This document shows positions 1 through 41,161 of a stretch of 41,161 bases of DNA, piece after piece (the first letter of the stretch is position 1; each line of letters opens with the position of its first letter). The stretch comes from an uncultured Dehalococcoidaceae bacterium (GTDB lineage: Bacteria; Chloroflexota; Dehalococcoidia; Dehalococcoidales; RBG-16-60-22). The notes under the pieces were generated by a model, which was not told where the DNA came from, searched no databases, and worked only from the letters and a program-made list of their open reading frames with translations. The stretch covers positions 5,826 through 46,986 of the forward strand of contig CAZPAS010000002.1 of the NCBI GenBank assembly GCA_964584575.1, given 5' to 3'. The translations under genes and the position numbers were made by a program.

Positions 1-45
1 ATACGTTCATAATATAGCTGCCGAAAAAACGCAAGGGGGTTTTAC

Positions 46-789
46 ATGACGACGATTAAGGAGATAAATAAGTACGGGGAAGAACTGGAAAGCCTCCTCG
101 GACTGCGCACCTCGCCGGTAGCCGTGAAAATGCTGGAAAAGGAAGCGGATATACCGGAGGGGGCCCTGCGACCTAAAAAAGACCGCGGCGAGCACTACGC
201 CCAGTGCCAGGCTTTCTCGCTTACCCGCCGTGACAGGCTGACGGTAGCCATGCTGAAAGAAGACAACTGGTGCCCGGGTCCCGTGATAGTATACGGGCTC
301 GTACCCAAGCCGGACGACCCCGCCGCCAGGGCACAGAACCCCTACGTGTGTTTTGATTACGGCAAGTACGTCGGTATACTTACCGCCCCGCTCGACAAGG
401 CTACCTTCGAGCCGGATGTCGTGATTATTTACTGTGATACCAATCAGCTCCGCATTATCCTCCTTTCGCTGAAAAACGAAGATAGGCCGCTGGTAAAAAC
501 GAACCTGTTTCCCTTCTCCTGCGCCAGTTCCGTGGTGGACACGATGCTGAACAACGAGTACTGGGTCAACCTGCCCGATCCCGGCGAGTACGCGCGGGCG
601 CTGACCATTGCGGGAGAGATGATGTTCTCCGTGCCGGGCAAGAGACTCGCCGAACTGACGGAGGGCTTGAGACAGTTCGATAAAAACGAGTCCGGGTTCG
701 CCCACGAACAGATGATGATGAGACCGGACTTCCCCCAGCCGGACCTCTATAAGCACGTGTTCGAGTCCTGGGGCATGGACCACGAATAA
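46..789 (+). CDS. DUF169 (COG2043) family protein, divergent paralogue of the copies at 10846-13134
   Basis: 247-aa ORF with an AGGGGG SD before the ATG. Family-like SPVAVK and FEPDVVIIY segments. Three Cys positions align by eye with the other DUF169 ORFs. Confidence 0.75.
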   Translation: MTTIKEINKYGEELESLLGLRTSPVAVKMLEKEADIPEGALRPKKDRGEHYAQCQAFSLTRRDRLTVAMLKEDNWCPGPVIVYGLVPKPDDPAARAQNPYVCFDYGKYVGILTAPLDKATFEPDVVIIYCDTNQLRIILLSLKNEDRPLVKTNLFPFSCASSVVDTMLNNEYWVNLPDPGEYARALTIAGEMMFSVPGKRLAELTEGLRQFDKNESGFAHEQMMMRPDFPQPDLYKHVFESWGMDHE

Positions 790-811
790 CCGTCGTTTTA
801 TTAATAAACGA

Positions 812-841
812 TTGCATTATCATAGCCTCGTGTGTTATCAT
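812..841 (+). promoter_or_regulatory. putative sigma70-type promoter TTGCAT-18 nt-TATCAT upstream of the DUF134-led gene string
   Basis: The hexamers were read directly. It lies in the only sizeable gap (96 bp) of the 46-6823 gene string. Confidence 0.35.
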
Positions 842-843
842 AG

Positions 844-865
844 ATTATGAGCATATGCTCATAAT
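844..865. promoter_or_regulatory. 22-bp perfect palindrome ATTATGAGCATATGCTCATAAT, candidate operator
   Basis: The sequence equals its own reverse complement. It sits between the putative -10 and the DUF134 start and is flanked by direct repeats TTATCATAG (817-825, 835-843) and AATAAACGA (803-811, 863-871). Confidence 0.5.
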
Positions 866-885
866 AAACGAGGGATTTAGATACT

Positions 886-1293
886 ATGCCCAGACCGCAA
901 AAGTGCCGTCGCGTCGCCTACGTGCCGGGGGTCACCTTTTTCAAGCCCGCCGGCATTCCCATGAGGTCGCTGGAGGAAATCCAGCTTTCCGTTGAGGAAG
1001 CCGAAGCCCTGCGCCTTAAAGAACTGGAAGGCATGGAGCAGGAATCCGCCGCGGAAAAAATGAACGTCTCAAGACCGACCTTCCAGAGAATCCTGTCATC
1101 GGCGCGCCGGAAGGTCGCCGACGCCCTGCTCAACGGCAGGGCAGTCAGGATTACCGGCGGAAATTACGAGATGACTTCCCGCAGGCTGCGCTGCCAGCAA
1201 GGCCACGAGTGGGACATCGCCATTGAAACAGAAGCAGAAGAAGTACCGGTTATCTGCCCCACCTGCAAGACGCCGGGCACCAGTAAACTGTAA
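886..1293 (+). CDS. DUF134/UPF0251 putative DNA-binding protein with a Cys/His zinc-ribbon-like C-terminal tail
   Basis: N-terminus MPRPQKCRRVAYVPGVTFFKPAGIP and the helix-turn-helix-like AAEKMNVSRPTFQRIL are family-typical. The tail contains C..H...CPTC. Confidence 0.85.
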   Translation: MPRPQKCRRVAYVPGVTFFKPAGIPMRSLEEIQLSVEEAEALRLKELEGMEQESAAEKMNVSRPTFQRILSSARRKVADALLNGRAVRITGGNYEMTSRRLRCQQGHEWDIAIETEAEEVPVICPTCKTPGTSKL

Positions 1294-1303
1294 GGGTAAA
1301 CAT

Positions 1304-2035
1304 ATGCAAATAATCAACGACCTGCTGTCAGTCCTCGACTACGAAGCCCCCGTGACGGATATACGTCTGGGCACCTTCCAGACAGCTGTAGTCACCCGCC
1401 GCTGCGGGCTGGCATCCACGCCCCATGACTCCGGTCCCCACCATGATAAAAGCCCGGTGAAAGGTTCCGGTTATTTACTGGAAAAGAATGCCAGCGAGCT
1501 GGCGCAAATGGCTCTTTCATCAGGTGAACTGGAGGCGGCAGTCGGCATGGCGACGATTAATTCCCTCCTCGAAGTGGATGAAGCAAAATGCGAGGAGCTT
1601 AACGCCGCCGACCTCATCGCACAGAAAGGCGAAAACAAGAACGTGGCGATAATCGGGCATTTCCCTTTCATTCCCCGGCTCAAGCCAGTGGTCAAAGAGC
1701 TGTGGGTGATAGAAAAGAACCCCCGTGAAGGGGATTTCGGCGAAGCCGAATCCGAAAAACTCATACCGAGAGCCGACGTGGTGGGCATTACCGGCACGGC
1801 TTTAACCAACCATACCATCGAACACCTGCTGGAACTCTGCAATCCGGACGCCTATGTAGTCGTACTGGGAGGCACGGCGCCACTTTCACCCGTGCTGTTC
1901 GACTATGGTATCGACGCCGTGGCGGGGACGCTGGTGACCGACCCTCAACTCGTGCTGAAGTACGTCAGCCAGGGGGCGACCTTCCGGCAGATAAAGGGTA
2001 AACGTTCATTGATTATGATGAAGGGAAATAAATAA
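1304..2035 (+). CDS. DUF364/DUF4213 Rossmann-like protein (putative metal chelation family)
   Basis: The ATG at 1304 is in frame within the 1223 ORF and lies after the DUF134 stop, with an AAGGG SD. Motifs: RLGTFQTAVV..CGLAST, AIIGHFPFIP, DVVGITGTALTNHT, VVLGGTAPLSP. Confidence 0.7.
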   Translation: MQIINDLLSVLDYEAPVTDIRLGTFQTAVVTRRCGLASTPHDSGPHHDKSPVKGSGYLLEKNASELAQMALSSGELEAAVGMATINSLLEVDEAKCEELNAADLIAQKGENKNVAIIGHFPFIPRLKPVVKELWVIEKNPREGDFGEAESEKLIPRADVVGITGTALTNHTIEHLLELCNPDAYVVVLGGTAPLSPVLFDYGIDAVAGTLVTDPQLVLKYVSQGATFRQIKGKRSLIMMKGNK

Positions 2036-2061
2036 ACCGGTAACATGGAGGTAACGCGACA

Positions 2062-2820
2062 TTGGCATTAGAACCCGCCCTTGAGGAAGCAAGAAGAAAA
2101 TTAAAGGAAATAATCGCCGAACACAAACTGGGCAAGGAATTCGTCCAGGTGACCATCGGCACGCTTTCCACCAGGCAGGCGATAGGCGACCCCAGCCGGC
2201 GGGACTTTCCCCTGCTGGAAGGCAGAGAGGTGATGATTGAAGCGGAGTTCCACGGGAGTCACGGGCAGGCGTTCACCGACCGCCCCCACGACTTTACCGG
2301 CTCCATAAACGACGTTCTCAACCTGAATCTTGACACCACCGAAAACCGGGCGATATTCATCGCCACGCTTAACGCGGTCATGGCGCACCTGGGCATGGCC
2401 AGCGGTACCCGCCACTGCCACGACGAAGAGCCGGAGGAATGCGCCGGGGAGATTGCCAGTTACCTGCTGAGTGAAGCAGGTAAGGTGAAAATCGGAATGA
2501 TAGGGCTCCAGCCGGCGATACTTGATAATCTCGTCCGTACCTTCGGTGAGGAAAACGTGCGCTGCACCGACCTCAATCCCAAGAACATAGGCTCGCGTAA
2601 ATACGGGGCGGAAATCTGGGACGGCAGGACGGAGACCGGTAACCTCATTGAGTGGGGCGATATCCTGCTGGTGACGAGCAGCACGCTGGTCAATAATACG
2701 TTCGACGAAATCAGGAAAGAAGCCGCCGCCCGGGACAAGCGTCTGATTAACTTCGGCGTGACCGGGGCGGGAATTTCAGCCCTGCTTGACCAGGAGAGAA
2801 TATGCTTTCAACCACATTGA
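2062..2820 (+). CDS. DUF364-like paralogue, function unknown
   Basis: TTG start 9 nt after a GGAGGT SD. The C-terminal half mirrors the previous gene (KIGMIGLQPA ... DILLVTSSTLVNNT). Confidence 0.55.
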   Translation: MALEPALEEARRKLKEIIAEHKLGKEFVQVTIGTLSTRQAIGDPSRRDFPLLEGREVMIEAEFHGSHGQAFTDRPHDFTGSINDVLNLNLDTTENRAIFIATLNAVMAHLGMASGTRHCHDEEPEECAGEIASYLLSEAGKVKIGMIGLQPAILDNLVRTFGEENVRCTDLNPKNIGSRKYGAEIWDGRTETGNLIEWGDILLVTSSTLVNNTFDEIRKEAAARDKRLINFGVTGAGISALLDQERICFQPH

Positions 2821-2839
2821 AAATAGGGAGGAAACGATT

Positions 2840-3232
2840 ATGAAAATTGCCATATCAGCTATGGGGCAAAGCCTGGACAGCCAGGTAGACCCCCGTTTCG
2901 GGCGCTGCCAGAACTTCATCATACTCGACATGGATACGATGGAGTTCGAGGCGGTATCCAACGAATCGGCGGCTGCCGCTGGCGGCGCCGGCATCGCTGC
3001 CGCCCAGATGATTGCCGGCAAGGGGGTAGAGGCCGTGGTTACCGGTAACTGCGGACCGAATGCCTTCGGAGTCCTCAACAGCGCCGGAATCAAGGTCATG
3101 ACCGGCGCTTCCGGCACCGTGCAGGAAGCCGCCGAGAATTTCAAGGCAGGCAAGCTACAGGAAAGCTCCCAGCCCAGCGCTGGCGCCCACTCGGGAATGC
3201 GGCGCGGCGGGGGCCGGGGCTCTAACGCTTAA
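2840..3232 (+). CDS. NifB/NifX-family (FeMo-cofactor-binding fold) small protein
   Basis: The internal ATG at 2840 follows a GGGAGG SD. MKIAISAMG..VDPRFGRCQNFIILD and VVTGNCGPNAF are family-typical. Gly/Arg-rich tail. Confidence 0.85.
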   Translation: MKIAISAMGQSLDSQVDPRFGRCQNFIILDMDTMEFEAVSNESAAAAGGAGIAAAQMIAGKGVEAVVTGNCGPNAFGVLNSAGIKVMTGASGTVQEAAENFKAGKLQESSQPSAGAHSGMRRGGGRGSNA

Positions 3233-3249
3233 TATCAGGGAGGTGAAAC

Positions 3250-3447
3250 ATGCCGAGAGGTGATGGAACAGGACCGCCCACCGGAGGCGGACAGCGGGGA
3301 GGCAGAATGGGAGGAACCCAGCGCGGGGCGGGACCCAGCGGAAATTGCGTTTGCCCGAGCTGCGGAGAGAAAGTGCCCCATCAACCGGGCAATCCGTGCT
3401 ATAATATTAGTTGTCCGAAGTGCGGTACCAAGATGACACGGGGATAG
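3250..3447 (+). CDS. DUF5320 small Gly- and Cys-rich protein
   Basis: MPRGDGTGPPTGGG N-terminus and a CxCPxCG...CPKCG tail. GGGAGG SD. Confidence 0.75.
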   Translation: MPRGDGTGPPTGGGQRGGRMGGTQRGAGPSGNCVCPSCGEKVPHQPGNPCYNISCPKCGTKMTRG

Positions 3448-3497
3448 TGGTCAGGGAAATAACCGTAAAAACAATCTACTGTGACCAGAGGTGACGC

Positions 3498-3875
3498 GTG
3501 CAGGATTTGATAAAAGAATTCATGGCGCAGAAGAAATTCGCTGTGGTCGGGGCTACCGATAATCCGGAAAAATACGGACACCAGGTACTCGTTAACCTGA
3601 AAAAGAGGGACTACGAGGTATACCCGGTTAATCCGCGTCTGGAGACGGTCGAAGGGATGAAGTGTTACGCCACCATATCCGACCTGCCGGAGAAAGTGGA
3701 TGTCGTGGACTTCGTTGTTCCCCCGGCTGCCACCGAGTCCATTCTCAAGGACTGCCTCAAGCTGGGACTCGACCGCATCTGGCTCCAGCCCGGCTCGGAG
3801 AGCGAGACGGCTATCAAATTCTGCGAGGACAACAATCTGAAAGTGGTGCATGGCGTCTGCGTCATGATGAACTGA
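3498..3875 (+). CDS. CoA-binding domain protein
   Basis: KKFAVVGATDNPEKYGHQV ... VDVVDFVVPP ... IWLQPGSES pattern. GTG start. Confidence 0.8.
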   Translation: MQDLIKEFMAQKKFAVVGATDNPEKYGHQVLVNLKKRDYEVYPVNPRLETVEGMKCYATISDLPEKVDVVDFVVPPAATESILKDCLKLGLDRIWLQPGSESETAIKFCEDNNLKVVHGVCVMMN

Positions 3876-3889
3876 ACGGGAGTAAACGC

Positions 3890-4186
3890 ATGAAATCATA
3901 CGAACTGGAACCCAGGTACGGGACGAACCAGATTCCGGGCAAATGCCTGAAATGCCTCGGCGAGCATGAAATGAATAACTGCCTCCTGGAACTGCTGCGG
4001 GACGATGAGGACGACGAGGAGGTAATACAGAGATTCGAGGCGCTGGTCACCTTTTTGCAGTCGCCGGAATCCAAAAAACTGCGAGATGATTCCGAGAAAT
4101 TACTCTCGGAAGGGAAAAAAGTCACCTTAAAAATAAACGTGGACAGTAACACGGATAAACCGAGCTATGAACTCGTTACAGAATAA
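3890..4186 (+). CDS. hypothetical acidic protein with a CLKC..C motif
   Basis: ATG at 3890 after a GGGAG SD, in frame in the longer 3662 ORF whose 5' part overlaps the CoA-binding gene. No family recognised. Confidence 0.45.
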   Translation: MKSYELEPRYGTNQIPGKCLKCLGEHEMNNCLLELLRDDEDDEEVIQRFEALVTFLQSPESKKLRDDSEKLLSEGKKVTLKINVDSNTDKPSYELVTE

Positions 4187-4213
4187 CAACATATATATTA
4201 ATGGAGGTATATC

Positions 4214-4561
4214 ATGAGATACGCAGTACCTGTAGCCGGCGGGCAACTCTCGCCGCACTTCGGTCATTGCGACTATTTTGCTTTCTTCGACGTTGAAGAG
4301 CAGAGTAAGAAAATAACCAGCAAGGAAACCGTCCCCTCACCCGAGCATCAGCCCGGACTCCTGCCCGCCTGGCTGGCGGAAAAGGGAGCCACGGTAATCA
4401 TCGCCGGGGGAATGGGACCGCGCGCGGTCGACCTCCTGAACCAGAACGGCATAGAAGTCGTCCTGGGCTCCCTGGAAACCGACCCCGAGCAAGCCGTATT
4501 GAGCCATCTAACCGGCAGCCTGGATACCGGCGATAATGTCTGCGACCACCCGGCCGGTTAA
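4214..4561 (+). CDS. NifB/NifX-family small protein (second copy)
   Basis: MRYAVPVAGGQLSPHFGHCDYFAFFDV and VIIAGGMGPRA are family-typical. GGAGG SD. Confidence 0.85.
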   Translation: MRYAVPVAGGQLSPHFGHCDYFAFFDVEEQSKKITSKETVPSPEHQPGLLPAWLAEKGATVIIAGGMGPRAVDLLNQNGIEVVLGSLETDPEQAVLSHLTGSLDTGDNVCDHPAG

Positions 4562-4597
4562 CACGTCCAACAGCCATACAAAACCACAGGAGGAGTA

Positions 4598-5599
4598 ATG
4601 ACAACCGAACAGCAAGTGAGAGAAAGCCTGGATAAAGTCCTCGTTCCCAGCGCCATGCGCAGTCTCCCGAAGATGAACCTGGTGCGTAACGTCTCGGTCA
4701 GTGGCGGCAAAGCAGCAATAACACTGTCCTCCGCGGCGCTGTCGCCGGAAATCCAGGATAGATTGAAAGACAGCATTAAAGAAATAACCGGCAAGCTGGA
4801 AGGAATCACAGATATTGCCGTGGACTTCAGCGAAGAAAAGCCCAAGGACCTGAACCAGATAAAAAACGTCATCGCCGTTATGAGCGGCAAGGGAGGCGTG
4901 GGTAAGTCGCTGGTTACCAGTCTGGTTTCGGTATCGTTACAGAGACAGGGATATGAGGTTGGCATACTCGACGCCGATATCACCGGCCCGAGTATCCCCA
5001 GGATGTTCGGGATCGGCAACCACCCCGCCGGCAGCGATACCGGCCTGCTGCCCGTGCCTTCACGGTCGGGCATCGAGGTTATGTCAATCAACCTCCTGCT
5101 GCCCGGCGAGGACGAGGCAGTTATCTGGCGGGGTCCTCTCATTGCCCGGGCAATCACCCAGTTCTGGGAAGAGGTGCTCTGGGGACAACTCGACTATCTG
5201 CTGGTCGACCTTCCTCCCGGCACCGCCGACGCACCGCTGACCGTTTTACAATCGCTTCCCATCACCGGCGTTATCATCGTCTTCACGCCGCAGGACCTGA
5301 CCGCCATGGTGGTCAGGAAGGCGGTCAAGATGGCGCGGCAGATGAACAAGTCCATCCTCGGCGTCGTCGAGAATATGAGCTATCTCTACGTGGCGGAAAT
5401 CGATAAGAAAATGGAAATCTTCGGCAAGAGCCAGGGCGACGAGATGGCGAAGACCGCCGGCGCGCCCCTGCTGGCACGGCTGCCCATCGACCCGGAACTG
5501 GCGAAGCTCTGTGACGAAGGCAACATCGAGCGCTATGACGGCGATGTAATGGACGGACTGAAAGAGTCCTTGGTAAAAATTATGAAACCAGCTTCGTAA
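4598..5599 (+). CDS. mrp: Mrp/NBP35 (ApbC-type) Fe-S cluster carrier ATPase with a DUF59-like N-terminal domain
   Basis: Deviant Walker A VIAVMSGKGGVGKS, DLPPGTAD, ENMSY segments. AGGAGG SD. Confidence 0.9.
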   Translation: MTTEQQVRESLDKVLVPSAMRSLPKMNLVRNVSVSGGKAAITLSSAALSPEIQDRLKDSIKEITGKLEGITDIAVDFSEEKPKDLNQIKNVIAVMSGKGGVGKSLVTSLVSVSLQRQGYEVGILDADITGPSIPRMFGIGNHPAGSDTGLLPVPSRSGIEVMSINLLLPGEDEAVIWRGPLIARAITQFWEEVLWGQLDYLLVDLPPGTADAPLTVLQSLPITGVIIVFTPQDLTAMVVRKAVKMARQMNKSILGVVENMSYLYVAEIDKKMEIFGKSQGDEMAKTAGAPLLARLPIDPELAKLCDEGNIERYDGDVMDGLKESLVKIMKPAS

Positions 5600-5621
5600 T
5601 ATTACAGGGAGGTCATTTACC

Positions 5622-6149
5622 GTGGAATGGAACAAGACCAAGGAAATAATCACGGTAACCATCCTGACCATACTCGGCATCGCCTGCTTCCCCGTCAATC
5701 CCCTTGTCCTGACCGGACTTATAGAACCCGCTTTCTACCTGCCGTTATTCATCATCGGGTGGATAGCCTGGGCTTTCGGCATGGTACTCGTGATAGCACC
5801 GTTTATCATGTTCCCGCGCCACGGCGGGGTCGCCAGGGGCAAATCGTACGTCCATACCACCAAACTGGTGGTTACCGGTATCTACTCCGTCGTCAGACAC
5901 CCCCAGTACACGGGGGGAATCTACGCGCTGTTCCTCACCACCCTGCTGCTCTACCCCCACTGGATTTTCCTGGCGATGGGTGTCCCGGGAGTAATTTTTC
6001 TTTACTTAGGCACCATCGCGGAAGATAAAAGACTCGTGGAGCAGTTCGGCGATGACTACCGCGACTATATGGAAAGGGTGCCGAGGACGAATATCTTCGC
6101 AGGAATAATCAGGCTGTGGCGACGGCGGAGGCAAGCGGAAACCGGCTAA
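5622..6149 (+). CDS. membrane methyltransferase of the ICMT/PEMT-like family
   Basis: Polytopic hydrophobic ORF with GIYSVVRHPQYTGG. GTG start 9 nt after a GGGAGG SD. Confidence 0.7.
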   Translation: MEWNKTKEIITVTILTILGIACFPVNPLVLTGLIEPAFYLPLFIIGWIAWAFGMVLVIAPFIMFPRHGGVARGKSYVHTTKLVVTGIYSVVRHPQYTGGIYALFLTTLLLYPHWIFLAMGVPGVIFLYLGTIAEDKRLVEQFGDDYRDYMERVPRTNIFAGIIRLWRRRRQAETG

Positions 6150-6823
6150 TATTGAACATCGAAGAGCAGTTACTGGCGGAAAAAGAACGGATGCGGGAAA
6201 GCCTCCTGAAATACACAAGGCAGGCCTGCGATATGCTGCCTCCCCTGGACAAGCCGCGGGTCCTGGATATCGGCTGCGGCTCCGGCGCGCCCACCCTGGA
6301 ACTCGCCGGACTTACCCATGGTAAGGTAACGGGAATAGACATCGACCGAGCGGCGCTGGAGTTACTGCGGGAGAAAATCAAAAAGGCGGAACTTACGGAC
6401 AGAGTCGATGCGTTATACTGTTCCGCCGCCGATATAGAATTCCCGGATGAAAGCTTCGACCTGATATGGTCGGAAGGCTGCATCCATATAGTCGGATTCG
6501 AGCGGGGACTCCGTGAATGGAAACGCCTGCTTAAACCCGGCGGGTACATGGTACTCCACGACGAGAGCATCGGACTGGAAGAGAAGCTGGTACAAATACC
6601 CGCCTGCGGATACAAGTTACTTGGATACTTCGAACTCGACAAAGACGTCTGGTGGACTGAATATTTCAGTCCCGTGGAACGATTTATAGATAAGATTCGC
6701 AGCGAATACGCGGGTGATAATCAATCCCTCGACATACTGAAGAAAGAACAAACGGAAATTGATAACTTCGGCAAATACCCCGAGCGTTACTGCTCCGTTT
6801 TCTTCGTCTTGCGGAGGGATTAG
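6116..6823 (+). CDS. class I SAM-dependent methyltransferase (start uncertain: 6116, 6152 or 6191)
   Basis: Motif I VLDIGCGSGAPT and LKPGGYMVL. The 5' end overlaps the previous gene if GTG 6116 is used. Confidence 0.8.
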   Translation: MATAEASGNRLILNIEEQLLAEKERMRESLLKYTRQACDMLPPLDKPRVLDIGCGSGAPTLELAGLTHGKVTGIDIDRAALELLREKIKKAELTDRVDALYCSAADIEFPDESFDLIWSEGCIHIVGFERGLREWKRLLKPGGYMVLHDESIGLEEKLVQIPACGYKLLGYFELDKDVWWTEYFSPVERFIDKIRSEYAGDNQSLDILKKEQTEIDNFGKYPERYCSVFFVLRRD

Positions 6824-6830
6824 CCGCCAT

Positions 6831-6860
6831 TTGACAAGACACCATAAAATGTTATATAAA
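6831..6860 (+). promoter_or_regulatory. putative promoter TTGACA-18 nt-TATAAA with TTGACA/TGTCAA inverted and GACAAGA direct repeats
   Basis: The hexamers were read directly. TGTCAA at 6870-6875 mirrors the -35, and GACAAGA occurs at 6833-6839 and 6862-6868. Confidence 0.35.
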
Positions 6861-6868
6861 AGACAAGA

Positions 6869-7738
6869 GTGTCAAATGGTAATCATATTTTCACTCTACG
6901 AAACATGGTCACGAATATCACCCAAAAACCAACAGCAATAAGATCAGTATCCCGCGCGGTTAAAATACTTGTATGTTTAGGCAACAGTATGAACACCGTC
7001 ACGGATATTGCTAACTGCTGCAAGCTCAGCAAGCCCACGGTATACCGGCTGCTCCAGACGCTGGAAGAATCGCTCATGGTAACGCAGGACCCCACCACCC
7101 ACCGCTATTACCTGGGTCCATTGATTAACAGAATCGCCTCCGACCCCCGGACCAACCATCATTACCTTATCAACTGCGCTCTGGAAGAACTGACCCACCT
7201 GTGGAACCTGTCCGGGGAGACCGTGGAGCTGAACATGATGGTCGGACTCCAGTATATCCGGCTGTATGAAATCCAGAGCAAGTACGAACTCAAGGTGGTC
7301 AACGGACCCGACCCCGTGGGGCCGGTATACGTGGGGGCAACGGCTAAAGTGCTGCTGTCCCAGCTGGAAGACAGCGAATTGAAGTCTGCCTTAAAGAGTA
7401 TTAAAATAAGTCGGGTTACCGAGCACTCGGTTATCAACAAAAAAGAACTCATGGAACAGGCCAAAGAAATCAGACGGCAGGGGTATGCCATCAGTTACGG
7501 GGAGAGAATCCCGGACGCCTTATGTATATCCGCCCCGATAAAAGACTACTTCTGGCCGGTTGCCCTGAGCCTGGTAGGCCCGGTGAATCGACTGGAGCCG
7601 AGAGTAGACGAGATAATCAAGGAAGTGGTAACTAGCGCCAACCATATTACCGGTACTATTACCGAGTTCTTCAAAGCAAAGGGGGTGATTGCCAGCGAAC
7701 AGGTTATCAAAAAGAAACAACCTATTCAGTACCCGTAA
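6869..7738 (+). CDS. IclR-family transcriptional regulator (start 6869 GTG or 6905 ATG)
   Basis: N-terminal winged HTH (SVSRAVKILVCLGN..MNTVTDIANCCKLSKPTVYRLLQTL) and a C-terminal IclR effector-domain pattern. Confidence 0.85.
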   Translation: MSNGNHIFTLRNMVTNITQKPTAIRSVSRAVKILVCLGNSMNTVTDIANCCKLSKPTVYRLLQTLEESLMVTQDPTTHRYYLGPLINRIASDPRTNHHYLINCALEELTHLWNLSGETVELNMMVGLQYIRLYEIQSKYELKVVNGPDPVGPVYVGATAKVLLSQLEDSELKSALKSIKISRVTEHSVINKKELMEQAKEIRRQGYAISYGERIPDALCISAPIKDYFWPVALSLVGPVNRLEPRVDEIIKEVVTSANHITGTITEFFKAKGVIASEQVIKKKQPIQYP

Positions 7739-7748
7739 AGGAGATAAA

Positions 7749-8774
7749 ATGAAGATGAAAAAAGCAATAATGATACTATTCGCCGCAATCCTGATTTTAA
7801 TGACCGTCGGCAGTATCGTGTCCTGTGAAGAGGAAAAACCCGCGGAGCCAGTGGTCCTGAAATTTGCCAGCGCCGCTACGGGTAATTATCAGGAAGGCGA
7901 GCAGGCTTTCGCCGATGCGTTCAACGCCCGCTGCGGCCCTGATTATACCATTCAGTATTACGGCGCCGAACAGATGCTGTCGTTTCCGGAGCTTCTTGAC
8001 GGTGTAAGAACCGGAGCCGCCGACCTAGGCGCTGTTACTCCCAACTTCAACTCTTTCGACGAGCCGAAGCTGGGCGCGGTGGAAATGCCGTTCCTGCTCA
8101 ATAACCTTGACGCCCATATCGCGGCCGTGCCGGGTTTATTCCCGCTATACGCCGAGATACTGGAAAATCAGTTCAACCAGAAACTGCTGTGTCTCCACAA
8201 CTATACCGGAATGGCGCTCATATCCACCAAGCCGGTTAAAACCATGGATGACTGGGACGGACTGCTGGTCCAGTCTATCTCTCCCGTGATATCGTCCATC
8301 ATAGAAGCCCTGGGCGGCTCCCCGGTATCAGGGCAGCCGTACACCGAGTCCTACTCGCTTATAGAGAAAGGAACGGTTGACGGGGTAATAACTGCGCCGG
8401 CAGCCATGCGCATCTTCGCGTTAACCGATGTCGCGAAATACATGACATCAGCCTACATGGTCCCGGCCGTACACGGCTTTTCCATCAACCTGGACACCTG
8501 GAACAGCCTCCCCGATGATATCCAGGATATCCTGGCCGAGGAAGCCAAAAAAGAATCCGACATCATCGACCAGTGGCTGAAGGGTGAATGGATTACTGAC
8601 CATGAGGCCATAGCCGCCGCCGGGGTTGACATATACACCGTACCCCAGGCGGAGATAGACAAGTGGAAAGCGGCCTGCCAGCCAATCATCGACGAACTGA
8701 TGGCGACATACGGTGACTTCGGCGTGAAGGTAATGGAGATTGCCGACGCGGCGAACGCCAAGTATCCCAACTAA
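7749..8774 (+). CDS. dctP: TRAP transporter substrate-binding protein, DctP type, lipoprotein
   Basis: ATG 7749 after an AAAGGAG SD. Signal peptide ending in the lipobox IVSC. ELLDGVRTGAADLG is a DctP-like segment. Confidence 0.85.
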   Translation: MKMKKAIMILFAAILILMTVGSIVSCEEEKPAEPVVLKFASAATGNYQEGEQAFADAFNARCGPDYTIQYYGAEQMLSFPELLDGVRTGAADLGAVTPNFNSFDEPKLGAVEMPFLLNNLDAHIAAVPGLFPLYAEILENQFNQKLLCLHNYTGMALISTKPVKTMDDWDGLLVQSISPVISSIIEALGGSPVSGQPYTESYSLIEKGTVDGVITAPAAMRIFALTDVAKYMTSAYMVPAVHGFSINLDTWNSLPDDIQDILAEEAKKESDIIDQWLKGEWITDHEAIAAAGVDIYTVPQAEIDKWKAACQPIIDELMATYGDFGVKVMEIADAANAKYPN

Positions 8775-8796
8775 TAAAAAAATAGACACTATGATA

Positions 8797-8822
8797 CGCC
8801 CGCGGCTTTTAAGTCGCGGGCG
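8797..8822 (+). promoter_or_regulatory. intercistronic GC hairpin CGCCCGCG-10 nt-CGCGGGCG between dctP and dctQ
   Basis: A perfect 8-bp stem was read directly. No U-tract follows. Confidence 0.45.
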
Positions 8823-8865
8823 GTCACCCTGTGGGAAATAAGTTAATTCAACCGGGAGTAAAAAT

Positions 8866-9408
8866 TTGTTTAGTAAAGTGATGCAGAAACTGGATCACTG
8901 GATGGCTCGCATCACCGGCAGTCTTCTGCTGTTGTGCGGGGGGCTGGTATTGCTGATGGCGTGGCTTCAAACCTACGGCGTGGTAAAGAGATATGCCTTC
9001 AATGCTCCCGATCCCCTCGCCTATGAGCTCAGTACGATGTTCCTTCTCTTCAGTGGCGTCCTGGCCGTAGCCGGGGTGGAAAAGCTGAACCAGCATGTCA
9101 GGAACGACCTTATCGCCTCCCGTTTTCCAACCAGAATGAAGGCTATCGTTAATACCATCTTCCCTGTTTTGGCGCTTGTTTTTTGCGTCGTACTTACCTG
9201 GAAGAGCCTGGATAACGCGATTTACGCGCTACAAATCGGCCAGACCAGCATGTCGCCCTGGGCGGTGCCATTAGCCCCGTTAAAATTCATGGTAACCTTT
9301 GGTTATACCCTGCTCTGTCTCGTACTTATCGGGAAATTTGCACAAGGTATAGTTTTAATCAGGGACAGTGGGAAACACAACCAGGTGGAAGAACCACAAG
9401 ATTCATGA
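8866..9408 (+). CDS. dctQ: TRAP transporter small permease
   Basis: Four hydrophobic segments and position between dctP and dctM. TTG start 7 nt after a GGGAG SD. Confidence 0.8.
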   Translation: MFSKVMQKLDHWMARITGSLLLLCGGLVLLMAWLQTYGVVKRYAFNAPDPLAYELSTMFLLFSGVLAVAGVEKLNQHVRNDLIASRFPTRMKAIVNTIFPVLALVFCVVLTWKSLDNAIYALQIGQTSMSPWAVPLAPLKFMVTFGYTLLCLVLIGKFAQGIVLIRDSGKHNQVEEPQDS

Positions 9409-9430
9409 TAATTAATAAATCGAGGTAGTA

Positions 9431-10732
9431 ATGGACTTTACAACAGCAGCTATCGTGTGCGTTGTCGGAATGCTTTTTCTAATGCTGATGGGCATGCACG
9501 TCATTTACGCCCTGGGATTTACTGCCCTATTTGTTGCTTATTTTACCTACGGAGCTTTCAGCCTGGATAAAATAGGCTGGACCACGTTCAATACTCTCTA
9601 TAACATAAACTGGATACCCCTGCCCCTGTTCGTTCTTATAGCCTGTCTTATTTCCGAAACGAAAATAGGTGAAGACATCTACGGAGCCGCCCGGAACTGG
9701 CTGTCACGCGTCCCCGGGAGTCTCATTGTTACCAGTATCTGGGGTGAAGCCGCTATGGCCGCTGCAATCGGTACGAGTACCGCCACTATCTTAGCCGTGG
9801 GGAAAGTGGCTGCACCGGAATTTGAAAGATACGGTTATGATAAGGGACTGGCGATGGGCGGTTTATGCTGCGGCGGCGTGCTCGGGCCCTTAATCCCACC
9901 CAGCGCCGGCATGATTATCTATGGCGTTCTCTCGGAGACATCCATCGGGCATCTCTTCATGGCAGGCATGGTACCGGGGGTTATGCTGGCCCTGATGCTG
10001 GCGGCGGTAGCCATTATCATCTGCTGGCGTAATCCGAAGCTCGGTCCTCCGATTGGCGGAGTCGCCTGGAAAACGCGTTTCTCCTCACTAAAGAGAGTCT
10101 GGCCAATCGTGGTGGTGATGCTCTCCATACTGGGTTCGATTTATATGGGCGTAGCCTCTCCAACCGAAGCCGCCGGCGTCGGCTGCGTGGTAGTGCTGAT
10201 AATAGGTTTCTTCGTTTTCGGCCTGCGCTGGCAGGGTCTCAAGCGGGCTTTACTTGAAACGGCAATCATCAACGGTATGATTCTGTTTATGATGGTCGGC
10301 GCCTGGCTGTTTTCCTACGTTATCGGCACTTCTCACGTGGTTACTGCTATCACCGGTTTCGTTACATCATCAAGCATGTCTCCGTGGTTTGTGATTATCG
10401 CCATAAATGTCCTTCTCCTGATTCTGGGCTGCTTTATCGACGCCATCACTATTATGCTGCTGACGGTACCTATCTTTGTTCCTATAATCGTCGCGCTGGG
10501 TTTTCACCCGGTATGGTTCGGCGTTCTGTACGTGGTCAACATGCAGATAGGCTTGATTACTCCGCCGATGGGACTGGAACTGTTCCTGATGAGGACCGCC
10601 TTTGATATCCCCGTGGACAAGCTCCTCCGAGGGGTAACGCCTTTTCTGATTGCCCTGTTCGTATTCCTGGCTATCTTAATAGCATTTCCCCAGATAAGTC
10701 TCTGGCTTCCCGGTATGATGAGGGGCGGCTAA
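9431..10732 (+). CDS. dctM: TRAP transporter large permease
   Basis: 433-aa polytopic protein with a DctM-like layout. GAGG SD. Confidence 0.9.
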   Translation: MDFTTAAIVCVVGMLFLMLMGMHVIYALGFTALFVAYFTYGAFSLDKIGWTTFNTLYNINWIPLPLFVLIACLISETKIGEDIYGAARNWLSRVPGSLIVTSIWGEAAMAAAIGTSTATILAVGKVAAPEFERYGYDKGLAMGGLCCGGVLGPLIPPSAGMIIYGVLSETSIGHLFMAGMVPGVMLALMLAAVAIIICWRNPKLGPPIGGVAWKTRFSSLKRVWPIVVVMLSILGSIYMGVASPTEAAGVGCVVVLIIGFFVFGLRWQGLKRALLETAIINGMILFMMVGAWLFSYVIGTSHVVTAITGFVTSSSMSPWFVIIAINVLLLILGCFIDAITIMLLTVPIFVPIIVALGFHPVWFGVLYVVNMQIGLITPPMGLELFLMRTAFDIPVDKLLRGVTPFLIALFVFLAILIAFPQISLWLPGMMRGG

Positions 10733-10845
10733 TAATATATTAGGATACCAACTAACTTTTCACATACGCATGCCTGCAATGCTATCCTACCCGCCTGCGC
10801 CTGACAAAATTGCGTGATTATTACGGATGAAGGAGGTTATTTACC

Positions 10846-11595
10846 ATGTCCACTCCACGAGATTACTCCGCGTTTGATAAATTAAATCTGGAAAGGAAGC
10901 CCGTAGGCGTCAAGTTTACGGCACTCAAACCGGAAGGAATTAACCGGATACGGGAGAAAAGGTTCCTCTGCGAGATGTTCAAGGAGGCACAGGAAGGAGA
11001 CCCCTTTTACGTCCAGGAAGAGGATTTCTTATGCGTCGAGCCGGTGATATTGGGAATGAAAGACCCGGAAACGGCGCTCGTCAGCGGGGCGGCAGGTGGA
11101 GGTGCGGGGCTTTTTAAAGAGCCGCGCGCCAACAGTAAACTCTACCGGTACGTTCCCAGGATGCTCAAGGGTTCGGTCAAGTATGTCGCCTTTTCCCCCA
11201 TCGACAAGTTGACCTTCGACCCGGATGTCGTGATTATAACCGCCAACGTAAGTCAGGCGAAGTCTATCTTAAGGTCGGACTGCTATACCTCCGGGGAAGG
11301 CTGGTCATGCCACGGAACGCCCGTGATGGCCTGCTCCTGGCTCTATGTCTATCCGGTCGTCACCGGCAAAATGAATTTCACGATTACCGGACTCAGCCTG
11401 GGCATGGAAGCAATCAACGTGCAGATACCGGAGGGACTTTTCCTCATTTCCATTCCCTGGAACATGATGCCGACGGTACTGGAAAACCTGCAGGACCCCA
11501 ATCTGTACCGCAGCTGGCGTTCCTCGGGGAGAGAGGAACACTCTAAAAAATGGGAGAACCGGCTGAACCAGCTACACCAGGAACTGTCCGGTTAA
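10846..11595 (+). CDS. DUF169 family protein, tandem copy 1
   Basis: DYSAFDKLNLERKPVGVKF, FDPDVVIIT, SQA and CSWLYVYP motifs. GAAGGAGG SD. Confidence 0.8.
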   Translation: MSTPRDYSAFDKLNLERKPVGVKFTALKPEGINRIREKRFLCEMFKEAQEGDPFYVQEEDFLCVEPVILGMKDPETALVSGAAGGGAGLFKEPRANSKLYRYVPRMLKGSVKYVAFSPIDKLTFDPDVVIITANVSQAKSILRSDCYTSGEGWSCHGTPVMACSWLYVYPVVTGKMNFTITGLSLGMEAINVQIPEGLFLISIPWNMMPTVLENLQDPNLYRSWRSSGREEHSKKWENRLNQLHQELSG

Positions 11596-11607
11596 CAGGA
11601 GGTTGAT

Positions 11608-12351
11608 ATGCAGCGCGATTATTCCGTTTTTGATAAATTCAAGTTCGAAAGAAAGCCCGTGGGCATCAAGTTTCTACTGAATAAACCGGAAGGCATCAAG
11701 CAACTGGATAAAGGGCTAACCTTTTGCGAGATGCTCCGGGAAGCCCAGAAATCGGAGCCTTTTTACGCCAAAAAAGAGAATTTCACCTGCATGGGACCGC
11801 GACTGCTGGGCATGAGCGACCTGGAACCGATTGCCGAGAGCGGAGAAATCGGCGCTTCGGACGGAATCTACCAGGAAGCCCGGGCCAACCGGAGAATCTA
11901 CCAGCACATCCCCAAGCTGGCCAAGGATACGGTCAGATACGTCGCCTATTCTCCGGTGGACAAGCTTACCTTCGAACCGGATGTCGTGGTTTTCACAGCC
12001 AGCGTGAGTCAGGCGGAGGTTCTCCTGCGGGGACTGGCATATGCCACCGGCAGGATAATGACCACCAGAACCACCCCGGCGGTGGTATGCTCCTGGTTGT
12101 TCGTCTATCCCTTCGTCAGCGGCGAAGCCAACTACTCGATTACCGGACTCGGCTACGGCATGAAAGCCAGGAATGTATTCCCGGAAGGACTGATCCTGAT
12201 TTCCGTACCCTACGACCTTCTCCCCGGGCTGACGGAAAATCTGGGCGAGATGAAATGGGAGCTTCCCGCCTATGCTCTCAAAGACGATGAGAGAAACGAC
12301 TATTTTAAGAAAGCCATGGAAGCGATAATGAAACGCTATATGGATAGCTGA
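11608..12351 (+). CDS. DUF169 family protein, tandem copy 2
   Basis: DYSVFDKFKFERKPVGIKF, FEPDVVVFT and CSWLFVYP motifs. AGGAGG SD 12 nt after the previous stop. Confidence 0.8.
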   Translation: MQRDYSVFDKFKFERKPVGIKFLLNKPEGIKQLDKGLTFCEMLREAQKSEPFYAKKENFTCMGPRLLGMSDLEPIAESGEIGASDGIYQEARANRRIYQHIPKLAKDTVRYVAYSPVDKLTFEPDVVVFTASVSQAEVLLRGLAYATGRIMTTRTTPAVVCSWLFVYPFVSGEANYSITGLGYGMKARNVFPEGLILISVPYDLLPGLTENLGEMKWELPAYALKDDERNDYFKKAMEAIMKRYMDS

Positions 12352-12375
12352 TATAGATATCACAGGGAGGTTGCT

Positions 12376-13134
12376 ATGAGAAAGTACAGGACAGATTTAT
12401 CCGTCTTCAGCAAGCTTGACCTGGAATATCCACCGGTGGGCGTCAAGTTCCTGGTTACCCGACCGGAAGGCATGGAGCAGCTGGATAAAGCCATGCCTCT
12501 GTGTGCGATGGTTAAGGAAGCGCAGGATAGAGACAAGCCTTTCTATATCACCAGCGAAAACGAGAACTGCGGCGGCAGGTCGACGCTGGGGTTCGAAGGC
12601 CCTTCTCCGATTGCGGAAAGCGGGCAGGTGGGGATAAAGTACGGTATCTTCCAGGAGGCGCGCGCCAACGGCAAGATGAACCAGCAGGCCCCGAAGTTCC
12701 CCATGGGCACGGTCAACTACGTGGCTTTCGCCGGGCTGGACAAGCTCGACTTCGAGCCCGACCTCCTGTTCATCGTTGCGCCTACCAGTCAGGCGGAAAT
12801 AGTACTGCGGGCGGCGAGCTATTCCACGGGAGAAATCTGGTCGAGCAAGATATCGATGGTGGGGGCATGCGCCTGGATGTTCACCTATCCGTTCCAGAGC
12901 GGCACTATCAACTACGTACCCACGGGACTTACCTTTGGCATGAAGTCATGGAAGGTCTACACGGAGGGATTCATTATATTGTCCATCCCGTATAACTGGC
13001 TGCCGGTCATTGTCCAGAACATGAACCAGATGGAATGGGTGCTGCCTTCGTACATGGATACGTCGGAGGAATTCCTCGCCCGGCATAAAAAAGTGATGGG
13101 AGAACTCGCCAAAGAGTTCATGAATCCCGAATAA
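12376..13134 (+). CDS. DUF169 family protein, tandem copy 3
   Basis: DLSVFSKLDLEYPPVGVKF, FEPDLLFIV and CAWMFTYP motifs. GGGAGG SD. Confidence 0.8.
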   Translation: MRKYRTDLSVFSKLDLEYPPVGVKFLVTRPEGMEQLDKAMPLCAMVKEAQDRDKPFYITSENENCGGRSTLGFEGPSPIAESGQVGIKYGIFQEARANGKMNQQAPKFPMGTVNYVAFAGLDKLDFEPDLLFIVAPTSQAEIVLRAASYSTGEIWSSKISMVGACAWMFTYPFQSGTINYVPTGLTFGMKSWKVYTEGFIILSIPYNWLPVIVQNMNQMEWVLPSYMDTSEEFLARHKKVMGELAKEFMNPE

Positions 13135-13172
13135 ATTTCGCCCCTGAAACGACCCCGTACCACGCTCCGGCA

Positions 13173-13181
13173 TGCTATAAT
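13173..13181 (+). promoter_or_regulatory. extended -10 element TGCTATAAT, 11 nt upstream of the mutS2 ATG
   Basis: Read directly. There is no SD between it and the ATG at 13193. Confidence 0.45.
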
Positions 13182-13192
13182 ATACCTGCGTT

Positions 13193-15538
13193 ATGGACAG
13201 TAAAAGCCTGGAAATGCTGGAGTTTCCCCGGATACGGGAAATAATAGCCGGCTATACCTCGTTCTCGACGAGCCGGGTGCTTGCCGACGAACTGCGGCCG
13301 CTGCAGGACTACGAGGCTATTTCCCGTCTCCTCAATCAGACGGCAGAGGCGCGCTCGCTGCTCGGACTCGATGCCGGATTCTCCATCGGAAACGTAACGG
13401 ACGTCCGCGACAAGGCGCGCCTGGCGGCGCTGGAAGGCATCCTGGAACCGCTCAGCCTCCTGGAAATCCAGCAGACCCTGGCCGCCCTGCACGAACTCAG
13501 GCGTTATCTCAAGAGCATCTCGGAAGACTTTCCACTACTCTGGGATATCGGCGAAGGCATTACCGAACTGCGCCAGATTGAAAAAGACATCGCCGGTTGC
13601 CTTGACCCGGCAGGAGAAGTGCTGGACACGGCATCACCCGCCCTGGCGGATATACGCCGCCAGCTGCGGGACACCCGCGGGCAGATACTGGAAAAACTGG
13701 AATCCATCGTAAGGTCGCCGCGGGGCAATCGCATCCTCCAGGAAGATATCATCACCGAGCGGGAGGGCCGTTACGTCCTCCTCGTCAAGATGGAGTCCCG
13801 CCACGAAATCAAGGGAATCGTCCACGATATATCCAACACCGGCGCCACGGTCTTCATGGAGCCCACGTCCACGGTGGGACTGGGCAACGCCATACGGGAA
13901 CTGGTCATCGAGGAAAGGCGCGAGACGGAGCGAATCCTGCGTATCCTCAGCGCCGAGGTCGGGGCGCACAGCGAAGATATCTGTCAGAGCGTAGAACTGG
14001 CGGCGGAAATCGACCTGATATTCGCCAAGGCGCGGTACGCCCGGCGGATAAAGGCGGCGGAACCGGAGATAATCAAGCCGGACGCGCCGAAGAAATCCGG
14101 CTACCTCAAACTGGTGGACGCGCGCCACCCGCTGCTCGGGGACAAAGCCGTGCCGTTCTCGCTGGAAATGGGACATGACTTTTCCATAATAGTAATCACG
14201 GGACCCAATACCGGCGGCAAGACGGTGACGCTGAAAACAATCGGGCTGCTCAGCCTGATGGCGCAGGCGGGCATACCGATTCCCGCCTCGGCAAAAAGTC
14301 ACCTGCCGCTGTTCGACGGCGTTTACGCGGATATCGGCGACGAACAGAGCATCGAGCAGACGCTCTCCACCTTCAGCTGGCACATGGGTAACGTCGTGCG
14401 CATCGTCAGGGGGGCAACCGGGAAGAGCCTGGTGCTCCTCGACGAACTGGGGACAAGCACCGACCCCGCCGAAGGCTCGGCGCTGGCGCAGGCGGTATTG
14501 AGGTACTTCCTCGACCGGGGTACGCTGACGGTCGCCACCACGCATTACAGCGACCTCAAGGCATTCGCCCACACCACCAGCGGACTGGAGAACGCCTCGC
14601 TGGAGTTCGACGCGGAGACACTCACCCCAACCTATCACCTGACGGTAGGGATACCGGGGGGCAGCAATGCTATGGCGACCGCCGCCCGCCTGGGCATACC
14701 GCCGGAAATCATCGATAACGCCCGCAGCACGCTTTCCAAAGGCAGCCAGGAACTCGAAGAAATACTCGCCGACCTCATGGCGGAGAAGCAGAAAATAACC
14801 TCGCTGGAAAGCGAACTGAAGAAAGAGCGGGACGGCTACGCGCGACTCAACAGCGAATTGAACAGCGAGCTGGAACGGCTCAAGTCCGAAGAACAAATCG
14901 CTTTACGGGAGGCGCGGGACACGATTGTCCGCGAGGCGGCGGAACTGCACCGCGAAATCCGGCAGGCAGCCGCGGAACTGCGTAAGGAAAAGTCCGCCGC
15001 CAGCACCGAGGAGGCCAGGCGCACCCTATCGCGGGTACGCGAGCAGCTGGACGGCGAAACCTGGCAGCCCAGGGTGGGAAACATCCCGGAGGCGGACACG
15101 GGGAAGATAGAAGTCGGCGATACCGTGCGCGTCAGGGAAGCCGGCCTCACCGCCACGGTGCTTTCGATTTCGGAAGAAACAGGAGAAGTCGAGATACAGT
15201 CGGGCAGGACCAAGATGCGACTGGGGCTGGACGCCGTGGCGAAAACACAGCCGCAGGAAACGGTATCTCCGGCGGGAAGCCAGCCTGTCGCCAGACGCGT
15301 TCCGCTGGAACTCGACCTGCGCGGCAAGCGCGCCGATGAAGTAGAAACGGTGCTCGACAGCTATCTCAACGACGCGGCGCAGTCCAACCTCATGGAAGCA
15401 CGTATTATCCACGGCGTCGGCACGGGCACGGTGAGAAGCATCGTGCGGGAATTTCTCACCGGGCACCCGCTGGTCAAGTCTTACCGCGCCGCCACGCGCG
15501 ACGAAGGCGGCGAAGGCGCGACGGTCGTACGACTTTAG
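13193..15538 (+). CDS. mutS2: endonuclease MutS2 (MutS ATPase plus C-terminal Smr domain)
   Basis: 781 aa. Walker A GPNTGGKT, DELGTSTDP, a coiled-coil middle region, and Smr LDLRGKRADEV...IIHGVGTGTVRSIV. Confidence 0.95.
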   Translation: MDSKSLEMLEFPRIREIIAGYTSFSTSRVLADELRPLQDYEAISRLLNQTAEARSLLGLDAGFSIGNVTDVRDKARLAALEGILEPLSLLEIQQTLAALHELRRYLKSISEDFPLLWDIGEGITELRQIEKDIAGCLDPAGEVLDTASPALADIRRQLRDTRGQILEKLESIVRSPRGNRILQEDIITEREGRYVLLVKMESRHEIKGIVHDISNTGATVFMEPTSTVGLGNAIRELVIEERRETERILRILSAEVGAHSEDICQSVELAAEIDLIFAKARYARRIKAAEPEIIKPDAPKKSGYLKLVDARHPLLGDKAVPFSLEMGHDFSIIVITGPNTGGKTVTLKTIGLLSLMAQAGIPIPASAKSHLPLFDGVYADIGDEQSIEQTLSTFSWHMGNVVRIVRGATGKSLVLLDELGTSTDPAEGSALAQAVLRYFLDRGTLTVATTHYSDLKAFAHTTSGLENASLEFDAETLTPTYHLTVGIPGGSNAMATAARLGIPPEIIDNARSTLSKGSQELEEILADLMAEKQKITSLESELKKERDGYARLNSELNSELERLKSEEQIALREARDTIVREAAELHREIRQAAAELRKEKSAASTEEARRTLSRVREQLDGETWQPRVGNIPEADTGKIEVGDTVRVREAGLTATVLSISEETGEVEIQSGRTKMRLGLDAVAKTQPQETVSPAGSQPVARRVPLELDLRGKRADEVETVLDSYLNDAAQSNLMEARIIHGVGTGTVRSIVREFLTGHPLVKSYRAATRDEGGEGATVVRL

Positions 15539-15550
15539 CAGGAGATTGTT

Positions 15551-16303
15551 TTGTCTTTAGTATCCGGAAAACTGACCTTGAATCGTGTCAGAATAATGGC
15601 CTTCCTTGACGAGCTCGCCGGCACTCCCGTAAACGAAGCTGTAACTCTCTATATACCACCCAATACCTCTGTCGAAGAACTCGGCAATTCTTTTAAAAAA
15701 ATATCCGAACCGACGAATGTCATGGCAGAACTTACCAAGATTGCCGGGAGTAGCAAAACAGGCGCCGTTATCTTCTGGGGTAAAGAGCGTAAGCTCGCCG
15801 TCCTGCCGCCGTTCCCGATTACCGAGCGACAAATATACCTGTTCGTCGATACACAAGAGCTACGTTCGATAATCGAACATGACCGCCGGATTGCCCTGGT
15901 GCTGGTACGATTGGGCTCGTACGCGGTCGGAGTGTGCGAAGGCGAAAAAATGGTCGGCATCAAGGTCGGCACGGGACTCGTGCATGGACGCCACCATAAG
16001 GGCGGCTCGTCGGCGCACCGCTTCGAGCGTCACCGGGACAAGCAGATAGAATATTTCCTGACCCGCGTATGTCAGCGCAGCCGGGAACGAATCGAACCTT
16101 ATGTAAAGTCGCTGGACTACGTCGTCTACGGAGGCGCCCGCACCACCATACAGTTGCTCAAGAAACAGTGCTCATTTATCGGTCGACTGGAAACACCTGC
16201 CCTGCCGCCGCTTTACGATATACCGGAGCCACGACAGGCGGTGCTGGAAGACGCTGTGAAACGCGTGTGGTCGAGCACGGTCTACGAATGGCGGGAGGAC
16301 TAA
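15551..16303 (+). CDS. Vms1/ANKZF1-like (VLRF1, Actinobacteria/Chloroflexi type) eRF1-fold peptidyl-tRNA hydrolase homologue
   Basis: TTG start 6 nt after an AGGAG SD and 12 nt after the mutS2 stop. The central segment GLVHGRHHKGGSSAHRFERHRDKQIEYFL matches the KGGxSxxRFxRxR signature recalled for VLRF1 domains. Confidence 0.7.
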   Translation: MSLVSGKLTLNRVRIMAFLDELAGTPVNEAVTLYIPPNTSVEELGNSFKKISEPTNVMAELTKIAGSSKTGAVIFWGKERKLAVLPPFPITERQIYLFVDTQELRSIIEHDRRIALVLVRLGSYAVGVCEGEKMVGIKVGTGLVHGRHHKGGSSAHRFERHRDKQIEYFLTRVCQRSRERIEPYVKSLDYVVYGGARTTIQLLKKQCSFIGRLETPALPPLYDIPEPRQAVLEDAVKRVWSSTVYEWRED

Positions 16304-17001
16304 GAGGTTACGTTAATCAACTCCTTAAGTCGTTCAATCGCCGGCGGCATTACCTCGCCGATAGCCTCGGAAAAACGCAGATGGGCATTATCGTCGTACG
16401 GGGTCTCGCCCTGGTTGATGATGACCAGCTTCGCCCCCGCCTGCAAAGCCACCCGCGGCATGTCCGCCGCCGGATAGACCACCAGGCTGGAACCGACGAC
16501 GACAAAAAGGTCGCACTGCTGCGAATGCTCGTAAGATTCCGCCAGGTCCTTGGCGGGTAAAGACTGCCCGAAATCCACCACGGTGGACGCCAGCTTGCCG
16601 CCGCACAGCGGGCATTCCCGCTCGCCCTCCACCCTGTCCATCTTGAACTCGCACTCGGTGCAGCGCACCTTGGTCAGGTTGCCGTGGAGTTCCGCCAGCA
16701 GTTCCGGCCTGATGCCGGACTGCAGGTGCAGGTTGTCCACATTCTGGGAAATTAGAAAGGCAAGCTTGCCCAGTTCCTGAAGCTCGTGGATAGCCACGTG
16801 CCCGGCGTTGGGCTCGGCGGACGTAAAGTCCTGTTTGGGGGTGGAAAGCCCCTTGTCCCGGCGCGTCCAGAGTCCGTCCGGTCCGCGGAAGTCGCGCAGT
16901 CCGGATTCCGTGCTGATGCCGGCGCCGGTAAAGACCACCAGGTATTTCGACTCCAGCATCCATTGTGCCAAATCATTAATTCGCTGGTGTAAATCGGACA
17001 T
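16300..17001 (-). CDS. NAD-dependent protein deacylase (Sir2 family sirtuin)
   Basis: FTGAGISTESGLRDFRG, QNVDNLH, zinc ribbon CTEC...CPLCGG, VVVGSSLVVYPAA. The ATG at 17001 is preferred over the TTG at 17022. Confidence 0.9.
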   Translation of the reverse strand: MSDLHQRINDLAQWMLESKYLVVFTGAGISTESGLRDFRGPDGLWTRRDKGLSTPKQDFTSAEPNAGHVAIHELQELGKLAFLISQNVDNLHLQSGIRPELLAELHGNLTKVRCTECEFKMDRVEGERECPLCGGKLASTVVDFGQSLPAKDLAESYEHSQQCDLFVVVGSSLVVYPAADMPRVALQAGAKLVIINQGETPYDDNAHLRFSEAIGEVMPPAIERLKELINVTS

Positions 17002-17058
17002 GAGAAAATGGCTCCATATCAATAATATCGTGGGAATCAGGGCACGTCAATTGTAAGT

Positions 17059-17436
17059 CTATTTCATCTGTTTGAGAGCCTGCCGGAACATGTCGCGGTG
17101 ATGTTTCTCCCGCTCGAAGGCAATCCGGAAGGACTCGGCGGCTTCCTGCCTCCCCTCCTCCTCCGCCTCTTTGATAAACTTGGGATACATGGAAATGATT
17201 TCGAGGTTTTCTCCCTCGGCCGCCTCTTGCAGGTTCTCACGGGTAGTCCTGACGACGTCCATGGCTTTAAGGTGAGTTAGAGCATGTACCACCTCGGCGC
17301 CGGCCGCCTCGCGGAAAAGCTGGGCCATCTCCGTCAGCCCTTCGTTAATAGCCTGATGCGCGTAGGCGAGATATTCGATATTGGTCTGACTTTCATCCGC
17401 GAAAGCTATCTTCAGGTTTTCGTCGGTCTTCGCCAT
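17059..17436 (-). CDS. rubrerythrin/ferritin-like diiron domain protein without a rubredoxin domain
   Basis: NLKIAFADESQTNIEYLAYA and a second E..H helix pair. 125 aa. GAAGGAGG SD. Confidence 0.7.
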   Translation of the reverse strand: MAKTDENLKIAFADESQTNIEYLAYAHQAINEGLTEMAQLFREAAGAEVVHALTHLKAMDVVRTTRENLQEAAEGENLEIISMYPKFIKEAEEEGRQEAAESFRIAFEREKHHRDMFRQALKQMK

Positions 17437-17448
17437 CCCGTACCTCCT

Positions 17449-17703
17449 TCACCGGCGCTTTTCCGCCAGTTCGTAAACCTTTCCCATATAATCACCCGTC
17501 TGCAAATAAGCGCAACTGGAACGACTGCCGCAATGCGCGCAGTCCTCCGAACCGATATTCACTTTCCGCAGCTTGCCCTGCCGCACCAGTGTCTCCAGCA
17601 TCCCTTCCAGTGCGCTACGCTCGGTACCGAGTCGCCGGCTCAGCTCCTTGAGGTCCAGCGGTCCGCCGGTCTGTTCGAATGTTTTCAGTATTTCAGCGAG
17701 CAT
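17449..17703 (-). CDS. FeoC-like winged-helix protein
   Basis: 84 aa. LKELSRRLGTERSALEGMLETLVRQGKL plus a Cys cluster CAHCGSRSSC. Lies immediately downstream of feoB. Confidence 0.65.
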   Translation of the reverse strand: MLAEILKTFEQTGGPLDLKELSRRLGTERSALEGMLETLVRQGKLRKVNIGSEDCAHCGSRSSCAYLQTGDYMGKVYELAEKRR

Positions 17704-17712
17704 GATAACTCC

Positions 17713-19026
17713 CTAAAAGAATAGACTGCCGATTTGATATATCAGGGTGGCTACCACCCACCCCAGCACCAGCGTATAGGAAATGGTAAAGATTGTCCAC
17801 TTCCACGAGCCTGTCTCCTTCTTGATGGTACCCAGCGCCGCCACACAGGGAATATACAGTAAAATCATAGTCATAAAAGCAAAGGCCACCAGCGGTGTCC
17901 AGCCGAGTTGCGCCGCGATGGCATTCCCAATCCCGCCGGATGCCCCGGCACCGGCCAGCAGCGTGCCGAACGCTCCGACGACCGCTTCCTTGGCAAGCAC
18001 CCCGAACACCAGCGCTACCGCCGACTCCCATTGTCCGAATCCCGCCGTGGAAAATATGGGTGCAACAGCCCTGCCGATATGTTCCAGTACATCAAAATAG
18101 TTAAGCATCCAGATGAGCACCACTGCCCCGAAAATCAGGGTCCCGGCGCGCGACAGGAAAGCCCAGCCGCGCTCCCACATATGCGCCAGTACCGTCACCA
18201 CCGTAGGCAGGCGGTACGGGGGCAGTTCCATGACAAAGTGCCCGCTCTCGCCGGAAACCAGCTTCTTGCGGAAGAGCCATGCCAGCAGAATCGCCAGAAT
18301 GACGCCGATGGCGTACATGGAAAAGACCACCAGCCCCTGGTAAGCCGTAAAGAATGCAGCAGCTAACAGGGCATAGACCGGCAACTTGGCACCACACGAC
18401 ATCAGGGGAGTAACCAGTATAGTTACCAGCCTGTCCCGCGGGTTTTCAATAGTGCGGCTGGACATGACGGCCGGTACGGTGCAGCCAAAGCCCAGCATCA
18501 GCGTTACGAAGGAGCGACCGTGCAGGCCGATTCTGTGCATCAGGCGGTCCATGACGAATGCCGCCCGCGAAAGGTAACCGGTATCTTCCAGGATAGAAAG
18601 GGCGATATACAGCAGGAATATCACGGGTACAAAGGACAACACCGCCCCCACCCCACCGATGATACCATCGGATACCAGCGAACTCAGCCAGGCGGGTGAT
18701 ATCCCGGAAACCTGCGCCGCCAGCCAGTCCAGTCCCTGGTTAATCCAGTTTATCAGAGGTCCGGATACAACGAAGGTAAACTGAAATACTCCGTAGAGAA
18801 TCAGTAGAAAAATGGGTATACCCAGCCAGCGATTAAGGATAATACGGTCGATTTTGTCCGTAGCCGTTTCCTTCTCGACGGCGGGTTTCCTGAGGACATC
18901 CCGCATGAGACCGCTGATGAACCCGTAGCGGGCATCGGCAATCAGTGTCTCGGCGTCATCACCGTGAACTTTCCTCAGGTGCTCCAGGCTGGCGTCTTTT
19001 ACCTGTAATATCTCCGCGCTATCCAA
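17713..19026 (-). CDS. feoB: ferrous iron transporter FeoB, membrane (gate/nucleoside-recognition) portion encoded as a separate ORF
   Basis: 437 aa, polytopic. IADARYGFISG linker followed by FeoB-type TM repeats. TTG start 1 nt after the G-domain ORF stop. Confidence 0.9.
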   Translation of the reverse strand: MDSAEILQVKDASLEHLRKVHGDDAETLIADARYGFISGLMRDVLRKPAVEKETATDKIDRIILNRWLGIPIFLLILYGVFQFTFVVSGPLINWINQGLDWLAAQVSGISPAWLSSLVSDGIIGGVGAVLSFVPVIFLLYIALSILEDTGYLSRAAFVMDRLMHRIGLHGRSFVTLMLGFGCTVPAVMSSRTIENPRDRLVTILVTPLMSCGAKLPVYALLAAAFFTAYQGLVVFSMYAIGVILAILLAWLFRKKLVSGESGHFVMELPPYRLPTVVTVLAHMWERGWAFLSRAGTLIFGAVVLIWMLNYFDVLEHIGRAVAPIFSTAGFGQWESAVALVFGVLAKEAVVGAFGTLLAGAGASGGIGNAIAAQLGWTPLVAFAFMTMILLYIPCVAALGTIKKETGSWKWTIFTISYTLVLGWVVATLIYQIGSLFF

Positions 19027-19027
19027 T

Positions 19028-19705
19028 TCAAGCCTTCTTGATCTTCTCGATTATTTCACGGTCGTCTTCCAGTAGCTTGATGCCCAGCCACCTTGGCGAA
19101 TAGCCCTTCGCCAGCGGACTGCCGGAGACAGCCTCCTCCATCTTAGCAAGCTCCGCCTCCACGTCATGACCGTACTGTATACTGATTCCACTTACCGCGA
19201 TATCCCCCTCCGCAACACTGATAATAGTCTCCAGCAGCTTATCGGTCCCCTGATTCTTCGCGGCAATCATAGGCACCACCGGCGAACCCAGCAGATTCGA
19301 TAGTCCTTCAGTGTCGATTTGATATCCCCGCGACTCGGCGACATCCATCATATTGAGGGCGATTACCAGGGGTGCCTTCATCTCGAGGAACTGCACGGTG
19401 AGGTAGCAGTTGCGTTCCAGGTTGGAAGCATCGACGACATCCACGACCACATCGGGCTTTTCGTCGACCACGTAGTCGCGCGCGATAACCTCGTCCAGCG
19501 AGTAAGCCGTCAGGCTGTAAACACCGGGCAGGTCGACCACGCGGATACGGCGCCCTTTATAATTGCAGGTGCCTTCTTTTTTCTCCACCGTCACCCCGGG
19601 CCAGTTACCCACGTGCTGCCGGGCGCCGGTAAGATTATTGAATACGGTGGTCTTGCCGGAATTGGGATTTCCAGCCAGGGCGATAGTAATTTCTTTCTTG
19701 CTCAT
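19028..19705 (-). CDS. feoB: FeoB N-terminal GTPase domain encoded as a separate ORF
   Basis: G1 GNPNSGKTT, G3 DLPG, G4 NMMD. 225 aa, ending in TGA. Confidence 0.9.
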   Translation of the reverse strand: MSKKEITIALAGNPNSGKTTVFNNLTGARQHVGNWPGVTVEKKEGTCNYKGRRIRVVDLPGVYSLTAYSLDEVIARDYVVDEKPDVVVDVVDASNLERNCYLTVQFLEMKAPLVIALNMMDVAESRGYQIDTEGLSNLLGSPVVPMIAAKNQGTDKLLETIISVAEGDIAVSGISIQYGHDVEAELAKMEEAVSGSPLAKGYSPRWLGIKLLEDDREIIEKIKKA

Positions 19706-19715
19706 TGATACAGGT

Positions 19716-20171
19716 TCACATGATCCTGACCATTATCTTGCTGGCGACGCCATGCCCCAGGGCTAAACGGGAACCGCGGACATCGAGGACTACCTGACCG
19801 GGTCTGCCGCTGCTGATGACCTTGATTTCCATTCCGGGCGTAATTCCAAGGTCGGCAAGCCTTCTCTGCAAGCCCCAGCCGGCTCTTAGTGATAGCACGG
19901 TAACCTTCTCGCCGGAAGTCACTCTCGACAGTATGCTCTCGGTCAGCTCTACCTGGATGGTTTCGGCTTCTTGCTTACGGAGGGCGAGGTCATATCCCTT
20001 GACTTTTATCTGGACGGGGTCGCCAAGAGGCGCCACCCTCTCCACCTCCACTTCCGCTCCCATAACCACACCCATGTCCAGGAGACGGCGGCGTATTTCT
20101 CCCTTGCCGCCCACCCGCGTAATCCTGCCCTTCTCCGGGGGCTGAAGCTCACTCAATGGCCTCACAACCAT
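19716..20171 (-). CDS. feoA: tandem FeoA-FeoA fusion protein
   Basis: Two SH3-like FeoA repeats (RRLLDMGVVMGAEVEV... and RRLADLGITPGMEIKV...). Confidence 0.85.
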   Translation of the reverse strand: MVVRPLSELQPPEKGRITRVGGKGEIRRRLLDMGVVMGAEVEVERVAPLGDPVQIKVKGYDLALRKQEAETIQVELTESILSRVTSGEKVTVLSLRAGWGLQRRLADLGITPGMEIKVISSGRPGQVVLDVRGSRLALGHGVASKIMVRIM

Positions 20172-20192
20172 GTGATATTTTCCTCCGCGTAT

Positions 20193-20222
20193 ATTATATC
20201 AAAGGAATATGGAAAAAGTCAA
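20193..20222 (-). promoter_or_regulatory. putative feo operon promoter TTGACT-18 nt-TATAAT (minus strand)
   Basis: The hexamers were read on the reverse complement, upstream of the GGAGG SD of feoA. Confidence 0.5.
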
Positions 20223-20229
20223 GGTAGTC

Positions 20230-20245
20230 CTAATATTTTTATTAG
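20230..20245. promoter_or_regulatory. inverted repeat CTAATA-TTTT-TATTAG between divergent promoters, candidate metalloregulator operator
   Basis: Read directly. TCCTAAT recurs at 20228-20234 and 20272-20278, and the latter copy lies inside the dtxR-family promoter spacer. Confidence 0.4.
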
Positions 20246-20263
20246 ATATTCCTCTTTAAAGAC

Positions 20264-20292
20264 TTGACATATCCTAATTTATGCGTTAAAAT
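20264..20292 (+). promoter_or_regulatory. promoter TTGACA-17 nt-TAAAAT for the DtxR-family regulator
   Basis: Near-consensus hexamers with 17-nt spacing, about 38 nt before the TTG start at 20331, which has an AGGAG SD. Confidence 0.55.
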
Positions 20293-20330
20293 CAATCTGG
20301 TGGGAGTTATGTGCCCATCAGGAGAGTATT

Positions 20331-20987
20331 TTGAGTCAGCGGACGATAGAAGAATACCTGGAAACGATAGGCGCCCTGGAAGAACGGGAAAGCCCGGTCA
20401 GCACTTCATCTATCGCGCAGAATATGGGGCTATCACTGGCTTCCGTAAGCGAGATGCTGCGGCGGCTGTCTAAAAAAGGGCTGGTGGAGCATACGCCCTA
20501 CGGAGGAGCCAGCTTGACCGATGAAGGCAGGCAGCGCTTCTTGAAACTTACGCGCCGGCATCGGCTCTGGGAGGTATTTCTCAACCGCTACCTCGGAATT
20601 GGCTGGGAGGACGTCTACAATCATGCCTGCAGCCTGGAGCACGCCACGAGCGACCTGGTTACGGACAAACTCGATATGTTTTTAGACCACCCGGATGTCT
20701 GCCCTCACGGCAGCCCGATACCGAGGAGAAACCTGGAGCGTCCTTCCGGCGGTGGTACGACCCTCGCCGACCTTGAAATCGGGCAGTCCGCTATAGTACT
20801 AAATGTAATCATCGAACACAATACGGAATTCCTGCACTTCCTGACCAGCCTGGAACTGACCCCCGGCGCCACGTTGAAAGTCATCGAGAAAGCCCCCTAC
20901 GACGGCACCCTGACCATCGAGGTGAACAACAATAACCATGCCATCGGCAAGGAGGCCGCTTCTCTGGTCATGGTAAAACCTCTTTAA
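20331..20987 (+). CDS. DtxR/MntR-family metal-dependent transcriptional regulator with a C-terminal FeoA/SH3-like domain
   Basis: EEYLETIGALEE, RRHRLWEVFL, ACSLEHA..CPHGSPIP motifs. Confidence 0.9.
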   Translation: MSQRTIEEYLETIGALEERESPVSTSSIAQNMGLSLASVSEMLRRLSKKGLVEHTPYGGASLTDEGRQRFLKLTRRHRLWEVFLNRYLGIGWEDVYNHACSLEHATSDLVTDKLDMFLDHPDVCPHGSPIPRRNLERPSGGGTTLADLEIGQSAIVLNVIIEHNTEFLHFLTSLELTPGATLKVIEKAPYDGTLTIEVNNNNHAIGKEAASLVMVKPL

Positions 20988-21022
20988 AAACGGCAGATTC
21001 AAGAGTTAACGTTATTGAACAG

Positions 21023-21056
21023 AGCCGCCGCGCGTAAACACGGCGGCTTTTCTATT
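21023..21056 (+). terminator. rho-independent terminator AGCCGCCG-10 nt-CGGCGGCT followed by TTTCTATT
   Basis: 8-bp GC stem plus a T-rich tail directly after the regulator gene. Confidence 0.55.
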
Positions 21057-21816
21057 ACCATAATCTCGGCAGCAGGGCTTTTCGCTCCGACGGGTAGTCC
21101 GGGAACGTCCTGCGGTACCAGGCGTGATGAGCCTTCGCCCTCGGCAGCAGGTTGGCGACCGTCCAGAACGCGAACGCCAGCCCCGGCAGAGACCACGTAG
21201 CCACCGCCCAGCCGACCCATATGGTGATTTCCCCCAGGTAGTTGGGGCAGGACACCCAGCGATAGAATCGATTGTAGGATATCTTATAGCCGGACTCGCC
21301 GGGTTTGCGCAGTTCCCGCAGGGTGATGTCCGCCTGCCGGTTGATGACGAATCCGACGATGAAAAGCGCCGTACCGACGATAAAACGCGGGTCGGTCAGC
21401 CAGTCGCTGCCGTAGCCGCCGGAGAAATTGAAGATATACCGTCCGTTTAAGTAACCGTTCATCAGGTTAAAAAGAATCCCGAAGCTTATGACAGTTAAGG
21501 GCATGCGCCGCGCCGTACCGCGCAGGCTGAAGGGATAGATAAAGGCGCGATGCAGGTAATGAACCTCCCACAGGAACAGGAAAACCAGCGTGACCGTGGT
21601 GATGCCGCTGCCGCCCAGCAGAAAACACGCGACGAAGGCAAGCGGCGCCGGCGCCTCCATGATTACCCAGCCCAGCTTGTCGCCCAGGGTGTAACCCCAG
21701 CCCTTGCGGGTATGGCGTCCGTAGGGCGCCACCACGAAGAATAATGCAATGAATACCACCACCGCCAGCACGAACCATCCTATCAGCAAGCCATTGTAAA
21801 TAGTCGTTTCTTTCAT
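21055..21816 (-). CDS. steroid 5-alpha-reductase/DUF1295-like polytopic membrane reductase family protein
   Basis: RFYRWVSCPNYLGEITIWVGWA C-terminal signature and multiple TM segments. Confidence 0.7.
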   Translation of the reverse strand: MKETTIYNGLLIGWFVLAVVVFIALFFVVAPYGRHTRKGWGYTLGDKLGWVIMEAPAPLAFVACFLLGGSGITTVTLVFLFLWEVHYLHRAFIYPFSLRGTARRMPLTVISFGILFNLMNGYLNGRYIFNFSGGYGSDWLTDPRFIVGTALFIVGFVINRQADITLRELRKPGESGYKISYNRFYRWVSCPNYLGEITIWVGWAVATWSLPGLAFAFWTVANLLPRAKAHHAWYRRTFPDYPSERKALLPRLW

Positions 21817-22826
21817 GCGGGTTCTCCGGTCTTTCGATTTACAGGGAGGGTGAGATACCCGTTTTCCTCGAACCAGCGCAGCGTATCGGTTACGGTTTCC
21901 CGGAACGGGCGCGGCTGATAACCGAGTTCGCGGGAGGCGCGCTCGTGGCTGATATTACGATTACTCTTCAAAGCCCGCAGCGAGACGCCCGTATACAGGG
22001 GGCGTTTCCCGTTGAGTCGACTCGCAGCCTGTATGAACGGAGCCCCGACCCGCGCCAGCCAGAGCGGCACGACCAGCCGTTTCGCCGGTACGCCGGTTAT
22101 CTCCGCCACCATGGCGGCGATATCCACCATGGACACCCAGTGCCCGGAAAGCAGGTACTTGGCGCCCGTCGGGGCGGTCTCCCCGGCGCGTAAAGCCCCC
22201 GCCACCACGTCGCGCACGTCCACCCAGTCGAACCCGCCCGTTACCAGCGCCGGCAGGCTGCGCCGCGCCAGTGAAAGCAGCGCTTCGCCGAAGTACGAAG
22301 GCTGGTAGTCGTAAGGTCCGGTAATCGCCGTGGGATTAATGATTATCGCGTCCAGCCCCTGCTCGATTCCCCGCCGTACCTCAAGCTCGGCGGCGGCTTT
22401 GGAACGGTCATAAGGGGGATATTCCCGGGATTCTACCAGCGGGCGGGACTCATCAACGGGCACGGACATCGGTTCTTGCGTCAGCGCGTGGATGGAACTG
22501 AAGTGGACAAGACGCCGCACGCCGGTACGCCGGCATGCCTCTACTACGTTACGCGTGCCCAGTACGTTTATCTTTTCCAGTCGATGCCAGTCACCCATCG
22601 ACAGCGAGATACAGGCGGCAAGGTGATAGACAACGTCCGCCCCCTCGAACGCCCGGCAAAGAGAATCCACATCGCACATGTCTCCACGTACAATCTCGGT
22701 ATTCAGCCCTTCCAGTGCCCGGGTGTTAACGTGTACCAGACAGCGCGTGGGACGGCCTTTATCGATAAGGGTACGGACCAGGTTGGCGCCAACGTGACCG
22801 CAGGCGCCGGTAATTACTACGGTCAT
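21813..22826 (-). CDS. NAD(P)-dependent epimerase/dehydratase-type extended SDR
   Basis: N-terminal VVITGACGHVGANLV Rossmann motif and YDRSK active-site-like segment. Overlaps the next gene by 4 nt. Confidence 0.85.
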   Translation of the reverse strand: MTVVITGACGHVGANLVRTLIDKGRPTRCLVHVNTRALEGLNTEIVRGDMCDVDSLCRAFEGADVVYHLAACISLSMGDWHRLEKINVLGTRNVVEACRRTGVRRLVHFSSIHALTQEPMSVPVDESRPLVESREYPPYDRSKAAAELEVRRGIEQGLDAIIINPTAITGPYDYQPSYFGEALLSLARRSLPALVTGGFDWVDVRDVVAGALRAGETAPTGAKYLLSGHWVSMVDIAAMVAEITGVPAKRLVVPLWLARVGAPFIQAASRLNGKRPLYTGVSLRALKSNRNISHERASRELGYQPRPFRETVTDTLRWFEENGYLTLPVNRKTGEPA

Positions 22827-22869
22827 TTGAAACAGATTATAGCATAGAGAGGCTATGTATAGCTATGTG

Positions 22870-23916
22870 CTACCGCCTCGTCAGCACGAGCCGGGGGGCG
22901 ACCTTCATGAAAAGCAGTCCGATAACCACCATCGGGACGGCATAGAAGACCACCTGGAGCATGCCCATGGCGGGGTCGCCGGCGGCAAGCCGGGTGATAA
23001 GTCCGAACGGCGAGGGATTGAGGAAATAACTCCCACCTATCAAAGCCACCAGCACGATGGAATATACGAACTGCGTACGCTCCCTGTCCTTGAAACAGAG
23101 CGACATGACGGCGGTAATGACGGCAATCGCCGCGGCGATTACTACCCCAAGCAGTATCACCAGTCCCGCGTTCTGGATAACGATGTCGTTGAGACGGAGC
23201 AGTCCCACCCACATTACCACCTGTACCGCCGCCGTGATAATCGCCGCTGTTATTTTGGAGGCGATGACCTGTCCCAGCGATACCGGCGCCGCCGCCAGGG
23301 TATCAAAGGTCTTGTTCTCGAACTCCTCGGACACGGTATCGATGACGATACTTCCGGCGATAAGGGCGGGGAAAAGAATCAATATAGGCACAATCAGCGA
23401 ATACAGGAACTCGTACGTGGTGCTGGGCTTACCTCCGGTAGAATCGTAATTAAGGTCGACGCCGTTGGAGGCGCGCAGGTAGTTCTCATACTTTTTCAAC
23501 GGCTCGTCCAGCACCATAAAGATAACCGTCTTCTTGGTATCCAGTTCCGGCATGATAATCTGCATGTCCACCACGCCGCCGACGCTTTCCGGTACCACCA
23601 TAATCGTATCGACGCGTCCGCGTTTGAATGCGTCCTCAGCGGCGGCGATATCGGGGTACACTCTCGTCCTGACCCTGCTTTCGTCGAGGTAGTTCATCAG
23701 CGGCTCGGCGCTTTCATCGGCGGCAACGATACCCGCCCGCACGTACACGTGGGTACTGTCGCCGATGGACGAGGGGTCGTAGAAAGCCATGATGCCAACC
23801 AGGATAATCGAGGAAAAAGATGCGATGAAGAACTGGACGATGATGGCGAACATAATCGTCTTCTCACGCGTGATAGAACGCAGTTCTCTTTTTAAAAGCG
23901 CCAGGAATCCCTTCAT
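22870..23916 (-). CDS. ABC-2 type transporter permease (NatB-like)
   Basis: One N-terminal TM, a large loop and a C-terminal TM bundle. Overlaps the upstream permease gene by 4 nt. Confidence 0.75.
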   Translation of the reverse strand: MKGFLALLKRELRSITREKTIMFAIIVQFFIASFSSIILVGIMAFYDPSSIGDSTHVYVRAGIVAADESAEPLMNYLDESRVRTRVYPDIAAAEDAFKRGRVDTIMVVPESVGGVVDMQIIMPELDTKKTVIFMVLDEPLKKYENYLRASNGVDLNYDSTGGKPSTTYEFLYSLIVPILILFPALIAGSIVIDTVSEEFENKTFDTLAAAPVSLGQVIASKITAAIITAAVQVVMWVGLLRLNDIVIQNAGLVILLGVVIAAAIAVITAVMSLCFKDRERTQFVYSIVLVALIGGSYFLNPSPFGLITRLAAGDPAMGMLQVVFYAVPMVVIGLLFMKVAPRLVLTRR

Positions 23917-25742
23917 AACAACGCCCCCATGACACTTACGTTATAGATGGCGTGAATGATACTGCCGAGGACGATTGCCAGGAGATAGTACCGCGTGCCG
24001 AAGCGTGCCGTGAACAGGCAGACGACGGACGTCGACACCACGTGCAGCGCCAGCGGCAGCAGGAGCATACCGCCGCCGAACATCACCTCGATAACCGAGG
24101 AATCGGACACGACGCTCATCGCCATGAGCAGCAGCAGCTTCTCCGCCAGCATGAACCCCAGCGCCGAAAGCGCGGCGAGTTTCAGGACGTCCCGCTTCCT
24201 CGCGAGGGCTTTGTTCTGGAGTAATATCACCACACCCGCCGACTTCGCCAGTTCCTCCACCACCACGGACACGATAAGCATGAAGCCCAGCATGAACGGC
24301 AGCGGCAGGTTGGTCACGAAGACAATCGACGCCAGTTCCACCATGAACACCAGCGGCACCAGGCTCATGCCCATGAAAAGCGTGGACAGGCTCAAATGGG
24401 CGCGGTCGAGGGTCAGGTAGATAGCCTCGGCGATTTTACTGTGCAGCGGACGGAATCCCATGAGGTATTCCTCGTTGAAGACGCGCGTACCGACGTACAT
24501 GCTCTGCCCGAACACCAGCAATAAGGGGGTCGTCGCCAGGAAGTACTGGGACACGGTGAAAGTCTCGCCGCGGTACATCGTCACCGCCAGCGTCAGCGGC
24601 GAGATATAGCTTAAGTCGTTCACGCCGGTAAACATCGCCGGACCCACCAGGTAAACGGTCACCACGGAAAGCGCCAGCACGGAGAAGAACGTCTGGTCTT
24701 TAAACGTGCGGTAGGTCAGGGCGACCATGAGGTAGATGGAAAAGATAAAGAGCATCACCGGGACGAAGATAGCCAGCCCCAGCAGGATGTTGCCCTGCAG
24801 GACCATTGTCACGCCGATGATGACGACAATCGAGTATGCCAGATACGGCAGCATCTTGCCCATGATGACCTGGAAGCGGGTCACCGGTGCCGAGAGCAGG
24901 ACAATAAGCTTGCGGCTGACTTTTTCCTCGGTGAAGCTGCTGGTAAAAAACAGGCTGATAAAGAACACCGGCACCACGTAGAGGAAGGTGATAATCACCT
25001 GCGCCAGGGGAATCGGCGGGTTCATCAGGGAGGGAATGATGATATCGTTCTCCGCGACGAATTCGGCTTTGAATTCCGGCAGTTGCTTGTTTTCCGCGAA
25101 GTCTGCCAGCTGCTGCCGGACGGCTTCGTCGGTGGCAGAAGGAGCGGCGGGCAGCGACTCCGGCAGCGCCGCCGCCGTGGCGGCGGCAATATTTTCGTCC
25201 AGCACAGATAGGCCCGGGCTTTCATCCTCCGCGATTGTCAGTGCTTCCGTGGTGTCTCCCACGCCAGGGATGGAGACGGCGGAATCCTCGACCAGTCCCT
25301 CATCTTCCGTATCGAGATAGCTGACCTCGATACGCAGCGGGAATGCCCGGTCGATTTCATACTCTTCCGCCACATGCAGAATTTCCTGCTTCTCCAGGTA
25401 CTTCTGCAGAGCCCCGGCGGCGTACTCCGAGCGCTCGGTGTAATTACTGAAGATGCTGCTGCCGTCCAGGTAAAGGTCTATCGTCCCCTGCTCCAGCATC
25501 TCGTAGCCCACCTCGCGGTCGAGTTCGGTGATGTTGAATCGGCTGTCCGCAATCAGAGGGGCGTCGGCGGACACGCCCACGTTGTACAGACCCTTGCTTA
25601 TTACGAGGTCCTGATGGTAAATTACAAAAGAGCCGATGATTGTCAGGGCGAGGATTCCCAGCACGATAAACCTGGACTTACCGCTGAATCTGGCTCTAAG
25701 GCGGGTGATTTCCCGCCGGGACATCGTGAGTATATTCTTCAT
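23913..25742 (-). CDS. ABC-2 permease fused to a C-terminal CPBP-like intramembrane protease domain
   Basis: The ATG at 25742 is chosen because the longer 26006 form would overlap the divergent ATPase gene. TM1, an acidic loop and a TM bundle are followed by VVEELAKS, LALHVV and HAIYN segments resembling CPBP motifs. Confidence 0.7.
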   Translation of the reverse strand: MKNILTMSRREITRLRARFSGKSRFIVLGILALTIIGSFVIYHQDLVISKGLYNVGVSADAPLIADSRFNITELDREVGYEMLEQGTIDLYLDGSSIFSNYTERSEYAAGALQKYLEKQEILHVAEEYEIDRAFPLRIEVSYLDTEDEGLVEDSAVSIPGVGDTTEALTIAEDESPGLSVLDENIAAATAAALPESLPAAPSATDEAVRQQLADFAENKQLPEFKAEFVAENDIIIPSLMNPPIPLAQVIITFLYVVPVFFISLFFTSSFTEEKVSRKLIVLLSAPVTRFQVIMGKMLPYLAYSIVVIIGVTMVLQGNILLGLAIFVPVMLFIFSIYLMVALTYRTFKDQTFFSVLALSVVTVYLVGPAMFTGVNDLSYISPLTLAVTMYRGETFTVSQYFLATTPLLLVFGQSMYVGTRVFNEEYLMGFRPLHSKIAEAIYLTLDRAHLSLSTLFMGMSLVPLVFMVELASIVFVTNLPLPFMLGFMLIVSVVVEELAKSAGVVILLQNKALARKRDVLKLAALSALGFMLAEKLLLLMAMSVVSDSSVIEVMFGGGMLLLPLALHVVSTSVVCLFTARFGTRYYLLAIVLGSIIHAIYNVSVMGALL

Positions 25743-25772
25743 AGAAAAAAGAAAGGCTAACGGGTTACCGGA

Positions 25773-26666
25773 ATGACCGACATTATAAATTTGGACTCTA
25801 TTACCAAGATATACAAGAACTTCACCGCGGTAAAGGGGGTTAACCTGCAAATCAGGGAGGGGGAAATACTGGGTATCATCGGACATAACGGCGCGGGCAA
25901 GACGACCACGCTCAAGATGATGGTGGGACTGCTGGCGCCCACCTCCGGCACTATTACCGTAATGGGCAAGGATATCTCGCGGGAGAGCACCAGGGTCAAG
26001 CAGCACATCGGCTACCTGCCCGAGGAAAGCCCCCTCTACGAGAACATGACCATCAAGATGTACCTGGAATTCTTCGGGGAGTTATATAAAATTCCCAAAA
26101 AGACCGCCTCCGAGCGAATAGAAACGCTGCTCGACTCTTTGAAGCTGGAAGAGAGAGACAAATACACCGGCGACCTTTCCAAGGGCATGAAAAGGAAGGT
26201 AGCCATCGCCCGCACCCTCCTGCACGAGCCTTCCATCCTGATACTCGACGAGCCGAACTCCGGCCTCGACCCGCTGACATCGTTCTTTATCATCGACTAC
26301 CTGAAAAAGCTGAACAAGCAGGGTAAGACCATCGTGCTGAGTGCTCACAACCTCTTTCACATCGAGTACATCTGCGAACGCGTAGCCATCATGAAAAACG
26401 GGGAAATCTACATCTGCGATACCATCGAGGCTATCCGGGAGAAACTCGGCAAGCGCGAGTACGAGGTCGTCTTCCGGGCGGACGAGAAGCTCGACTACGA
26501 GAAACAGGGCGATAACTACGTTTTCACCACGTCCGACGTGGCCAGCATCGCCGCGCTCTTACAGGACATCTCCGAGAAGGACTGGGCGTTAATCGACCTC
26601 TCGGTACGCCAGTCGGCGCTGGAAGACATGTACGTCAAGCTCATGGGCGAGGGAATAGACCCGTAA
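25773..26666 (+). CDS. ABC transporter ATP-binding protein (NatA-like)
   Basis: Walker A GHNGAGKTT, signature LSKGMKRK, Walker B ILILDEP. Confidence 0.9.
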   Translation: MTDIINLDSITKIYKNFTAVKGVNLQIREGEILGIIGHNGAGKTTTLKMMVGLLAPTSGTITVMGKDISRESTRVKQHIGYLPEESPLYENMTIKMYLEFFGELYKIPKKTASERIETLLDSLKLEERDKYTGDLSKGMKRKVAIARTLLHEPSILILDEPNSGLDPLTSFFIIDYLKKLNKQGKTIVLSAHNLFHIEYICERVAIMKNGEIYICDTIEAIREKLGKREYEVVFRADEKLDYEKQGDNYVFTTSDVASIAALLQDISEKDWALIDLSVRQSALEDMYVKLMGEGIDP

Positions 26667-26733
26667 AGTCATCAGAGTCAACCATACACACAATTATCCC
26701 CCTGTTGTTACGTTTGCCGTTTGTGACTTATCT

Positions 26734-26982
26734 GTGACGGTTATTACGCCTATTGTGATTGCTATGCAAGGTAGCCGGACTAGACTAGCTGATAGTCCAT
26801 TGAAAAAACCGATAATAGTAGACAATCACATTGCCAAACCGGGCGAGGCAAAACGTAAAACGCAGTACAGCCGCTGTCCTCAATGCGGGCTTAAGGGGCT
26901 GTATTCCGTCCGACAGCGGTACTCGCGTTGCCGCTACTGCGGGCTTTACCGGATATCGTCACAGGAAAGCCAAACGGGGTAA
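26734..26982 (+). CDS. possible small zinc-ribbon protein (CPQCG...CRYCG), hypothetical
   Basis: This is only an ORF with a four-Cys pattern. No convincing SD and no family recognised. Confidence 0.25.
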   Translation: MTVITPIVIAMQGSRTRLADSPLKKPIIVDNHIAKPGEAKRKTQYSRCPQCGLKGLYSVRQRYSRCRYCGLYRISSQESQTG

Positions 26983-27087
26983 GGGGCAATGAAACTGGTA
27001 AAAGACATACTCGCCTATCTTCGCGGTCTATTCGACGTGCTGGCGTACCGGATGTGCTTCCGCTGAACCACCCGGTGAATGCCATGA

Positions 27088-27486
27088 TTAGTCCGGTACC
27101 AACTTAACCAGTACATTACGACTCCTGGGTCCATCGAACTCACAGAAGAAGACGCCCTGCCACGTCCCCAGTACCAGCCTGCCGTCCTCGATGAACAACG
27201 TCTCGGAGTCGCCGACGAGCGTCGCCTTGATATGCGCCGGCGAGTTCCCTTCCAGGTGGCGGTAGTTCCCCTGCTGCGGCACCATCTTATCCATCTGCGC
27301 TATGATATCCTCGGCGACACTGGGGTCGGCATGCTCGTTGACCATCACGCCGGCGGTCGTATGGGGGACGAAGATGTAACAGATGCCGCTTTTCACCCCG
27401 ATTGACTGAATAATATCGTTGATTTCTGCGGTGATGTCCTGGAACTCCACTCGGGAATATGTCTTTATGTCAACTTTGTTAATCAT
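27088..27486 (-). CDS. yjbQ: YjbQ/UPF0047 family protein (secondary thiamine-phosphate synthase type)
   Basis: VPHTTAGVMVNEHADP, HLEGNSPAHIKATL and LGTWQGVFFCEFDGPR motifs. ATG 27486 after a GGAGG SD. Confidence 0.85.
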   Translation of the reverse strand: MINKVDIKTYSRVEFQDITAEINDIIQSIGVKSGICYIFVPHTTAGVMVNEHADPSVAEDIIAQMDKMVPQQGNYRHLEGNSPAHIKATLVGDSETLFIEDGRLVLGTWQGVFFCEFDGPRSRNVLVKLVPD

Positions 27487-27704
27487 AGTATTATCCTCCA
27501 CACCATGATTCATACCATATCCTACACCCTGCTCCCCCGGCTGACAATAGCGCAAAATGATAACTATTATAGATCTCACCCCTCGAAGAGCCTTCGACCT
27601 TTATCTCTCCCTGCACGCGACAAAAACCCCTTGCCGATAACCGGCGCCTGGCTTAAAATAAACAGGGATGAAAACAATTACCCGCTGCTTCATACACCCT
27701 GAGC

Positions 27705-27774
27705 AACTTAACATATAACGAAAAACGAATACCCTGAAAATGAAGCTAACTTAACATATAACGAAAAACGAATA
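27705..27774. repeat. 27-nt direct repeat AACTTAACATATAACGAAAAACGAATA, two copies with a 43-bp period
   Basis: Identical copies at 27705-27731 and 27748-27774. Partial AAAAACGAATAACGAAT echo at 27812-27828. Confidence 0.8.
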
Positions 27775-27939
27775 ATTGAAGCTGATTAGCTACGGAAAAA
27801 CTAAAAAATTTAAAAACGAATAACGAATCATAAATAGCCGCCCTGGTGGGAAAAGATAATCATGAGGGGAGTGGGGAGAGCGAGAGTACAGCTTGACCGC
27901 CCAGCTAAAACCCGTTACACTGTAATCAGGAGAATCATC

Positions 27940-28179
27940 ATGCCCATATACGAGTATGTTTGCGACAAATGTAACACCAAGTTCGAACAACTACGTCCTT
28001 TAAGTCAGGCTGAAAAACCGGCGGACTGCCCCAAGTGCCATAAGCCCGCCCGGCGTAAGATGTCCACCTTTGCCGCCTACAGCGCCACCCCCGGCGGCGT
28101 CCCCAAGACGATAGCCGGCACGGGCGGCAATTCCTGCTCCAATTGCTCTTCCGGTAACTGCAGCACCTGCGCGTCCTGA
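27940..28179 (+). CDS. FmdB-family zinc-ribbon protein
   Basis: MPIYEYVCDKCNTKFE...CPKC hallmark N-terminus and a Cys-rich tail. Confidence 0.8.
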   Translation: MPIYEYVCDKCNTKFEQLRPLSQAEKPADCPKCHKPARRKMSTFAAYSATPGGVPKTIAGTGGNSCSNCSSGNCSTCAS

Positions 28180-28197
28180 GCCGCCGATTTATTCGAT

Positions 28198-28611
28198 ATG
28201 AGCGACTGCATTTTATGCGATATCGTCGCCGGCAAAGAACCTGCCAGCTTGGTATACGACGATGATACCACCCTTGCCATCATGGACATCTCCACACTGA
28301 ATCGCGGACAGGTCGTCGTTTTCCCCAAAAAGCACTTCCCCTATATGTCCGACATGGATGAAGCCACCGGTATGCACCTGTTCAGGACTGCTATGCGCGT
28401 ATGCCGGGGTATCCGCAACTCCGGTATCGCCTGCGACGGCATAAACCTTTTCCTGGCGGACGGCGAAGCTGCCAACCAGGAGGTCTTTCACGTGCATATT
28501 CTCATTATTCCCAGGCTGGAGAACGACTCCATGAGAATTACCGGGGACTGGACTAATCCTGCACGCGAAGAACTGGACGATTTAGCGTCGAAAATCCACA
28601 ACGCGCTTTAG
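28198..28611 (+). CDS. HIT-family protein with an atypical triad HVHIL
   Basis: CILCDI N-terminus and EVFHVHILIIPR motif region. Confidence 0.85.
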   Translation: MSDCILCDIVAGKEPASLVYDDDTTLAIMDISTLNRGQVVVFPKKHFPYMSDMDEATGMHLFRTAMRVCRGIRNSGIACDGINLFLADGEAANQEVFHVHILIIPRLENDSMRITGDWTNPAREELDDLASKIHNAL

Positions 28612-28745
28612 TGCGTTATCAATGATTTCTACTGAAACCCTTCACTTATGTGGGATAAAAATCACATACAATCACCCTCAATTCCCCTACAATCCAGTTA
28701 GATACACATAAATATGTACATCTTTGTGGACGGGGGGATATATAC

Positions 28746-29405
28746 GTGAAGAAGATTATCATCGGCTCGATAGTCGCTGCACTCATAACAGGTACGGTGG
28801 CACTCGGGTCGTGCGGCGGAAAAGTCCAGGAACTGGGGGGTGTCGAAGTGAGAGAATACAAGGGCGAAAACCTTTCCTCGATTGAAGATTTCAGGGAGAA
28901 CTCCATCAAGGGTCCCCAGCAGGTGGATATAGAAAATTACCGGCTGGAAGTCACCGGACTTGCCGGTAAACCGGCCAGCTACACCTACGACGGGGTAATC
29001 GACGACTTCGACAACTACAAGAAAGTCGTCAGCCTGCACTGCGTCGAGGGGTGGGCGGTGAATATCCTCTGGGAAGGCGTGCTGGTCAGGGACATACTGG
29101 CGAAAGCCGAACCCCTGCCGGAGGCCAACACGGTCATCTTCCACGCCCACGACGGCTATACCACCTCTTTCCCGCTGGAATATATCATGGACAACGACAT
29201 CATCATGGCCCACAAGATGAACGATGTCACCATCCCGCCGGAGAGGGGCTTCCCCTTCGAGCTGGTTGCCGAGAGTAAGTGGGGCTACAAGTGGGTGAAG
29301 TGGATAACTAAAATCGAGTTATCCGACGACGAAGACTACCAGGGCTTCTGGGAGAGCCGCGGCTACTCCGATGAAGGCGACCTTGATAAGAGCTTCTTCG
29401 ACTAG
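28746..29405 (+). CDS. molybdopterin-binding oxidoreductase domain lipoprotein (sulfite-oxidase/MsrP fold)
   Basis: Signal peptide with the lipobox LGSC. HCVEGWAVNILWEGVLVRDIL and FPFELVAESKWGYKWVKW motifs. GTG start after a GGGGGG SD. Confidence 0.8.
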   Translation: MKKIIIGSIVAALITGTVALGSCGGKVQELGGVEVREYKGENLSSIEDFRENSIKGPQQVDIENYRLEVTGLAGKPASYTYDGVIDDFDNYKKVVSLHCVEGWAVNILWEGVLVRDILAKAEPLPEANTVIFHAHDGYTTSFPLEYIMDNDIIMAHKMNDVTIPPERGFPFELVAESKWGYKWVKWITKIELSDDEDYQGFWESRGYSDEGDLDKSFFD

Positions 29406-29471
29406 CCAACATCACCTTTGACACTCCAGCCTGAAAGCTGTTAATCTTTAACGGTAATAGCTCGCAGGCAG

Positions 29472-29996
29472 GTGGTCGTTATCAGTTCCTCAAAGACAGA
29501 AAATAAAGGCGCTTTCCGCTGGATATACGTCGTCCTGCCGATATCGCTTTTTATCGCTGCCGCAATCCTGACCGCCGTTTTCTACGCCATGCTGCCGGAC
29601 GAGGTCGCTTACCGCTTCTCCGGCGGAGAACCCACCCACGTGGCAGGTCGTGGCGGGGTTATCGCCTGGGTAATCGGGTTACAGTTCGTCTTCGCCCTGA
29701 TTGCGTTCGCCATAACCTATATCGTGACGGGCGCCAGCCGGCGGCTGGAAGTCGAGGAGACGGAGTTGAGCAGGACGCTGTTCACCGTCATGGGAAACCT
29801 GATGGCGCTACCGCAGATTATCCTCCTCTTTGCAATGCTGGATATTTTTCTATACAATGCATATCAAATAAAGCTGATACCCATCTGGGTGTTCGCTGTT
29901 GTTGTCCTGGCGCTGGGCGGCTTCGCCCTGGGTTACTATTTTGTCCGGGCTATCCGTCAGACCCGCCGCCAGCAGACTAATTCTCTCGGGGAGTAA
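29472..29996 (+). CDS. DUF1648-like integral membrane protein
   Basis: Four TM segments and an MLPDEVAYRFSGGEP segment after TM1. GTG start. Confidence 0.55.
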   Translation: MVVISSSKTENKGAFRWIYVVLPISLFIAAAILTAVFYAMLPDEVAYRFSGGEPTHVAGRGGVIAWVIGLQFVFALIAFAITYIVTGASRRLEVEETELSRTLFTVMGNLMALPQIILLFAMLDIFLYNAYQIKLIPIWVFAVVVLALGGFALGYYFVRAIRQTRRQQTNSLGE

Positions 29997-30001
29997 TACT
30001 G

Positions 30002-31378
30002 ATGACAGAAATCAAACCGGGCAAAGTCACCATGGAAAAGCTCGTCTCGCTGTGCCAGCGGCGCGGCTTTATCTTCCCTTCCAGCGATATCTACGGGGGG
30101 CTGTCCGGCTGCTGGGACTACGGACCTATCGGCACCGAACTGAAACGCAACGTGAAAGAAGCCTGGTGGCGCGCTAACGTGCAGGAACGCGACGACATGG
30201 TGGGACTGGATACCAGCATCCTGATGAACTCCAAAGTCTGGGAAGCCAGCGGACACGTAACGAGTTTTTCCGACCCCCTGGTGGAGTGTAAGAACTGCCA
30301 CCTGAGGTGGAAGGCGGATGAACTCACCGCAGATAAGTGCCCTTCCTGTGGCGGAGAACTTACCGAGGAACGCATGTTCAATACCATGTTCAAGACCTTC
30401 ATCGGTCCGGTGGAGGAAGAAGCCGCCATCGTCTACCTCCGCCCCGAGACCGCCCAGGGCATGTTCGTCAATTTCCAGAACGCCCTCAATACCAGCCGCA
30501 AGCGGCTGCCCTTCGGCATCGCCCAGATAGGCAAGGCGTTCCGCAACGAGATTACCACCGGCAACTTCATCTTCCGCAGTCGCGAGTTCGAAATTATGGA
30601 GTTCGAGTACTTCGTCAAGCCGGGCACGGATGAAAAATGGTTCGATTACTGGGTGGAAGAACGATTCAACTGGTACGTAAAACTCGGTATCAGGAAAGAG
30701 CATCTCAAACTGAATCCACACCCCAAAGAGAAGCTGGCGCACTATGCCCGAAGCTGCACGGATATCAACTATCTTTTCCCGCACGGCTGGTCGGAGCTCG
30801 AAGGCATCGCCAACCGCACGGACTTCGACCTCAAGCAGCACGCCGACGCCAGCGGTAAGTCCATGGAGTATTTCGATAACGAGACGAACGAGCACTACGT
30901 CCCTTATATCGTGGAGCCTTCGGTCGGTGTCGACCGTATTATCCTGGCTTTACTCTGCGACGCCTACGACGAGGAAATCGTCAACGATGAACTAAGGGTG
31001 CTGTTCCACTTCCACACCGACCTGGCGCCTATCAAGGTCGCCGTCCTCCCGCTGAGTCGCAAGGAAAACCTCTCGGCAGTGGCTAAAGAAGTGTACGCCG
31101 ACCTGCGTCCCTGCTTCGTGACGAACTACGACGATACCCAGGCAATCGGCCGCCGCTACCGCCGCCAGGACGAACTGGGCACCCCCTACTGTGTGACCAT
31201 CGACTTTCAGTCGCTGGAAGACAAAATGGCGACCATCCGCGAGCGGGACACCATGAACCAGATACGCGTGCCCATCGCCGCGCTGCGGGATACCCTGTCC
31301 GCCAAGCTCGCCGGCGAAGACCTCTTCGTCCTGCCCGAGGGCGGGGTGATATGGAAGCAGGCCGGGGAAGATACGTAA
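30002..31378 (+). CDS. glyQS: glycine--tRNA ligase (dimeric class II type)
   Basis: RRGFIFPSSDIYGG..GCWDYGPIG, FRNEITTGNFIFRSREFEIMEFE and a C-terminal anticodon-binding pattern. Confidence 0.95.
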   Translation: MTEIKPGKVTMEKLVSLCQRRGFIFPSSDIYGGLSGCWDYGPIGTELKRNVKEAWWRANVQERDDMVGLDTSILMNSKVWEASGHVTSFSDPLVECKNCHLRWKADELTADKCPSCGGELTEERMFNTMFKTFIGPVEEEAAIVYLRPETAQGMFVNFQNALNTSRKRLPFGIAQIGKAFRNEITTGNFIFRSREFEIMEFEYFVKPGTDEKWFDYWVEERFNWYVKLGIRKEHLKLNPHPKEKLAHYARSCTDINYLFPHGWSELEGIANRTDFDLKQHADASGKSMEYFDNETNEHYVPYIVEPSVGVDRIILALLCDAYDEEIVNDELRVLFHFHTDLAPIKVAVLPLSRKENLSAVAKEVYADLRPCFVTNYDDTQAIGRRYRRQDELGTPYCVTIDFQSLEDKMATIRERDTMNQIRVPIAALRDTLSAKLAGEDLFVLPEGGVIWKQAGEDT

Positions 31379-31509
31379 TTTCTACTTGATTCATAAAGCA
31401 TCGTACAGGGAAAACTGTAACAGCTTCCCTTCCTTGTTAGCAGTGTAATATAGTAATGCTGTAATACTGAGATGCAATACCCTGTACTACTGCAATAGGG
31501 GGTTGAGAT

Positions 31510-32148
31510 ATGAACGCATCTACCCAAAAGCAGTTCGTCGCTTTTCTCTCCACCCATCGCCTTGCGGCTTTAACTGACGGCGTCTTCGCAATCGTTATGA
31601 CATTACTGGTACTGGAGATTAGCATCCCGGAGATTGTGCCGTCATTGGCGCATACTGAACTGCCCCACAGACTTATTGAACTATGGCCCCAAGTATTGAG
31701 CTATATAATCAGTTTTATAATCCTGGGCCTGTTCTGGTATCTCCATCATATGGCTTTTCATCATATCAAACGTTCTGATAGCGGACTTATATGGCTAAAT
31801 ATAGTTTTCCTCATGTTCATCGCCTTGATACCGTTTTCCACAGCCCTGTTCGGTAGTTTCGCAAAGGAACAGCTACCGCTTATTATTTACATAAGCAATA
31901 TAATCGTTGCCAGTATCATGAGATTATTAATCTGGACATACGCTACCGGCAAGCACCGCCTGGTGGATAAGGATATCAGCCCTCGTTTAGTAAAGTGGGA
32001 CAAGATAGGCTCACTCGGATTCTGTATTATCCTTATGCTGATGATTGGTGTTTCTTTTATCAGCGTCGTTGCCGCCCGTTCTATATTTGCCCTCCTGGGA
32101 GTTTTTGGTATCACGTCGCAATTTTTCGCGAGGAAGTTTGAGGGGTAA
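31510..32148 (+). CDS. DUF1211/TMEM175-family putative potassium channel
   Basis: RLAALTDGVFAIVMTLLVLE first-helix signature and six TM segments. Confidence 0.8.
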   Translation: MNASTQKQFVAFLSTHRLAALTDGVFAIVMTLLVLEISIPEIVPSLAHTELPHRLIELWPQVLSYIISFIILGLFWYLHHMAFHHIKRSDSGLIWLNIVFLMFIALIPFSTALFGSFAKEQLPLIIYISNIIVASIMRLLIWTYATGKHRLVDKDISPRLVKWDKIGSLGFCIILMLMIGVSFISVVAARSIFALLGVFGITSQFFARKFEG

Positions 32149-32153
32149 GGTCT

Positions 32154-32852
32154 ATTATTCAAAAATATAAGGCGGTTATCTTCGACCTCTTCGGGACATT
32201 GATTGAGAATTTCTCCCGCAGCGAGTATGCCGCCGTTTTTAAAGAAATGTCCGAAGTCCTCTCCGTCCCCGCCGACGATTTCCTGCAGGCTTGGGCGGAT
32301 GCCTTCGACCAGCGGGCGACCGGCGTCTTTGCCACCACCGCCGACTCCATCAAAGGCCTCGCCGTTAAGTTCAACCCCGGCGTGACCGACGGCCAGATAG
32401 AACGCGCCGCACGCATCAGAACGGACTATACCCGGCGCTCAATTATCCCGCGGGAAGGCGCCATAGAAGTCCTCACTCATCTGAAAGAGTCAGAATGCAA
32501 GACGGCGCTCATCAGCGACTGCACCTGCGAGATACCCGGCGTCTGGGACAGCACCTCCCTGTCACCGTACTTCGACGTCGTCGTGTTCTCCTGCGTGGTC
32601 CGCATAAAAAAACCAGACCCGCGTATTTATCACGCCGCCACGGAACAACTGGGAGTCGAGCCTGACGATTGCCTCTATATCGGCGACGGCAGCAGCCACG
32701 AACTGACCGGCGCGCGGGCGGTCGGCATGCACCCCGTCCTGATACGCGACCCCGCCGAGTCCGACGACACCCACTTCATCGACCGCGAGGAAGCGTGGAA
32801 CGGCCCGGAAATCACGTCGTTGAAGGAAGTCTTCGACCTGTTAAAAGAGTAA
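32154..32852 (+). CDS. HAD-superfamily hydrolase (subfamily IA-like), probable ATT start
   Basis: Motif I KAVIFDLFGTL lies upstream of the first canonical start (TTG 32199). Motif II LISDCT and motif IV YIGDGSSHEL are present. Confidence 0.75.
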   Translation: MIQKYKAVIFDLFGTLIENFSRSEYAAVFKEMSEVLSVPADDFLQAWADAFDQRATGVFATTADSIKGLAVKFNPGVTDGQIERAARIRTDYTRRSIIPREGAIEVLTHLKESECKTALISDCTCEIPGVWDSTSLSPYFDVVVFSCVVRIKKPDPRIYHAATEQLGVEPDDCLYIGDGSSHELTGARAVGMHPVLIRDPAESDDTHFIDREEAWNGPEITSLKEVFDLLKE

Positions 32853-32872
32853 CATCCCTTATCAGGGCATAC

Positions 32873-33640
32873 TCACACGCCCATTTCCAGGGACAACATC
32901 AGCACCACCACCAGGTTGTTGAACGCATGCATTATCATGGGAGCCCATATCGACCCCGTCTTGTATCTCATGACGCCGAATATCAGACCCAGAACGAATA
33001 TCGAGGCTATCTCGAAGAGCCCGTACTGAAGGTGAAATCCCGCCCAGACCAGCGCCGTGATGAATATCGTGCCAGCGACGCCGAGTTTCGACCGACTGAA
33101 GCCCTCGAACAGGAAACCGCGGAACAGGACTTCCTCGAAGAAAGGTCCCAGAAAAACGACGGATACCCAGAACAGCGCCGGCCAGACACTGGAGGCGTAC
33201 GCCTCCGTCATGATATCCGGTTCGGCAGGCCTTTTCAGAACCATATTTACCACGATGGAAAGTATCAGGTACGCCACGGATATCGCCAAGGCTACCAGTA
33301 CTGCACGGGTGCTTAGCGACCTGAAACCAAGGTAATCGGCAATCGCGACGTTCCGCCGGACCTTGACGATAAAGAAAATCAGCAGGACGCAGATAATCGA
33401 GGACGCCACAATCGACACTGAAAGCAGCAATCCTAGGTCGATGATATCCATCCACTCCGAGAAATCGAACTCGGTAAGCGCCGGCTCTATCTCGGTCACG
33501 AGTCTGGCTACGATGAAAATAACCGCGATTACCACCTGAATGACGAAGCTGATGAACATCACCAGTGCGCCCCATCCAGCCGTCGCCCAGAAACCCCATG
33601 CAGGTTTCTCTACGGTTGTTTCTTCTATCTCGGAATTCAC
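32873..33640 (-). CDS. CPBP-family intramembrane glutamic endopeptidase
   Basis: FFEEVLFRGF, FHLQYG and HAFNN motifs. Polytopic. GTG start. Confidence 0.85.
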   Translation of the reverse strand: MNSEIEETTVEKPAWGFWATAGWGALVMFISFVIQVVIAVIFIVARLVTEIEPALTEFDFSEWMDIIDLGLLLSVSIVASSIICVLLIFFIVKVRRNVAIADYLGFRSLSTRAVLVALAISVAYLILSIVVNMVLKRPAEPDIMTEAYASSVWPALFWVSVVFLGPFFEEVLFRGFLFEGFSRSKLGVAGTIFITALVWAGFHLQYGLFEIASIFVLGLIFGVMRYKTGSIWAPMIMHAFNNLVVVLMLSLEMGV

Positions 33641-33710
33641 ATTTATCTGCCTGACCCGTTATAGCGCCATGATATACAAACAGTCGTTGGAAATCAAACT
33701 ATGTACCGTG

Positions 33711-33739
33711 TTGATGTAAGAATTGCGGGCGGGTATAAT
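33711..33739 (+). promoter_or_regulatory. promoter TTGATG-17 nt-TATAAT ending 6 nt before the sbcD GTG
   Basis: The hexamers and spacing were read directly. There is no SD. Confidence 0.5.
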
Positions 33740-33745
33740 TGAAAA

Positions 33746-34984
33746 GTGAAAATCATCCACTTTGCCGATTTACACCTGGGTGTGGAGAATTACGGAAAAA
33801 TCGACCCCGAAACAGGGCTGTCCTCGCGCTTAGGCGACTTCCTTTCGGCGCTCGACCAGCTCGTCGATTACTCCCTGGAAAACAAGGCCGACCTAGTGCT
33901 CTTCTGCGGGGACGCCTACAAGACCCGCGAGCCCAGCCAGACCCAGCAGCGGGAATTCGCCAGGCGCATTAATCGGCTGGCATCCAGTAATATCCCGGTA
34001 TTCCTGCTGGCAGGCAACCATGATATGCCCAACGCCAGCTGGCGCGCCACCACTACCGAAATTTATCACACCCTGGCAGTGAAGAATATCTACGTATCGT
34101 CCAACAAGCCAGATACCTACAATATTCCCACGGCAAGCGGCACCGTGCAGGTGGTCGCCGTGCCCTGGCTGAGGCGCAGCACCCTGCTTAATCGCGAGGA
34201 CTATAAAAACCTGACCCTGGAGCAGGTCAACGAGCGAATGCAGGAGGCTTTAACCCAGGTCATCTCGGAAAAAGCCGCCGCCCTCGACCCGTCCCTGCCT
34301 GCCGTGCTCGCCGCCCATCTCTGGGTTACCGGAGCAAAGGTAGGCTCGGAGAGCATGATGACCATCGGGCAGGAGCCCGCCGTACTGCTCAGTAATATCG
34401 CCCTGCCGGATTTCGATTACGTGGCGCTGGGGCATATTCACAAGCACCAGGTGCTCCGGGAAAATCCTCCGGTCGTCTATTCCGGCAGTCTGGAACGCGT
34501 GGACTTCGGGGAGGAGAACGACGACAAAGGGTTCTACGTGGTGGATATCGTGCCGGACGCGACGACCGGGAAAAGGCGGGTCTCTTACGATTTCCACCCC
34601 GTCAACGCCCGCCGCTTTCTTACCATAGACGTCGCCCCGGCAGCCGACGACCTCGACCCCACCGCCACCGTGGTAAAAGCTATCAACCAGCAGACAACCG
34701 GCGTCCGGGACGCCGTGGTGCGCCTGAAAATCAACCTGCCGTCATCCCTCGAAGGACAGCTGCGCAACAACGAAATCAACGACGCTCTGAAGGAAGCCCA
34801 CTACGCCACCGTCGCCCGTGAAGTCCAGCGCGAGACCCGCCTGAGACTGGGCGATGCTGCCGGCGAGGAAATCCAGCCAATTGCCGCCCTGGAAGCCTGG
34901 CTGGATAAGCAGCAGATTTCACCGGAAAGGCGCGCGCTCCTGCTGGAATACGGGGAGAAGCTGATAGAGGGAGACGGCGACTAA
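33746..34984 (+). CDS. sbcD: exonuclease SbcD/Mre11-type metallophosphoesterase
   Basis: MKIIHFADLHLG, LFCGDAY, LAGNHD and GHIH motifs. Confidence 0.85.
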   Translation: MKIIHFADLHLGVENYGKIDPETGLSSRLGDFLSALDQLVDYSLENKADLVLFCGDAYKTREPSQTQQREFARRINRLASSNIPVFLLAGNHDMPNASWRATTTEIYHTLAVKNIYVSSNKPDTYNIPTASGTVQVVAVPWLRRSTLLNREDYKNLTLEQVNERMQEALTQVISEKAAALDPSLPAVLAAHLWVTGAKVGSESMMTIGQEPAVLLSNIALPDFDYVALGHIHKHQVLRENPPVVYSGSLERVDFGEENDDKGFYVVDIVPDATTGKRRVSYDFHPVNARRFLTIDVAPAADDLDPTATVVKAINQQTTGVRDAVVRLKINLPSSLEGQLRNNEINDALKEAHYATVAREVQRETRLRLGDAAGEEIQPIAALEAWLDKQQISPERRALLLEYGEKLIEGDGD

Positions 34985-34991
34985 ATTACGG

Positions 34992-36230
34992 TCAGGAAAC
35001 CTGCGTTTCTTCCTGATAATGGTCCTTGGCGTCGTAGATGAAGAACGCCGTAATAATCGCCACTATGGTAACGCCGATTGAAGCCCAGGTAAACATTGTC
35101 TGGAAGCCGAACCTTTCCAGCAGGTAACCGCCGGGCAACACGAATATAGCCCCGGTATACTGCATCGTAGAGTAGTAAACGCCGAATATCTTGGAGCGAT
35201 GTTTGGCGGGAGCCTGGGTCATGATAAAAACCTCGGTTACCGGCATGCGTATAGCCATAATCAGACCCTGGAAAAACAACACAATGTAAAGGCTGGGACC
35301 CAGTTCCACCAGTTTAAAGGCGTAAATCAGCACGCCGGACAGGATACCCGTGGCAATGATTACCTTAATACTGCCGATTTTATCCGAGATATAGCCGCCG
35401 ACCGGACCCGCCCATAACCCCGAGGAAAACACGACCGACATCAGTCCGCCGGCGAGAGCGTTGGACGCCCCCAGTTCGTCCGTCATAAATAGAGTCAGGA
35501 AAGGCATCACCGACATGCTGATACCGCCGCCGACCACCATCATCGTCAGAAAGGCAATCAGGCGCCGCTTATAGCCGGGCTGGGGAGGACTCTCCTCGGT
35601 GATTTGCTTCTTAACCGTTTGCACGTGCGCCCTGCCGCCGTGGCGCGCCAGATAGAACCAGAAAATGAGGGCGAATATGACCGTCGGTGCCGCCAGGATG
35701 AGGTACGAGTACCGCCAGCCAGCCGTCTCACCGAAGGCACCCACGATGGCGGCGGCGATAATCGGTGTAACGAAGAAGGCGGAGTTGCCGCCGACCAGGT
35801 GAAAACCGAGTGCCCGTCCGCGCTGCTGGTCCGGTACCGATGCCGAGATAAGCGGCGTTGCTGCCGGATGATAGCCCCCGGATAAAAGCCCCATCAGCAT
35901 CAGGGCAACCAATAACATAACGAAGTTGGTGGAAAGCCCGACGAGAACACCGGCGACGGCTACCCCCAGGGTGCCTATCATAATTAAAGGAACGGGTCCG
36001 TAACGGTCGGCGAACCAGCCCGCCGGCAGCTGTCCCGTGGCGCTGGAAAGAGCAAAAGCCATCGGTATCGCGGAAGCCTTGGTATATGTCTCGATATTAA
36101 AATAATCGCGCATAGCAGGGAACAGCGGCTGCTGTAACGCCATCAGGAAATGATGTGCGGCGTGCGCAATGATAAAAAACGGTAGAGAACGCCAGAGAAA
36201 CGAACGTTTGTTAGATTCGGATTGTGTAAT
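34992..36230 (-). CDS. MFS transporter, probable ATT start at 36230 (first ATG at 36143)
   Basis: Polytopic MFS pattern. TM1 (SLPFFIIAHAAHHFL) is encoded upstream of the first ATG in an open frame with no ATG, GTG or TTG. Confidence 0.8.
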   Translation of the reverse strand: MTQSESNKRSFLWRSLPFFIIAHAAHHFLMALQQPLFPAMRDYFNIETYTKASAIPMAFALSSATGQLPAGWFADRYGPVPLIMIGTLGVAVAGVLVGLSTNFVMLLVALMLMGLLSGGYHPAATPLISASVPDQQRGRALGFHLVGGNSAFFVTPIIAAAIVGAFGETAGWRYSYLILAAPTVIFALIFWFYLARHGGRAHVQTVKKQITEESPPQPGYKRRLIAFLTMMVVGGGISMSVMPFLTLFMTDELGASNALAGGLMSVVFSSGLWAGPVGGYISDKIGSIKVIIATGILSGVLIYAFKLVELGPSLYIVLFFQGLIMAIRMPVTEVFIMTQAPAKHRSKIFGVYYSTMQYTGAIFVLPGGYLLERFGFQTMFTWASIGVTIVAIITAFFIYDAKDHYQEETQVS

Positions 36231-36495
36231 CGTCTCTTCCTTTCAAAATCACTGTATGCCTGCAGGGATACGGCATACCAATTACATTGATTAAAACCGA
36301 GGACCGGAGCTATATCGTGATACGAGGGAAAAACTCCGAATCAAGCTAATTATATAATTATCTTTAATATATTACAATATATCGCCTTCCCTGCCATTTA
36401 TCTCGATTTCCGGTTATACGGTTGCAGATTCTCGTCTATATATGTTACAAAATAACTGACCGCGTACAGTGCAGGAGACCATGGGAGACAGATGA

Positions 36496-37017
36496 ATGAC
36501 ACGGGGAAAACCGTCCGAAAACGAGCCTGAAATCCTGGAAATGCCCGCCCAGAAAATGGCGGCAATTTACGCCAGGGGCAAGCCGGGAGAGGTATTTCCA
36601 CGGGTGCTGCCGGTACTTTACAGCTCTGTTTCTTTTCTTAAATTCGACCGTAAAAAAAGCGGCGGTAGTGATGCTTTTAAAATCGGCGGACTGCGCGCCC
36701 GCTACCCCGATGCCCACTTCACCCCCGTGGAAGAGTGGACGAACGTCATCGGCATGCCGGTGCCGGAAGATACCACGTTTCTACCGCAAAAAGTCGGCGG
36801 CGCCGAGGTAAAAATAGAGAGATGGGAATACGGCACGGTCGCCCAGATTCTGCACCACGGCTCGTATGATAACGAAGGAAACGCGGTGGAACGCCTGCTC
36901 CGCTTCATCATCGATAATGGCTACGAGATAATCGGCGTACACGAGGAGGAATACGTTACCAGCCCGGATGCCAAATCCCCCAGAGTCATAATCAGGTATA
37001 GAGTGAGAAAGAAATAG
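36496..37017 (+). CDS. GyrI-like small-molecule-binding domain protein
   Basis: PEILEMPAQKMAAIYARG ... ILHHGSYDNEGNAVERLLRFIIDNGYEIIGVHEEEYVTSP pattern. Confidence 0.7.
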   Translation: MTRGKPSENEPEILEMPAQKMAAIYARGKPGEVFPRVLPVLYSSVSFLKFDRKKSGGSDAFKIGGLRARYPDAHFTPVEEWTNVIGMPVPEDTTFLPQKVGGAEVKIERWEYGTVAQILHHGSYDNEGNAVERLLRFIIDNGYEIIGVHEEEYVTSPDAKSPRVIIRYRVRKK

Positions 37018-37053
37018 AAATCCGGGAAATGTATTCAATTACTCTTTATCCTG

Positions 37054-37089
37054 TTGACAATCGTGTCCTGATATGTTACGATATATCGT
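37054..37089 (+). promoter_or_regulatory. promoter TTGACA-17 nt-TACGAT overlapped by the 12-bp palindrome ACGATATATCGT (37078-37089), candidate PadR operator
   Basis: Read directly. TGTTAC direct repeats flank the palindrome. Confidence 0.5.
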
Positions 37090-37115
37090 GATGTGTTACA
37101 GGGAGGCTGGATATT

Positions 37116-37613
37116 ATGTTTAACAGGCACTTTCCCCCGTTCGAACGTCATTCGCGTCTCTTTGAAAAAGGCGACCTGAAATACGTTATCCTGAATCTTC
37201 TCAAGGACAAGCCGAGTCACGGCTACGAGATTATCCGCGCCATGGAAGACACCTTCCACGGCTTTTACACGCCCAGCGCCGGAAGCGTTTACCCCACCCT
37301 CCAGATGCTTGACGACATGAACTATGTCAGCTCCTCGGAGCGGGACGGCAAGAAGGTTTATACCATTACCGACGAGGGTAAGAAATTCCTTAAAGAGCAG
37401 AAGGAAGTCATCGAAAAGATAAAGGCCCAGATGAAAGACTGGTGGGGAACACGCGACCATGAGGAATTTCACGAGTCCATCCGTGAACTCAAGAACCTGG
37501 GAGAAATAATTCATCATAAAGCCCCATTCCTGCCGCCGGAGAAATGGGCGGATATAAAAGAAATCATTTCCCGCGCCTACCGTGAAGTCGAAGATATCAT
37601 GGGGAAAGAATAA
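37116..37613 (+). CDS. PadR-family transcriptional regulator
   Basis: LKYVILNLLKDKPSHGYEI...SAGSVYPTLQMLDD pattern. GGGAGG SD. Confidence 0.9.
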   Translation: MFNRHFPPFERHSRLFEKGDLKYVILNLLKDKPSHGYEIIRAMEDTFHGFYTPSAGSVYPTLQMLDDMNYVSSSERDGKKVYTITDEGKKFLKEQKEVIEKIKAQMKDWWGTRDHEEFHESIRELKNLGEIIHHKAPFLPPEKWADIKEIISRAYREVEDIMGKE

Positions 37614-37620
37614 TACTTAC

Positions 37621-38610
37621 GTGCCGGAACATATCATTCAGGTAGAAAACCTGGTTAAAAAATACGGGCCTCTGGTAGCCGTTGACGATGTAAGCTTCAA
37701 CGTTGAGCAGGGCGAGATATTCGGTTTTCTGGGTCCCAACGGCGCCGGCAAGACCACCACTATCAACATACTGTGCACCCTCGCCAGGCCTACCTCCGGC
37801 AAGGCTACCCTCAACGGGTTCGACGTGGTAAGTCACCCGAACCAGGTGCGCCAATCCATCGGACTCGTGTTTCAGGACTCAAGCCTCGACGACCGACTTT
37901 CCGCTCTGCACAACCTGCGATTCCACGCCATGGTCTACAACGTACCCGCGTCTGTACGCGAAGAGCGCATCGAGCAGGTACTCAAGATGGTCGACCTCTG
38001 GGACAGGCGTAAAAAGAACGTACGCACCTATTCCGGCGGCATGAAACGCCGCCTGGAACTCGCCAGAGGCCTGCTGCACTATCCCAAGGTACTGTTCCTG
38101 GACGAGCCGACGCTGGGACTGGACCCTCAGACACGCAACCATATCTGGGAATACGTGCTGGCGCTCCGCAAGCGCGAGGGCACCACCGTTTTCCTGACCA
38201 CCCATTATATGGACGAGGCGGAGAAAGCCAGCCGCATCGCCATCATCGACCACGGCAAGCTGGTAGCCATGGACACTCCGTTGAAACTCAAGCGCATGGT
38301 GGGCCAGGACATCGTTTCCGTGAAAACCGACGACGATACGAAAGCCGCCGAGGAGATTACCTCCCGCTACCAGACCGAGGTACGGAAGGACGGCGACCAG
38401 CTTACGTTTACCGTGGACAATGGGGAAGAGTTCCTGCCGGTATTCATCAAGGAGTCCGGCATCAAGATAATCAGCATCAGCCTGCGCCGCCCCACGCTGG
38501 AGGACGTCTTCCTCAAGCTTACCGGGCGTGAAATCCGCGAGGAGTTTATAGGCGGCTCTCTCATAGAAATGATGAAGCAGCACGGCGGCAGGCGTATGCC
38601 GCCCCACTAG
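37621..38610 (+). CDS. ABC transporter ATP-binding protein (DrrA-like)
   Basis: Walker A GPNGAGKTT, signature YSGGMKRR, Walker B VLFLDEP. GTG 37621 is preferred because GTG 37582 overlaps padR. Confidence 0.9.
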   Translation: MPEHIIQVENLVKKYGPLVAVDDVSFNVEQGEIFGFLGPNGAGKTTTINILCTLARPTSGKATLNGFDVVSHPNQVRQSIGLVFQDSSLDDRLSALHNLRFHAMVYNVPASVREERIEQVLKMVDLWDRRKKNVRTYSGGMKRRLELARGLLHYPKVLFLDEPTLGLDPQTRNHIWEYVLALRKREGTTVFLTTHYMDEAEKASRIAIIDHGKLVAMDTPLKLKRMVGQDIVSVKTDDDTKAAEEITSRYQTEVRKDGDQLTFTVDNGEEFLPVFIKESGIKIISISLRRPTLEDVFLKLTGREIREEFIGGSLIEMMKQHGGRRMPPH

Positions 38611-38622
38611 GAAAAATAAAGA

Positions 38623-39411
38623 ATGAATAACTTAATCGGCGTCTATACCATCTGGTACCGGGACGTGCTGCGTTTCTGGCAGGACAAAACCCGCATGTTG
38701 AGCGCGCTGCTTTTCCCTCTTTTCTTCCTCTTTATCTTCGGCAGCGGGCTGCGGGGCAGTATCGGCATGATGGGTGGCGGCGTGGACTTCATCCAGTTCA
38801 TGTACCCCGGCATCATCGGCATGTCCGTACTGATGGGGGCTTTCATGTCCGGCGTGTCCATCGTCTGGGACCGGGAGTTCGGCTTCCTGAAAGAGGTGCT
38901 GGTGGCGCCCATCAGTCGCGTCTCGGTGGCACTGGGCAGGACGCTCGGTTCGGCGACCGTCGCCACCGTACAGGGAGTGATGATACTGGTGCTGGCACCG
39001 GTTATCAAGGTATCTCTCTCCGTCTGGATGGTGCTGGCACTGATACCGCTGATGTTCCTGCTGGCAGCTTCCATGGGCTCGCTGGGCATCCTGCTGGCGT
39101 CGCGCATTAAGTCCACGGAGGCTTTCCAGGCTATCATGCAGATGCTGATGTTCCCCATGATGTTCCTCTCCGGGGTGTTCTTCCCCGTGAACGACTTGCC
39201 AGCCTGGATGAGCTTTATCGTCAAAATAAACCCGGCTTCCTACGGTGTGGCCACTATCCGCGCCGTAGTCCTGGGAAATCCACCGGAAAACCCCTTCACC
39301 CTCTACCTGTTCGGCCACGCCATGAGCATCTGGGAAAACATCATGGTAATGGCGGCGTTCGGCTTCATCATGATTATCCTGGCAATGTGGTCGTTCGGCC
39401 GGCAGGAATAA
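38623..39411 (+). CDS. ABC-2 type transporter permease
   Basis: Six TM segments and position after the ATPase gene. Confidence 0.85.
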   Translation: MNNLIGVYTIWYRDVLRFWQDKTRMLSALLFPLFFLFIFGSGLRGSIGMMGGGVDFIQFMYPGIIGMSVLMGAFMSGVSIVWDREFGFLKEVLVAPISRVSVALGRTLGSATVATVQGVMILVLAPVIKVSLSVWMVLALIPLMFLLAASMGSLGILLASRIKSTEAFQAIMQMLMFPMMFLSGVFFPVNDLPAWMSFIVKINPASYGVATIRAVVLGNPPENPFTLYLFGHAMSIWENIMVMAAFGFIMIILAMWSFGRQE

Positions 39412-39450
39412 AAAAACAGCCAGCGAATGGATTCGAACCATCGACCGGCG
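39410..39450. repeat. orphan copy of the tRNA-Thr 3' end plus downstream A-run (left direct repeat)
   Basis: 41/41 identity with 41081-41121. Contains the T-arm string GGATTCGAACC on the plus strand. Confidence 0.9.
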
Positions 39451-39515
39451 TTTTTGCCAGCTTGTTCCCCTTGGTGACCTTCAGAAAATGCCTCCACGAA
39501 ATTCATGTATACTCA

Positions 39516-39544
39516 TTGACATTACCATAGCTAATGTCTATCAT
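39516..39544 (+). promoter_or_regulatory. promoter TTGACA-17 nt-TATCAT upstream of rdhA
   Basis: Consensus -35 with 17-nt spacing, read directly. Implies a leader of roughly 115 nt. Confidence 0.5.
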
Positions 39545-39666
39545 GTTGAAAACGCCAGCACAAAGTTTCATCAAGTGCGTAGAGGCATGGTGATTTACCT
39601 CATATCCGAACGAACGGGAAATCCCTTAATCAAGCGGTTGGTACCAGCGGAAACAGAAAGGAGCGC

Positions 39667-41049
39667 ATGGTGATGAAGTATCACGGCCCAGAGCGTAAAA
39701 GCATGACATTTGGTGAGGAGAGAGGCATTGACGGCGGTGGTTCAGGCCCCTCGAGATACCATGACCTTGATGATTTTAAAGCATCACCGGCAGCGGAGAG
39801 GAAATTACCGTGGTGGATAAAGGAAGTTGATAAACCGACCGTAGAAATTGACTGGGGTCGAATGAAGCGCTTTGATTCCAGTAATATCATGTTTGTTAAG
39901 GGTTTTGCTGAAGCTATCGGTCCCGATAATGCCATGAAATTGGGGGGACAAGCGGTAGAGTACGCAACCAAATCCATATTAGAAAACGAGCCGGGGTACT
40001 CCCTGAGGGAAAAGGCATTGGTCGCCGGCGGCTGGCTGACATCGCTCTTAACCACGGAACATGCGTTCCTCGGTCCCGAACTAATGGTTCCTTTCGGCAT
40101 GTCAGGCATACCTGACGACCTTAAATACCCTCGCTATGAGGGTACGCCCGAGGAAAATACACGAATGGTCCGGGCTGCAGCAAAACTTTACGGAGCCGAT
40201 TCCGTCGGTGTTGTAGAACTCGATGAGAATACCCGAAAACTGATTTATGAATTCGACGGCTGGGATGGGAAAAAGTGGGAATTCGAGGATGTAGACAAAG
40301 CGTACGAAACGGAAAAGAAGAAGGTGATACCTTATAAAGCGAAGTGGGTGATTGTATACACTATCCGCATGTCCGCGGCGTCCCTGGCTACCGCACCAAC
40401 AGCGCTGGCTACCGCCGCCTCATCGCTGGCCTATTCTGAAGGTACTTCCGTCCAGCTTCGCCTCCAGCAGTTTATACGCAGACTCGGCTATCAGTGTCTT
40501 GCCGACGGCAACATGGGTACTTCAGGTAACAGTCCCGGCTTTGGCGTACTTGCCGGGCTGGGTGAGTTAAGTCGTTTGAACAGGATGCTTTCCCCCAGGT
40601 GGGGGCCCTTCGTGCGGGTATACAAGGTGATTACCGATTTGCCACTGGCTCCTACTAAACCAATAGATGCCGGGATATTTCGCTTTTGCCGTGATTGTAA
40701 GAAGTGTGCCGAGGTCTGTCCGAGCAATGCTCTCAGCATGGATAAAGAACCATCTTGGGAGATCCAAGGACACTGGAACAACGCCGGCGTCAGGACTTAC
40801 TACGAGAAAGCCCCTAATTGTTTTTCACATTGGCTGAGTATAGGCGGTCATGATTGCGGTATCTGCCTCGCTGCCTGTCCCTTTTCCAAGCTGGATAAAT
40901 CGTTCATACACATACACAACATGGTGAGGGAAATTGTGTCTACTACCCCTGTATTTAATAAAATGTTCAGAAAGCTGGACACAGACCAAGGTTACGGAAT
41001 GTCGCCTGAATCATGGTGGGACACTGACCTGCCTCCGCACGGAATATAA
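39667..41049 (+). CDS. rdhA: reductive dehalogenase homologue (RdhA-like corrinoid/Fe-S protein) lacking a Tat signal
   Basis: YHDLDDF...KLPWWIKEVDKPTVEIDWGRMKRFD N-terminal region, and Fe-S motifs CRDCKKCAEVCP and C..(11)..CGICLAACP. Confidence 0.85.
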   Translation: MVMKYHGPERKSMTFGEERGIDGGGSGPSRYHDLDDFKASPAAERKLPWWIKEVDKPTVEIDWGRMKRFDSSNIMFVKGFAEAIGPDNAMKLGGQAVEYATKSILENEPGYSLREKALVAGGWLTSLLTTEHAFLGPELMVPFGMSGIPDDLKYPRYEGTPEENTRMVRAAAKLYGADSVGVVELDENTRKLIYEFDGWDGKKWEFEDVDKAYETEKKKVIPYKAKWVIVYTIRMSAASLATAPTALATAASSLAYSEGTSVQLRLQQFIRRLGYQCLADGNMGTSGNSPGFGVLAGLGELSRLNRMLSPRWGPFVRVYKVITDLPLAPTKPIDAGIFRFCRDCKKCAEVCPSNALSMDKEPSWEIQGHWNNAGVRTYYEKAPNCFSHWLSIGGHDCGICLAACPFSKLDKSFIHIHNMVREIVSTTPVFNKMFRKLDTDQGYGMSPESWWDTDLPPHGI

Positions 41050-41080
41050 TAATCCGTAAAACAACCTGAACGGCAGGCAG

Positions 41081-41121
41081 AAAAAAACAGCCAGCGAATG
41101 GATTCGAACCATCGACCGGCG
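41081..41121. repeat. right direct repeat, part of the intact tRNA-Thr and its downstream T-run
   Basis: 41/41 identity with 39410-39450. Confidence 0.9.
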
Positions 41122-41160
41122 GTTTACGAAACCGCTGCTCTACCCCTGAGCTACGCTGGC
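41089..41160 (-). tRNA. tRNA-Thr (anticodon CGU)
   Basis: The reverse complement folds as a cloverleaf: acceptor GCCAGCG/CGCTGGC, D-stem GCTC/GAGC, anticodon stem GCGGT/ACCGC with loop TTCGTAA, T-stem GATGG/CCATT with loop TTCGAAT. CCA is not encoded. Confidence 0.9.
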
Positions 41161-41161
41161 A

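Follow-up and report, generated by a model that had tools for sequence, protein, structure and literature searches.

The DNA analyzed here, referred to below as the window, is a stretch of 41,161 nucleotides from an uncultured Dehalococcoidales bacterium. The locus of interest consists of mutS2 and, directly downstream, a gene for a 250-residue protein of the acVLRF1 family, here called the VLRF1 protein. The features of the locus are listed below.

13193..15538, plus strand: mutS2, encoding 781 amino acids (TIGR01069 and Pfam domains)
14201..14224, plus strand: MutS2 Walker A motif GPNTGGKT, read from the translation
14429..14452, plus strand: MutS2 Walker B motif LVLLDELG, read from the translation
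15113..15232, plus strand: MutS2 MSSS domain, a KOW-like SH3 domain (amino acids 641 to 680; Pfam PF20297, 6.2e-08)
15311..15535, plus strand: MutS2 Smr domain (amino acids 707 to 781; Pfam Smr, 6e-23), with motifs LDLRG and HGVGTG
15311-15325, plus strand: Smr motif LDLRG (DLR, not DxH), from the translation
15410-15427, plus strand: Smr motif HGVGTG, from the translation
15536-15538, plus strand: mutS2 stop codon TAG, read from the sequence
15540..15544, plus strand: Shine-Dalgarno sequence AGGAG, 6 nt 5' of the TTG, within the 12-nt spacer between mutS2 and the VLRF1 gene (sequence TAGCAGGAGATTGTTTTG)
15551..16303, plus strand: acVLRF1-family open reading frame, 250 amino acids, TTG start (Pfam PF18859, AlphaFold2, Foldseek)
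15551..15850, plus strand: N-terminal domain of the VLRF1 protein (amino acids 1 to 100), resembling an eRF1/aRF1 N domain reduced to a short remnant
15974..16045, plus strand: loop and helix start (amino acids 142 to 165), GLVHGRHHKGGSSAHRFERHRDKQ, counterpart of the GGQ loop with which eRF1 reaches the peptidyl-transferase center
16001..16015, plus strand: GGSSA (amino acids 151 to 155); Ser153 lies at the GGQ Gln site and Ala155 at the GGxSQ Gln site, and Lys150 precedes GG

The first-pass annotation had described mutS2, with its GPNTGGKT motif, C-terminal Smr domain and stop at 15538, and a 250-residue reading frame starting 12 nt 3' of it behind an AGGAG; coordinates and motifs are all borne out by the sequence. 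Promoter and terminator scans gave nothing terminator-like between mutS2 and the VLRF1 gene. The TTG at 15551 is favored as the start over an ATG at 15596, because residues 1 to 15 are conserved among homologs and residues 3 to 10 form a confident strand in the structural model. A Pfam scan of the 46 open reading frames in the 41-kb window detected no NFACT (RqcH), S4 (RqcP), Pth, or SmpB domain, in agreement with the earlier statement that the window holds no rqcH- or rqcP-like gene.

The MutS2 protein scored 838 bits against TIGR01069 (cutoff, 400) and contains the Pfam domains MutS_V (amino acids 333 to 515), MSSS, and Smr; MutS_I and MutS_II were absent in the Pfam scan. In Bacillus subtilis MutS2, mutation of Walker A abolishes disome splitting, the E416 Walker B motif is required for activity, the KOW domain binds ribosomal protein uS10, and the Smr domain is in the DLR/HGxG state, with ribosomes being split and mRNA left uncut; disome splitting in vitro needs no A-site factor (PMC10897456). 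LVLLDELG is the counterpart of the E416 motif, and the window protein resembles B. subtilis MutS2 in architecture and in the state of each motif (Walker A and B, KOW, and DLR/HGxG Smr).

The 250-residue protein matches the Pfam acVLRF1 model PF18859 with an E value of 1.5e-28 (100 bits; cutoff, 27.1) over profile positions 1 to 129 of 130, with weaker Pfam matches to baeRF_family10 (47 bits) and eRF1_2. Its sub-clade is distinguished by HxRH preceding GG. Against NCBIfam NF041024, named "acVLRF1 family peptidyl-tRNA hydrolase," it scored 112.6 bits, below the curated NCBI cutoff of 125. In NCBI records, its close relatives are named "hypothetical protein," while canonical acVLRF1 members carry the family name; the cutoff leaves the whole mutS2-linked sub-clade labeled "hypothetical." The Pfam model of eukaryotic VLRF1, PF18826, gave no match at E < 0.01, which places the protein outside the Vms1/ANKZF1 family as defined by that model. 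The acVLRF-1 family was defined by Burroughs and Aravind (2019), who called its prokaryotic members standalone. Literature searches for acVLRF1, and for VLRF1 with MutS2, returned only this family-defining paper, which reports no mutS2 link, and no experimental study of an acVLRF1 protein.

The AlphaFold2 model of the VLRF1 protein (mean pLDDT, 93.6) has an eRF1/aRF1-type fold, with strands at residues 113 to 141, a loop at 142 to 152, and a helix at 153 to 187; it comprises an eRF1 M-type (RNase H-like) core and ends at residue 250 without a C-terminal GTPase-binding domain. The top Foldseek matches in the PDB were eRF1/aRF1 (E value, 1e-10), namely, ribosome-bound eRF1 chains with ~260 aligned columns, and an HMM search against the PDB matched aRF1/eRF1 at 2.8e-11. 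Balon (5e-8) and Pelota (2e-5) were also significant structural matches, while that to Vms1 (6r84_R; 7.5e-5) was present but weak. The first-pass annotation had offered HMM and structural comparison with VLRF1 and eRF1 folds as a possible refutation, and it withstood both. Its description of the protein as Vms1-like holds in terms of the published family classification, but when compared directly, the protein resembles aRF1/eRF1 more than Vms1. A family profile aligned residues 7 to 184 of the query with residues 9 to 213 of aRF1 (3agk), including LYLPP and TGxVxF segments, and in this comparison the N domain has lost ~25 residues of its stop-codon-reading part. The retained remnant could mean that the target of the protein is the 70S ribosome and not the 50S subunit.

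The loop of the VLRF1 protein aligns gaplessly with eRF1 HGRGGQSALRFARLR. It reads HKGGSSAH, with no Gln at the GGQ site, at the GGxSQ site, or at the residue before GG; GGSSA is invariant among 20 close homologs, and canonical acVLRF1 members have GGxSQ. Both the alignment of homologs and that with eRF1 thus confirm the earlier remark that no Gln could be placed in GGSSAH. The KGGxSxxRFxRxR signature given in the first-pass annotation is real. Among 108 diverse family members, G151, G152, S154, and R157 do not vary, and conservation is at least 90% at F158, R160, and R162; the helix-start arginines predicted to contact large-subunit rRNA are in place. The segment from K138 to T171 is 34 residues long in 256/256 homologs and is the best-conserved part of the protein, with 82% identity within the clade versus 60% over the full length. 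Burroughs and Aravind (2019) predicted the Gln of GGxSQ to be catalytic and equated its loss with inactivity; they also noted that in eRF1 relatives without activity the loop is decayed and varies in length. By this second criterion, a loop of fixed length and highest conservation points to an active rather than a decayed member. The backbone amide at the Gln position has been credited with catalysis by release factors (PMC6742477). In the clade of the window, no Gln flanks GG in 41 of the 133 assessable loci (~30%). Backbone-assisted hydrolysis, tRNA cleavage, and a noncatalytic role are all candidates for what the loop does.

The clade of the window consists of Dehalococcoidia metagenome-assembled genomes (MAGs) throughout, with VLRF1 identities down to ~40% across the 133 loci. 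In 119 of these species loci (89%; 73/73 close and 46/60 more distant ones), mutS2 lies directly upstream on the same strand, and the median intergenic distance is ~30 nt. The outer flanks are not conserved, with the largest homologous group found in 9/83 loci upstream of mutS2 and 38/101 downstream of the VLRF1 gene. As the pair is kept while the flanking genes vary, the pairing is not mere local synteny. In a distant sub-clade the order is reversed: of 18 assessable metagenome loci, 17 have VLRF1 followed by mutS2, and this order is also present on several Mb-scale contigs. Where restriction-modification or toxin-antitoxin genes are inserted in the reverse-order clade, the two genes are still on the same strand and ~3 kb apart at most. 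In a neighbor-joining tree of the family, the two linked clades are separated by the deepest split, and unlinked clades lie between the two.

Linkage was not observed throughout the family. No mutS2 was found nearby in any of 78 loci of a SAR202-like sub-clade or near an actinobacterial acVLRF1 gene, and 14/133 loci in the clade of the window are unlinked; the neighbors in these 14 are mixed (toxin-antitoxin, IS200-like, and metabolic genes), with no alternative conserved partner. The acVLRF1 family therefore does not strictly need MutS2, and linkage is a property of particular sub-clades rather than of acVLRF1 as a whole. The first-pass annotation had named a lack of adjacency beyond this one genome as a further possible refutation; it withstood this as well, since the census finds the pair conserved in two sub-clades, in one of them in reverse order, but not in the SAR202-like or actinobacterial members. 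A group with the pattern KNRH...GGSSQRRFERSRERLI, at one point taken to be actinobacterial, proved to consist of SAR202-like Dehalococcoidia whose loci have no mutS2 in the vicinity. A scan of the genome collection seeded with one protein recovered 3 close loci only, and the 108-sequence alignment was too diverse as a seed, so that sub-clade alignments were used for the locus counts. No relatives of the VLRF1 protein were found in phage records, and plasmid records yielded nothing beyond aRF1 genes of haloarchaea and a single actinobacterial chromosome that had been filed as a plasmid.

A 2024 study describes bacteria as having no known dedicated termination factor for ribosome quality control (RQC), with the general enzyme Pth performing release in B. 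subtilis. According to phylum-level survey figures, ~26% of Chloroflexota genomes have RqcH, almost none have RqcP, and 35/41 have MutS2; the survey figures give no MutS2 for Actinobacteria, yet the acVLRF1 family is present there. A tblastn search of 4.4 Mb of loci with an approximate B. subtilis RqcH query returned no match, a result expected by chance.

Our results establish that the window protein is a member of the acVLRF1 family with an eRF1-type fold, that its gene forms an operon with mutS2, and that the pairing is conserved in two gene orders. Known families thus occur in a new combination, a conserved mutS2-VLRF1 module whose function is probably in ribosome rescue. We lean toward the interpretation that the two genes constitute a ribosome-rescue operon and that the VLRF1 protein is the dedicated terminator of quality control initiated by MutS2. 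The putative ribosome binding, release activity, order of events, and chemistry would be as follows. MutS2 would sense collided ribosomes via its KOW and Smr domains and, using ATP, split the stalled ribosome, leaving a 50S subunit that still bears peptidyl-tRNA. The cotranscribed VLRF1 protein, which appears to be a cut-down aRF1/eRF1 relative without the C-terminal GTPase-binding domain or stop-codon-reading motifs, would enter the vacant A site and insert its GGSS loop and the following arginine-rich helix into the peptidyl-transferase center. The nascent chain would be freed from the P-site tRNA, making the subunit and the tRNA reusable, a role similar to that of Vms1/ANKZF1 in eukaryotes and of Pth in B. 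subtilis. Because no Gln flanks GG, release would proceed by backbone-assisted hydrolysis or by cutting the acceptor end of the tRNA. The first-pass annotation had proposed that a splitter is joined to a release enzyme. The fold, the operon, and the conserved pairing uphold the joining, but the catalytic Gln of the family is missing, and "release enzyme" is therefore a label that we infer.

The same elements could also be read as a release-first system, although we consider this unlikely. The VLRF1 protein would act first, as a codon-independent eRF1-like factor at the stalled 70S ribosome; the ABC-type ATPase MutS2 would then split the emptied ribosome, as eRF1 or Pelota and ABCE1 do in archaea and eukaryotes. 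This order is consistent with the alignment of the N-terminal 100 residues to the aRF1 N domain, an occupant of the small-subunit A site, with the ribosome-bound eRF1 chains at the top of the Foldseek matches, and with the parallels drawn by Park et al. between MutS2 and ABCE1 and between active and inactive eRF1-family members; the conserved linkage is compatible with either order. However, the eRF1/Pelota domain that touches the GTPase and ABCE1 is absent from the VLRF1 protein, the stop-codon-reading part of its N domain is deleted, and for disome splitting in vitro, no A-site factor has to be supplied to B. subtilis MutS2. Nor do we find it very plausible that the protein is a noncatalytic A-site factor like Dom34/Pelota or Balon, which would occupy the A site and the peptidyl-transferase center and either aid selection or splitting by MutS2 or shield the split subunits, with Pth or another enzyme performing release. 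The lack of a flanking Gln here and in the 41 clade loci, the equation of Gln loss with inactivity by the family's authors, the significant matches to Balon and Pelota, and the known releasing role of Pth in B. subtilis all speak for such a factor. The loops of inactive relatives are decayed, however, whereas this one has a fixed length, is the best-conserved segment, and keeps GGSS and RFxRxR; close relatives with and without Gln are also alike in linkage and conservation, which suggests one shared activity independent of the side chain. In addition, the third domain of Balon is missing and no hibernation-factor gene lies nearby. We down-weighted a hibernation-factor reading on the grounds that the protein has two parts only, that no HPF/RaiA-type gene was found among the conserved neighbors, and that the baeRF_family10 match is weaker than that to acVLRF1.

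It is improbable, in our estimation, that the two genes are functionally uncoupled, with their adjacency being an inherited Dehalococcoidia gene order and MutS2 perhaps acting in DNA recombination, the role given to it in older work. The pair-bearing genomes are uncultured MAGs confined to a single class, other acVLRF1 clades and the 14 loci are unlinked, and the family is present in Actinobacteria, which have no MutS2 in the survey figures, as would be expected without coupling. Against this, 89% of loci retain the pair, whereas the outer neighbors are common to no more than 11 to 38%, the spacers are very short, the opposite order in the distant sub-clade is not producible by inversion, the pair stays together across inserted mobile genes, and the ribosomal role of MutS2 is experimentally established.

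Returning to the rescue operon with a dedicated terminator, we also put forward, tentatively, that some Chloroflexota have a minimal RqcH-free RQC, in which MutS2 splits and the eRF1-derived factor of the same operon releases without alanine tailing and without need for a Gln side chain. Within the clade of the window, Gln shifts position or is lost while the loop is strictly conserved, which would make the release chemistry independent of that side chain. If true, this bears directly on whether Vms1-type factors act as hydrolases or as nucleases, and it is a possible answer to how the many bacteria with MutS2 but not RqcH complete RQC. Nascent-chain release is the least understood step of bacterial RQC, and the VLRF1 partner of mutS2 is a strong candidate for a dedicated release step. 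A release-factor-fold gene beside a splitter gene, in two orders and in well over 100 species, provides a clonable candidate, and its natural variants with Gln moved or missing are test material for the role of this residue in eRF1/Vms1-type factors. The pairing also supports, by genomic context alone, a ribosomal role of MutS2 outside the Firmicutes.

The module can be compared with several known systems. Like ArfB, the VLRF1 protein is a small, stand-alone, codon-independent candidate for peptide release on stalled ribosomes, but the ArfB fold is unrelated: the GGQ domain of bacterial release factors, with a genuine GGQ, is joined to a C-terminal tail with which ArfB probes the mRNA channel, and its targets are 70S ribosomes in which that channel is empty. 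Pelota/Dom34 and Balon are likewise eRF1-fold A-site proteins without the catalytic Gln, and Pelota partners a ribosome-splitting ABC-type ATPase; however, they have three domains, GTPase delivery, and poorly conserved loops, whereas the VLRF1 protein has two parts and a strictly conserved loop. Balon/baeRF-1 factors have three domains, are delivered by EF-Tu, and often have a hibernation-factor gene as a neighbor; the VLRF1 protein has neither the three domains nor such a neighbor. The best matches in sequence and structure are aRF1/eRF1, and eRF1 GGQSALRFARLR aligns gaplessly with GGSSAHRFERHR of the window, but Ser replaces the Gln of GGQ, the N domain is shortened and lacks the codon-reading part, and there is no C-terminal domain for binding eRF3 or aEF1A. 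Translation termination in bacteria is performed by RF1 and RF2, and the VLRF1 protein therefore cannot be the main terminator.

The RQC pathway of B. subtilis comprises MutS2, RqcH, RqcP or YlmH, and Pth. The window differs in that it encodes neither RqcH nor an S4-domain protein, RqcP and YlmH are all but missing from Chloroflexota in the survey figures, and the B. subtilis releaser is the general Pth, which is not encoded beside mutS2. Vms1/ANKZF1 shares with the VLRF1 protein an eRF1-derived fold without stop-codon reading, the VLRF-1 clade as published, and the proposed task, nascent-chain release from the large subunit after collision-triggered splitting; the VLRF1 protein has no GxuQ Gln, zinc finger, ankyrin, VIM, or Cdc48 link, and its partner is MutS2 rather than ubiquitin-dependent machinery. 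With the acVLRF-1 family, found in the same phylum, it shares a short N-terminal region, an eRF1 M-type domain without a C-terminal domain, and the GGxS and RFxRxR residues, but it has Ala in place of the GGxSQ Gln and, rather than standing alone, it is encoded in an operon with mutS2.

The window carries mutS2 and, directly 3' of it on the same strand, a gene for a small protein of the acVLRF1 family (Pfam PF18859; NCBIfam NF041024), laid out as follows.

13193-15538, + strand: mutS2, 781 aa, stop codon TAG at 15536-15538
15540-15544, + strand: AGGAG Shine-Dalgarno sequence, between the mutS2 stop and the TTG start
15551-16303, + strand: acVLRF1-family ORF, 250 aa, TTG start

Judged by sequence, the identification of mutS2 is unambiguous. 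Its product scores 838 bits against TIGR01069 (cut-off, 400), a Pfam scan detected MutS_V, KOW-like MSSS, and Smr domains and neither MutS_I nor MutS_II, the ATPase motifs are intact (Walker A, GPNTGGKT; Walker B, LVLLDELG), and LDLRG and HGVGTG are present in the Smr domain. The first-pass annotation had described mutS2 and the ORF behind it, and its coordinates, AGGAG, GPNTGGKT, and Smr motifs were all confirmed in the sequence. Three features favor TTG as the start over an ATG at 15596: the Shine-Dalgarno spacing fits, homologs conserve residues 1 to 15, and the structural model has a confident strand at residues 3 to 10. A terminator scan revealed no terminator-like site between the two genes.

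The source organism is an uncultured Dehalococcoidales bacterium whose closest relatives are Dehalococcoidales metagenome-assembled genomes (MAGs), with 80% identity for the small protein and 84 to 86% for MutS2. Near the window end lies a gene for a reductive dehalogenase catalytic subunit with Dehalogenase and 4Fe-4S domains (39488-41049, + strand) with a 61-aa ORF just upstream, an arrangement typical of organohalide-respiring Dehalococcoidia. Four DUF169 (COG2043) paralogs are present on the + strand, one at the window start (46-789) and three in tandem directly upstream of mutS2 (10846-13134); the tandem set also occurs in at least one close relative (locus L002) and is not conserved across the clade. 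FeoB is encoded by two abutting ORFs (17713-19026 and 19028-19705, - strand) with a single stop between them. The break divides the cytosolic helical domain in half, leaving the GTPase domain in the first ORF and the membrane part in the second; a natural split, a sequencing error, and a pseudogene are all conceivable. Genes for FeoA, FeoC, and an iron-dependent repressor adjoin it.

The small protein had been proposed to have the VLRF1/eRF1 fold, and both profile and structure searches agree. The Pfam acVLRF1 profile was matched over its full length (1.5e-28; 100 bits; cut-off, 27.1), baeRF_family10 and eRF1_2 were matched more weakly, and the NCBIfam model gave 112.6 bits, just under its cut-off of 125. 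Presumably because they score below this cut-off, the mutS2-linked proteins of the window type are named "hypothetical protein" at NCBI, versus "acVLRF1 family peptidyl-tRNA hydrolase" for canonical members (homologs compared: P0002 and P0008 versus P0298, P0376, and P0377). An AlphaFold2 model with 29 homologs as input was confident (mean pLDDT, 93.6; pTM, 0.87) and places a domain of about 100 residues ahead of three strands at 113-141, after which a loop spans 142-152 and a long helix 153-187. In a Foldseek search of the PDB with this model, eRF1/aRF1 ranked first (E value, about 1e-10), followed by the bacterial hibernation factor Balon (5e-8), Pelota (2e-5), and Vms1 (6r84_R; 7.5e-5), and a profile search of PDB sequences agreed, with aRF1 (3agk) at 2.8e-11. 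The family assignment of the first-pass annotation is thus correct, but the label "Vms1-like" owes more to the published classification, in which Burroughs and Aravind (2019) defined the family and assigned it to the Vms1-like clade, than to direct similarity. Positions 7 to 184 of the small protein align with residues 9 to 213 of 3agk, and its N-terminal region (15551-15850; aa 1-100) matches the aRF1 N domain (3agk 9-127) with about 25 residues missing. The alignment suggests that this part, described in the defining paper as a distinctive extension that replaces the stop-codon-binding domain, looks instead like a shortened aRF1 N domain and not an unrelated extension.

For a survey of linkage, sub-clade alignments were scanned against GTDB with a single genome for each species, against metagenome contigs, and against exact-match contigs, and MutS2 was located at each locus by tblastn. 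The window's clade, recognized by HxRH ahead of the loop GG, gave about 314 genome matches, and 147 unique loci were examined; the labels of nearly all are of Dehalococcoidia or Chloroflexota type, the label of one names a delta proteobacterium, and VLRF1 identity to the window ranges from 73% down to about 38%. Of the 133 loci whose upstream sequence extends for 1 kb or more, 119 have mutS2 immediately upstream in the same orientation (73/73 close and 46/60 more distant), with a median spacer of about 30 nt (100 nt or less in 94/106). This linkage is independent of loop type, and the 14 unlinked loci have mixed neighbors. Conservation does not reach the outer neighbors of the pair, where the largest homologous group covers 9 of 83 loci on the upstream (mutS2) side and 38 of 101 on the downstream (VLRF1) side, the downstream group being Sir2.

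In the window, the Sir2-family deacetylase gene (16300-17022, - strand) converges on the VLRF1 gene with a 4-nt overlap of 3' ends. It is the sole other neighbor conserved to any extent, present at 42 of 80 close loci and gone from more distant relatives. One MAG, Zod_Metabat.1459, has two mutS2-VLRF1 pairs on separate contigs (L173, JAFGHL010000050.1; L184, JAFGHL010000056.1), either because the module is genuinely duplicated or because the bin mixes strains. The locus labeled "uncultured delta proteobacterium" (L026, CAVTZP010000005.1) holds a typical Dehalococcoidia-type pair whose proteins are 55% and 61% identical to those of the window, and the record is probably mislabeled or the contig mis-binned.

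Adjacency to mutS2, a premise of the proposed module, extends beyond this genome but only in particular clades. In one distant clade, whose loops include KG[RK]H[HSA]AGGTSQ, VLRF1 precedes mutS2 on the same strand, the opposite of the window's order, at 17 of 18 assessable metagenome loci; Mb-scale contigs show this arrangement too, there with spacers of 40 to 118 nt. Its spacer seems to be an insertion hot spot for mobile-type genes: an N6/N4 methyltransferase and a BglII-type endonuclease (restriction-modification) separate the pair at one locus (L235, 7939-9431), and toxin-antitoxin genes, among them a zeta-toxin/AAA gene and a PIN-MazE pair, do so at another (L236, 7874-10352). Sister groups with other loops mostly lack the linkage. 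In the SAR202-like clade (KNRH...GGSSQRRFERSRERLI), which includes many complete chromosomes, two MutS2 queries placed mutS2 within 10 kb at 0 of 78 assessable loci. The actinobacterial member from Nonomuraea (loop GGWSQQRF) has no mutS2 nearby, which fits a survey reporting no mutS2 and no rqcH in 3,213 Actinobacteriota genomes (PMC11633108). A neighbor-joining tree built from 256 sequences and rooted at its midpoint separates the two linked arrangements at its deepest split and places unlinked clades between them. Inversion cannot make VLRF1-mutS2 from mutS2-VLRF1, and therefore adjacency arose twice or survived rearrangement; whichever the origin, selection keeps both genes together. The unlinked clades would sit most easily with mere synteny without functional coupling, a reading that we consider very improbable given the linkage in either gene order.

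In a gap-free profile alignment of eRF1 HGRGGQSALRFARLR with the window's GRHHKGGSSAHRFERHR, Ser153 occupies the position of the classical GGQ glutamine and Ala155 that of the glutamine in the family motif GGxSQ, predicted to be catalytic by Burroughs and Aravind (2019). The first-pass annotation, which could place no glutamine in the loop GGSSAH, was right on this point, and the KGGxSxxRFxRxR signature that it named is real: 108 diverse members all have G151, G152, S154, and R157, and nearly all have F158, R160, and R162. Three loop types occur.

Loop types in the window's sub-clade
RQGGSS[A/S]: glutamine just before GG, 50 loci
KKGGSSQ: glutamine at the family position, 41 loci
[HK]KGGSS[A/S] (the window's own type): no glutamine, 41 loci

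The two glutamine positions are nearly mutually exclusive (counts, 1/53/47/40; Fisher P = 5e-12, not corrected for phylogeny), and the glutamine state changed at least 19 times on a rough neighbor-joining tree. The two residues before GG (15995-16000; aa 149-150) covary as RQ, HK, or KK; the tree suggests repeated RQ-HK switches among close relatives, each of two nucleotide changes, a pattern that may partly reflect errors of the rough tree. The segment from K138 to T171 has 34 residues in 256/256 homologs and is the best-conserved part of the protein (82% column identity versus 60% overall in the window's clade).

The criteria of the defining paper give conflicting signals here, since the missing glutamine predicts inactivity and the conserved fixed-length loop predicts activity. 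The former would suit a noncatalytic, Pelota- or Balon-like helper, the latter speaks against it, and this reading is unlikely. Shaw and Green (2007) reportedly found that side-chain substitutions at the GGQ glutamine only modestly lower hydrolysis. Structural work on release factors assigns catalysis to the backbone amide at this position (PMC6742477), and in eukaryotes the relative ANKZF1 cleaves the CCA end of the tRNA instead of hydrolyzing the ester bond (PMC7026593).

The best-supported reading, to which we give somewhat better than an even chance, is a two-gene rescue operon in which MutS2 would sense and split collided ribosomes, and the eRF1-derived partner would then enter the vacant A site and peptidyl-transferase center and free the nascent chain. 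This split-then-release scheme of the first-pass annotation gained from the family and structure matches and from the conserved adjacency; the missing glutamine and the confinement of linkage to particular sub-clades complicate it. The analysis shows membership of the family and fold, the structure of the operon, and a conserved linkage that holds in either gene order; ribosome binding, the activity, its chemistry, and the sequence of steps are inferred. The linkage also fits the reverse sequence of steps, in which the partner would release the chain on the 70S ribosome and splitting would follow, a reading that we regard as unlikely.

None of the 46 window ORFs scanned has an NFACT, S4, Pth, or SmpB domain, in line with the earlier remark that the window holds no rqcH- or rqcP-like gene. 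In phylum-level surveys, MutS2 is reported in 35 and RqcH in 26 of 41 Chloroflexota genomes (PMC11633108), and among 1,306 GTDB genomes RqcH is found in about 26%, with RqcP and YlmH essentially absent. By these figures, numerous Chloroflexota possess the splitter but not the known machinery for tailing. Our literature search on the acVLRF1 (VLRF-1) family and on any link between it and MutS2 matched only the 2019 family-defining paper, in which prokaryotic members are called standalone and independent of other quality-control components; a MutS2 paper coauthored by the same computational group contains no gene-neighborhood analysis.

On the release step the field is explicit: bacteria have no known dedicated termination factor, and in Bacillus subtilis Pth is able to free chains tailed with alanine (PMC11317155). 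The pair is a testable candidate for the missing release step and brings with it a natural series of loop variants, which makes it clearly interesting for research on ribosome rescue. It represents two known families in a new combination, not a new kind of protein. The window MutS2 has the same Smr DLR/HGxG state as MutS2 of B. subtilis, which splits collided ribosomes and leaves the mRNA uncut (PMC10897456).

Follow-up and report, generated by a model that had tools for sequence, protein, structure and literature searches.

Genes and features of the locus

The window that we analyzed is a 41-kb stretch of DNA (41,161 nt) from an uncultured Dehalococcoidales bacterium. At its right end lie an ABC-2 type transporter permease gene (38623..39411, plus strand), an rdhA homologue (39673..41049, plus strand), and an intact gene for tRNA-Thr(CGU) (41089..41160, minus strand). 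The permease (PF01061, 117 bits) is the conserved chromosomal left flank: its length of 262 amino acids is the same in all relatives, its side of the locus is collinear over 6-7 kb with contigs L009, L098, L003, L004, and L007, and an identical protein is found on L001 and L002. The tRNA was called by ARAGORN and by Rfam (RF00005, 67.7 bits). Its gene does not encode the CCA and is followed by a T-run. Because the window stops 1 nt past the tRNA, we inferred the right flank from two contigs of a sister strain, L101 and L111; L111 is 99.9% identical to the flank in L101, and its overlap with the window is confined to the tRNA. (L111 and L002 come from the same sequencing run.) There is no tmRNA in the window.

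The rdhA homologue encodes 458 amino acids that match PF13486 (92.6 bits), Fer4_7, Fer4_16, and TIGR02486 (299 bits, with a cutoff of 160), and it is similar to PceA (4UQU, E=6e-47). It contains the two Fe-S motifs of RdhA, CRDCKKCAEVCP and CGICLAACP (CxxCxxCxxxCP and CxxCxxxCP). A preliminary description of this DNA had named rdhA as the only gene between two copies of a direct repeat, and these matches bear that out. It had placed the start codon at 39667, which we replaced with the ATG at 39673 (MKYH...); homologues favor this start, and a conserved ATGAAGTATCAC backs it. The N-terminus (MKYHGPERKSMTFGEERG...) has no twin-arginine signal (RRxFxK), there is no adjacent rdhB partner, and the DNA between rdhA and either repeat contains no open reading frame. 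We predict that this is a cytoplasmic-type RdhA, that is, without a TAT signal and without RdhB. The third codon positions of rdhA had been judged by eye to be richer in A/T, and the computed values agree: GC3 is 0.53 for rdhA, versus 0.81 for the ABC-2 gene and 0.75 for the ABC ATPase gene. The mean GC3 across the window is 0.68 (standard deviation 0.07), which gives rdhA a z score of -2.1. Relative to its neighbors, rdhA is compositionally foreign.

The cassette-specific region upstream of rdhA (39451..39672, plus strand) is 222 nt long, with a GC content of 0.45 and a leader of about 125 nt. It contains the sigma-70-like promoter that had been proposed, TTGACA-17-TATCAT, as an 11/12 match at 39516-39544. 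The region has no homologue in any of the loci that we fetched, including the regions upstream of other rdhA genes. Pseudogene debris was considered and rejected: tblastx and blastn searches of all fetched loci, and six-frame reading, found nothing. A riboswitch or another conserved RNA in the leader was also considered, with no match in Rfam; the leaders of homologues align only at the ribosome-binding site and the start codon.

On the other side, only 21-31 nt separate the stop codon of rdhA from the right repeat. A 28-nt tail (41050..41077, plus strand) travels with the gene, as seen from its alignment with L107, L109, L106, and L101, and it is what remains of the 5' end of an open reading frame that is still intact, downstream of the gene, in L107. 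The final CGGCAG of the tail overlaps with the beginning of the right repeat. BLAST homology between the window and L107 or L109 extends to 41063, and the homology of the tail to L107, L109, and L106 stops exactly at CGGCAG, which is where the repeat starts.

The cassette had been described as lacking an integrase, and the same holds for the whole window. PF00589 and other recombinase domains are absent from the cassette and from every open reading frame of the window, and integrases of the L101 and L087 families, used as tblastn queries, have no match in the window. Neither the 222-nt upstream region nor the 31-nt downstream region contains debris of an island backbone or an integrase.

Direct repeats at both ends of the segment

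The sequence AAAAAAACAGCCAGCGAATGGATTCGAACCATCGACCGGCG occurs exactly twice, at 39410-39450 and at 41081-41121, on the same strand and with an offset of 1671 bp. None of the dinucleotide-preserving shuffles reproduced this 41-nt match. A repeat finder widens the 41-nt core to 55 nt (39400-39454 versus 41071-41125) with 52/55 identity. The three mismatches are clustered at the ends of the 55-nt repeat, with none in the core.

In the right copy (41071..41125, plus strand), the perfect core (41081-41121) is made up of 33 nt of tRNA-Thr and an A-run of 8 nt; the last 37 nt of the copy (41089-41125) lie inside the intact tRNA. In the left, orphan copy (39400..39454, plus strand; perfect core 39410-39450), the tRNA-derived part is 33 nt (39418-39450) and runs from the 3' strand of the anticodon stem through the discriminator. 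The left copy overlaps the TAA stop codon of the ABC-2 gene, and the extended repeat includes the final 7-10 nt of that gene (CGGCAGG...). Overall, the repeat runs 22 nt past the 3' end of the tRNA and reaches the ABC-2 coding sequence; the non-tRNA flank inside it is 8-22 nt. In the right copy, CGGCAGGCAG matches the way ABC-2 ends in L115, L007, and L004. At its inner edge, the repeat ends before the anticodon loop: the left junction is GGCG/TTTTTGCC, with the anticodon loop absent. The repeat is a duplicate of the local chromosomal junction (the end of ABC-2, the A-run, and the 3' part of the tRNA) and not of the tRNA alone. Because it contains the end of ABC-2 and stops short of the anticodon loop, a simple reading of the repeats as att scars is complicated.

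The repeat as first described is confirmed in most respects. The perfect 41-nt match is present at both positions with the reported offset, ARAGORN and Rfam support the right copy as 33 nt of an intact tRNA-Thr(CGU) plus a run, and the CGGCAGG shared by the two copies is part of the 55-nt extension. What needs correcting is the nature of this heptamer, which on the left is the last codons of ABC-2 and on the right is also the end of the 28-nt rdhA tail. The left copy had been called an orphan fragment, and we agree. Neither ARAGORN nor Rfam calls a tRNA there, and beyond the right edge of this copy the DNA matches the 5' half of the tRNA at just 10/40 positions in register, with a local score equal to the shuffle mean. 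Because the adjoining DNA has no residual similarity to the 5' half, we reject a degenerate second tRNA.

Two other origins of the repeats can be set aside. A large local tandem duplication followed by deletion is rejected, as the window contains the cassette only once and has no other rdhA. So is the insertion of a transposon or IS element: there are no terminal inverted repeats and no transposase, and the duplication is 41-55 nt.

Relatives with an empty site

Five related genomes or contigs (L115, L003, L007, L009, and L098) have an empty site, with the stop codon of ABC-2, a spacer of 19-22 nt, the same tRNA, and a response regulator. The closest of these is L115, which is 88% identical to the window at the nucleotide level and has an ABC-2 protein of 94% amino acid identity; its tRNA region matches that of the window at 78/79 nt (98.7%, flank included). 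The tRNAs of the L009 and L098 empty sites are 100% identical to that of the window. In L003, L007, L009, and L098, the alignment passes directly from ABC-2 into the tRNA. The relatives keep the ancestral order ABC-2, tRNA, response regulator, which shows that the 1.67-kb segment was inserted where ABC-2 meets tRNA-Thr.

An empty site had been predicted, and a site of this kind is what the five relatives have; the exact sequence predicted for this strain has no match in metagenome contigs, and no empty site was found within the same species. The earlier proposal of an insertion at this junction stands, while its further claims, that the repeats are site-specific scars and that the unit was or is mobile, are not established. 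We found no sign that the islet is currently mobile.

Each junction is present in an independent assembly. Contig L001, from JGI, has ABC-2, the orphan copy, and then 300 nt of the cassette. L101 has the 3' end of rdhA, the repeat, the tRNA, and an integrase remnant; it is 97.5% identical to the window over 478 nt, with an identical CTGAACGGCAGGCAGAAAAAAAC at the right junction. Judging from this alignment, the insertion is older than the 2.5% divergence between the strains. It is very improbable that the arrangement is an artefact, either a metagenome assembly that became chimeric where part of the tRNA is repeated or a second tRNA gene that has degenerated and has nothing to do with an insertion. 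The Logan contig L002 does break inside the repeat, and no single independent contig covers both junctions. But the JGI contig and the sister strain have the left and the right junction, respectively, the unique sequence beside the left copy is not tRNA-like, and the left copy itself has no tRNA call from ARAGORN or Rfam.

Other elements at the tRNA-Thr gene

Orphan 3' fragments of this tRNA are found with different cargo as well. They adjoin ABC-2 in L004 and L008 and the ABC-2-linked gene in L014; fragments in other contexts are found in L084, L096/L103, and L105. One element arm is common to L004 and L096/L103, which are two different chromosomal contexts. Most of these orphans (L004, L008, L014, L096/L103, and L105) retain the whole anticodon loop, and the one in L084 extends only to TTTA.

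L087/L092, L080, and L085 have the identical tRNA and, on its 3' side, genes for full-length tyrosine integrases; those of L087/L092 have arm-binding, SAM-like, and catalytic domains. L076 has tandem copies of the tRNA, and the 827 nt between them hold only integrase fragments. In the sister-strain contigs L101 and L111, an integrase pseudogene lies about 64 nt from the 5' end of the tRNA, just beyond the end of the window; it is truncated and frameshifted, and it is on the 5' side. More generally, integrase genes and pseudogenes are abundant beside the tRNA genes of this group. These comparisons show that tRNA-Thr(CGU) is an integration hot spot for many different elements. A phage origin was considered and rejected, with the 33-mer of the tRNA absent from viral contigs.

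With such elements at the site, the segment could be what is left of a larger island that carried an integrase, entered the tRNA-Thr gene in the canonical way, and lost everything but rdhA through internal deletions, one of which fell at the CGGCAG microhomology. We consider this unlikely. Elements with integrases are indeed present 3' of the identical tRNA (L080, L085, and L087/L092), L076 illustrates extreme decay at this very site, integrase pseudogenes are plentiful next to tRNAs in the group, and a deletion endpoint within the orphan fragment would account for the missing anticodon loop. However, this explanation requires two deletions, with breakpoints tight against the rdhA unit as well as against the repeats. 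The regions on either side of rdhA contain no backbone or integrase debris, and the similarity of the tRNA-proximal flank to the 3' end of ABC-2 is left unexplained.

Homologues of rdhA in other contexts

The nearest homologues of this RdhA are 75-87% identical at the amino acid level. They are encoded by single genes without rdhB, in unrelated contexts and in genomes of lower GC content. Similarity among the homologous loci is confined to the gene and short flanks: the same gene is found in six or more contexts that are unrelated, and the breakpoints lie close around it. There is no near-identical copy of the cassette elsewhere, and since the best match is only 87% identical, there is no sign that rdhA moved recently. 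Around the closest homologues (L062-L069 and L106-L110), we found no tRNA fragments or repeats, except for a repeat in L107. There, the rdhA tail is the same, and next to it comes a stretch that was copied from local sequence farther upstream. The copy begins at CGGCAG and is perfect over 21 nt, and its source is inside rsfS.

The repeat in L107 bears on a second alternative, which is that the segment arose by a one-off illegitimate insertion with target duplication, through microhomology-mediated end joining or through template switching during replication or repair. Foreign rdhA would have been joined at CGGCAG on one side and at a putative GGCG/TTT on the other. The 51-55 nt of target would have been duplicated, and the repeats would then be a long target-site duplication around a unit that was never mobile as such. 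We regard this, the main rival of the reading that we prefer, as possible but doubtful. It is consistent with a repeat that copies the local junction, including the last codons of ABC-2 (with the CGGCAGGCAG that fits L115, L007, and L004), and with the end of the tail homology at CGGCAG, which puts the join on 6-7 nt of microhomology. L107 shows a second case of a tail and then a local copy that starts at CGGCAG. Also, the left junction does not preserve the anticodon loop, and the cassette has no recombinase or island debris. On the other hand, a random event would have had to strike by chance the one tRNA that is a hot spot, and the boundary lies at the anticodon stem, as in att-type orphans. 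The microhomology is weaker evidence than it appears, as CGGCAGG is common: it occurs 32 times across the window, counting both strands. And mismatches at the ends of the repeat with none in its core would be odd for simple duplication and drift.

A more speculative proposal is that the rdhA unit, comprising the leader, the gene, and the 28-nt tail with CGGCAG, is a recurrently mobilized single-gene cassette of marine Dehalococcoidales. Such a cassette might be captured at att sites in RNA genes or at CGGCAG targets and be moved by integrases acting in trans, with an integron-like economy for dehalogenase genes. We think that this proposal is quite unlikely. It is hinted at by three observations. 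At two independent loci, the window and L107, what comes after the tail duplicates local sequence from upstream and begins at CGGCAG. The gene is found in those six or more contexts with such tight breakpoints. And integrases, as genes or as pseudogenes, are common neighbors of tRNA genes in the group.

A one-gene islet at a proposed tRNA att site

On balance, we lean toward reading the 1.67-kb segment (39451-41080 plus a single repeat copy) as a genomic islet of one gene that was acquired horizontally and that sits in the 3' part of the only tRNA-Thr(CGU) gene of this bacterium. We also give slightly better than even chances to its being an integrase-less, CIME-like islet that integrated at an att site in tRNA-Thr. 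The history that we infer has a circular intermediate, catalysis by an integrase, and two stages. A circular DNA that bore the rdhA unit and a single repeat copy would have recombined with the chromosomal ABC-2/tRNA-Thr junction. This would have left the orphan 3' fragment of the tRNA beside ABC-2 (attL-like) and restored an intact tRNA at the opposite end (attR-like). The recombinase would be a tyrosine integrase, which would have been supplied in trans because the islet encodes none. The incoming copy of the repeat would have carried the last codons of ABC-2, in the allele of L115, L007, and L004, so its probable source is this junction in some related strain. The first capture of rdhA beside the tRNA was probably an illegitimate join at the CGGCAG microhomology. 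Today, the islet would be a relic that resembles a cis-mobilizable element, and not an autonomous island.

The mismatches are confined to the ends of the repeat, which is the pattern to expect if two alleles of the junction had crossed over once within the 41-nt core. Several points argue against this reading. A generic attP would not contain ABC-2 coding sequence. The anticodon loop is missing, although other orphans keep all or part of it. Neither the islet nor the rest of the window encodes an integrase, and the nearest one, in sister-strain contigs, is a pseudogene on the 5' side of the tRNA. The exact empty site in metagenome contigs, the 33-mer in viral contigs, and a near-identical cassette elsewhere were all looked for and not found. 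And the insertion is older than the divergence of the two strains.

Comparison with known systems

In Dehalococcoides, rdhA genes are carried by low-GC islands that break synteny downstream of ssrA, a single-copy small RNA gene (McMurdie et al. 2011, PMC3146451). These islands are bounded by ssrA and a 20-bp direct repeat of its 3' end, the ssrA site is a hot spot through tandem occupancy, and about half of the islands have no integrase (15 lack the integration module) and were proposed to be cis-mobilizable elements (PMC3146451). Our locus likewise has a low-GC rdhA beside a small RNA gene, a direct repeat of the 3' end, and a hot-spot site. It differs in its target, which is tRNA-Thr(CGU) in a window without a tmRNA; in its repeat, which is 41-55 nt instead of 20 bp and includes sequence from the neighboring gene; and in the recombinases at the site, which are tyrosine integrases (PF00589) instead of the serine recombinases DsiB/DsiA. 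Also, the islet is a single-gene unit of 1.67 kb whose rdhA has neither a TAT signal nor rdhB, and the host is an uncultured Dehalococcoidales lineage of higher GC content.

Cis-mobilizable elements (CIMEs) are considered to stem from integrative elements and to rely on the integrase of another element. Pavlovic and colleagues reportedly described, in 2004, CIMEs from ICESt1/ICESt3 of Streptococcus thermophilus that are flanked by att sites and have no recombination or transfer genes. The islet is similar in that its flanks are att-like, its sole gene is rdhA, and it has no genes for recombination or transfer; it is unlike CIMEs in that its repeat holds chromosomal sequence from outside the tRNA. 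We found no element that carries a cognate integrase and shares the att sequence, and the integrases at tRNA-Thr (L080, L085, L087/L092, and, as a pseudogene, L101/L111) are not linked to these junctions.

Tyrosine integrases are said, in work by Williams from 2002, to enter tRNA genes at sublocations in the anticodon loop, in the T-loop, and at the 3' end. As expected for that type of integration, the islet has an intact tRNA on one side and an orphan 3' fragment on the opposite side, identity ends at the anticodon stem, and several elements use the same tRNA. Unlike that type, the element has no integrase, the block of identity misses the anticodon loop and extends 22 nt beyond the 3' end of the tRNA, and the nearest integrase of the sister strain (the pseudogene) is on the 5' side.

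The islet resembles, in protein type and solitary arrangement, the solitary rdhA genes without TAT signals or rdhB that are described from marine and subsurface Dehalococcoidia (for example, PMC3939436 and PMC12219181). In contrast to the islet, none of the homologous loci that we examined adjoins a tRNA or has tRNA-derived repeats. The islet's RdhA differs from respiratory RdhAB in lacking a twin-arginine signal and an adjacent gene for the RdhB anchor. And unlike an integron cassette, the rdhA unit has a promoter match of its own, its repeat is derived from a tRNA and is not an attC hairpin, and there is no intI in the window.

Implications for the spread of rdhA

Genes of the rdhA family are key determinants of organohalide turnover, and their spread is documented mainly in cultured Dehalococcoides, via islands at ssrA. 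The locus described here shows that in uncultured Dehalococcoidales from marine or sediment habitats, a conserved chromosomal junction can gain a solitary rdhA of the cytoplasmic type within a unit of less than 2 kb. We somewhat favor seeing the islet as a small, integrase-less example of the known habit of genomic islands of landing in tRNA genes. If it is merely a fixed scar, then it would be an ordinary case of island decay or of illegitimate capture at a hot spot. In any case, the locus provides a concrete set of junctions (attL, attR, and the predicted attB and attP), which are relevant to whether minimal units without integrases still move and by which integrase.

A duplicated tRNA-Thr junction flanks a single rdhA gene

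The window contains exactly two copies of the 41-mer AAAAAAACAGCCAGCGAATGGATTCGAACCATCGACCGGCG (39410-39450 and 41081-41121), on the same strand and 1671 bp apart; shuffled sequence gave zero matches. Extended without gaps, the repeat is 55 nt long with 52/55 positions identical (39400-39454 versus 41071-41125). The right copy comprises an 8-nt A-run and 33 nt of an intact, single tRNA-Thr(CGU) on the minus strand (41089-41160, found by both ARAGORN and Rfam), namely the 3' strand of the anticodon stem, the variable loop, the T-arm, the acceptor strand, and the discriminator. The window ends 1 nt past this tRNA. An ABC-2 permease gene (38623-39411), preceded by genes for an ABC ATPase and a PadR regulator, runs into the left copy with its TAA. 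Neither ARAGORN nor Rfam calls a tRNA in the left copy, and the DNA after it has no leftover similarity to the 5' half of the tRNA. These results bear out the preliminary description, which had reported a perfect 41-nt direct repeat around one rdhA, a right copy within the intact tRNA-Thr(CGU), and an orphan left copy at the ABC-2 stop.

With the tRNA-derived part of the repeat abbreviated as the 33-mer, the left (attL-like) junction reads GGCAGGAATAAAAAAAC, 33-mer, GGCGTTTTTGCCAGC, and the right (attR-like) junction reads CTGAACGGCAGGCAGAAAAAAAC, 33-mer, GGCGGTTTACGAA. The predicted attB (the empty site) would be GGCAGGAATAAAAAAAC, 33-mer, GGCGGTTTACGAA, and the predicted attP (on a circle) would be CTGAACGGCAGGCAGAAAAAAAC, 33-mer, GGCGTTTTTGCCAGC.

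The tRNA-Thr of the ABC-2-linked lineage (the window and the related loci L003, L007, L008, L009, and L115) has no encoded CCA, and a T-run comes directly after it. The CCA is encoded in most other genomes that have the identical 33-nt tRNA 3' part (window 41081-41088 versus L070-L105). Many tRNA-Thr genes (L080, L079, L090, L070, L088/L089, L101, and others) are flanked by an inverted pair, with TTTAGCTTC just before the 5' end and GAAGCTAAA just past the encoded CCA, which could extend the acceptor stem of the precursor.

The rdhA segment is an insertion relative to the ancestral gene order

Using the ABC-2 protein as the query against species-representative genomes, we obtained about 20 loci from Dehalococcoidales MAGs (79-89% protein identity). 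In L003, L007, L009, and the metagenome contig L098, an intact tRNA-Thr lies 19-22 nt after the ABC-2 stop; it is 100% identical to the window's in L009 and L098. The left flanks of all four are collinear with the window over 6-7 kb, and the alignment skips from 39454 to 41083. L115, the closest relative that we found (ABC-2 94% identical in amino acids and 88% in nucleotides), is likewise empty at this site, with a response-regulator gene next. This gene also comes after the tRNA in L007, L009, L011, L018, and L059. The ancestral order was therefore ABC-2, tRNA-Thr, response regulator. None of the ABC-2-scan loci or empty-site loci contains a relative of the rdhA. That the rdhA segment is an insertion is thus well supported by these sequence comparisons, and the kind of empty site that had been predicted in relatives, an ABC-2 stop and then a single intact tRNA-Thr, is present in L003, L007, L009, L098, and L115. 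The exact empty-site sequence predicted for the window's strain was not found in metagenome contigs.

Misassembly might also place an rdhA between two repeats, but this is unlikely because both junctions recur: the left one in JGI contig L001, and the right one in the sister-strain contig L101, which overlaps the last 478 nt of the window at 97.5% identity.

We read the DNA past the window's end from L101 and L111, which belong to the window's lineage. L111 and L002, a contig with the window's exact ABC-2, come from one sequencing run, and L111 matches the L101 flank at 99.9% identity. Both carry a tyrosine-integrase gene, on the same strand as the tRNA, that is N-truncated and frameshifted and stops about 64 nt short of the tRNA's 5' end; the DctPQM TRAP transporter comes next. 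On either side of the tRNA, the window's lineage thus departs from the ancestral order.

The rdhA and its homologs

The gene between the repeats contains PF13486 and two ferredoxin-type motifs, scores 299 bits against TIGR02486 (cutoff 160), and matches PceA (4UQU, E = 6e-47). Homologs set its start at ATG 39673 (MKYH). The product lacks the RRxFxK signal, and no rdhB accompanies the gene. As first described, rdhA is the only gene between the copies and has a predicted promoter of its own and A/T-richer third positions: a sigma-70-like promoter matches at 11/12 positions (39516-39544), and its GC3 of 0.53 is foreign when compared with ABC-2 (0.81), the ATPase (0.75), or the window mean (0.68, sd 0.07).

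The closest homologs (75-87% protein identity) are solitary genes from lower-GC genomes, in at least six unrelated neighborhoods, with no rdhB, tRNA, or integrase beside them. DNA homology with the window covers only the coding region and a short tail (BLAST 39703/39733 to 41063). In L107, a 715-aa ORF lies downstream, and its 5' end aligns with the tail (41050-41077), as do the remnants of this ORF in L109 and L106. All loci diverge after the CGGCAG with which the tail ends. The 222-nt region upstream of the window's rdhA has no match among the fetched loci. The rdhA unit may itself be a recurrently mobilized single-gene cassette, but we consider this unlikely.

The rdhA (P0004) encoded by L107 and L108 is the same, and the two contigs match at 99.9% identity from 127 nt before its start codon, while their left flanks are wholly different (rsfS in L107:1-528 versus an AT-rich Zn-ribbon membrane protein in L108:1-463). 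The homology of L109 starts at most 11 nt from this breakpoint. These alignments suggest a recurrent breakpoint upstream of the rdhA unit.

In L064-L069 (P0034), a frameshift divides an rdhA with 85% identity to the window's into ORFs of 361 aa and 109 aa. At least nine contigs share this state (the six places shown come from six JGI samples), which may represent a fixed pseudogene or a programmed frameshift. An imperfect 21-nt tandem duplication inside the window's rdhA (40384-40425; LATAPTA/LATAASS) is also present in the L064 homolog.

Anatomy of the junctions

The CGGCAGG that had been noted as shared to the left of the repeat is indeed common to both copies, but its origins differ. In the left copy it is the last codons of ABC-2, which are conserved in all relatives; in the right copy, it is the rdhA tail that ends in CGGCAG. 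The motif is frequent in the genome (32 occurrences in the window), so the chance of coincidence is about 1e-3, not 1e-5. The right copy also contains CGGCAGGCAG, the ABC-2 3' end of the L115/L007/L004 allele, and what is repeated is therefore the chromosomal junction, from the ABC-2 end through the A-run to the 3' part of the tRNA. The original account was right about the tRNA 3' end and its T-run but did not trace the shared CGGCAGG to ABC-2. Judging from the sequence, the repeat duplicates more than the tRNA, and the right join is on microhomology. At the inner edge, identity ends at GGCG (37 nt of tRNA, with one mismatch allowed). Other orphan fragments at tRNA-Thr end at 38-51 nt and include the whole anticodon loop in all but the shortest (L084, 38 nt).

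L107 is a second such case: after the same rdhA tail comes a copy of local sequence from upstream, inside rsfS, and, as in the window, the duplicate starts at CGGCAG. This repeat (260-300 versus 2051-2091; 41 nt, 78% identity, with 21 nt perfect, CGGCAGATGCGCACTATCAGC) joins the interior of the intact rsfS, upstream of rdhA, with the sequence just past the rdhA tail.

Just downstream of the window's tRNA and T-run, on the minus strand, is a small hairpin (41064-41078), GCCTG-CCGTT-CAGGT, and then TGTTTT. The CGGCAGG motif forms part of the hairpin, which could be a tRNA terminator brought by the incoming DNA.

tRNA-Thr is a recombination hot spot

Orphan 3' fragments of tRNA-Thr, with unrelated cargo after them, are found beside ABC-2 in L004 and L008. 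Others lie beside an ABC-2-linked gene (L014) or in other contexts (L084, L096/L103, L105). One element arm is common to L004 and L096/L103 despite their differing chromosomal flanks. L087/L092, L080, and L085 encode full-length tyrosine integrases 3' of the identical tRNA; the one in L087/L092 (391 aa) has arm-binding, SAM-like, and catalytic domains. In L076 (486-1731), two complete tRNA-Thr(CGU) genes are 827 nt apart with only integrase fragments between them. These findings show that integrase-bearing elements have used tRNA-Thr repeatedly and independently.

Each tRNA copy in L076 is followed by the same ~105 nt, which is an antisense integrase 3' end. An N-terminal integrase fragment lies between the copies and a C-terminal fragment after the second. 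L076 is a tandem, decayed structure at tRNA-Thr.

As the preliminary description stated, the cassette has no integrase: no window ORF has a recombinase or transposase domain. The segment might be the remains of a larger island, but this would require two deletions, both ending close to the gene and neither leaving debris, and we consider it unlikely.

A family of tyrosine-integrase pseudogenes lies directly upstream of tRNA genes, on the same strand. They are N-truncated and often frameshifted, with 27-230 aa left. Many contigs have them at tRNA-Thr(CGU), and L112-L114 have them at tRNA-Leu(TAA); examples are L111:3068-3691, L101 (reverse strand) 478-1114, L093, L090, L099, L102, L073, and L079, and, at tRNA-Leu(TAA), L112:220-1003, L113, and L114. 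The integrase 3' end and the next ~60-110 nt are homologous at both tRNAs and contain a promoter-like TTGACA-17-TAGAAT. The family has 858 homologs at E<1e-20, most of 200-260 aa. It may be the scar of elements whose attP held a whole promoter-plus-tRNA copy.

How the rdhA may have been inserted

We lean towards a site-specific event. A circular, integrase-less DNA with the rdhA unit and one junction repeat would have recombined with the chromosomal junction, with a tyrosine integrase supplied in trans as the catalyst. The crossover would have been inside the 41-nt core, which would account for the restriction of mismatches to the repeat's two ends: at the outer end, the incoming and resident ABC-2 ends would be different alleles, and at the inner end the cassette would start. 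Because the incoming copy has ABC-2-like bases, it probably came from the same junction in a related strain. The rdhA was probably first captured at the junction via CGGCAG microhomology.

The main rival is one illegitimate insertion, mediated by microhomology, that duplicated 51-55 nt of the target. It would account better for the details of the junctions than an integrase does, but it leaves the placement at a proven att hot spot to coincidence. We regard it as possible but somewhat doubtful.

We found no evidence in these sequences that the islet is currently mobile, since the insertion is older than the 2.5% divergence between L101 and the window and we found no near-identical cassette elsewhere.

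Other features of the window

The window has four DUF169 paralogs (46-789, 10846-13134). Three are in tandem and adjoin an IclR regulator and a TRAP transporter (6869-10732). In L063, three DUF169 genes surround an rdhA homolog. FeoB is encoded as two adjacent ORFs (17713-19705), one for the G-domain (19028-19705) and the other for the membrane part (17713-19026). Their neighbors are a gene that has two FeoA domains and one for a DtxR-FeoA fusion regulator. There are two further compositional outliers, at 31510-32148 and 3662-4186; a TMEM175-like K+ channel gene has a GC of 0.45 and a GC3 of 0.52, and an outlier ORF without a Pfam match has a GC3 of 0.50.

Relationship to known elements

The repeat-bracketed rdhA is real, and the closest described case is the Dehalococcoides ssrA islands, which are rdhA islands bounded by ssrA and a 20-bp repeat (PMC3146451). 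Of these, 16/31 have a serine-recombinase module; the 15/31 with none were suggested to be cis-mobilizable elements (PMC3146451). The window's locus agrees with the definition of a cis-mobilizable element in form only. With the exception of the defining integrase, it matches tRNA-integrated islets as a general class. In contrast to the ssrA islands, its target is tRNA-Thr, tyrosine integrases are the associated recombinases, its longer repeat takes in sequence from the neighboring gene, and the unit is a single gene that is TAT-less and rdhB-less. The locus works like the integrase-less ssrA islands, yet it is not a member of that group.
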